Of a stretch of DNA of 30,440 bases, positions 1-30,440 are shown piece after piece. Source of the DNA: Candidatus Uhrbacteria bacterium. Lineage in GTDB: Bacteria; Patescibacteriota; Patescibacteriia; UBA9934; UBA11717. The DNA lies in assembly GCA_013203725.1 (NCBI GenBank), contig JABMPK010000003.1, positions 1-30,440 on the forward strand, in the 5' to 3' direction. The translations under genes were made by a program, and so were the position numbers. The stretch's first letter is position 1, and each line of letters starts with the position of its first letter. The notes below the pieces were generated by a model. It searched no databases. It saw only the letters and a list, made by a program, of their open reading frames with translations, and had not been told where the DNA came from.

Positions 1-1
1 A

Positions 2-117
2 GCCAGTAGCGCAATGCTACTGATGAGGGTCTTGCAAACCCGTTTCTAAGCCCGAGCTCATCTGAGCTCGGGACTCCAACTAGACATTGATTCTACAACC
101 ATCAATCTCTCGAGGAG
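2..117 (+). repeat. 116-bp intergenic repeat, copy 1 (three-hairpin structured motif + leader + SD)
   Basis: Identical to 452-567 except T15/C465. Hairpins at 4-22, 27-41 and 51-72; ends in GAGGAG 6 nt before ATG 124. Confidence 0.95.
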
Positions 118-123
118 ATAAAC

Positions 124-459
124 ATGCCCGAGCCAAAGTTCGTACACGTCCCGCCGACTCTCTACATCTGTTTCGGATACAGACTGCATGTCGGTATCTG
201 TCACATCGTACTGCGTGGACATTGCGCCCAGGTCTTCGACGAAATGGCGAAGGAGGTCGCGGAACTCGAAGTACTGGACGGCCTGCTCTATGACGACCCT
301 GCGTTCGAGTCGCCGCTGCAGCTTGATGCAGCCGTCCGCGAAACGTTCGTGTCATACGACAGAATGGCGGTTCAGAAGCAGTGGGCCAAGTACCACAGTG
401 ACGCGGAGCACGCCGCTGGTCGGAAGTGCCGGCAGCGCAAATGTCACCAGTGCCAGTAG
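124..459 (+). CDS. Small hypothetical protein (111 aa), paralog of 574-879
   Basis: GAGGAG SD; ungapped 20/85 identity to the next ORF; the stop TAG lies inside hairpin 1 of repeat copy 2. Confidence 0.85.
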   Translation: MPEPKFVHVPPTLYICFGYRLHVGICHIVLRGHCAQVFDEMAKEVAELEVLDGLLYDDPAFESPLQLDAAVRETFVSYDRMAVQKQWAKYHSDAEHAAGRKCRQRKCHQCQ

Positions 460-567
460 CGCAACGCTACTGATGAGGGTCTTGCAAACCCGTTTCTAAG
501 CCCGAGCTCATCTGAGCTCGGGACTCCAACTAGACATTGATTCTACAACCATCAATCTCTCGAGGAG
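452..567 (+). repeat. 116-bp intergenic repeat, copy 2
   Basis: Exactly 450 bp after copy 1, one mismatch; hairpins at 454-472, 477-491 and 501-522. Confidence 0.95.
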
Positions 568-573
568 TCAGAC

Positions 574-879
574 ATGCCGAGCAACGACGAGCTTTTTCTG
601 GGGCGTATGGTCTTCGTGGCGTTTCCTGACATGTTGCACCTTGGCGTGTGTAGCATGGAAGTGAAGGGCATTTTCGGGGAAGTCCTGAACGAGGATGGTG
701 ATCGACTCTTCGACCTGGCCATCGACGAAGGCATCGTCCATGACGATGCTGGAGAGGTCTTCGAATTCGAGTTCGAAGTGGTCATGGGAGGAATGTTCGC
801 ATCCTTCGACCGCGCAAAGGTCCAGGAGTTCTTCCTGCGACAGTCCAGGATCGCAACGATCTTGATGAGGGCTGAATAA
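574..879 (+). CDS. Small acidic hypothetical protein (101 aa), paralog of 124-459
   Basis: GAGGAG SD; shares F-x3-LH-x-G-x-C, G-x3-DD and F-x-S-x-DR-x2-VQ with ORF 124-459 in the same register. Confidence 0.85.
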   Translation: MPSNDELFLGRMVFVAFPDMLHLGVCSMEVKGIFGEVLNEDGDRLFDLAIDEGIVHDDAGEVFEFEFEVVMGGMFASFDRAKVQEFFLRQSRIATILMRAE

Positions 880-921
880 GCCCGTTTCTACTGCACGAGC
901 CTTGAGCTCGTGTTTCCTTTT
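846..921 (+). ncRNA. Diverged third copy of the three-hairpin motif; last hairpin followed by a T-rich tract (terminator-like)
   Basis: CAGGATCG-CAA-CGATCTTG, ATGA, GGGC-N7-GCCC, GTTTCTA, CACGAGC-N5-GCTCGTG, TTTCCTTTT; compensatory changes relative to copies 1 and 2. Confidence 0.75.
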
Positions 922-971
922 GCTCGAATCCTATTCGTCTAGTAAGATGTCCCTATATTAATTGATAGATT

Positions 972-2801
972 ATGTGTGGGATTGTTGGCTATTTTGGAAA
1001 AAAGGAGGCTCAACCTGTATTAATGGAAGGGCTCAGGCGGCTTGAATATCGTGGATACGATTCGGCTGGGATCGCGACTATGGAGGGCGATGTTATTCGA
1101 ATTACTCGGTCTGTTGGAAAGGTGAGCGAGCTTGCAGCGTTGATTAAAGAGGGAGACCAGTCGAACGTTGGGATCGCCCACACACGTTGGGCGACTCACG
1201 GGAAGCCTACAGAAAGTAACGCTCATCCACACAGGAGTAACGACGGAAAAGTTGCGGTTGTCCACAACGGGATAATTGAAAACTACAAGGAGCTCAAGGA
1301 AATGTTACAGCGGTCAGGTGCCACGTTCGTTTCCGAAACTGATACGGAGGTTATTGCGCATCTGATTCGTCATGAACTTAGTTCGGGTATAAATTTGGTT
1401 GATGCGACTCGTACAGCTCTAGTTCAACTCAAGGGAACGTATGGCATTATCGTAATGTCGTCGGAATATCCAGACTACATAGTAGCTGCTCGTATGGGAT
1501 CGCCGTTGATTTTGGGAGTTGGCGACAATGAACACTACATAGCATCGGATGCATCTGCAATTTTGCGCTACACACGCCAGATGGTCTACTTGGACGATGG
1601 AGAGATTGCAGTTGTTGGCCGTGGTGGTTTTGATATTCGCACATTGGGTAACAAGATGGTCGAGAAAGAAATCGAACTGATAGATGCGGCCGAGGCTGAG
1701 ATTCAGAAGATGGGGTATCCGCATTTCATGATGAAGGAGATGATGGAGCAGCCCGATGTTTTGCTAAACTCTACTCGCGGACGGCTTGATGTTGAAAACG
1801 GTATGGCGATTCTGGGTGGACTGCGTGATGTGGCCGACCGTCTTCGCGACATTGAACGGGTTATTATTGTTGGATGTGGTTCTGCATACTACGCGGGACT
1901 CGTTGGCGAGTACATGTTGGAGGAGTATGCGGGAATTCCAGTTGAGGTGGAGCTTGGGTCCGAGTTTAGATATCGCAAACCTATTATTTCAAAAAATACG
2001 GTCGTAATTGCAATCTCGCAAAGCGGAGAGACTGCCGACACGCTTGCTGCTGTTCGTGAAGCTAAAGAAAAGGGCGCGCTGACACTTGGAATAGTGAACG
2101 CGGTAGGGTCGACCATAGCGCGCGAGACAGATGCAGGAGTCTATAACCATGCGGGACCAGAGATCGGTGTCGCTTCAACAAAAGCATTCGTGTCGCAGAT
2201 GACGGTGCTCGCATTGTTCACGCTATTTCTTGGTCGTCAGCGTTCAATGTCGCTCGTGACAGGGCAGAGGATCGCGAAAGAAATTTTGGAGCTTCCAGAT
2301 AAGGTAAAAGAAATTTTGATACAACAAGACAAGATAGGAGATATTGGTTTGCGTTACAAAGATGTTGCGCATGCGTACTTTCTCGGACGGAAATACTGTA
2401 ACCCGATCGCAATGGAGGGGGCGTTGAAGTTGAAAGAGATATCGTACATTCATGCAGAGGGATATGCGGCAGGGGAGATGAAGCACGGACCGATCGCGCT
2501 TATTGAAGACGGCTTTCCCGTGATCGTTTTAGCTCCAAAAGATTCTGTATACGATAAGTCGATGAGTAACTTGGAGGAAATTCGTGCGCGTGGTGGACGA
2601 GTGATTATGGTTACTACTGAGGGGTGTGAGATTGATAGAAATTTGGTCGATGACGTAATCTTTATTCCAAAGACTTTGGAGATGTTGACACCAATCTTGG
2701 CGGTGATTCCTCTGCAGCTTCTTGCGTACTTTGTGACAATAGAGAAAGGGTTAGATCCGGACATGCCGCGTAATCTTGCAAAATCTGTTACAGTTGAGTA
2801 A
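972..2801 (+). CDS. glmS: Glutamine--fructose-6-phosphate transaminase (isomerizing)
   Basis: N-terminal MCGIVG, HTRWATHG, SQSGETADT, C-terminal PRNLAKSVTVE. Confidence 0.99.
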   Translation: MCGIVGYFGKKEAQPVLMEGLRRLEYRGYDSAGIATMEGDVIRITRSVGKVSELAALIKEGDQSNVGIAHTRWATHGKPTESNAHPHRSNDGKVAVVHNGIIENYKELKEMLQRSGATFVSETDTEVIAHLIRHELSSGINLVDATRTALVQLKGTYGIIVMSSEYPDYIVAARMGSPLILGVGDNEHYIASDASAILRYTRQMVYLDDGEIAVVGRGGFDIRTLGNKMVEKEIELIDAAEAEIQKMGYPHFMMKEMMEQPDVLLNSTRGRLDVENGMAILGGLRDVADRLRDIERVIIVGCGSAYYAGLVGEYMLEEYAGIPVEVELGSEFRYRKPIISKNTVVIAISQSGETADTLAAVREAKEKGALTLGIVNAVGSTIARETDAGVYNHAGPEIGVASTKAFVSQMTVLALFTLFLGRQRSMSLVTGQRIAKEILELPDKVKEILIQQDKIGDIGLRYKDVAHAYFLGRKYCNPIAMEGALKLKEISYIHAEGYAAGEMKHGPIALIEDGFPVIVLAPKDSVYDKSMSNLEEIRARGGRVIMVTTEGCEIDRNLVDDVIFIPKTLEMLTPILAVIPLQLLAYFVTIEKGLDPDMPRNLAKSVTVE

Positions 2802-3766
2802 TGAAAGTTGTAACCAACAAGGAGGATTGGAATGATTTTGTATCCGACCACGGTCCGCGGTCGGGGGCTTTTTTGCAATCCTGGGAGTGGGGAGAGTTGC
2901 AAGAGGAACTTGGGCATGAAGTTTCTAGGTATGCTACAAGCGACGCGCGAGCTCAGCTTGTGGAACATAAGCTTCCCGCGGGACAGACGTACCATTACAT
3001 TCCACGCGGACCAGTCAGCAAGTCGGCTGCGAGCTCGTCGGACCTGCTGAAGCTGCTAGCGGACGATCTTGCTGAAGATATATTTCTTCGTGTTGATCCC
3101 GTTCATACGTTTTCGACAACGGACTTGAACCTTTCTGTTAAAAATACAAAAGATGTTCAACCTTCAGCTACGTTGATTACGAGCTTGATACAAAACGAGA
3201 GCGACTTGCTAGAAGAGATGCATGGCAAGACGCGCTACAACATCCGGCTCGCGGAGAAACGTGGGGTGCAAATCAAGATAGGAGTCGAGGATGCGCTCGG
3301 TGCATTCGTTGACCTTGTTACTGAGACGTCTACTCGACATGGAATTAGAGCTCACGATCGCAAGCACTACGAGATGATTTTGAAGCACTTGGATGGTAGC
3401 GATAATGCACCTCGCGCCTTTTTAACGATAGCGACTCATGATGGCGACATCTTGGCGACGGCAATGTGCCTGGACTGGAACGGGACTCGTACTTACCTGC
3501 ATGGCGCGAGCTCGGATATCAAAAAAAATCTGATGGCGCCACACTTGCTTCACTGGAAGCTGGTGGATGACGCTAAAAGTCACGGACTTACCGCCTACGA
3601 CTGGTGGGGAATTGCACCAGAAGGCCAGCCAGAGCATCCGCTTCAGGGTGTGACCAGATTCAAGAAAGGCTTTGGTGGCGAGATTGTGGCGTCACCAAGT
3701 ACTATCGACCTTGTTATAAAGCCGCTTTGGTATCGGGCGTACACTTTCATGAAAAAATTCAAATAA
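2801..3766 (+). CDS. FemAB/FemX-family peptidoglycan bridge aminoacyltransferase
   Basis: FLQSWEWG, KTRYNIRLA, YDWWGI, GVTRFKKGFGG; TAATG overlap with glmS. Confidence 0.9.
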   Translation: MKVVTNKEDWNDFVSDHGPRSGAFLQSWEWGELQEELGHEVSRYATSDARAQLVEHKLPAGQTYHYIPRGPVSKSAASSSDLLKLLADDLAEDIFLRVDPVHTFSTTDLNLSVKNTKDVQPSATLITSLIQNESDLLEEMHGKTRYNIRLAEKRGVQIKIGVEDALGAFVDLVTETSTRHGIRAHDRKHYEMILKHLDGSDNAPRAFLTIATHDGDILATAMCLDWNGTRTYLHGASSDIKKNLMAPHLLHWKLVDDAKSHGLTAYDWWGIAPEGQPEHPLQGVTRFKKGFGGEIVASPSTIDLVIKPLWYRAYTFMKKFK

Positions 3767-3792
3767 AACACCAGGCATAGGCCTGGTGTTTT
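3765..3792. terminator. Bidirectional intrinsic terminator
   Basis: AAAACACCAGGC-ATAG-GCCTGGTGTTTT between convergent genes. Confidence 0.9.
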
Positions 3793-3793
3793 T

Positions 3794-5785
3794 CTATTCT
3801 ACGACTACTCCTTTATTTTCGGCGAATATGTCGTTTGGAAGTTCTGATGTAAGTGCCGACGCAGATGTTGATACCTGCGAACCGGTCACTGTATCAAACG
3901 CTGTGGCCGAGCTTGGACCCAGAAGGTCCAGGAAGGTTCCAACGTCTGCGGAACTTGGGTTCACTTTCATGTCGAAGATGGCTACTGGTTGTTCTGAACC
4001 AGCGTTTAAATTGCCAACTGACCAACGCACTCTTTTCGCCACACTGTCGTAGTGCAACGTGCCAACGGAGCTTGATACCAGTCCACCCCATGTACTGTCG
4101 GAGGGAATTGGTGCAACCATTACCAGGTTTTCTACATCGTTCAATGCATTCGCAACAGACCATGTAACGCGGTAAGTAGTCTCTTGACCGACCTGTGGTG
4201 GCATTGATCCTGAACCAACTTTCGAGCCAGTATCGTCGTAGTACATGGCGTCAGAAGTTGCTCTAATGTCGGACGCGATTTGAATCACTATCGTTGTTGA
4301 TTCAATTTTGCTGTTAATCTCTAGACCACCAATACTTGTAATACGAGCCTCAGCTCGAAGCTCGATTATCGTAGGACCATCGTCGTTAGTCGGAATTGCA
4401 AGGTCTATACTTGCATCTTCTCCACCACGCAATGTTTCTAAACGGCTCAAGTCAGTGTCGTCCCAGTTAATCTTGTTGCCATGAACGTCACCCTTTGGAA
4501 TCCCCTCACGCTCTGCAAGATTTAGTCGACTCATGCCCTCGTCAACAAACAGTTCGATTGTAATTTCTTCTGCTGACTCTTCTCCACGGTTATCTAACGA
4601 CACATTTACTATGATGTCGTCTCCCGGCAAGATTATTGAGTCACCTGTCCGTCCATTTACGATCAGGGAGAGCGCGAAGTCACTTGCAAGCACTGTGCTT
4701 GTGAATGATGAACGTGCTTGCTCAACGAATTTATTGTTCAGATTGATACCGACAACGGAAGAGAGTTCTTGTTCACCCTGCACGTCTGATGCGAACGATC
4801 CGCTAACCGTCATCTCAAACTTTTCTTCACTGCTGAGCGCCGGGATGACCCAAATCGGTTGATTCTCTTCCGATGTCTCAACGCTGCTCGTATTAATCAC
4901 GAATCCCTGTGGGAGTTCGAGCCTTAACTCAAGGCCGTTCACTGTTTCTCCTTCATTATTATGCTCCACAGTTATTCTGTACTCCTGCGACTCGCCTGGG
5001 ATCGATCGATCCGGACCGTCTATCGCAGTTGCAAAGACACTTTCTTCGATTATGAAGCTGTCTGACTCAATGTCTTCAAACGGCGAGGAAAAGTTTGCAG
5101 GTGTGTAGCGAGAGATCGTCTGAATTGTAACTGCGGATCCTGGTTTTTCGTAAAACGTTCCCTCGACTAGAATCTCGCCATGCTCGTTTGGTGCAAGCGA
5201 GCCAATCTTCCATTCAAGAGGGTCTTGTTCGATTGGATCTGGGAGCGTTCTGTTTAGAACAAAGTTTTCTGGAAGGTGTAATGTAATTTCTACGTCTGCA
5301 AGCGGTACATTGCCCGGGTTATTGTAGGGGATAGTGATCTCTGTCATCTTTCCGCTTACAATACCTTCCTCTGGAGTGTTTATGTCGAAGGTCAGTGCGT
5401 CCTGCTGTCCATCGCTGAACGGATTATTTAACAGCACGGTGCCTGCTAGTCCTGCTGCAACTGCTATTAAAACTAATAGTGTTGATAGCAGAATACGTCT
5501 TACAACTGGTGTCCGGATTATGTCCAACTTGGACATGTCGATATCCTCATCACGTTCAACATCGAGCTCGTAAATGTATCGCAGACTTTCTTCCGGTGTC
5601 TGAGGGTCGTCGTCTTCTCTTAGCTCATCGTCTTCGTGCTCCGAGCCGTGCTGCACCTCAACATCATCTTCCTTTTTGTGATGCTTAGCGCGTGAGTGCT
5701 TTTGCTTTTTGTGTGGGTGAGTGATGCGCTTCTTTGGCTTGTGATGTTTCTCGCTTTTTTTCTTCTTCTTGTGATCGTCAGACAT
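3794..5785 (-). CDS. Membrane-anchored protein with DUF11-like/Ig-like extracellular repeats
   Basis: Lys/His-rich then acidic N-terminus, one TM helix (ILLSTLLVLIAVAAGLAGTVLL), beta-rich repeats (WKIGSL, WSVGNL). Family name from recall. Confidence 0.7.
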   Translation of the reverse strand: MSDDHKKKKKSEKHHKPKKRITHPHKKQKHSRAKHHKKEDDVEVQHGSEHEDDELREDDDPQTPEESLRYIYELDVERDEDIDMSKLDIIRTPVVRRILLSTLLVLIAVAAGLAGTVLLNNPFSDGQQDALTFDINTPEEGIVSGKMTEITIPYNNPGNVPLADVEITLHLPENFVLNRTLPDPIEQDPLEWKIGSLAPNEHGEILVEGTFYEKPGSAVTIQTISRYTPANFSSPFEDIESDSFIIEESVFATAIDGPDRSIPGESQEYRITVEHNNEGETVNGLELRLELPQGFVINTSSVETSEENQPIWVIPALSSEEKFEMTVSGSFASDVQGEQELSSVVGINLNNKFVEQARSSFTSTVLASDFALSLIVNGRTGDSIILPGDDIIVNVSLDNRGEESAEEITIELFVDEGMSRLNLAEREGIPKGDVHGNKINWDDTDLSRLETLRGGEDASIDLAIPTNDDGPTIIELRAEARITSIGGLEINSKIESTTIVIQIASDIRATSDAMYYDDTGSKVGSGSMPPQVGQETTYRVTWSVANALNDVENLVMVAPIPSDSTWGGLVSSSVGTLHYDSVAKRVRWSVGNLNAGSEQPVAIFDMKVNPSSADVGTFLDLLGPSSATAFDTVTGSQVSTSASALTSELPNDIFAENKGVVVE

Positions 5786-5786
5786 A

Positions 5787-8390
5787 CTATGGGCGCTCCA
5801 AAATCATTCCAAAGAATCCGTCAGTATTTTTATCCATATGGAACTGTGAGACGGTATCGGCCGTTGACCACAGTGGTCGCAGTGGGCCTGAGTTGAATGT
5901 GTAGTGCGTTTCTCTGACCTCCACTCCGGACTGTGCTTGGATTATTATGTTGTGCTTCACAGTTTTTGGAATCCCGATGTATGACCCAAGCTGCGACAAC
6001 GTTTCGTTCTCTGGCTCGTCCAAGATATCGTTTGGAAGTAGATATCGGAAGGTGAGCGTGCTTGATGTTCCGGGCTTTGTCTGTAGCCAGTGACCAAAGC
6101 TTGTTTTTCCAAGACCTTCGGTGATGAGTGTGCCTGTATTCTCGTCTACCACAGTTGTCTCAATCCGAGCCAGATCCTTGTCAACGGACAGACCTTCCAG
6201 TGACTCAAACAAACTCTCGTCTGGTGGGTTAGCTCCCGTTACACTGAGCAGCTCACTTCCTCGTGGTACAAATATTCTTGTAAACGACACGTTGTTCGCT
6301 CCAGAAAATGTCGCTGATGCCAATCCGTGATGAGCACGTTCGATTGTAACAAGGTTTTCTATTCTTCCATCACCTCTAACGGTGCTTTTGATGTCGATTT
6401 TATCGTCAATTACGCCGTCGGTCTTTCCGCCTCCGATATTTGCGTGAGTTACCATCAAGTAGTCACCCGTGTTTCCAAGCATAGCTCCGTCCCAACCAAG
6501 TTTTGATAGAGAAGACTGGATGTTTGGATTTGTATGGAATATTTGTATGTCACGATCAGATAATGCCTGGGAAAACAGCTGCGCTATTTGCAAAAACTGT
6601 TCACCATCTGCGCTTGTTATCTTTTCAAGTAGTGGAGGTGCAAGATCACCAATAAGACTCTTTGGCTGATTGAGTTCCTTGTCGTAATCAACTTCAACCT
6701 GCTTCTGTGTTTGGAATAGGAAGTTTTCTCCATCAATCGTCATGCCATATTCTGGTAGTTCGATAGGGCCTGTAACGTCGATCAACCTTGCGACCAACGT
6801 TGCGTTGATAGCAATGACACCGTCAACAGATGGACCGCCGCCTTCTTCGTAAAACTTCATCGCTTTCGATGCGCTTGTTGGGAAGTCTGGGAACCAGTTT
6901 GCGTCTTGCAACTCCCAACGACCGCGCAATAGCTGGAGTGGCCCTGGAGCCTGTACCTGCATTTGAAGCTGGCCTTGCTGATCGTAGGTTCCTCCTCCTG
7001 GAATGTTCATAGCCTCTAGCTCACCGTCCAAGATGTCTATCTCGGCAAGAGACCCCCAGAATCCTCCGGTTGGTCGTAGCTCTGTGTTGTTTTGGAAAAG
7101 TACAAGGTATCGTTGGCGCTGTTGGTGGCCAAGTAGCGCCTGAATTGAGTCGGAAGACTCATGAAATATTTCTAGAGAGGCGGTTACTTTAATAAGTATG
7201 TCTTCAATATCGCGTACCGTAGCGCGGTTCGATGCTGGGATTGAAGATACATTAATTTTTGCAAGTGCTTCGTTGGCAAGATGCAGATCTGGGATTGCTT
7301 GTTCTGCAAAAACATCGAATAGGGACACTGCAGCTGCAGGTGATGCTGTCGTGCGGTTTGCAACGGTCGCCATTCCGTCTGTCAAAGTGGCTGCCGCGCG
7401 CGAAGTCGCTTCACCAGCTTGCAGCAACAGCTTACCGTCCTTAACTTGCTTGCCGGTCGACGGGATGAGCTTCGCGATTCCAAGCAACTGTCGGTTTGCG
7501 GTTGATAGCTCTTCTTGTGCAGCTGCAAAAGAGCTTGCTGCTCGGTCGAACGAGTCTGTGGCACCGCCAAAATCCTGGGATGCAGCTGCCGTAGCCGCGC
7601 TCTCCAATGAGCCAAGTGCTGCAAGCCCACTCTCCATGATTGATCCTTGCGCCCGACCAACATCGTTGAGAGTTGTAACGGCGTGGATTGGAAGAACCAC
7701 TGCAAAAGACAAGCCTACAAACACTGTCAGTGTCTTCATCCAGCCGACCTGCATAGTTCGACGCGTTTTCTGTCGTGGAATTTTAACAAGCTTTGTTTTT
7801 TGCATTGTTTTGCGAGCCTGCACTTGCCTTACAGGTTCTGCAATCGCTGGCAGGTCAGCTAGCTCTTCAGCAACTGCGATGTCGTCGATCAGATCATCCA
7901 ATGTAAGCAGCGGCGCATCGAGTTCTTCGTATGCTGCTTCTACTTGTGACTCGTCTACCTCAATTTGGTCAATAAAGTCGTCAACGCTAATCACATCATA
8001 AACTGGGTGCAGTGCAGTTGTGCGCTTTGAACGTGTAACTTCTGGGAATCGTATTGAACCGTCGGAAACTTGGCTCCAAACGTCGGAGTCTTCCACCTTA
8101 AGGTCGTTGCCATACATCTCTTCAATTGTAGGTGTGTGTTGGAACGCCTCTGTAACCAAGAAGTTTGTTGATGTTACAGGTGACTCTTCTACAATCTCGT
8201 CTTCAATTTCAAAACGAATCACGTATGGTGATTCTGGGTGCGCGGTGTGAGTTGTAATTGCTGGGGAGTAGACATTGTTCGACACAGAAACAACAATAGC
8301 CTGATCTTCCAGATTAGGCTCATCTTCGAATATCGCATGGCCGATGATATTCAACGGTGCGCGATTATGTGATGTTGGTCGCTGAGGCAT
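5787..8390 (-). CDS. DUF4012 domain-containing membrane protein
   Basis: YLVLFQNNTELRPTGGF, WELQDANWFPDFPTSA, VDGVIAIN; one TM segment; next to glycosyltransferases. Confidence 0.85.
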   Translation of the reverse strand: MPQRPTSHNRAPLNIIGHAIFEDEPNLEDQAIVVSVSNNVYSPAITTHTAHPESPYVIRFEIEDEIVEESPVTSTNFLVTEAFQHTPTIEEMYGNDLKVEDSDVWSQVSDGSIRFPEVTRSKRTTALHPVYDVISVDDFIDQIEVDESQVEAAYEELDAPLLTLDDLIDDIAVAEELADLPAIAEPVRQVQARKTMQKTKLVKIPRQKTRRTMQVGWMKTLTVFVGLSFAVVLPIHAVTTLNDVGRAQGSIMESGLAALGSLESAATAAASQDFGGATDSFDRAASSFAAAQEELSTANRQLLGIAKLIPSTGKQVKDGKLLLQAGEATSRAAATLTDGMATVANRTTASPAAAVSLFDVFAEQAIPDLHLANEALAKINVSSIPASNRATVRDIEDILIKVTASLEIFHESSDSIQALLGHQQRQRYLVLFQNNTELRPTGGFWGSLAEIDILDGELEAMNIPGGGTYDQQGQLQMQVQAPGPLQLLRGRWELQDANWFPDFPTSASKAMKFYEEGGGPSVDGVIAINATLVARLIDVTGPIELPEYGMTIDGENFLFQTQKQVEVDYDKELNQPKSLIGDLAPPLLEKITSADGEQFLQIAQLFSQALSDRDIQIFHTNPNIQSSLSKLGWDGAMLGNTGDYLMVTHANIGGGKTDGVIDDKIDIKSTVRGDGRIENLVTIERAHHGLASATFSGANNVSFTRIFVPRGSELLSVTGANPPDESLFESLEGLSVDKDLARIETTVVDENTGTLITEGLGKTSFGHWLQTKPGTSSTLTFRYLLPNDILDEPENETLSQLGSYIGIPKTVKHNIIIQAQSGVEVRETHYTFNSGPLRPLWSTADTVSQFHMDKNTDGFFGMILERP

Positions 8391-8408
8391 GGGTCAAAGC
8401 TGAGAGGA

Positions 8409-9557
8409 TTACGCTGAGGTCTTGTAGATGTCTAGCAAGGCGCGGGCGTTGTCACTCCATTTATAACGCTTTAGAATCTCGTGGCTTTCAGTGAGCACTC
8501 GTGTGCGTTCACTGTTGTTTTGCAAAAGGGTGCGCATAGCTTCTACCATGCTTTCAATATCAGACGGGTCAAAATACACCGCGGCCGGTCCCAGGATCTC
8601 TGGAATCGAACTTGCACGTGATGCAGCAACAGGAGTTCCGTGTTGCAATGCTTCGAGCGGAGGAATGCCGAACCCTTCAAGTTTTGAAGGGATGATGTAG
8701 AACTTCGCGGCTTGGTAAAGCTCACTTAGTTGCTCATCGGAGACAAAGCCTAGAAAGAAAATTCGATCTAGCGGAATCTCTATCTCGCGGGCTTCCTGCT
8801 TTAGGCGATCGGTGAACTCATTTTGAGGTCCAACGAGCACCAAGCTTACGTCCGGGAATTCGTGAACGAAAAAGCTAAACGCGTGAAGCAAAGTTTCTAA
8901 ATTTTTGTGTGGGTAGGAGTTTCCAACATTCAACATAAACGGTGTTTGAATGGGGAAATCCCGCGAGCCTACAAAGCTCGATTTTTTGTTTTGTTTTTGC
9001 GCAGAAATCGCAGCGCTATCAATGCCATTATACACTACTTTCACCCTATCTTGCGACACACCCAACCTGTGGATGATTTGGTTCTTAACATGCTCCGAAA
9101 TCGTGACAATTTTACTCGCATTTTTAGTCGCATGTGCCAAAGTTTTCTTGTAACCAAACCGCTTCAAAGCAAAGAAGATTCGATTACGAGTCGACGCACG
9201 CGCTGACCACGGTTGGTCGAGCATTATCAGGTCATGAATGGTAACGACGAATGGTGTTTTGAGTCGCAATGGTACGTTAAAGTGAGGGAAGTGTACGATG
9301 TCGAGTTTGAACTTGTCGATGATGCGCGGAAGCCTAGTTTGTTCGGCTACAGAGTACCAATGAATGTCTGCTACAACCTTTTCCCATCGCTTATTCGGCT
9401 GCGGACATTGCTTGAAGTTTTCTTTTTTTAGAAAGACAACGTATTCGTTATCATCGTCGAGTTTTTGTAAATTCAAAATCAACTGCTCGACATATCGACC
9501 AATCCCAGCCCCACCAACCTTAGGCCCGTACATGCGGGCATCTATTCCGATTCTCAT
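8409..9557 (-). CDS. Glycosyltransferase family 4
   Basis: MRIGIDAR start, VTIHDL, EGFGIPPLEA; start moved to ATG 9557, 6 nt after TGGTATAAT. Confidence 0.92.
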   Translation of the reverse strand: MRIGIDARMYGPKVGGAGIGRYVEQLILNLQKLDDDNEYVVFLKKENFKQCPQPNKRWEKVVADIHWYSVAEQTRLPRIIDKFKLDIVHFPHFNVPLRLKTPFVVTIHDLIMLDQPWSARASTRNRIFFALKRFGYKKTLAHATKNASKIVTISEHVKNQIIHRLGVSQDRVKVVYNGIDSAAISAQKQNKKSSFVGSRDFPIQTPFMLNVGNSYPHKNLETLLHAFSFFVHEFPDVSLVLVGPQNEFTDRLKQEAREIEIPLDRIFFLGFVSDEQLSELYQAAKFYIIPSKLEGFGIPPLEALQHGTPVAASRASSIPEILGPAAVYFDPSDIESMVEAMRTLLQNNSERTRVLTESHEILKRYKWSDNARALLDIYKTSA

Positions 9558-9602
9558 TGGGGCATTATACCAGAAATCCACCCGTGCTGTGGGTGGATCT
9601 TG

Positions 9603-10064
9603 TTACTTGGTTTTATTCGCTTGCCAAAGTTTCGTTAACTCTTCATCAATCTTCATTCCTTCGTTTCCACGCATGTATGGCAATATCCTTACAAATTTCT
9701 TTGACTCGTCTGGATATACGAAAGTTACCTTTGCCTGCGTTGTGATGTTGCGAATACTGCTGATAGGGATCCGTTGCCCCTCGATCTCAATAAAGTCTGA
9801 GGTTAAGACCAGTACCGGATGATCGCTTTGAGAGACCTCTTTCATCTGTCTCGCCATCTTGATGAATCCGTAGCTGGCATAGGCAGCAACAAAAGGCATT
9901 GCGATAAGAATGGAATCCTTGAAATTGTGGAAGTCGTATTTGAATCTTAGAAAAAGTACGACTATAGATATTACAGCCATTGCTATCAAGAAAATGATAA
10001 ACGCGGTGTATTTAACAATATACTTTTTCGCTTCCCTTGGCGTGAGGCTTATCGAGTAGTTCAT
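9603..10064 (-). CDS. Hypothetical membrane protein (two TM helices)
   Basis: 153-aa ORF with two hydrophobic segments; extended -10 upstream; hairpin ATCCACCC-N7-GGGTGGAT downstream. Confidence 0.75.
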   Translation of the reverse strand: MNYSISLTPREAKKYIVKYTAFIIFLIAMAVISIVVLFLRFKYDFHNFKDSILIAMPFVAAYASYGFIKMARQMKEVSQSDHPVLVLTSDFIEIEGQRIPISSIRNITTQAKVTFVYPDESKKFVRILPYMRGNEGMKIDEELTKLWQANKTK

Positions 10065-10081
10065 ATCGGTATTTTATCAAA

Positions 10082-11230
10082 TTACTTTTTGTTTTTTAAA
10101 GTGATTCCTATTTTTCCAAGTGCTGCCAGCGTCTTCTTCGCCGTATTGCTCCATCTAAAATCTTGCGCTCGACTCAGCCCTCGCGCTCTGAGTCTGAGCT
10201 TTAGGCTGTGATCTTGCAACACCGTCTCGATCGCATTCGTGAGCTCGTTCACGTTCATCGCTCTCACATAAACCGCAGCGTCACCGGCGATCTCACTCAA
10301 ACTAGAGTTCCTTGAAGTAACAACTGGTGTCCCGCATGCCATTGCTTCTACAATTTGCATACCGAATCCTTCGTAGCGGGAGGGGAGGGCCATGCATTGC
10401 GCACCGCGGATTAGCCCGGGGCGTTCGCTGTCTTTGATGTAGCCGATTATTTTGATGTCGTTGATGTATGGAGAGGCGGCGATGGCTGAATCTAGATCTT
10501 GCCGTAGCCAGCCTGGACCTCCAGCGAGTACCAGCTGAATATCGTGACCGCGCTCTCGTAATTTGGTAAATGCTTCTACGAGGCTCGCGAGGTTCTTGCG
10601 TGGCTCGAGAGTTGCAAGAGACAGGATGTATGGTTTCGTGATTGCGTGCGACGTTCGGACTTGGTCGTCTGCAATCTCGTACTCTGGTTTAAACGAGCTG
10701 GAGATTCCGTGGTGGATCACGCTTATGTTTTTGCGCGATCTTCGGAAAGAGCTCACGACGTCGTTCGCAGTAGACTGACTGATTGCGATGATATGGTCGG
10801 CTGTAAAAATCGCACCACGTGACCGTGTGATTCTGTAACGCAGGTGATCGATCGGCGTGTACGTGTCGGGCATGAAGTGAAAAGCAAGATCGTGCACAGT
10901 TAGAACTGTGCGGGCTTCTGTGGCGGGGAGGAATCCGGTATTTGGAAACCATGCAACGTCCACGGATTGGTTCAAGATCTGCTCAAGCGTCACAAGCCCA
11001 AGTGTGATGCCGAGGTTGATCAGCTTGTTTGGCGTGTAAATGTGCACTAGCTTCATCTTTGGATCCTGCAAGATCGCATCTGGAAGAGTCGGCTTTTCTG
11101 TACCCGTCGACCATAACAAAAACTCGGGATGATCCTCCCGAGTCATCGCTAAAAGTACCTCCAGAACATAGTGACCAACGCCACTAGGCGATGGACTCGC
11201 TAGGCTCCTTATGTCGATTGCCACGTTCAT
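10082..11230 (-). CDS. Glycosyltransferase family 4
   Basis: MNVAIDIR start at 11230, TVHDLAF, EPRKNL, YEGFGMQIVEAMACG. Confidence 0.92.
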   Translation of the reverse strand: MNVAIDIRSLASPSPSGVGHYVLEVLLAMTREDHPEFLLWSTGTEKPTLPDAILQDPKMKLVHIYTPNKLINLGITLGLVTLEQILNQSVDVAWFPNTGFLPATEARTVLTVHDLAFHFMPDTYTPIDHLRYRITRSRGAIFTADHIIAISQSTANDVVSSFRRSRKNISVIHHGISSSFKPEYEIADDQVRTSHAITKPYILSLATLEPRKNLASLVEAFTKLRERGHDIQLVLAGGPGWLRQDLDSAIAASPYINDIKIIGYIKDSERPGLIRGAQCMALPSRYEGFGMQIVEAMACGTPVVTSRNSSLSEIAGDAAVYVRAMNVNELTNAIETVLQDHSLKLRLRARGLSRAQDFRWSNTAKKTLAALGKIGITLKNKK

Positions 11231-12305
11231 ATACTTTATCAATAACGAATCCCATTTGTTGCTTGAATCTGTTGTGTGAGAATGATTCTGCAAAAGTTCT
11301 AATCTCGTTTGGATCAAATTCTTCGTGTTTGAATCTGATAACAGCGTCGGCTAAACCTTCCCATGTTTGTTCGTTGAACAACGTACCAGTCTTTCCCTCA
11401 ATGACGGTCTCTGTTGCACCACCTTTGTTAAATGCAATGACAGGCCGGCCACACGCAAGCGCCTCGACTGCAGTAATACCAAAGTCTTCTTCTTGCGGAT
11501 TCAAATAAGCGATGCAGTTTTTATAAAGATCTGCTTTCTCGTCGTCGGATACTCGTCCCAGGAATTCGATGTTGCTCTTTGCGCGTTCTTTGAGCTCGGG
11601 CAAGAAAGGTCCGGAACCGAAGATCTTGACTGGTAGCCCAATACGATTGAATGCGTCCACGACAAGGTCGAACTTTTTGTAGTTTGTAATACGTCCTCCT
11701 GCCAAGAAATATGTCTTGGGCTCATCAGAAACAGAGAACTGTTCCGTATCAATCGGAGGGTATACGACTACTGAATCTTTTTGGTAAAAAGTTTTAATAC
11801 GTTCGCTAACCGTCTTTGAGTTTGCAACAAACACGTTCACTCTGTCGGCCGCCATGCGGTCCCACTGACGAAGGTACGAGAGATAGTGGGGGAGTATCTT
11901 CTTTACGACTCCGGGAACTTGCAGATTTGAAACGTAGTCGTGCATGTCAGTCCAAAGGTATCGTGTTGGGGTGTGTAAGTAGCAAATGTGCTGCGCGTTT
12001 GTACCTGGGATGATTCCTTTAGCCATGGCGCTTGAGCTCGAGATCACAAGATCGAACTCGCGAAGATCGTGATGCTCGGTCGCAGCTGGCATGAATGGAA
12101 GGAGCCACTCAAATTTCACGAACGAGAAAGGCGGGCGCTCCAAAAAGCTTGTACGAATATCCATTCCCTCATCCGCGATAAATTTCTCTTTGTTGTGCGC
12201 AAGGCAAAAGATAGGAGCCTCTGGGTACATGGAAGACAAAACACGGAGCACGCGCTCCGCTCCGCCATCTTGTGTTAAGTGATCATGTACTAAAGCGATC
12301 TTCAT
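11184..12305 (-). CDS. Glycosyltransferase family 4
   Basis: MKIALVHDHLTQDGGAERV, EEDFGITAVEALACG; overlaps the next gene by 47 nt. Confidence 0.93.
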   Translation of the reverse strand: MKIALVHDHLTQDGGAERVLRVLSSMYPEAPIFCLAHNKEKFIADEGMDIRTSFLERPPFSFVKFEWLLPFMPAATEHHDLREFDLVISSSSAMAKGIIPGTNAQHICYLHTPTRYLWTDMHDYVSNLQVPGVVKKILPHYLSYLRQWDRMAADRVNVFVANSKTVSERIKTFYQKDSVVVYPPIDTEQFSVSDEPKTYFLAGGRITNYKKFDLVVDAFNRIGLPVKIFGSGPFLPELKERAKSNIEFLGRVSDDEKADLYKNCIAYLNPQEEDFGITAVEALACGRPVIAFNKGGATETVIEGKTGTLFNEQTWEGLADAVIRFKHEEFDPNEIRTFAESFSHNRFKQQMGFVIDKVYERGNRHKEPSESIA

Positions 12306-12335
12306 ATATGAGTGGATCTTAGTACAAATACGAGC

Positions 12336-12470
12336 AATTCACAAGTTCCTGATGATTAATGGCCAAGCCTCCAATGACAAATGTCCGATGAAGTTCCAAT
12401 GTCCAAGTTAACGGATAACGTCGCGCCTTGGGCCTTGGTCATTCATTGTAACTTGGACATTTGTAATTGG
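12336..12470. repeat. Heptamer-periodic long imperfect hairpin repeat, family A copy 1
   Basis: CCAATGA/CAAATGT-type units on the left arm and their reverse complements on the right arm; similar to 22664-22775. Confidence 0.85.
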
Positions 12471-12483
12471 TCATTATAACTGT

Positions 12484-13911
12484 CTAACTAGCACCAATGC
12501 CTTTCAGGACCGCGATTGGTGTCTTTACGAGAATCGCTAGGTCAAGCCACGGGGTCCAGTTTTCAATGTAAAAAATATCAAGTGTCACTTCGTCGTTGAA
12601 GTCCAGATCAGCACGTCCGGAGACCTGAGCCATTCCTGTGATGCCTGGCTTTACAGTGAGCACCTTGAGTTGTTCTGGCTTGTATTTATCGACTTCTTCT
12701 GGAAGATGAGGGCGTGGACCAACAAGACTCATCTTGCCAAACAGTACGTTGTAGAACTGAGGGATTTCGTCGATACTCGCAGCACGCATAAAGCGACCGT
12801 ACGGAGTTATACGAGGGTCCTTCTCGAACTTAGATAGCGGCGATCGTTTACGAGTATCTTTGATCTTATTTTTTGTAATAAAGTCTTTGTCGTATCTAAG
12901 TTTGTGAGCGTCTTTTACCATTGAACGGAACTTATAAAATTTGAATGGCTCACCACCTTCGCCGATTCTTTGAAAAGGTTTTCCGTTTGGCAATTTGTTG
13001 AGCATAAACCCTCCTTCGCGTTGCAACAGAAGAATTATCACGGATGCGATTTGGATTGGAAGGCTCAGGACTATCAGGATCAACGAGAATATAATATCAA
13101 AGGCTCTCTTATAAATTCGTCCCCAACCAGTTAAGGACGTTCTTTGGACTTCGAACAGCGGAACTCCGGCAATAGCGTGTGCACGAAGCTTCGACGTTGT
13201 AGTTTCCAAGAGATCGGCGGTATAGAAAAAAGCTATGTGGTACTGGTCACAAAATGCTCTAAGTTTTAGTGCACTATTTCTACTTATGTCGGGATCAGCG
13301 AGAATGATTCTATCAACTCCAATTTGTTTTTTTGTGCGAATTATCCAGCTTCGTGTTTCGGAATCAAACTGAGCCTTTCGACCAAGTACTTTTATTCCAA
13401 TACTCGGCTTAAGCTGAAACTCGTCCATAAGAGGCTTCGCGGCACCCTCGGTGCCAATGATGATTACAGTATGAAGACCATAGCCAAACGAGTGCAGAGT
13501 TCGCTCGAGACCACGCAGAATGATTCGCGCCGAGATAATCAAGATCATGGCTAACACCCATGCGGCAAGAACAATGAACCGTGACTCGAAAATTTCTTGG
13601 CTGAAGAAAATTACCGTAAAGACCACCATCATACCTGTCGACACGGCGTAGAACACCTGTGTAACTTCTTCTAGAATGGATCGTCGCCCGATTGAGTAGA
13701 GTTTGTTGATCGCAAAAATAAAGATCCACACAATTGCCACTCCAAACATTACACGAGTAAGCTCGGCGAGGTCGATGTTAAAAAGTACTGGTCGATATTC
13801 TGTGACGGTGTCGGAAATTCGAATCCAGTACGCGGTCCACCCTGCAAGAATGATCATTGTTGCGTCGACTGGTACGCGAATTGCTGCGAATGTTAGATCT
13901 AACTTTTTCAT
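12484..13911 (-). CDS. Polyprenyl-phosphate sugar phosphotransferase (WcaJ/Bac_transf-like)
   Basis: N-terminal TM helices, YKRAFDI, FYKFRSM, SIDEIPQFYNVL, MSLVGPRP, PGITGMAQVSGR; start placed 6 nt after TGGTATAAT. Confidence 0.93.
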   Translation of the reverse strand: MKKLDLTFAAIRVPVDATMIILAGWTAYWIRISDTVTEYRPVLFNIDLAELTRVMFGVAIVWIFIFAINKLYSIGRRSILEEVTQVFYAVSTGMMVVFTVIFFSQEIFESRFIVLAAWVLAMILIISARIILRGLERTLHSFGYGLHTVIIIGTEGAAKPLMDEFQLKPSIGIKVLGRKAQFDSETRSWIIRTKKQIGVDRIILADPDISRNSALKLRAFCDQYHIAFFYTADLLETTTSKLRAHAIAGVPLFEVQRTSLTGWGRIYKRAFDIIFSLILIVLSLPIQIASVIILLLQREGGFMLNKLPNGKPFQRIGEGGEPFKFYKFRSMVKDAHKLRYDKDFITKNKIKDTRKRSPLSKFEKDPRITPYGRFMRAASIDEIPQFYNVLFGKMSLVGPRPHLPEEVDKYKPEQLKVLTVKPGITGMAQVSGRADLDFNDEVTLDIFYIENWTPWLDLAILVKTPIAVLKGIGAS

Positions 13912-13930
13912 GTTCATATTATACCAGCCT

Positions 13931-13958
13931 GTCATCCTGAGCGGTAGCCGAAGGACCT
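13931..13958. repeat. REP-like half element GTCATCCTGAGC...CGAAGGACCT
   Basis: Resembles the widespread GTCATCCTGAGCG-AGCGAAGGATCT-type repeat (from recall); single copy here. Confidence 0.45.
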
Positions 13959-13980
13959 CTTAGCCACAGTTCAAAACAAA

Positions 13981-14003
13981 AAAACGAGCTCTTCGCTCGT
14001 TTT
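13981..14003. terminator. Intrinsic terminator downstream of rnpB
   Basis: AAAACGAGC-TCTTC-GCTCGTTTT. Confidence 0.85.
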
Positions 14004-14012
14004 CATGATTTT

Positions 14013-14484
14013 GCATTCGCACCTGTAAGCCGAATTCTGTCTATCCGCACACCTTTGGGTGCGAGGGAGACCGCGATCTATCTAGGCGCATTGTTGCCAA
14101 TACGCTCATGCGTGCTACCAAATTTGCACTTGCACCAGAATGGGTTTACCACACGCTCATGTCACCATGGCGCGAACGATGTAGCCGTAAACGACATCAC
14201 CGTACTTTTCACGTTTCATCCCACTGCTCAAGAGCGGCGGGACTAGTATAGTCTCTGTGGCACTGGCCCTAGGCTTTGTCCATCGCTAAAGCGTGAATAA
14301 ATCCAACGCTTCAATGATTAACGTATACCCGGTTGTCGTTAACAACATTCTTTATCGTAGAGTCTTGCGAAACTACGGGTGTTCGGACTTTCCTCTCCGC
14401 TTGCGGACCCTTCGAAGCTCATAGAGCGAAGTAGGGCATTTAAGCAAAGCCGCGATCCGGTGTTCCCTTGCGGGAGATGAATGC
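14013..14484 (-). ncRNA. rnpB: RNase P RNA
   Basis: Minus strand carries GAGGAAAGTCC, AGTGCCACAGA, GATGAAAC, GGTAAACCC, AGATAGATCGCG and ACAGAATTCGGCTTA in order; 5' GCATTC..CACC pairs with 3' GGTG-C-GAATGC. Confidence 0.95.
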
Positions 14485-14490
14485 TTGGAG

Positions 14491-14519
14491 AATATAGCAT
14501 GGAAAGTGGGATGTGTCAA
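14491..14519 (-). promoter_or_regulatory. Sigma70 promoter of rnpB
   Basis: TTGACA-17 nt-TATATT with an extended TG; predicted start coincides with the P1 5' end. Confidence 0.85.
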
Positions 14520-14536
14520 TGCTTAGAGGGGTGAAT

Positions 14537-14568
14537 AAAAAAGCTCGATACCGAGGGGCGGTACCGAG
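14537..14568 (-). terminator. Intrinsic terminator of ORF 14585-15046
   Basis: CTCGGTACCG-CCCCT-CGGTATCGAG followed by CTTTTTT. Confidence 0.8.
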
Positions 14569-14584
14569 TTTCGTGAGTCTCTGT

Positions 14585-15046
14585 CTACGGAACGCTGAGG
14601 GAACCTGAGGTGCTGATCGAGTCCGAGATGCTGATGGACCCAAGGGTCACTCCATCGGGCCACCCGTGCACTCGTTGCCGAGCACGTCGCCTGTGCTCTC
14701 GTGGCGTCGACGCTTCTTGCGCGACCTCCGCGGGCTCTTCAGGGCTCTCGAACCAGGGCCATGGCTGCTCCAGCTTCTCCACCCAGGGTTGGCCGATCAT
14801 GTCTCCGCCACGTTCCAGGAACACGCGAACACCGTCGTTCATGTGAACGTTGGAGTCGAGGAGGATGCCGTTCAGATCGAGCGCCTGAGCGAGCGCCACC
14901 GCATGATCCACGAGGGTGAGGTACCGCTCGAGTGTCTCGATCACAGCCCACGGACGCAGGTCGCGCCGAATCATTGCACTGAACGTCTGGTAGTCAACGC
15001 TCCTGGTGAGCCACCAGATCTTGATCAAAATAACGAGTCGTCTCAT
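14585..15046 (-). CDS. GC-rich hypothetical protein (ORFan islet)
   Basis: AAGGAG SD before ATG 15046; TTGACC-18-TATCGT upstream; own terminator. Confidence 0.7.
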   Translation of the reverse strand: MRRLVILIKIWWLTRSVDYQTFSAMIRRDLRPWAVIETLERYLTLVDHAVALAQALDLNGILLDSNVHMNDGVRVFLERGGDMIGQPWVEKLEQPWPWFESPEEPAEVAQEASTPREHRRRARQRVHGWPDGVTLGSISISDSISTSGSLSVP

Positions 15047-15219
15047 TTTGAGTCTCCTTCTCGGTTGAGAGCTCAATAATCACGATATACTAAAAGAGCA
15101 ACATCGGTCAATATCCAGTGTGTCTCAGATGGCCAATCTTGGCGTAATAACGAGCTATATCCCTTGACAAAACGCCAAAAATGTGGTGTAATGAGGTCGC
15201 CTATTACATTGGAGGGCAT

Positions 15220-15615
15220 GTGGGATTTTTCAAGGAAATGGCTCTGGGATTTGTGATCCTGATGAGCGTGATTCAGAGCTGCGCCTGGGTCGACCAGGAG
15301 CAGCAGTTCCCGGACGAGCTCGCGAACGACCCCAGGGTCGAGCAGGTGATCGAGCTCAAGGAGCGCATCTGCTTCGATGAGCGAGAGAGCCTGTACGGTC
15401 CCGAGCACATGCAGGACTTGGCTGCCGATGGGCTCGACAAGGCCTTGGTGGAGCACGAAGTGCTCGTCGACGCGCTCGAGCGAGATTGGCACGTCAGCTA
15501 CGGCGCGGTGCCGTGGTGGCGGAAGAACGCCCGGTTCGCGCTCGCGCGAGTGCAGGGCATCACCGGCTTCTCGGAAGCCGGTGATCAGTGGTCGTGCGAT
15601 CCGCGCGCCTACTGA
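15220..15615 (+). CDS. GC-rich hypothetical secreted or lipoprotein-like protein
   Basis: Promoter TTGACA(15164)-17-TGTAAT; GGAGG before GTG 15220 (ATG 15238 is an alternative); hydrophobic N-terminus ending VIQSC; hairpin terminator ~15639-15665. Confidence 0.7.
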   Translation: MGFFKEMALGFVILMSVIQSCAWVDQEQQFPDELANDPRVEQVIELKERICFDERESLYGPEHMQDLAADGLDKALVEHEVLVDALERDWHVSYGAVPWWRKNARFALARVQGITGFSEAGDQWSCDPRAY

Positions 15616-15802
15616 CCAACAACCTTCAACTACTCAGCCCCCGGCCTAGCCGGGGTGTTGTTTTTGTAAAATGGTTTGTAATAAATGTGTTCATGCGTAT
15701 TCACCTGCAAACTCTGTGTAAAGTGTGGATAGCGGGCATTGACAGGTAGTGAAGAAATTGGTAGATTAGCGTTCCTTCTAAACTCAAACTGTGAGTAGCT
15801 AC

Positions 15803-16183
15803 GTGGCCAAGATCCTTGTTGTTGATGACGATGAAACAACGCGTCGGCTGATTCGCGCACTGGTTGCGCCCGGCGGGCATGTTGTAGTGGAAGCTGATTC
15901 TGGGAGGCGGGCCCTTGAGTGTTTCAGTTGCGAAGGGGACGGTATCGATCTGGTGTTGTCAGACGTTGACATGCCTGATGGGGACGGTCTCGCACTACAT
16001 GAAGCGTTGGCTGACAGACTTGGAAGTTGCCAGTTCGTATTGATGACAGGTAACAGGACAGACGACAGTCGCTTTGACTATGCTCATCGCAATGGAGTAC
16101 CGCTGCTCATGAAGGGTAGCCACAGCTTGCGAGGCTTTTTTATTGACCTGCGCCTAAACGGGGCCGGGCAAGTCTCGTACTGA
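15803..16183 (+). CDS. Stand-alone CheY-like response regulator receiver
   Basis: ILVVDDD, DLVLSDVDMP, LMTG, conserved Lys; promoter TTGACA(15739)-17-TAGATT. Confidence 0.88.
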   Translation: MAKILVVDDDETTRRLIRALVAPGGHVVVEADSGRRALECFSCEGDGIDLVLSDVDMPDGDGLALHEALADRLGSCQFVLMTGNRTDDSRFDYAHRNGVPLLMKGSHSLRGFFIDLRLNGAGQVSY

Positions 16184-16186
16184 ACG

Positions 16187-16220
16187 AAAACGACGACCCG
16201 TGCGGGGTCGTCGTGTTTTT
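16187..16220. terminator. Bidirectional intrinsic terminator
   Basis: ACGACGACCC-GTGCG-GGGTCGTCGT with flanking A and T runs. Confidence 0.85.
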
Positions 16221-16546
16221 TATACTTTAATTTTATCGACGAACATTCCAACTATTGGGATCCTTCGTTTTCTGCCAACCAGTACGTTAAAAATTCCGTA
16301 TATTGAAAGCGCTACCCACAACCATCCAAGCAGTCCGGCAACGAACCATCCGAGTAATGGAACAAGGCCCACTATCGCTGTCAGCATCTCCGCGATAAAC
16401 AATGCAAGTCCTTGTCGAGCATGGAATTTTGTTGTGGCGTCCTTTGGTGGCCAGATTAATGGCAGTATTGCCAGGAAGCTGACATAGGAGAAGAGCGACA
16501 TCAACAATGGATCAATCTCCAAAGGTGGATTAACTTTTTTTGCCAT
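16220..16546 (-). CDS. DUF4870-like membrane protein
   Basis: LFSYVSFLAILP, KFHARQGLALF, RIPIVG; three TM helices. Confidence 0.8.
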   Translation of the reverse strand: MAKKVNPPLEIDPLLMSLFSYVSFLAILPLIWPPKDATTKFHARQGLALFIAEMLTAIVGLVPLLGWFVAGLLGWLWVALSIYGIFNVLVGRKRRIPIVGMFVDKIKV

Positions 16547-16547
16547 A

Positions 16548-17534
16548 TTACACAATTAAGCCAACTGCATTTTTGACCTGGATCATCTTCTCTTCTGCAA
16601 TGACACGAGCCCTTTCTGCGCCGTTCTCCAAAATCTTCTTGAGCTCTTCCTCGTTGTCTAAGTAAGCCAGAATCTTCGCACGGATTGGTGACAAGAATTC
16701 AACAAGTGCTTCTGCAACATCTTTCTTGAAGTCGCCATAGCCTTTCCCTTCGTAGTCCAAAGCGAGGTCTCCAGGGTCGCGGTCTTTGATCAAGCTTAGG
16801 ATGTCCAACATGTTTTTAACGCCGGGTTGGCTATCTGCGTAGTTAACAACTCCAATATCATCTGTAACTGCGGACATAACTTTCTTTCGGATAACGTCAG
16901 GTTCATCTGTCAGCGCGATGTAATTTTTCTCACTCGCTGCACTCTTACTCATTTTCTTTGTTGGATCGTCTAGTCCCATGATACGCGCTCCAACTTCTGT
17001 AATTTGAACACCGGGAACTACGAACGTGTCGCCGTAAGATTTGTTGAAACGTGTAGCAATGTCGCGCGTAAGTTCAACGTGCTGCTTCTGATCTTCGCCA
17101 ACAGGAATCGTGAGCGGGCTGTAGAGCAAAATATCTCCCGCCATCATAAGAGGGTAGGTGAATAAACCTACGTTTACATTTTCTCCCTGCACGATTGCTT
17201 TGTCCTTGTATTGAGTCATGCGCTCAAGCTCCGACATTCGCATGAGTGTGGAAAAGATCCAGTTCATCTCTGCGTGTTGTGGAACCGCTGACTGTTGAAA
17301 GAGGATGTTCTTTTCTGAATCAAGACCGGCTGCAAGATATGTTGCAGCTAGACTTAGGATATTTTTGCGAAGTGTCGCTGGGTTCTTTGTTGTTGTGAGC
17401 GCGTGGAGGTCAGCGATCATGATGATTCCTTCTCGGTCATTCTGAAAATCAACAAACTGTTTGATTGCGCCGAAGTAGTTGCCGATATGCAATAGATTGC
17501 TCGGCTGAATTCCACTTAAAAATCCATTATTCAT
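16548..17534 (-). CDS. trpS: Tryptophan--tRNA ligase
   Basis: SGIQPS, HIGN, PVGEDQKQH, KMSKS. Confidence 0.98.
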   Translation of the reverse strand: MNNGFLSGIQPSNLLHIGNYFGAIKQFVDFQNDREGIIMIADLHALTTTKNPATLRKNILSLAATYLAAGLDSEKNILFQQSAVPQHAEMNWIFSTLMRMSELERMTQYKDKAIVQGENVNVGLFTYPLMMAGDILLYSPLTIPVGEDQKQHVELTRDIATRFNKSYGDTFVVPGVQITEVGARIMGLDDPTKKMSKSAASEKNYIALTDEPDVIRKKVMSAVTDDIGVVNYADSQPGVKNMLDILSLIKDRDPGDLALDYEGKGYGDFKKDVAEALVEFLSPIRAKILAYLDNEEELKKILENGAERARVIAEEKMIQVKNAVGLIV

Positions 17535-17611
17535 TTTTCTAATTTAATGCCACTTTATTAATCCAACACTATCAATTATTGACCAATAGTTCAATAGTAC
17601 AAGCCAATGCT

Positions 17612-17651
17612 CGACCGCACGATCGGGACGGCCGTCCCGATCGTGCGGTCG
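17612..17651. repeat. Perfect 40-bp palindrome centred on GGACGGCCGTCC
   Basis: CGACCGCACGATCGGGACGG|CCGTCCCGATCGTGCGGTCG. Confidence 0.95.
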
Positions 17652-17732
17652 GATGCGATGTCAGAGATTCGTTTCTCAGCCATTCAAATAAAAGCGCCCG
17701 CACGTACGCGGGCTGAGTGTTCGGTCTTCCTG

Positions 17733-18425
17733 CTACCTCTTGATGACGCCGATCTCGGTCGTCTTCGGGCCGCCGCTCTTGCGACGAGACTTGGCCTTGG
17801 CCAGCATCTGCTGCTTGGCCTGGAACTTCAGAGCGCTCACGCACGCATCCATGAGCGCGAACTCGAGGAAGAGGCTGAGCGGCCCCTCCTCGCTGACGCT
17901 GCGCAGTGTCTCTGCGGTGATTTCAGCGAGCATCTCGTAGTGCAGATCACCGCGGACTTCGCTGTGCGCCTGCGTTCTGATCTTCGCAACGTTGAGCGTT
18001 GTCAGAACCGCCTTTCGAGCGATGTGCCCCAACTGCTGCCATTCCTCAGCTGCCGTTGCTGGCGTGACCCCGTCGGGAAGAGTGACGAGATCGCCCATCA
18101 CGGCTGCAACAGCTGCGTTCGCCAGAACCGTTGCCTGCGCGAATCGCTCCAGCATGACCGCGTTGCCGGCCATGAACTGTGTGAGGTACCGGTCGAGCTC
18201 TTCGGAGATCTGGAATTCGAGAACGCCCGCTGCGCCCACGATCATCGTGTCCTTGTCGCGCTCGCCATTCCTGAAGTGCGCGCGCATGCGGGCAATCAGG
18301 TCATCTTCCGGGACCACCTTCCTGAGATCAGGCGTATTCACCCGAATCACCAGTCGTAGGGCCCCTCCTCCTCGCGTACATCTTGCCGTCCACGACTGCA
18401 GACGTTCAACCCTGGTAAGTTTCAT
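17733..18425 (-). CDS. GC-rich hypothetical protein (ORFan islet)
   Basis: GAGGAG SD before ATG 18425; TTGGCA-17-TAGGTT promoter; terminator GCCCGC-N6-GCGGGC near 17693-17712. Confidence 0.75.
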   Translation of the reverse strand: MKLTRVERLQSWTARCTRGGGALRLVIRVNTPDLRKVVPEDDLIARMRAHFRNGERDKDTMIVGAAGVLEFQISEELDRYLTQFMAGNAVMLERFAQATVLANAAVAAVMGDLVTLPDGVTPATAAEEWQQLGHIARKAVLTTLNVAKIRTQAHSEVRGDLHYEMLAEITAETLRSVSEEGPLSLFLEFALMDACVSALKFQAKQQMLAKAKSRRKSGGPKTTEIGVIKR

Positions 18426-18541
18426 GCGCTCTCCTCTGTTTGTGTCTGAAAGCAACCTAGCATAAACCGAGTATTTTGCCAACCTTGCATAATCTTCACC
18501 ACGAGTTTATACTGCAAACATACTTACTTATCCATATTCCT

Positions 18542-18985
18542 ATGAACAAAGCAGAATTGGCAGCACGCATCGCTGAGCGACTTGGTCTTACCAAGAAACA
18601 GGGTGAGGACATTGTTGAGTCATTCACGTCTATTGTGACTGAACAGCTTTCAGAGCAAGAAGAAGTTACTATCGCTGGCTTCGGAACATTCTCGTCGCGC
18701 ATACGTGCGGCACGCATGGGTGTAAATCCTCAGAAGCCGTCAGAGCGTATTCATGTACCAGAAGTATTGGTACCAAAGTTTAAAGCAGGGAAGGCATTGA
18801 AGGACGCATTGAAGGCTGCGCAAAAAAGTAATGCGCCTGCAGTAGCTGTGAAAGAAAAGGAAGAACTAGAGGAGTTGGCGTATCCTGCAAAGTCAGTTCC
18901 TGCAAGCCCACCGCAAGACAGTACAATGCCATCACAAGTGGATCGACCACATGGCGAGGATAGTAATCCCCGGATCCAAGAATAA
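18542..18985 (+). CDS. hup: HU family DNA-binding protein with C-terminal extension
   Basis: MNKAEL, VTIAGFGTF, GVNPQ, PKFKAGKALKD; promoter TTGCAT(18485)-17-TATACT. Confidence 0.93.
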   Translation: MNKAELAARIAERLGLTKKQGEDIVESFTSIVTEQLSEQEEVTIAGFGTFSSRIRAARMGVNPQKPSERIHVPEVLVPKFKAGKALKDALKAAQKSNAPAVAVKEKEELEELAYPAKSVPASPPQDSTMPSQVDRPHGEDSNPRIQE

Positions 18986-19058
18986 ACAAAAACGAGCTCG
19001 CAAGGGCTAGTTTTTTTGACCTCACAATATGGACGGCCGTCTATATTGTGAGATTGTT
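18985..19058. repeat. 74-bp direct repeat copy 1 (terminator + 32-bp palindrome)
   Basis: Matches 19441-19513 apart from one substitution and one T. Confidence 0.93.
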
Positions 19059-19108
19059 ATTATAGGTAAGTTTTGTATTAGGCATTAGACCTTATACTAT
19101 ATGGACGT

Positions 19109-19402
19109 ATGGCAGACGTATCAACAAATGAAATCATGGAGTTTCTAAACAAACACATGGTTACTAAAGAAGACCATGATCAAGGGCTCAAGGAAGGCGC
19201 TGGCAATCTACGTGATAGTGAGCTAAGGATGCTCGATCACATGGATGAGAAGTTAGCGGATCTTAAGGGTGATCTTGTTGTTATGATGCGCAAGGAAGAC
19301 AAAAAATTGTCTGCACTTATTGAATTACTTGAGAAGAAGCATGTTATCGATGAGCAGGAAGCGAGCGAAATATTGCAACTTCAGCCATTCCCTCAGAGAT
19401 AG
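19109..19402 (+). CDS. Hypothetical coiled-coil protein (97 aa)
   Basis: Clean ORF between the two direct repeats; TATACT 10 nt upstream. Confidence 0.8.
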   Translation: MADVSTNEIMEFLNKHMVTKEDHDQGLKEGAGNLRDSELRMLDHMDEKLADLKGDLVVMMRKEDKKLSALIELLEKKHVIDEQEASEILQLQPFPQR

Positions 19403-19440
19403 CCGTGATCCATTGAACCTACTGACTGTTCTTTGTAGAT

Positions 19441-19513
19441 AACAAAAACGAGCTCGCAAGGGCTCGTTTTTTGACCTCACAATATGGACGGCCGTCTATA
19501 TTGTGAGATTGTT
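19441..19513. repeat. 73-bp direct repeat copy 2 (terminator + 32-bp palindrome)
   Basis: AAAAACGAGC-TCGCAAGG-GCTCGTTTTT then CTCACAATATGGACGGCCGTCTATATTGTGAG. Confidence 0.93.
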
Positions 19514-19532
19514 TGCTGCTGGAAATTGTTGA

Positions 19533-21062
19533 CTACCGTGCGTATTCTGTTACGCGCGTTTCTCGAATCAACGTAACCTTGATCTCTCCAGGATAACGAA
19601 GTTCACTTTCGATTTTTGATGCGATGTTTTTCGCAAGATTGTAAGCGCTCAAGTCGTCGATCACTTGCGGCTTAACAAATACGCGAATCTCCCGTCCTGC
19701 CTGAATTGCGTATGCCTTTTCTACACCTTCAAACTCAGTAGCCGTTTTCTCCAACTCCTCGAGTCGCTGAATGTACTGCTCTAAAGTGTTCTTTCGTGCA
19801 CCTGGACGTGCGCCAGACAATGCGTCCGCAGTTTTTACAATCACAGCTTCAAGCGTCTTTGGCTTGTCTACATGATGGCCAATTGACTGATACGCAATCT
19901 CTTCTGGGAAGCCAAACTTTTTCATGATGTTGTAACCGATTTCTGGATGCGACCCTTGCATGTCGTGGTCAACGGCTTTCCCGATATCGTGGAACAATCC
20001 ACCTTTTGTACAAACATGCACATCAGCGCCAAGCTCTTCTGCGAGCATTCGCGCGATCGTTGCAACTTCCATTGCGTGCTGAAGTTGGTTTTGTCCGTAA
20101 CTGGTTCGATACTTCAATCGTCCCAAGATCTGTATCAACTTTGGATCGATTGATGACAACGGGATTCCAAGTTCCGTCAGAGCACCTTCTCCGGCCTTCT
20201 TCATTTCAATTGCGAGCTCCTTCTTTGATGTTTCAATAGCTTCTTCAATACGTGCTGGTTGAATGCGTCCGTCCTTCACTAGAATCTCAATCGCACGTTT
20301 TGCAACCTGTCGGCGGATAGGGGAGAAAGAAGAGATCGTAACAGCCTGCGGAGTATCGTCAACGATGATTTCAGTTCCTGTCTGCATCTCAATCGCGCGA
20401 ATGTTTCGCCCCTCTTTTCCAATAATGCGCCCCTTCATCTCGTCTGAAGGGAGCTGAACACTAGATGTAGTCGTCTCTGAAGCGTGTCCAGAGGCGTACC
20501 GCTCAACAACGAGCGACAGCATTTTCTTTGCACGTCTGTCTAACTCGTCGTCGACCGAATCTTCTAACTTTCGTATACGGCTCACAAGAACATCCTCGCT
20601 GTCTTTTTCTACACGCAAGAGTAGTTCCTCGAGTGCTTTCTCCTGTGGCATTCCAGCGATCTCCTCAAGCTTCAACTCAGCCTCTAGACCAAGCTCTTCT
20701 AGTCGAGACTTGATCTTTCGTAGTCGGTCCTTCTCGTCTTCAAGCGCCTTGTTGTTGGACTCGAGTTCTAGAAGTTGTTTGTCGAATGCGTTCTCTCGCG
20801 ACTCAAGACGATCTTGTAATTTCTTGAGTTCACCTCTACGTTCCTTCTCTTCGTTCTTTGCCTCGTCTATGACTTTTATTGACTTCTCCTTTGCATGGAG
20901 CAAGATTTCTTGTTCCTTCTGCTTGGCGGTTGCAAGGATTTTTTCCGCCTCTGCCTCCGCATTGTTTGAACGCGTTTTCGCTCTTTGATCACGTACGTAT
21001 ACGCCAAGAGCAGCCCCGGATACGAGACCGATTATGAGTGTTACTATTTGTATTGTTGGCAT
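19533..21062 (-). CDS. rny: Ribonuclease Y
   Basis: N-terminal TM, coiled coil, KH (KGRIIGKEGRNIR), HD (HDIGKA), C-terminal IRETRVTEYAR. Confidence 0.97.
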   Translation of the reverse strand: MPTIQIVTLIIGLVSGAALGVYVRDQRAKTRSNNAEAEAEKILATAKQKEQEILLHAKEKSIKVIDEAKNEEKERRGELKKLQDRLESRENAFDKQLLELESNNKALEDEKDRLRKIKSRLEELGLEAELKLEEIAGMPQEKALEELLLRVEKDSEDVLVSRIRKLEDSVDDELDRRAKKMLSLVVERYASGHASETTTSSVQLPSDEMKGRIIGKEGRNIRAIEMQTGTEIIVDDTPQAVTISSFSPIRRQVAKRAIEILVKDGRIQPARIEEAIETSKKELAIEMKKAGEGALTELGIPLSSIDPKLIQILGRLKYRTSYGQNQLQHAMEVATIARMLAEELGADVHVCTKGGLFHDIGKAVDHDMQGSHPEIGYNIMKKFGFPEEIAYQSIGHHVDKPKTLEAVIVKTADALSGARPGARKNTLEQYIQRLEELEKTATEFEGVEKAYAIQAGREIRVFVKPQVIDDLSAYNLAKNIASKIESELRYPGEIKVTLIRETRVTEYAR

Positions 21063-21239
21063 AGTTCAAGCAAAGCCTGAACGAAACGCAAAACAAGAGA
21101 CCGAGTCCCTTATTCAATATGCACGCCTTTACTCTGTGCAATTAAGCTAATCCTTGAGGAAAAATTTATATATACATCCCTCATAATCATTTTCGCGTTG
21201 AATTCAGAACTTCCAATTTCTTTATGAGTATCTACAAAG

Positions 21240-21302
21240 AAGATACGCCGATATAGTGATTGTGTCAACGATATTGACACAAAGAGAATTTTGCGATCTA
21301 AT
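21240..21302. promoter_or_regulatory. Back-to-back divergent sigma70 promoters
   Basis: Plus: TTGACA(21274)-17-TCTAAT. Minus: TTGACA(21268)-17-TATCTT. Confidence 0.65.
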
Positions 21303-21322
21303 AGGGCTAGAAGGAGGAAGCA

Positions 21323-21649
21323 ATGGAAGAGATCTTCGGTATGGAGCCCGGTACGGTGGCAGTATTCGTTTGCATCCTAGCGGTTCTTGGCGTGTTTTCG
21401 TTCTTCGCTCTCGCGGCACTCAAGCAGAGACGCGCTGAACGGCAGTGGCACGCACAGCTCGCGCAGTCGGAGCGTTCGGCGGCGTGGGACAAGGCTGAGC
21501 AGGACAGAGAAGAGAGAGAACGAGAAGAACATGAATCAGTTGGTACTCGTGAGGCTGATGCGGTGAACGGGCGTTGCCCGCGCGGACGAGCGAAGCCACG
21601 ACGCCACCTACGTGTGGTGCGAGACAATGAAGGGGAGGACTCGGAATGA
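21323..21649 (+). CDS. GC-rich hypothetical single-pass membrane protein
   Basis: AAGGAGG SD; TM helix then a charged tail. Confidence 0.75.
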   Translation: MEEIFGMEPGTVAVFVCILAVLGVFSFFALAALKQRRAERQWHAQLAQSERSAAWDKAEQDREEREREEHESVGTREADAVNGRCPRGRAKPRRHLRVVRDNEGEDSE

Positions 21650-21855
21650 TCCGTATCAAAGCAGTTTGTGAGTGGTTCAACACGCCTTACTACAACGGAG
21701 TGTGGTTTGAGCCCAAGCCGTGGCAATCAGTCATGTTCACGCTTTTCCTGATCATGATCTGTTGCGCGGTTACCCTGGTGATCTGGGAGATCGTAGACAG
21801 TCACAGCTTCAGCGTGGGATTTGTCGAGTCAGTCGTCAAGTTCATCATCTACTAG
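21646..21855 (+). CDS. Small hypothetical membrane protein
   Basis: ATGA overlap with the upstream ORF, GGAGG SD, hydrophobic C-terminal half, hairpin plus T-run after the stop. Confidence 0.7.
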   Translation: MIRIKAVCEWFNTPYYNGVWFEPKPWQSVMFTLFLIMICCAVTLVIWEIVDSHSFSVGFVESVVKFIIY

Positions 21856-21920
21856 ACGGGCCCTCTGGGCTCCGTTTTTTTATACAACACAAAACCGAGC
21901 CACTCTGGCTCGGCGTTTTT

Positions 21921-22607
21921 TTATTTTAGAAGTAAGCTTTCCCAATTTTCACTCGTAACTTCTTCTATCTTGTGCGCGTCTTTTATATCGAAGTTTCCGA
22001 TCGTAGTTCGTCGAAGTGCGGTGACGTAAGCGCCGGTCTTGAGTAACTCTCCAAGATCCCGCGCTATCGCTCGGACGTATGTGCCACTTCCAACGTTCAT
22101 CGTGACATCTAGCGTTGGAGGTTCGTAGGAGACGAGTGTCAGCTCATACACTGTGACATCGCGTAATGGGCGATCGATTTCTTTTCCTTGTCGAGCAAGC
22201 TCGTACAGTTTCCGGCCACCGATCTTGATTGCCGAATGCATTGGTGGAAGCTGTTTGATGTCGCCTATGAACGAGCTCAAAGCGTGCTCGATCTCATCCT
22301 TACTTGGAAAACTTGTGATCTTGTTGTCTGTGATCTCGCCCTCAGGATCTTGTGTTGTACTTGTCCGGCCGAGCTCGAAAGTAGAATCGTATCGTTTCTC
22401 TTTCTTAACGTATTGATCAATTTGAGTAGTGTCGCCTTTACCAACAGCCACGACTAGCAGACCTGTTGCAAAAGGATCCAGCGTTCCGGCGTGCCCGATC
22501 TTCTTGACACCTGTGATTCCGCGCAACTTAGCCACAACGTCAAAACTAGTCCACCCGGCGTGCTTGTCTATGAGTAGGAATCCAAAGGTTGGGAGGTTGG
22601 TGTTCAT
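21921..22607 (-). CDS. truB: tRNA pseudouridine(55) synthase
   Basis: GHAGTLDPFATG, PPMHSAIKIGG, GSGTYVRA. Confidence 0.97.
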   Translation of the reverse strand: MNTNLPTFGFLLIDKHAGWTSFDVVAKLRGITGVKKIGHAGTLDPFATGLLVVAVGKGDTTQIDQYVKKEKRYDSTFELGRTSTTQDPEGEITDNKITSFPSKDEIEHALSSFIGDIKQLPPMHSAIKIGGRKLYELARQGKEIDRPLRDVTVYELTLVSYEPPTLDVTMNVGSGTYVRAIARDLGELLKTGAYVTALRRTTIGNFDIKDAHKIEEVTSENWESLLLK

Positions 22608-22663
22608 GGGGAGAAACTACCATTGTGAAGTGGTTTTGTCATGTAGTCGATCGCTGTGCGTGT

Positions 22664-22775
22664 AATTCACAAGTTCCAAGGACAAATGTCCAATGAAGTT
22701 CCAATTACCAAGTTTATCAATCGCGTCGCCCCTTGGGCATTGATCATTCATTGGATGTTGGAATTTTGTAATTGG
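22664..22775. repeat. Heptamer-periodic hairpin repeat, family A copy 2
   Basis: Shares AATTCACAAGTTCC, GACAAATGTCC.ATGAAGTTCCAAT, CGTCGC.CCTTGGGC and TTTGTAATTGG with 12336-12470. Confidence 0.85.
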
Positions 22776-22861
22776 AACCTGAATTTCGATACATTATTGC
22801 TCGCTAACGTGATTGATCGCCTAAAGTCACTAATATGTATACGCTCGATTAACCCTATTCT

Positions 22862-22890
22862 TTGACAGAAACGCTAGAATCGACTAGAGT
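22862..22890 (+). promoter_or_regulatory. Sigma70 promoter of infB
   Basis: TTGACA-17-TAGAGT. Confidence 0.7.
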
Positions 22891-22908
22891 AAGGCCATTA
22901 TTAGGTTA

Positions 22909-23014
22909 TTGGTTCACGTTGTTTGGTTCATGGTTCATGGTTCTCGGTCCTAGATCAGGTCCCATGAACCATTAACCATCAACCATGAACTTCCCGAGCC
23001 ATCAACCATGAACC
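22909..23014. repeat. TGGTTCA/TGAACCA heptamer hairpin repeat, family B copy 1
   Basis: Tandem TGGTTCA-like units followed by tandem AACCATG/AACCATC units, in the infB 5' UTR. Confidence 0.85.
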
Positions 23015-23024
23015 CGCTCCCGCC

Positions 23025-25049
23025 ATGTCTATCAACGTTACACATCTTGCCCGACGCCTTCGCGTGCCTACTAAAGAACTTCTGGAAAAGCTTCCGGAGC
23101 TTGGTTTTTCGCTTGGAAAACGTGCGATTAAAGTGAACGACCGCGAGGCTGCGGCTATTCAGCGTGCGTGGGGAGATATGAAGCGTAAGGAGGCGGTTCA
23201 GAAGAGGCACAAAGAACAGCAAGATCGTGAAGAGCGTAGAGTTAAGCGTTTGGAAGAGACTAAGGATAACGCAATCGAACTTCCTAGCTTGATGACCGTG
23301 CGAGCGTTTGCCGAATTACTAGAGCTTCCAGTTACAAGTGTGATTCAGGAGTTGATGCGAGCAGGAGTACTTGCGAACATGAACCAGAATATCGATTTTG
23401 AAACAGCTGCGATTGTAGCTGGTGATATGGGGTTCCACGTTACAAATGTGGATGATGTTCGTGATGATGTGCAGGATCAAGAACTCGATCGTATACAGCA
23501 GGTGTTGTCTGAAGACAAAGGAGCTGTGCGCGCTCCGGTTGTTGTTGTTATGGGTCACGTTGACCATGGTAAAACACGACTACTGGACGCTATCCGAAAA
23601 ACTCACATCATAGATACTGAGTCTGGCGGAATCACGCAGCACATTGGTGCATACCAAGCAGAGCGCAATGGTCAGGAGATTACATTCATCGACACTCCGG
23701 GACACGAAGCGTTTACAGTTATGCGATCGCGTGGAGCGAAGGTAGCAGATATTGCGATCCTTGTTGTAGCAGCGGACGACGGTGTTCAGCCACAAACAAA
23801 AGAAGCTATCGACATTATCAAGGCGTCAAAGATGCCAATGATTGTTGCGATTAACAAGATCGACGTAGCTGGTGCTGATATTGAGAAAGTTAAACGTGAA
23901 CTTGCGGACTTGAATTTAAGCCCTGAGGAATGGGGTGGCAGTACAATCATGGTTCCAATTTCTGCAAAGAAGGAAGAGGGGATCGATGCTTTGCTGGATG
24001 CCTTGTTGCTCGTTTTTGATGTAGAGAAAGATAAAATTACAGCAAACCCAGATCGAACAGCCATTGGAACTATCATCGAGTCGCACGTCGACAAAGGTGC
24101 AGGTCCGGTTGCAACTGTTTTGATTCAGAGCGGAACACTGCACGCTAGTGACACGCTTGGTGTTCGTGGTGAGAACTACGGAAAGGTTCGTGCTATGCAG
24201 AATTATCTTGGAGCACGTATCAAGGAAGCTGGTCCATCTGTCCCTGTTCAGATTTTGGGATGGAAGGTGACACCGGTAGTTGGAGATATCATGGAAGTTG
24301 CGAATGCCAAGGATTTAGTGATGACTTCGAAGTCAAGAATGAATAGCGCATCTATGAACGCTGTATCCGCAGCAGCGGTTCAGAGAGTAGAGTCTGACGA
24401 TCCTAATGGAGGAAAGAAAGTTTTGAATATTATTTTGAAAGCCGACGTACTTGGATCTATCGAGGCGATCTTGGGACTGTTCGACAAAGTTAAGCATGAT
24501 GACGTTGGAATACAGGTAGTGCACAAGGCGCTTGGAAACGTGACAGAAGCAGATATCGCAAGAGCAGAAGGTACGAGTGCTATCGTTGTTGGTTTCCATG
24601 TGAAGTTGCCGGGCAAGGTTGAGGTATTGGCACGAGAAAAGGGAGTGGACGTGACTCAGTACGATATCATCTACAAACTATTCGAAGACGTTGTAAAACG
24701 ATTGCAAGGAATGTTGAGCGATGAAGTCATCATCAAAGAAATTGGAAAGTTAGAAGTGCTCGCGATCTTCTCGAAGGTCGACAATGGAATGGTCATTGGT
24801 GGAAACGTTACCGAAGGTCGTATCGAAGCAAAATCAAAGTTACGCATATGGCGCGACGGCGAGCTTATTGGAGATGGTGATGTTGGCGACCTTCGTTCTG
24901 GCAAAGAATCTGTTAAAGATGTTGAGAAGGGAACTCAGTGTGGTATTCAGTACGTTGGAAAGACCAAGATTGAAGAGGGTGATATTTTGGAAGCGTACAT
25001 TGAAGAAAGTATTGCAAAAAAATTAGTTATTGAAGGAGCTAACGCGTAA
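23025..25049 (+). CDS. infB: Translation initiation factor IF-2
   Basis: [30 protein letters not shown]. Confidence 0.98.
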
Positions 25050-25057
25050 GAGGGTCG

Positions 25058-25123
25058 GTGCATGGTTGATGGTTCATAGTGCATGAGATCTCTCTGGAAC
25101 CATGAACCGAGAACCATCAACCA
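25058..25123. repeat. Heptamer hairpin repeat, family B copy 2
   Basis: CATGGTTGATGGTTCA ... GAACCATGAACCGAGAACCATCAACCA, directly after the infB stop. Confidence 0.85.
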
Positions 25124-25150
25124 AAAACTAGATCCGTGCGATCTAGTTTT
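25124..25150 (+). terminator. Intrinsic terminator of infB
   Basis: AAAACTAGATC-CGTGC-GATCTAGTTTT. Confidence 0.88.
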
Positions 25151-25255
25151 TTCTTGCATCACGCCGGATTCCCAATTATTGAACTTTCTGATAAAATCCG
25201 ACAACGAGGCTCCGTTAGTTCGTCCTCTGGAACTCATTTTTAATCTATATTGTAT

Positions 25256-25564
25256 ATGGATCTTAGCAAAGAGAATTTTGATCAGACGGTAACGGAATCA
25301 GACGGCGTTGTGCTTGTTGATTTTTGGGCGCCTTGGTGTGGTCCTTGCAAGATGATGGCGCCAGTAGTGGACGAAGTAGATGGTGAAGTAGAAAAGTTGA
25401 CTGTAGGTAAGGTGAATGTGGACGACAACCAGGAACTTGCAATGCAGTACAACGTTCTTTCAATTCCAACGTTTGTAATATTCAAAGGTGGTCAGGTAGT
25501 TGACCAGTTTTCTGGATCAATGGGTAAAGAGGCTTTAAAGGAACGTGTTACAAAACATCTTTAA
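25256..25564 (+). CDS. trxA: Thioredoxin
   Basis: DFWAPWCGPCK, SIPT. Confidence 0.97.
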   Translation: MDLSKENFDQTVTESDGVVLVDFWAPWCGPCKMMAPVVDEVDGEVEKLTVGKVNVDDNQELAMQYNVLSIPTFVIFKGGQVVDQFSGSMGKEALKERVTKHL

Positions 25565-25565
25565 T

Positions 25566-26483
25566 ATGCGTGATGTTGTTATCTTGGGTTCAGGCCCCGC
25601 AGGTTTAACGGCGGCGATTTATGCGGCACGCGCTGACATGAAGCCACTTGTTGTACACGGACCACAACCTGGAGGGCAACTGACGATTACAACCGAGGTA
25701 GACAATTGGCCAGGATTCGAGAATGGGATCATGGGGCCAGAGCTCATGGAAGAGATGAAAAAGCAGGCTGCTCGGTTTGGTACAGAGTATAAAGAAGGCT
25801 GGGTAGAAAAGGTGGATCTTTCTGCAGAGAAAAAGACACTTACGTTCTCGGACGGATCGACCTTGGACACAAAAGCGTTGATCGTGACGACAGGCGCGTC
25901 TGCAATGTGGCTCGGCATTCCCGGAGAGCAGGAGTTTCAAGGTAAGGGAGTGAGTGCGTGTGCTACATGCGACGGTTTCTTTTTCCGCGACAAGAAAGTT
26001 GTTGTTGTGGGTGGGGGAGACACTGCTTTAGAAGAGGCGACATTCTTGACCAAGTTTGCGGGCGAGGTTGTGATGTTAGTGCGACGTGATGAGTTTAGGG
26101 GCTCAAAGGCTATGCAAGCTAAGGCTCGCGCAAACGACAAGATTACGATCATGTGGAATACATCTGCGAAAGAGATCGTAGGTGACGGAAAAGTTACTGG
26201 CGTGAAGCTTGTTAACAATCAGACAAAGGAGGAGAGTGAAATTGAGGCAGACGGTTTCTTTGTAGCAATTGGTCACAAGCCAAACACAGATTTGTTCAAA
26301 GGACAGTTGGACATGTTGGACAGTGGGTATCTGACGATAGCCGAGCCGTTCACAACTAAGACAAAGGTCCCGGGAGTTTTTGCCGCGGGAGACGTAGCAG
26401 ACCATGTGTACCGCCAAGCGGTAACGGCTGCAGGTACTGGGTGCATGGCAGCGTTGGATGCAGAACGTTGGTTAGAGGAATAA
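25566..26483 (+). CDS. trxB: Thioredoxin-disulfide reductase
   Basis: GSGPAG, CATCDG, GGGDTA, AAGDV, YRQAVTAAG. Confidence 0.98.
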   Translation: MRDVVILGSGPAGLTAAIYAARADMKPLVVHGPQPGGQLTITTEVDNWPGFENGIMGPELMEEMKKQAARFGTEYKEGWVEKVDLSAEKKTLTFSDGSTLDTKALIVTTGASAMWLGIPGEQEFQGKGVSACATCDGFFFRDKKVVVVGGGDTALEEATFLTKFAGEVVMLVRRDEFRGSKAMQAKARANDKITIMWNTSAKEIVGDGKVTGVKLVNNQTKEESEIEADGFFVAIGHKPNTDLFKGQLDMLDSGYLTIAEPFTTKTKVPGVFAAGDVADHVYRQAVTAAGTGCMAALDAERWLEE

Positions 26484-26515
26484 AAAAAACGCGAGCCCCG
26501 TACGGGCTCGTTTTT
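26484..26515. terminator. Bidirectional intrinsic terminator
   Basis: CGAGCCC-CGTAC-GGGCTCG with A and T runs between convergent genes. Confidence 0.85.
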
Positions 26516-27002
26516 AGTCTGTACGCACTTTGTCCATCATGATCAACCTGTTGTCTGGAATCGACTTTGGGGGTCGGTTCTGAATTCCGTACGCGGCTGC
26601 GTAGTGGACCAGCATGACGCCTACGTCCCAGAGCATGATGACAAGATCCGGATCGCTCAAGATATCGTTTCCATCGAATTCGGGAACGATCATGTCTCCG
26701 GTGTCACGGTCGTTGCCTTTCATCATCCCGGCTCCGATGCCAATAGTGTTGGCCATCCACTGGGAGAGGAGCGCAGACTTCTCGATGTTCAGAGGGTTGT
26801 AGAGCTCCCAGTACAAATCCTCGAGCCGCAGCCAGAGTGGGTTGTATGTCTGGTAGCGCGCAAGGATCTTCACGGTCCTTAGGAAAAGCAGCCCTCCGCT
26901 TGGGAGGACGCTCTCATCTGGGACAACGATCAGTGCGAGCGTATCTTTTTCAGTGAGTCCGATACACGCATACAGCGGAGTGCGCTCAGTTCCGTCTATC
27001 AT
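26514..27002 (-). CDS. GC-rich hypothetical protein
   Basis: ATG 27002 overlaps the upstream TGA (ATGA coupling). Confidence 0.7.
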   Translation of the reverse strand: MIDGTERTPLYACIGLTEKDTLALIVVPDESVLPSGGLLFLRTVKILARYQTYNPLWLRLEDLYWELYNPLNIEKSALLSQWMANTIGIGAGMMKGNDRDTGDMIVPEFDGNDILSDPDLVIMLWDVGVMLVHYAAAYGIQNRPPKSIPDNRLIMMDKVRTD

Positions 27003-27451
27003 CGCAACGGCCTCAGTTCGACACGCGTAGCGCATCGTGCGAGGCGAATCAGTTCCAAATCGATTAGGTGATCTTCAGCAAGCTTGCGCATCGTCGCCTT
27101 TCCGACATCGCCGATTTCCATTTCCAGTTCGGTTGTAGGAATCGTGGCACCATCCAAGCAAGGGTATGCCGGGAACTTGAAGCAGCGAATTTGCATGTCG
27201 CTAAGCCCCTCCGTGATGGCGCTTTCCATCCACGCGTACAAGAGAGACAGATCCAGGTGTCCTTTTCTGAACAAGAAGTCTGCAATGCCTTCAACTTCTT
27301 GCCATGCATCGCAAACTACTCGGTAACTTGCGACGTATCTACTCCACTTTTCGCGTTGAAGTGAGAGTCCGTGAGAATCAACCAACGGCTCCACTGCGAG
27401 CAGTGCGATTTGCGGTTCTGCTCGCAAACACGACAATGGTATAACGTTCAT
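26999..27451 (-). CDS. GC-rich hypothetical protein
   Basis: CAGGAGG SD before ATG 27451. Confidence 0.72.
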   Translation of the reverse strand: MNVIPLSCLRAEPQIALLAVEPLVDSHGLSLQREKWSRYVASYRVVCDAWQEVEGIADFLFRKGHLDLSLLYAWMESAITEGLSDMQIRCFKFPAYPCLDGATIPTTELEMEIGDVGKATMRKLAEDHLIDLELIRLARCATRVELRPLR

Positions 27452-27496
27452 GGCGACCTCCTGAACCTGTTGTACACGATAACGCATGATCGCGTC

Positions 27497-27740
27497 AAAA
27501 AAAGACGACCCCCGGTACAGCGGTACCGGGAGCCGAGGTCCTTGAGGGCGACGCACAAACTACTTGCGTAGGCGTCGTGCTTCGAGTAACGAGCCACGTC
27601 GTGTGATATTCCGCCGGTCGTGCGGGCGCGCTAGACAGCCATATATGGAGTTCTCCGGGATCGTGTGTGGTGAGGGTGGCGGCTGCACGTTGCATTGCCG
27701 CGTTGTGGTCCCGCCGTAGCCGTAGCCTAGTTGGGATTGA
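27497..27740 (-). ncRNA. Candidate small RNA or regulatory leader
   Basis: Promoter TTGACA(27773)-17-TAACAT, GC-rich stems including a GCAA-capped hairpin, terminator with a T7 tract; no SD-led ORF. Confidence 0.4.
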
Positions 27741-27854
27741 AAATATGTTAACAAAGCGAAATAATTCTGTCAAAAAACACGACTCTAAAAAAAATGACCT
27801 CCCCCGGCACCGTAGTGCAGGAGGAGGTCGCAGTAGAATCTATCAGTCGGGCTT

Positions 27855-27905
27855 GGGGACAGTCCCGGGGACAGGTACGGGGACAGTCCCCGGGACTGTC
27901 CCCGT
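27855..27905. repeat. GGGGACAGTCCC cluster with a 29-bp palindrome
   Basis: Tandem GGGGACAG units; ACGGGGACAGTCCC-C-GGGACTGTCCCCGT at 27877-27905. Confidence 0.85.
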
Positions 27906-27957
27906 TATCGTGAGTACCGTTGCATATGACTGATAATATTGCTAATATAAAGGAACT

Positions 27958-30440
27958 ATGCAGAATTACGATCATAAAAACGACGCAAAATGGCAGGCGG
28001 CCTGGGATAAGGCTGGGATCTTTGGTGCTGAGGAGAGCTCAGATCCTACTTCGCGTGAAGCTTCGAAGGACAAGCGCGAGAAGTTTTATTGTTTAATCGA
28101 GTTTCCATTTCCGTCGGGGTCTGGATTGCATGTTGGGCACGTGCGATCGTACGCCGCCTTTGACACCGTTGCGCGCAAACGGCGTATGGAAGGGTACAAC
28201 GTCTTGTATCCAATCGGTTGGGATGCTTTTGGATTGCCTGCAGAAAATCATGCAATCAAAACTGGGCGTAACCCGCGAGAGAATACAAAAGACAACACGG
28301 ACAATTATCGCAAGCAGTTGAAGTCACTCGGACTAAGCTTTGACTGGGCGCGAGAGATCAACACGACTGACCCTGAGTACTACAAATGGACGCAGTGGAT
28401 GTTCTTGGAATTTTTCGACGCAGGTTTGGCGTACAAGAAAAAGTTGGCGATCAACTGGTGCGTTAGTTGTAAGATTGGGTTGGCAAACGAGGAAGTTGTG
28501 AACGGTGCGTGTGAAAGATGTGGTGGTACTGTTGAGAAGCGCGATAAAGATCAGTGGATGATTGCGATTACAAAATACGCAGACCGGTTGATTGATGATC
28601 TTGAGGGGTTGGACTATTTGGAAAAAATTAAGAAGCAACAAGTTGATTGGATCGGACGATCGGAAGGAGCGTCGATTACTTTTGCGGTTGATGGAAGCGA
28701 TGAGAAGATAGAGGTCTTCACGACACGACCGGATACGTTGTTCGGAGCGACGTACATGGTGTTAGCACCAGAGCACGAACTCGTAAACAAGATCACGAGC
28801 GATACTCAGCGAGATGTGGTTGCTAAGTATGTAAAAGATTCTGTAAAGAAAACCGATATTGAACGCGGTGATGCGGAAAAAGAAAAAACCGGAGTAGCGA
28901 CGGGCGCATTTGCGGTGAACCCAGCAACGGGCGACAAGATTCCAGTTTGGGTTGCAGACTACGTACTCATGGGCTACGGAACAGGGGCGATCATGGCCGT
29001 ACCAGCTCACGACGCGCGGGATTACATGTTCGCGAGGGAATTTGATCTCGAAATTGTTACAGTTATCGAACCAGACGGTGATGTCAGCGGAGTGGGAGTA
29101 TTGCTGGAGTCGCATTCTGGTTCGTATATGTTTCAGGAGCGAGATGGAAATACGAAAAAAGATCCTAATATGGTCACGGCCTTTGGGGGAGGGATAGAAT
29201 CTGGCGAAACTGCTATCGACGCTGCAGTGCGCGAGGTAAGAGAAGAGACAGGACTGAATATTGATGTATCTGATCTCAACGTGGTAATAGATCTTGCTAG
29301 TAGAAACACGGAGGGCCAAAAGATCCGAATGTTTGTTGCTCGAGGTTTTGATGCAAAGAATGTGATTGTGTCAGAGGGTAGGGGTATGGCGGAAATGAGC
29401 CTTGATGAAGCGCTAACGTCTGATAAAGTTACAGAATTTACAAAAGAAGCATTATCGAACCTTGATAGTGCATACACAGGAAACGGACGCCTTGTAAACT
29501 CCGACTTCTTAAACGGCCTCGACGTCGAGTCTGCGAAAAAGAAGATGATCGCGTGGCTTGAAGAGAATAAGGTTGGGGAAGGGAAGGTGAATTACCGGTT
29601 GCGGGATTGGGTTTTTTCTAGACAGCGATACTGGGGTGAGCCTATTCCTTTGGTGCACTGTGAAAGTTGCGGATGGGTTCCGGTTCCTGTTGACCAGTTA
29701 CCAGTTGAGCTGCCAGATGTGGAGAAGTACGAGCCGACGGATTCGGGTGAGTCTCCTTTGGCGGCTATCACGGATTGGGTGAATACAAAATGTCCTAAGT
29801 GTGATGGTGACGCTAAGCGCGAGACGGACACAATGCCAAACTGGGCCGGGTCGTCTTGGTATTTTATGCGGTACATCGATCCGCACAACAGCGAGGCTTT
29901 TGCAGACGCCGACAAACTTAAGCACTGGATGCCGGTGGACTGGTACAACGGCGGGATGGAGCACACGACGCTTCACTTGTTGTACTCGCGTTTCTGGAAC
30001 AAGTTCATGTATGACCGAGGACACGTGCCTGTATCCGAGCCGTATGCAAAGCGTACGAGTCACGGTTTGATTTTAGCGGAAGACGGATCGAAGATGTCTA
30101 AGTCAAAGGGGAACGTTGTGAACCCGGACGACATTGTAGAAAAGTTTGGCGCAGATACTTTACGAGTTTACGAGATGTTTATTGGACCGTTTGGAGAGCC
30201 GGCGCCTTGGAGCGACAATGGTTTGATGGGAGTAAAGCGGTTCTTGGATAAGTCGGCGCGGTTGAGTGAGATGATCGTGGACGCAGAATCCGAGCTCGTT
30301 ACCAAATCGTTGCATAAGATGATCAAGAAAGTGGGAGAGGACATTGAGGCGATGCGGTTTAATACTGCGGTGTCGGCGATGATGATTTTTGTGAATGACG
30401 TCACGGGTGAAGAGGGGATCACTAAGGAAAGTTTTGAGAC
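27958..30440 (+). CDS. leuS: Leucine--tRNA ligase with internal NUDIX domain (3' truncated by window; absent from the ORF track)
   Basis: Own translation from ATG 27958: [62 protein letters not shown]. Confidence 0.97.

Follow-up and report, generated by a model that had tools for sequence, protein, structure and literature searches.

Tandem orphan paralogs and a repeated structured spacer module in a small accessory gene island of a Candidatus Uhrbacteria chromosome

We found that a 30,440-nt stretch of a Candidatus Uhrbacteria chromosome (contig JABMPK010000003.1 of assembly GCA_013203725.1; hereafter the window) opens with the last two of three tandem paralogs, which form the 3′ end of a probable operon and are preceded by spacers far more alike than the genes themselves. 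The array belongs to a small, fast-changing accessory gene island of an uncultivated, ultra-small CPR bacterium. A family of spacer modules is confined to this island, its variable content is bounded by these modules, two of the spacers have been homogenised, and the ORFs evolve under purifying selection. The explanation that we favour, with rather more confidence than doubt, is that genus-restricted orphan paralogs stand in tandem in a GC-rich operon whose repeated mRNA module would also recombine as portable homology; we infer the function of the module in RNA, the recombination pathway, the lateral or foreign origin of the island and any anti-defence role of the paralogs.

Paralogous ORFs and their spacers

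The features on which the description rests are the following.

1-9, plus strand: last three codons (AGC CAG TAG) of the third paralog (151 aa), the rest of which is encoded on contig C21 (L005:109-564, minus strand)
2-117, plus strand: spacer copy S1, from repeat comparison and RNA fold
4-22, plus strand: S1 hairpin H0, which includes the upstream stop codon
27-41, plus strand: S1 hairpin H1, from the RNA fold
51-72, plus strand: S1 hairpin H2, GC-rich and without a U-tract
82-110, plus strand: S1 hairpin H3, inside an outer helix CUCC(74-77)/GGAG(114-117) that is predicted to pair with the Shine-Dalgarno sequence
124-459, plus strand: ORF1, paralog 1 (P0001), 111 aa; AF2 model with pLDDT 83
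452-567, plus strand: spacer copy S2, which begins within the final codons of ORF1 and provides its stop codon
574-879, plus strand: ORF2, paralog 2 (P0003), 101 aa, pI 4.3, from alignment to ORF1
845-890, plus strand: H0-UGAUGAGG-H1 segment in a third, incomplete and diverged copy (74%), translated here as the ORF2 C-terminus
893-921, plus strand: intrinsic terminator (893-913 in the terminator scan), an H2-like hairpin GCACGAGCC..GGCUCGUG followed by a U-run; end of the island operon, kept in both relatives
972-2801, plus strand: glmS, the right-hand core flank (47.9% GC), which also flanks the island in relatives
L005:810-1124, minus strand: DUF1874/AcrIII-1-like gene (PF08960), two units upstream

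ORF1 and ORF2 align without gaps at 20 identities in 89 positions (~23%; BLASTP E 2e-11), and the 151-aa protein can be aligned with both. By this measure the two are genuine though distant paralogs, chance being ruled out, which bears out the preliminary description. Their upstream spacers are nearly the same: positions 2-117 and 452-567, read directly from the sequence, differ only in T13 versus C463 (S1/S2 identity 96-99%), the loops and linkers being the same as well, and the identity tract has abrupt boundaries at 2 and 117. When the comparison within the window is extended to 2-128 versus 452-578, identity is 97%. The earlier statement that the spacers differ at one base is right as far as the 116-nt tract goes; the full spacer from stop codon to ATG has three more mismatches, within the 6 nt preceding each ATG (ATAAAC versus TCAGAC).

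A further unit had been predicted to the left, and it was found on another contig of the same assembly. The start of contig C21 is the reverse complement of window positions 1-117 (100% over 117 nt), and it codes for the 151-aa paralog, which ends ...GGA AGC CAG TAG. Because relatives carry the arrangement ruvA-island-glmS on single contigs, joining C21 to C13, the contig with ORF1, ORF2 and glmS, is valid.

The family has six members in all according to a word-indexed search, and only M1, F17, L21, G24, C26, S77 and Q84 are invariant among them. A metal site formed by conserved His, Cys, Asp and Glu, as once suggested, finds no support in this comparison, in which the closest ortholog has Glu in place of H22. 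A profile search of 1.84 billion representatives returned only the three proteins of the array and one spurious repetitive ORF, and the paralogs matched nothing above noise in Pfam, PHROGs, PADLOC and NCBIfam. The paralog fold is predicted to be a beta-barrel plus helix. Searches with the AF2 model in PDB (Foldseek, VIA wide), BFVD, AFDB clusters and ESM Atlas gave no fold match, since E never fell below 0.04 and neither Z nor TM exceeded 3.8 and 0.46, respectively; top rows resembling PH/PTB and PWWP/chromo folds were dismissed as too weak. A putative role of the paralogs in defence or host interaction is plausible.

Island layout and the intercistronic module

The island measures 3.8 kb, has 56% GC versus 47% genome-wide and lies between ruvA with an sRNA gene and glmS on a CPR (Uhrbacteria-type) chromosome. 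Upstream of the 151-aa paralog it holds at least four further small co-directional genes, including a homolog of DUF1874/AcrIII-1-type ring nucleases. The ORFs of the island all point the same way, and the order runs from a sigma70-type promoter (TTGACA-17-TAAAAC at the island start, recognised in the sequence) through a 57-aa ORF, a mini-ORF, a structured, RNA-like element X, a 63-aa ORF, a 174-aa ORF, the DUF1874/AcrIII-1-like gene (B116), the 151-aa paralog, ORF1 and ORF2 to the terminator. Scanning the spacers revealed no sigma70-like promoter, and the only other terminator-like site within positions 1-1000 of the window was a short H1-like stem at 869-883. The island is probably one operon, reaching from a single promoter to a single terminator. 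Its proteins are orphans of extreme pI, either very acidic (4.1-4.3) or very basic (11-12), and searches found no homolog of the 174-aa gene, whose product is among the acidic ones.

A single intercistronic module, in one variant or another, stands ahead of every island gene, with 20 such copies across three genomes. In the predicted fold it consists of a GC hairpin without a U-tract and a long irregular hairpin, the outer helix of which either pairs with the Shine-Dalgarno sequence or lies directly beside it. S1 folds as RNA at -44.9 kcal/mol (z -4.15), and 96% of cells are paired across seven module copies versus at most 51% in slid controls. Compensatory AGA/UCU to GGA/UCC changes occur among these seven related copies, two-sided changes being seen in just two pairs. 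These properties suggest that the module works at the mRNA level, where it would serve in processing or stability and would control translation by occluding the Shine-Dalgarno sequence.

An nhmmer profile built from seven ORF1-type modules matched island positions only in the 894-kb genome, other module types being matched weakly. In metagenome contigs, a scan for the module recovered the third lineage only, besides 22 chance matches, while the module pattern was not found in viral contigs (IMG/VR) and a second module pattern gave three matches, all unrelated. Rfam has no family for the window, C21 or the islands of the relatives. Two candidate motifs were set aside: other genomic occurrences of a TTCTGAGAG-type motif are unrelated to the module, and a hammerhead-like reading of the CUGAUGAGG-stem was rejected, as no GAAA follows stem II on either strand.

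Variation among relatives and the source of spacer identity

The island was found only in this genus; in another genus of the same family, the ruvA-glmS gap is ~390 nt long and contains an sRNA alone. Within the genus, the order differs among the three lineages: P-57-pep-X-63-174-B116-151-ORF1-ORF2 in this genome, P-pep-63-B116-X-158-121 in the sister species and P-57-pep-63-B116(pseudogene)-119-154 in the third lineage. When a BLAST block map was laid over the module positions, all of these differences in gene set and order broke at module boundaries, so that the order proves not to be fixed among relatives, in line with the cassette-like variation first proposed. The comparison covers three lineages, a sampling at which gain and loss leave the same pattern, as do gene conversion and unequal crossover.

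The ORF1 ortholog of the sister species (P0004) shares 63% identity at a dN/dS of 0.18, and no ortholog of ORF2 was found in any database searched. Across the island ORFs dN/dS is 0.17-0.42, which shows, as far as substitution patterns can, that they are real genes under purifying selection. Island dS amounts to 0.4-1.5 versus 2.2-2.8 for the flanks, and the DUF1874/AcrIII-1-like gene is 89.5% identical between lineages versus 77-78% for the flanks. These values, like the raised GC of the island, point to its foreign or laterally exchanged origin, though constraint on GC or codons instead of transfer could in part account for the low dS.

Between species, orthologous spacers are 82-85% identical, and within the array the paralogous spacer S151 shares 79% with S1. 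Because orthologous spacers reach only this level, the 99% identity between S1 and S2 stems from a recent event of gene conversion or unequal crossover, and the homogenisation posited in the preliminary description is confirmed. The ORF1 ortholog of the sister species retains an H0-like 3′ end (diverged, ~70%), and a homologous target for conversion therefore existed. According to the reading that we favour, ancient duplication of a genus-restricted orphan gene would have produced the three tandem paralogs. The module, because it is repeated, would double as portable homology, and RecA-type recombination between its copies would duplicate, delete and move gene units. As the latest event, one spacer would have been converted by the other, or two haplotypes would have been fused by unequal crossover, leaving the coding parts at ~23% identity and S1 and S2 at 99%.

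This reading has to be weighed against others. Chromosomal integrons, such as those with the VCRs of Vibrio, are cassette arrays with near-identical attC sites, and the preliminary description had proposed a similar logic without canonical attC. In a full version of this reading, the spacers would be attC-type sites and the ORFs cassettes moved by a dedicated recombinase. The island does share with them small, co-oriented ORFs that lack their own promoters and follow a single upstream promoter, structured repeats of ~120 nt that are far more alike than the ORFs they separate, and a content that varies among strains or relatives. However, ORF and profile searches found no integrase, other recombinase, transposase or RT between ruvA and glmS in any of the three lineages, and tyrosine recombinase matches (PF00589) were confined to contigs C46, C102 and C26, away from the locus. 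IntI, attI and R″/R′ cores are lacking, positions 1-921 of the window contain no GTTRRRY or RYYYAAC core, and the bottom-strand ssDNA folds into four separate short hairpins rather than a single long bulged one. The final three supposed cassettes are, moreover, paralogs, as tandem duplication would produce. We consider a site-specific system of this kind highly improbable. A diversity-generating retroelement was also rejected: the island has no RT ORF, the repeat is intergenic and its sole difference is T/C. Scarcely credible, too, is the notion that the spacers stay near-identical with no recombination at all, as functional RNA or DNA elements frozen by strong purifying selection. The module does have a structure whose stems persist from copy to copy, but it differs by 15-30% at orthologous and other paralogous positions, S1 and S2 are identical in loops and linkers too, and the identity ends sharply at both borders.

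A closer competitor, which we nonetheless judge rather unlikely, dispenses with an old three-gene array undergoing conversion. Two alternative occupants of a single slot, 151-S-ORF1 and 151-S-ORF2, would have been fused in a single recent event, either an unequal recombination or a homology-facilitated illegitimate one, or two co-existing strains would have been concatenated in assembly. It draws on the sister species, in which 158-S-121 (121 being of the ORF1 type) runs directly to the terminator without ORF2, on the missing ORF2 ortholog, and on contig breaks in two assemblies exactly where the spacer after the 151-aa gene ends. A Logan k=31 contig from another run, moreover, leads from the end of the 151-aa gene through the spacer into ORF2. 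This could mean that the population is mixed or that the ORF1 unit additionally exists as an excised circle, and the junction graph of the k=31 contigs fits a 450-bp S+ORF1 circle as well. The read evidence on the repeat consists of Logan k=31 contigs at 3-9x depth, which at 3-4x cannot phase a 104-nt exact repeat (14-117 and 464-567), so this path may be a shortcut through the repeat. Contig C13, by contrast, runs unbroken from ORF1 through S2 and ORF2 to glmS, and the S1-to-ORF1, ORF1-to-S2 and S-to-ORF2 junctions are each present in separate runs. The T13/C463 difference is tied to the left-hand neighbour, as expected of two physical copies, and the old, diverged H0-H1 tail of ORF2 (74%) suits a long-resident unit.

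The ring nuclease homolog and comparison with known systems

The DUF1874 gene matches PF08960 (E 4e-13, 49.7 bits, cut-off 26) and also AFV3-109 (E 4.5e-12), SIRV1 gp29 and Csx16. Its H43 aligns with H47 of SIRV1 gp29 (2x4i), so that the catalytic His is kept, and a GH motif and RLPEG are present as well; His47 of AcrIII-1 has a catalytic role (Athukoralage et al., bioRxiv 10.1101/778746). We regard the product as a ring nuclease homolog with putative cA4 cleavage. The likeness to AcrIII-1, Crn2 and Csx16 ring nucleases is that of this neighbour only and does not extend to ORF1 or ORF2.

Cas1, RAMP, Cas10 and type III CRISPR genes were not found in the 88%-complete genome, so that the ring nuclease appears to lack a cognate host system. 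We therefore considered whether the island is the remnant of an early or anti-defence operon of a phage or plasmid, with the paralogs as diversifying anti-defence proteins that an episymbiont possibly directs against host immunity, and with arginine-rich small proteins acting on the RNA modules like lambda N at nut sites. The retained catalytic His, the Csx16 match, the acidic or basic orphans, a GC content 9 points above that of the genome and a dS below that of the flanks are all in keeping with such an origin. Yet phage structural, replication and integration genes are absent, viral contigs gave no match, the chromosomal position of the island is the same in three lineages, and DUF1874 genes on other CPR-like contigs likewise stand among housekeeping genes; at 88% completeness, a CRISPR locus could also be in the missing part. 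We treat this origin as a tentative possibility, with the odds against it.

Among known systems the closest analogue is the modular shuffling mediated by promoter-early stem-loops (PeSLs) in T4-type phages, and not an integron. PeSLs are stem-loop regulatory cassettes between the small, mostly orphan, non-essential genes of hyperplastic regions, and recombination at the cassettes leads to indels and replacements among close relatives and, in principle, to mini-circles (Arbiol et al. 2010, PMC2839356; Comeau et al. 2014, PMC4122927). The island shares the repeated conserved cassette between small ORFs, and its indels and replacements between relatives likewise end in modules. The two differ in setting, a CPR bacterial chromosome here versus a phage, and in build: a PeSL combines a strong sigma70 early promoter with a terminator stem-loop, whereas the island module lacks a promoter-like site, has a GC hairpin without a U-run and carries a predicted SD-occluding helix instead, resembling an intercistronic mRNA element rather than a promoter-terminator pair.

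In this respect the early genes of phage T7 (0.3/ocr, 0.7, 1, 1.1-1.3), which are separated by RNase III processing hairpins, offer a second parallel, since the mRNA role suggested for the module would be alike. The T7 early region, too, is a polycistronic operon with one upstream promoter, includes anti-defence genes and has related irregular hairpins with internal loops in every intercistronic gap, beside the ribosome-binding site. It has no sequence similarity to the island and differs in not being chromosomal. Concerted evolution of tandem repeats by gene conversion or unequal crossover, and homology-facilitated illegitimate recombination, share with the locus a sharp-ended identity tract in part of a duplicated unit with highly diverged neighbours, as well as a copy number that varies among relatives. 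In rRNA or tuf genes the pattern is the reverse; here the non-coding module is homogenised and the coding part escapes.

CPR/Patescibacteria have tiny genomes with many orphan genes, and the turnover of their accessory genes is little understood. The locus is a compact case that can be compared over three lineages in one chromosomal slot, with turnover at repeated regulatory modules and no dedicated recombinase found at the locus. To our knowledge, recombinase-free turnover at regulatory modules has been described for T4-type phages and for no CPR chromosome. The repeated RNA motif of the island is directly testable for function, and the ring nuclease homolog in a genome without detectable CRISPR, together with the very acidic and very basic orphans, provides candidates for tests of anti-defence or host interaction. 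More speculatively, and in our view improbably, the island might be an integrase-free cassette platform of CPR bacteria. In such a platform, a structured RNA module would control each small gene and serve as homology for gain, loss, duplication and reordering, possibly via mini-circles; the AcrIII-1-type ring nuclease and the fast-diverging orphans that it carries might be used by a CRISPR-less episymbiont against the immunity of its host or of competing elements.

The repeat, its paralogous genes and their leftward continuation

The preliminary description had reported diverged paralogous ORFs behind near-identical spacers, and alignment bears this out. A direct repeat (window 2-128 and 452-578) is 97% identical across 127 nt and runs from within the final codons (GCC AGT AG) of the preceding ORF to just past the Shine-Dalgarno (SD) sequence GAGGAG. 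ORF1 and ORF2 align without gaps with 20/89 identities (E 2e-11). That the spacers differ at one base holds for 2-117 against 452-567 (S1 and S2, the copies before ORF1 and ORF2), where base-by-base reading gives T/C at 13/463 as the sole difference, but not for the full stop-to-ATG spacers, which differ at four; the 6 nt ahead of the ATG read ATAAAC for ORF1 and TCAGAC for ORF2, with three positions differing. The first 46 nt of the repeat have a third, diverged copy (74%) at 845-890 within the end of ORF2.

Another unit had been expected to the left, and it was found. In the source genome (894 kb, 107 contigs, 88% complete; the window is contig C13), the start of contig C21 is 100% identical to window 1-117 in reverse complement, and the content of C21 is all co-directional in window orientation. 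The 151-aa protein encoded there adds a third paralog to ORF1 and ORF2 (25% and 35% identity). The C21-C13 join is valid because ruvA, the DUF1874 gene, family paralogs and glmS lie in the same order on single contigs of relatives (the same-genus sister species, as G005 and a 929-kb contig, and the third lineage, L008/L009/L039). A separate JGI contig carrying the 151-aa gene stops at the same GAGGAG.

Features of the array in window orientation
C21, left flank of the island: ileS and ruvA, same strand as the rest
C21, next after ruvA: non-coding stretch with promoter and terminator
C21, ahead of the 57-aa ORF: second promoter, TTGACA-17-TAAAAC
C21, after the second promoter: 57-aa ORF
C21, after the 57-aa ORF: mini-ORF of 18 codons, MDYFGAIHF...
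C21, L005:2231-2509, minus strand, after the mini-ORF: non-coding element X, ~280 nt
C21, after element X: 63-aa ORF, then 174-aa ORF
C21, after the 174-aa ORF: DUF1874 protein, 104 aa
C21, after the DUF1874 gene: 151-aa protein, end GGA AGC CAG TAG
Window 124-459, plus strand: ORF1, 111 aa
Window 574-879, plus strand: ORF2, 101 aa

Among 5.8 billion clusters the paralog family numbers six members, all within this genus; to these a full HMM scan covering 1.84 billion representatives contributed only one spurious repetitive ORF. From the alignment of the six sequences AlphaFold2 gave a confident model of ORF1 (pLDDT 83, pTM 0.72), which predicts six strands followed by a C-terminal helix of 25 residues; structure-library searches with it gave no usable match (best Foldseek E 0.04, VIA Z 3.8, TM <=0.46). 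The metal site proposed earlier from conserved His, Cys, Asp and Glu lacks support, since few residues are invariant in the family (only M1, F17, L21, G24, C26, S77 and Q84) and H22 is Glu in P0004, the ORF1 ortholog of the sister species. Charge differs strongly among the paralogs (pI 6.4, 4.3 and 11.0), and other island proteins are very acidic (174 aa, 4.2; 119 aa, 4.1) or very basic (57 aa, 12.0; 63 aa, 11.2). No homolog was found for the 174-aa gene.

The intercistronic module and neighbouring candidate RNAs

Each gene of the three islands is preceded by a module of one layout (20 copies). The first part of the module is a hairpin rich in GC and lacking a U-run, CCCGAnnn...nnnUCGGG; its second part reads CUCN-(A)ACU-[helix]-YGA-NGAG and is followed by, or overlaps, the SD. 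The outer helix of ORF1-type copies, CUCC/GGAG, is predicted to pair the SD itself. The RNA fold of window 1-135 has four hairpins (-44.9 kcal/mol, z -4.15): H0 at 4-22, H1, H2 at 51-72, and H3 at 82-110, enclosed by 74-117. Across seven copies pairing is kept in 96% of cells (slid partners, <=51%), with compensatory changes in H2 and the H3 base (AGA/UCU to GGA/UCC). Reading other module types by eye yielded more (ACUCU/AGAGU, GCUC/GAGC, ACUA/UAGU, and GAGCC/GGUUC to GAGCU/AGUUC). Coming from so few sequences, and related ones, these changes are supportive of a conserved structure, not conclusive.

The module was found neither elsewhere in the G000 source genome (profile search) nor in IMG/VR, nor in metagenome contigs outside the third lineage; no Rfam family matches it, which rules out a known RNA family. 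No sigma70-like promoter was found within the spacers, and window 1-1000 has a single clear intrinsic terminator, at 893-913; beside it, a short H1-like stem (869-883) scores. A single polycistronic transcript with structured intercistronic modules is the simplest reading of this arrangement. RNase III sites sit between the early genes of phage T7; by that likeness the modules might serve mRNA processing or stability together with SD occlusion.

Other candidate RNAs accompany the island. Element X has a 75% identical counterpart in G005 (L016:2009-2285, minus strand); RNAalifold predicts 64 pairs, 8 with compensatory changes, from two sequences only, and neither an Rfam match nor a conserved ORF was found. 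As a candidate structured RNA, X would move as a unit. Right after ruvA, a non-coding transcript is predicted at L005:3089-3653 (minus strand), with a TG-bearing promoter, TTGACA-17-TATATT, on one side and a strong terminator on the other; its 5' part is conserved in L016 (G005) and L008, where it reaches a terminator after ~150 nt. In L053, from another genus, the same ruvA-glmS gap holds another RNA instead, which is GC-rich, ~270 nt long and closed by a long stem. Rfam gave no match for the ruvA-adjacent RNAs of these four loci. At L005:2650-2715 (minus strand), with equivalents in L016 and L008, a module variant carries the invariant loop GCCAUGCUU on a covarying stem; the mini-ORF after it has a conserved start, MDYFG(A/T)IHF, and a variable end, and the two may form a leader peptide or attenuator at the operon start.

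Origin of the spacer identity

Orthologous spacers are 82-85% identical between species, and S1 shares 79% identity with the paralogous spacer before the 151-aa gene, which excludes purifying selection alone as the source of the S1/S2 identity. With S1 and S2 99% identical against 82-85% for orthologs, and with sharp tract ends, we infer that a recent recombination copied one spacer onto the other; the spacers are homogenised, as the preliminary description had it. Gene conversion between adjacent modules fits best. The 151-aa gene and the G005 158-aa gene carry orthologous H0 segments at their 3' ends, and the G005 ORF1 ortholog, 10 codons longer, carries ~70% diverged H0-like sequence inside its C-terminus. 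A diverged homologous target therefore once stood behind ORF1, and its overwriting would have created a new, earlier ORF1 stop codon.

One unequal crossover between a 151-S-ORF1 and a 151-S-ORF2 haplotype is a possible alternative to gene conversion. A Logan contig from a different run does read from the 151-aa end through the spacer into ORF2 (k=31, 3-4x depth), but it may be a shortcut through the repeat and is therefore no proof of a deletion haplotype or of an excised S+ORF1 circle, either of which is possible at the locus. The junctions 151-S, S-ORF1, ORF1-S and S-ORF2 are all present, in separate runs. Assembly collapse had been named earlier as a further explanation of the identical spacers. 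Assemblies break precisely where S1 and S2 begin to differ. The T/C difference goes with the left neighbour, which argues against a simple collapse.

Turnover of the island, its possible exchange and its possible role

From promoter to terminator (window 893-921) the island spans 3,844 nt. Its GC content is 56.3%; the genome has 47.4%, ruvA and glmS 48%. In another genus of the same family the ruvA-glmS gap is ~390 nt and holds only a promoter-driven structured RNA; the island is therefore a genus-specific insertion. Cassette-like variation had been proposed, and a fixed order across strains was looked for; order differs among the three islands.

Island order (P, promoter; T, terminator; pep, mini-ORF; X, non-coding element; B116, DUF1874/AcrIII-1-like gene; numbers, length in aa)
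G000: P-57-pep-X-63-174-B116-151-ORF1-ORF2-T
G005: P-pep-63-B116-X-158-121-T
Third lineage: P-57-pep-63-B116(in-frame stop)-119-154-T, then an orphan module

Presence varies for the 57-aa, 174-aa and 119-aa genes, ORF1 and ORF2, the position of X differs between G000 and G005, and every breakpoint falls at a module. The third-lineage DUF1874 gene (L008:9141-9458) is interrupted by an in-frame TAG: it reads GGTGACTAGATG where the intact copy of the window's genome has GGTGATCAGATG.

Ortholog pairs show dN/dS of 0.17-0.42, by which the island genes are real. For the same genome pairs, dS is 0.4-1.5 in island genes against 2.2-2.8 in the flanking ruvA and glmS, and the DUF1874 gene is 89.5% identical in DNA between the third lineage and G000, against 77-78% for the flanks of that pair. 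The low dS and the GC excess suggest that the island or parts of it were exchanged between species after their divergence, within the genus; part of the dS reduction could come from constraint on composition. Over the whole island (C21 plus window 1-921), dS lies 2-6 times below, and dN/dS about ten times above, that of adjacent ruvA/glmS. Other GC-rich patches (window 14500-16000, 17500-18500 and 26500-28000; 0.54-0.61 against ~0.47) gave no island module with nhmmer.

An ORF survey and family searches found no recombinase, transposase or reverse transcriptase within the island; the tyrosine recombinases of this genome lie elsewhere, on other contigs. The integron-like logic first envisaged did not hold up, as integrase and attC features were looked for and not found, and a diversity-generating retroelement (DGR) is ruled out without a reverse transcriptase in the island. 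The island most resembles the hyperplastic regions of T4-type phages; there, orphan genes are separated by repeated regulatory cassettes (PeSLs) through which modular shuffling takes place (PMC2839356, PMC4122927). Such cassettes amid orphan genes and modular shuffling are shared, whereas the island is chromosomal, in a CPR bacterium, and its module has no promoter and a predicted SD-occluding helix.

The DUF1874 neighbour matches PF08960 (E 4e-13), PHROG 5063, Csx16 and AFV3-109, and retains the catalytic His (H43, equivalent to H47 of SIRV1 gp29) and RLPEG. Searches of the genome (88% complete) for Cas1, RAMP and Cas10 gave no hit. The closest DUF1874 homologs outside the genus (~55-60% identity) lie in similar small-ORF islands amid housekeeping genes on other AT-rich CPR-like contigs. 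At L054:3186-7267 and on the contig of P0022, a TrmB-family regulator and a long non-coding gap precede runs of small unannotated ORFs with DUF1874 homologs; a Ro60/TROVE gene adjoins such a run in one CPR-like contig. Judged solely by the DUF1874 neighbour and general protein properties, an anti-defence or host-interaction role of the island is a reasonable hypothesis.

Follow-up and report, generated by a model that had tools for sequence, protein, structure and literature searches.

Lineage-restricted structured spacers in a small-gene accessory operon of an Uhrbacteria-like genome

Genes and features of the ruvA-glmS island

An accessory operon of ~3.9 kb, with a higher GC content, is located between ruvA and glmS in a small Uhrbacteria-like (CPR) genome. 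The array extends upstream: the start of the window, i.e. the whole stretch of 30,440 nucleotides that was analysed, shares 117 nt with another contig (C21), on which a third paralogue, ORF0, is encoded. Two related Uhrbacteria-like lineages carry orthologous copies of the motif described here at the same locus, in the order ileS-ruvA-island-glmS. The features at the start of the window, all on the + strand, are listed below.

4-22, + strand: hairpin H1 of motif copy 1, with a 7-bp stem, the pentaloop GCAAU and an eighth pair, G.U; the stop codon of ORF0, UAG, lies within it.
23-50, + strand: AUGA linker, hairpin H2 (27-41; 4 bp, 7-nt loop) and U-rich linker GUUUCUAAG of copy 1.
51-72, + strand: hairpin H3 of copy 1, internal type, a perfect 10-bp GC-rich hairpin without a U-tract.
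73-123, + strand: ORF1 leader, in which ACUCC (anti-SD) is predicted to pair with GGAG of the Shine-Dalgarno sequence (SD, 112-117) around hairpin H4 (86-106).
124-459, + strand: ORF1, 111 aa, member of an ORFan paralogue family; its stop codon UAG (457-459) lies within H1 of copy 2.
454-522, + strand: motif copy 2, comprising H1 (454-472), AUGA (473-476), H2 (477-491), linker (492-500) and H3 (501-522); 94 bits with the covariance model.
523-573, + strand: ORF2 leader, with the anti-SD (G)ACUCC, hairpin H4 (536-556) and the SD GAGGAG (562-567).
574-879, + strand: ORF2, 101 aa, a paralogue; it runs through H1 of copy 3, and its stop codon UAA (877-879) lies in the H2 loop.
846-892, + strand: motif copy 3 from H1 to linker, comprising H1 (846-864), AUGA (865-868), H2 (869-883) and linker GUUUCUACU (884-892); 78 bits with the covariance model.
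893-921, + strand: H3 of copy 3, terminal type (stem 893-913), with the U-tract UUUCCUUUU; intrinsic terminator of the island operon.
920-948, + strand: probable promoter of glmS itself (TTGCTC, 17 nt, TAAGAT), read from the sequence and not called by a consensus scan.

The ORFs flanking the motif are considered real on the basis of dN/dS values of 0.18-0.38 (0.18 for ORF1 against its orthologue; dS between lineages ~0.9-1.5) and of an AF2 model of ORF1 with a pLDDT of 84. Searches of Pfam and PHROGs with the ORF0/1/2 family found nothing, and word-indexed and exhaustive profile searches returned, besides proteins of the same genus, two matches only, both of which are likely to be spurious repeat-protein matches (one a cohesin scaffoldin). 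The confident ORF1 model had no fold relative in the PDB or in the AFDB clusters. Beside the ORFan paralogues, the island encodes a DUF1874 protein, a member of the AcrIII-1/Crn2 ring-nuclease family. The operon also encodes Arg-rich proteins, namely the 57-aa product of its first gene and the ORF0-type proteins, whose Arg-rich C-termini are encoded right at H1. Cassette content differs among three lineages exactly at the spacer units, with all cassette sets joined to the same terminal unit. A scan for promoters detected none inside the operon, and the -10 box of the probable glmS promoter is kept in relatives. Core genes in such genomes are reported to lack Shine-Dalgarno sequences; the island has strong, structurally masked ones.

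Motif anatomy and covariation

The three motif copies (4-72, 454-522 and 846-913) share the layout H1-AUGA-H2-linker-H3, which was read directly from the sequence and by folding, in agreement with a preliminary description of this DNA. The invariance of the second linker and of the H2 loop length claimed in that description holds within the source genome, where GUUUCUA is found directly 3' of H2 in all three copies, but does not extend to the orthologues, in which GAUCUUA or GCUCCUGUUUC replaces GUUUCUA and the H2 loops are 4-5 nt long. Similarly, H1 had been drawn with 8 bp and is better represented as 7 bp with a pentaloop GCAAN, the eighth position being G-C, G.U, G/G or G/A across copies. 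The GCAA of this loop and its closing C-G pair do not vary, and at the fifth loop position the variants carry U, C, C, G or A. Between lineages separated by a dS of ~0.9-1.5, GCAA, UGAUGAGG and the stem ends are all unchanged.

With 97% identity over 127 nt, copies 1 and 2 are not independent, which leaves one real comparison within the window, that of copy 2 with copy 3. The stem changes reported between these two copies were found as described: U-A to G-C, G-C to U-A and G-C to G.U in H1, U-A to C-G in H2 and C-G to A-U in H3. Each of the 12 substitutions in H1-H2 lies either within the loop of H2 or at a stem position that is compensated; the chance of all pairs surviving was ~2e-5 in a naive simulation. 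The motif gave folding z-scores of about -3.5, and the RNAalifold consensus corresponded to the proposed hairpins, with 9 pairs changed on both sides. Independent compensatory changes were supplied by copies from the two other lineages. In the alignment with these orthologues, 8 pairs show double changes and 98% of cells pair, a result reached by none of 500 shuffles and compared with pairing of only 15-44% in slid controls. Divergence among orthologous and paralogous copies amounts to 25-30%, and all of the stem changes preserve pairing. Covariation among homologues was thus confirmed with the orthologues, on about four independent variants from one genus, a sample in which a formal test such as R-scape would be underpowered.

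The wobble pairs G11.T15 and G848.T862 are, as previously noted, G.U on the + strand. Across H1-H3 this strand has five or six G.U pairs and zero A.C, and three further U.G pairs are present in other H3 copies, an asymmetry which favours the + strand. As had also been argued, protein coding does not account for the conservation, the ORF1 stop lying in the H1 5' arm and that of ORF2, in another frame, within the loop of H2; with the UGA at the H1 3' end, the motif contains stops in three frames (UAG, UGA and UAA). Together, the wobble pairs and the stop codons point to a sense-strand RNA structure, and the data support the motif being an unrecognised, structurally constrained sense-strand element for which protein coding is no explanation.

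Two modules and their distribution

What had been described as one motif at each junction is a composite with two parts, modules A and B, and the H3 of copy 3 is no more than the terminator of the operon. Module A consists of H1 (7 bp, GCAA+N loop), AUGA and the first H2 pairs; it is limited to the 3' ends of ORF0/ORF1/ORF2 family genes and overlaps their stop codons. Module B, made of a short hairpin, a U-rich linker and the strong hairpin H3, is a general island spacer: an H2-like hairpin, U-rich linker and H3 with an SD-hiding leader are found in some form before most island genes, including genes without H1. Immediately 3' of the internal H3, which has no U-tract, lies ACUCC, complementary to the Shine-Dalgarno sequence of the next gene. 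The SD-occluding helix is predicted in both the MFE and centroid folds, and one of its pairs covaries, changing from G-C to A-U in 3 of the 7 sequences.

At the end of the transcription unit, H3 of copy 3 was called as an intrinsic terminator by a terminator scan (893-913 plus TTCCTTTT), and orthologous terminal hairpins are present in L035 and L037, with UUUCGUUUU and UUUCAUUUU, respectively. Like intrinsic terminators in general, the last-copy H3 has a GC-rich 8-10-bp stem followed by UUUCNUUUU at the operon end, an arrangement kept in three lineages, whereas the internal H3 is followed by the leader of the next gene, and H1 and H2 do not belong to a terminator. In copies 1 and 2 the H3 stem is followed by ACUCCAACUAGA, without a U-tract, and the scan makes no call. 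H1-H2 is kept ahead of the terminator in two of the three terminal copies.

The Rfam check proposed in the preliminary description matched no family, and the element is hence unrecognised: cmscan against Rfam 15 (E<=10 for window positions 1-1200, gathering score for the whole window and E<=1 for the upstream 4 kb) gave chance-level matches only, with no ribozyme or cis-regulatory family among them. The covariance-model search suggested there did find homologues, but in the same genus only, the model R1 scoring 78-96 bits in a search of 100 relatives along with 150 genomes from the class; a leader model (R2) was likewise confined to the genus. Weaker R1 matches of ~20-25 bits included one inside a YebC-type gene, and the rest were taken as terminator-like noise. 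In viral contigs, an exact-pattern scan gave no match and a second scan gave seven, none of them with an intact H1. Species-representative genomes yielded 29 pattern matches, all attributable to chance and most of them a Streptococcus coding stretch, and among at least 120 matches listed in a metagenome pattern scan one was true, originating from the already known third lineage. Unlike REP-like repeats, which are dispersed over a genome in many copies, all motif copies lie within a single locus. A genome search for a trans-acting antisense partner of the invariant single-stranded blocks gave chance-level matches only. The motif can be summarised as a structured spacer with a lineage-restricted distribution that sits between the small genes of a single accessory operon.

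Possible roles and their significance

The best explanation, to which we give an about even chance, is that the motif forms part of the sense-strand mRNA, as a structured segment between cistrons or at the 3' end, and acts through RNase Y-type processing, stabilising hairpins and SD occlusion. RNase Y would cut the polycistronic RNA in the U-rich linker, after which H1 and H2 would shield the 3' end of the upstream cistron and H3 the 5' end of the downstream one; translation of each cistron would be set by the SD-occluding helix, and at the last junction H3 with its U-tract ends the operon. As a side effect, the near-identical spacers would offer homology for cassette gain, loss or swap. A splitting or stabilisation of the message, as first proposed, is plausible in that the anatomy (hairpin, U-rich linker, strong hairpin) fits and that genes for RNase Y (rny) and RNase J are present in the genome; RNase E/G and RNase III were not found in this genome, which is 88% complete.

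RNase III sites lie between phage T7 early genes, a comparison to be read with RNase III not found in the source genome, and stabilising hairpins occur in polycistronic operons. The island unit may be likened to such processing or stabiliser hairpins in having hairpins at what would be the new 3' and 5' ends, and it differs from them by the extra sequence-invariant hairpin H1 (loop GCAAN) over the stop codons. In an intergenic region, RNase Y is known to cleave a few nucleotides 5' of a double-stranded element (PMC5449607), and the RNase Y site of S. aureus saePQRS has in common with the island intercistronic hairpins of one transcript and a single-stranded U-rich stretch just upstream of a strong duplex. 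A point against this explanation is that the saePQRS guide element is 24 bp long, compared with 10 bp for the island H3, although H3 could stack on the adjacent helix. The conservation of GCAA, UGAUGAGG and the leader exceeds the needs of plain stabiliser hairpins and also counts against it, and the persistence of H1-H2 before the terminator, where processing is not needed, suggests that module A may have another role, e.g. protein binding.

In lambdoid nut sites, boxB hairpins are bound by arginine-rich peptides of N proteins. H1 resembles boxB in its short stem and five-base loop, capable of a GNRA-like form and with one variable base, and it is conceivable, if unlikely, that H1 is a boxB-like protein-binding hairpin by which a basic island protein controls termination, translation or decay of the cassette mRNAs. 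Candidate binders, all encoded within the operon, are the 57-aa Arg-rich protein from its first gene and the ORF0-type proteins with their Arg-rich C-termini. Such a role would suit the invariance of GCAA, of the closing C-G pair and of the flanking UGAUGAGG despite a dS of ~1, with the fifth loop base free, as well as the retention of H1-H2 before the terminator. However, island proteins gave no matches to RNA-binding or N-like families, the fold search with the ORF1 model was uninformative, neither a boxA-like element nor an N homologue was identified, and H1 is located at operon-distal gene 3' ends, whereas nut sites are promoter-proximal.

Equally doubtful is the proposal that similarity among the spacers is maintained chiefly for DNA-level reasons, the units serving as recombination or gene-conversion substrates through which cassettes are gained, lost or swapped, with RNA structure being secondary. 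In its favour, the 97% identity of copies 1 and 2 spans exactly the stop-to-start spacer, as against 22% between the ORFs alongside; the different cassette sets of the three lineages are all joined at units to the same terminal unit, and one public contig leads from the ORF0 3' end through a unit to ORF2, skipping ORF1, although this contig has low coverage, spans a repeat longer than the assembler's word and may be an artefact. Homologous recombination requires identity rather than hairpins, and leaves unexplained the compensatory changes, the strand-specific G.U pairs and the loops invariant between lineages. The PeSLs, promoter/stem-loop cassettes of T4-like phages (PMC2839356, PMC4122927), are similar in being short conserved composite units around small variable ORFan genes at points of whole-gene difference. 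The island units differ in having no detectable promoter, in lying in a cellular CPR locus between ruvA and glmS, and in showing RNA-type covariation and an SD-occluding helix. Other mobile or repeat elements were dropped, MITE, DGR and CRISPR-like array readings, together with that of a glmS ribozyme, on anatomy and context. Integron attC sites have R''/R' core sites (RYYYAAC ... GTTRRRY) around one long imperfect hairpin, with an integron integrase nearby; GTTTCTA does not fit GTTRRRY, the motif has three separate perfect hairpins as opposed to one bulged hairpin, and integrase is absent from the called genes of the syntenic loci.

It is very improbable that the units have no function and that their similarity is a remnant left when a gene was duplicated in tandem together with its flanks. 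The array does consist of tandem paralogues, and copies 1 and 2 are nearly identical, but copies 25-30% diverged show only pair-preserving stem changes, and unpaired blocks are invariant at a dS of ~1. Self-cleavage at each junction, by a hammerhead-like or new class of ribozyme, had been considered. The position is intercistronic, and CUGAUGA between a closed hairpin and a second, G-C-closed one is reminiscent of stems I and II in a type III hammerhead (hammerhead entries RF00008, RF00163 and relatives). This reading found no support and is highly improbable. Hammerhead and other ribozyme models gave no matches even at E<=10; GUUU, GAUC or GCUC occupies the required GAAA position, the core C is U in three of five variants (copy 3 and both orthologues), the H2 loop is unconserved, and there is no cleavage triplet, stem III, conserved junction or pseudoknot joining the hairpins, the bases 5' of H1 not pairing with those 3' of H2 by folding or in the consensus. 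Barely credible is a riboswitch-like element that senses a ligand and has two expression platforms, a terminator in the last copy and SD occlusion in the internal ones. The same H1-H2 does precede either an SD-hiding helix or a terminator, but two short independent hairpins with a 4-nt linker form no pocket-forming junction, the H2 loop and second linker vary freely, the 'platforms' also occur before other genes without H1, glmS has a probable promoter of its own after the terminal copy, and the distribution is that of a single genus.

To our knowledge, almost nothing is known of mRNA processing or translation control in CPR bacteria, and the spacer provides a clean, small case of RNA-level selection in the accessory genome of such a bacterium. 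If the processing model is true, RNase Y/J-type decay would be exploited here, each ORFan cassette having its own stability and translation rate, and the spacer would double as a joint for cassette exchange. The ring-nuclease homologue nearby suggests that the cassettes may be anti-defence genes, in which case the spacer would be a marker for finding such arrays. It would be a long shot that H1-AUGA-H2 is a new RNA signal at the 3' boundary of swappable anti-defence cassettes, either as a boxB-like pair read by an island protein and coupling expression to the cassette product or as a minimal new processing RNA. In view of the DUF1874 protein of the AcrIII-1/Crn2 family beside the ORFan paralogues, the unit could serve a CPR bacterium as the 'connector', in both regulation and recombination, of an anti-CRISPR-like gene array.

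Motif anatomy, covariation and distribution

The motif is a chain of three hairpins in the order H1-AUGA-H2-GUUUCUA-H3, and all three copies follow this layout exactly as set out in the preliminary description, with the start of the window falling within copy 1.

Hairpins of the motif in the window, as read from the sequence
4-22, 454-472 and 846-864, + strand: H1, followed by AUGA
27-41, 477-491 and 869-883, + strand: H2, followed by GUUUCUA
51-72, 501-522 and 893-913, + strand: H3

The repeat finder aligned copies 1 and 2, which count statistically as one sequence, at 97% over 127 nt, and the H1-H2 portion of copy 3 at 74%. Copies 2 and 3 differ by 12 substitutions in the 46 nt of H1-H2: seven fall in stems without breaking a pair (three double-sided changes, one G-C to G.U) and the other five in the H2 loop, leaving the H1 loop and linkers unchanged; a further double change occurs in H3. 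The pair-preserving stem changes described earlier between these copies were thus confirmed, and the chance of every pair surviving jointly was ~2e-5 in a naive simulation. Single-sequence folding gave the same hairpins (z ~ -3.5).

Outside homologues of the paralogues flanking the motif (ORF0 on the upstream contig C21; ORF1, 124-459, and ORF2, 574-879, in the window) occur in the same ileS-ruvA-island-glmS-femAB synteny in two other lineages, one annotated as Candidatus Uhrbacteria, and the motif is present at 3' junctions in both. In lineage 2, H1 is CAAGGGC/GCCUUUG with loop GCAAG 3' of the ORF0-type gene, and a degenerate copy 3' of the ORF1-type gene has an intact H1 with loop ACGAU and has lost H2; in lineage 3, H1 is CAAGGGC/GCUCUUG with loop GCAAA. 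Covariation among homologues, a check named in the preliminary description, was found in the five good copies, which amount to ~4 independent variants from one genus only. RNAalifold recovered the three hairpins with nine pairs changed on both sides, and a pair counter found 98% of cells paired and eight pairs with double changes, as compared with 15-44% paired in slid controls. The covariation score was 0.405 against 0.183 in shuffles (0/500 reached 0.405), and covariation was seen at 4/7 pairs of H1. Given the number and single-genus origin of the variants, this evidence is good, below R-scape grade. A relative in public run X5, from a different study, matches window 478-949 at ~85-96% identity, spans the ORF2 leader and copy 3, and could supply one more independent variant.

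The Rfam search, also proposed earlier, matched no family to the motif in the window or the upstream contig. The covariance model of the motif was run over 100 relatives and 150 genomes of the class: true copies scored 78-96 bits and everything else no more than 25 bits. Of the weak matches examined, the best falls within a YebC-type gene. Pattern scans of viral contigs and species genomes gave no new lineage, nor did a metagenome scan among the matches listed. All copies in the genome are confined to the island locus, and the leader model is likewise genus-restricted.

Strand, coding and composite organization

All non-Watson-Crick pairs in H1-H3 are G.U or U.G on the + strand, with no A.C pairs, and three more H3 copies before other genes contribute additional U.G pairs; read on the minus strand, all these wobbles become mismatches. 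The ORF1 stop (457-459) lies within the H1 5' arm, whereas ORF2 runs across H1 to a stop at 877-879 in the H2 loop, and in total stops enter the motif in three frames.

Stop codons entering the motif
H1 5' arm, + strand: UAG of ORF0 and ORF1
H1 3' end, + strand: UGA of the two ORF0 orthologues (the first in UGAUGA)
H2 loop, + strand: UAA of ORF2

Synonymous divergence between lineages is ~0.9-1.5, yet the GCAA loop, the UGAUGAGG block and the stem ends are invariant. Together, the + strand wobbles, three-frame stops and invariant blocks place the constraint on nucleic acid of the sense strand. The mRNA is the simplest reading, although single-stranded DNA also fits the sequence. Both the earlier proposal of a sense-strand RNA and the argument that protein coding does not explain the conservation therefore stand.

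ORF0 is likewise preceded by a short GC hairpin, U-rich linker, H3 (CCCGAG...CUCGGG) and a leader of high conservation, and the same layout is found upstream of orthologous genes without H1. Since these elements recur there, only H1 and AUGA are specific to the 3' ends of the ORF0/1/2 family, and H2-linker-H3 is a general island spacer. In the leader, ACUCC immediately 3' of H3 pairs with the GGAG of the Shine-Dalgarno sequence, enclosing a small hairpin; the pairing is predicted in MFE and centroid folds, and shows one covarying pair in the alignment fold (G-C to A-U, 3/7 sequences). A second, related leader type precedes some other island genes (upstream contig locus L034, 1264-1210 and 2759-2705, minus strand), with a hairpin showing compensatory changes (UGUGC/GCACA vs UACGC/GCGUA) around GCCAUGCUU and terminating in UUCUGAGAG ahead of the Shine-Dalgarno sequence. 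The last H3 of the array, GCACGAGCC...GGCUCGUG with UUUCNUUUU after it, is of a separate class that is conserved to the same degree. It is called as a terminator by the scan and is orthologous in 3/3 lineages, while the preceding paralogue differs in each. The promoter scan found no consensus promoter inside the units; glmS appears to have its own 3' of the terminator, with a conserved TAAGAT.

The island and its genes

The genome comprises 894 kb (88% complete). The reverse strand of C21 ends in 117 nt identical to window 1-117 (L034 1-117, minus strand), so the array extends upstream; the window contig starts inside a repeat. C21 supplies ORF0 (L034 564-109, minus strand) and the remaining island up to ruvA and ileS. 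The island stretch (~3.9 kb) has a GC content of 53-62%, against 47% for the genome.

Order of the island
Upstream end: ileS, ruvA; promoter-to-terminator unit of ~530 nt without long ORFs; second promoter
Next: small genes of 57, 63 and 174 aa; 104-aa STIV_B116-like/DUF1874 protein
3' end: ORF0 (151 aa), motif, ORF1, motif, ORF2, motif with terminator, glmS

ORF0, ORF1 and ORF2 share 22-25% identity and a common LHxGxC block, and are real genes (dN/dS 0.18-0.38 against orthologues; AlphaFold model pLDDT 84, built from seven sequences only). Among 5.8 billion proteins, a word-indexed search returned three outside homologues, and a profile search of 1.8 billion representatives one more, a distant paralogue from the third lineage. 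All belong to one genus, and no Pfam family, PHROG family or fold relative was found; the family is an ORFan. Two more hairpins (5 and 9 bp, loops GCAA or GCAAC) occur in ORF0 at L034 ~310-268 (minus strand), within a coding stretch, KLQRKLAAVRNAWQ, that is conserved in ORF0-type genes, and are either structural or a codon by-product.

The 104-aa protein (L034 1124-810, minus strand) belongs to STIV_B116/DUF1874 (Pfam 4e-13), keeps the conserved GH motif, and has AFV3-109 as its best solved relative (4.5e-12). The viral ring nuclease anti-CRISPR AcrIII-1 and host Crn2 are both members of this family (bioRxiv 10.1101/778746), which raises the possibility that the island is an array of anti-defence or CRISPR-ancillary genes. 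Homologues elsewhere lie in similar ORFan islets, one adjoining a Ro60/TROVE gene. A candidate non-coding RNA lies between ruvA and the island at L034 3653-3089 (minus strand), where a 13-bp terminator stands ~530 nt downstream of a near-consensus promoter (TTGACA, 17 nt, TATATT with TG). The unit contains no long ORFs and has no Rfam match, and the third lineage has a related, shorter unit (~150 nt). The cassette at L034 2700-2170 (minus strand) holds an 18-codon ORF, then ~450 nt without ORFs that include a 16-bp hairpin; it has probably decayed, since the corresponding site of the third lineage (L037 4565-4945) carries a 126-aa gene.

Possible roles of the motif

The layout is that of a polycistronic message: the scan detected no internal promoters, conserved sense-strand hairpins follow one another along it, and a terminator closes the array; Shine-Dalgarno occlusion is predicted at internal junctions. 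The genome, at 88% completeness, encodes RNase Y (window 20487-21050 region) and RNase J; searches for RNase E/G and RNase III domains found neither. Cleavage by RNase Y within an intergenic region, a few nt ahead of a double-stranded element, is known to shift expression within an operon (PMC5449607). Here, RNase Y would cleave the U-rich linker; H1-H2 would then protect the new 3' end and H3 the new 5' end against RNase J, and the ACUCC/GGAG helix would adjust translation. Weaknesses of this processing model are that H3 is shorter than the RNase Y guide element described and that H1-H2 is still present ahead of the terminator.

The invariance of the GCAA loop and of the UGAUGAGG block hints at a specific partner, which makes H1 as a boxB-like protein-binding hairpin the main rival reading. 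Copies 1 and 2 are nearly identical while the gene pair they adjoin shares 22% identity, and cassette content differs among the three lineages; both features point to gene conversion or cassette exchange at the units. In this the units resemble the PeSL units of T4-like phages (PMC4122927); such exchange would be a consequence, not a cause, of the structural conservation. One low-coverage contig in public run X2 (window 452-656) runs from the ORF0 3' end through the spacer to ORF2, skipping ORF1. It reflects either recombination between the two 127-nt spacers, giving a population variant, or misassembly across the repeat. The self-cleaving RNA put forward in the preliminary description is unsupported: CUGAUGA plus a hairpin resembles a hammerhead, but it lacks the GAAA, has U in place of the C in 3/5 variants, and shows no stem III or model match; nothing else points to catalysis.

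The motif is genuine: a cis-acting mRNA structure, specific to one lineage and not described before, that belongs to a familiar kind of structure, and for which roles in mRNA processing, stability and translation are plausible.
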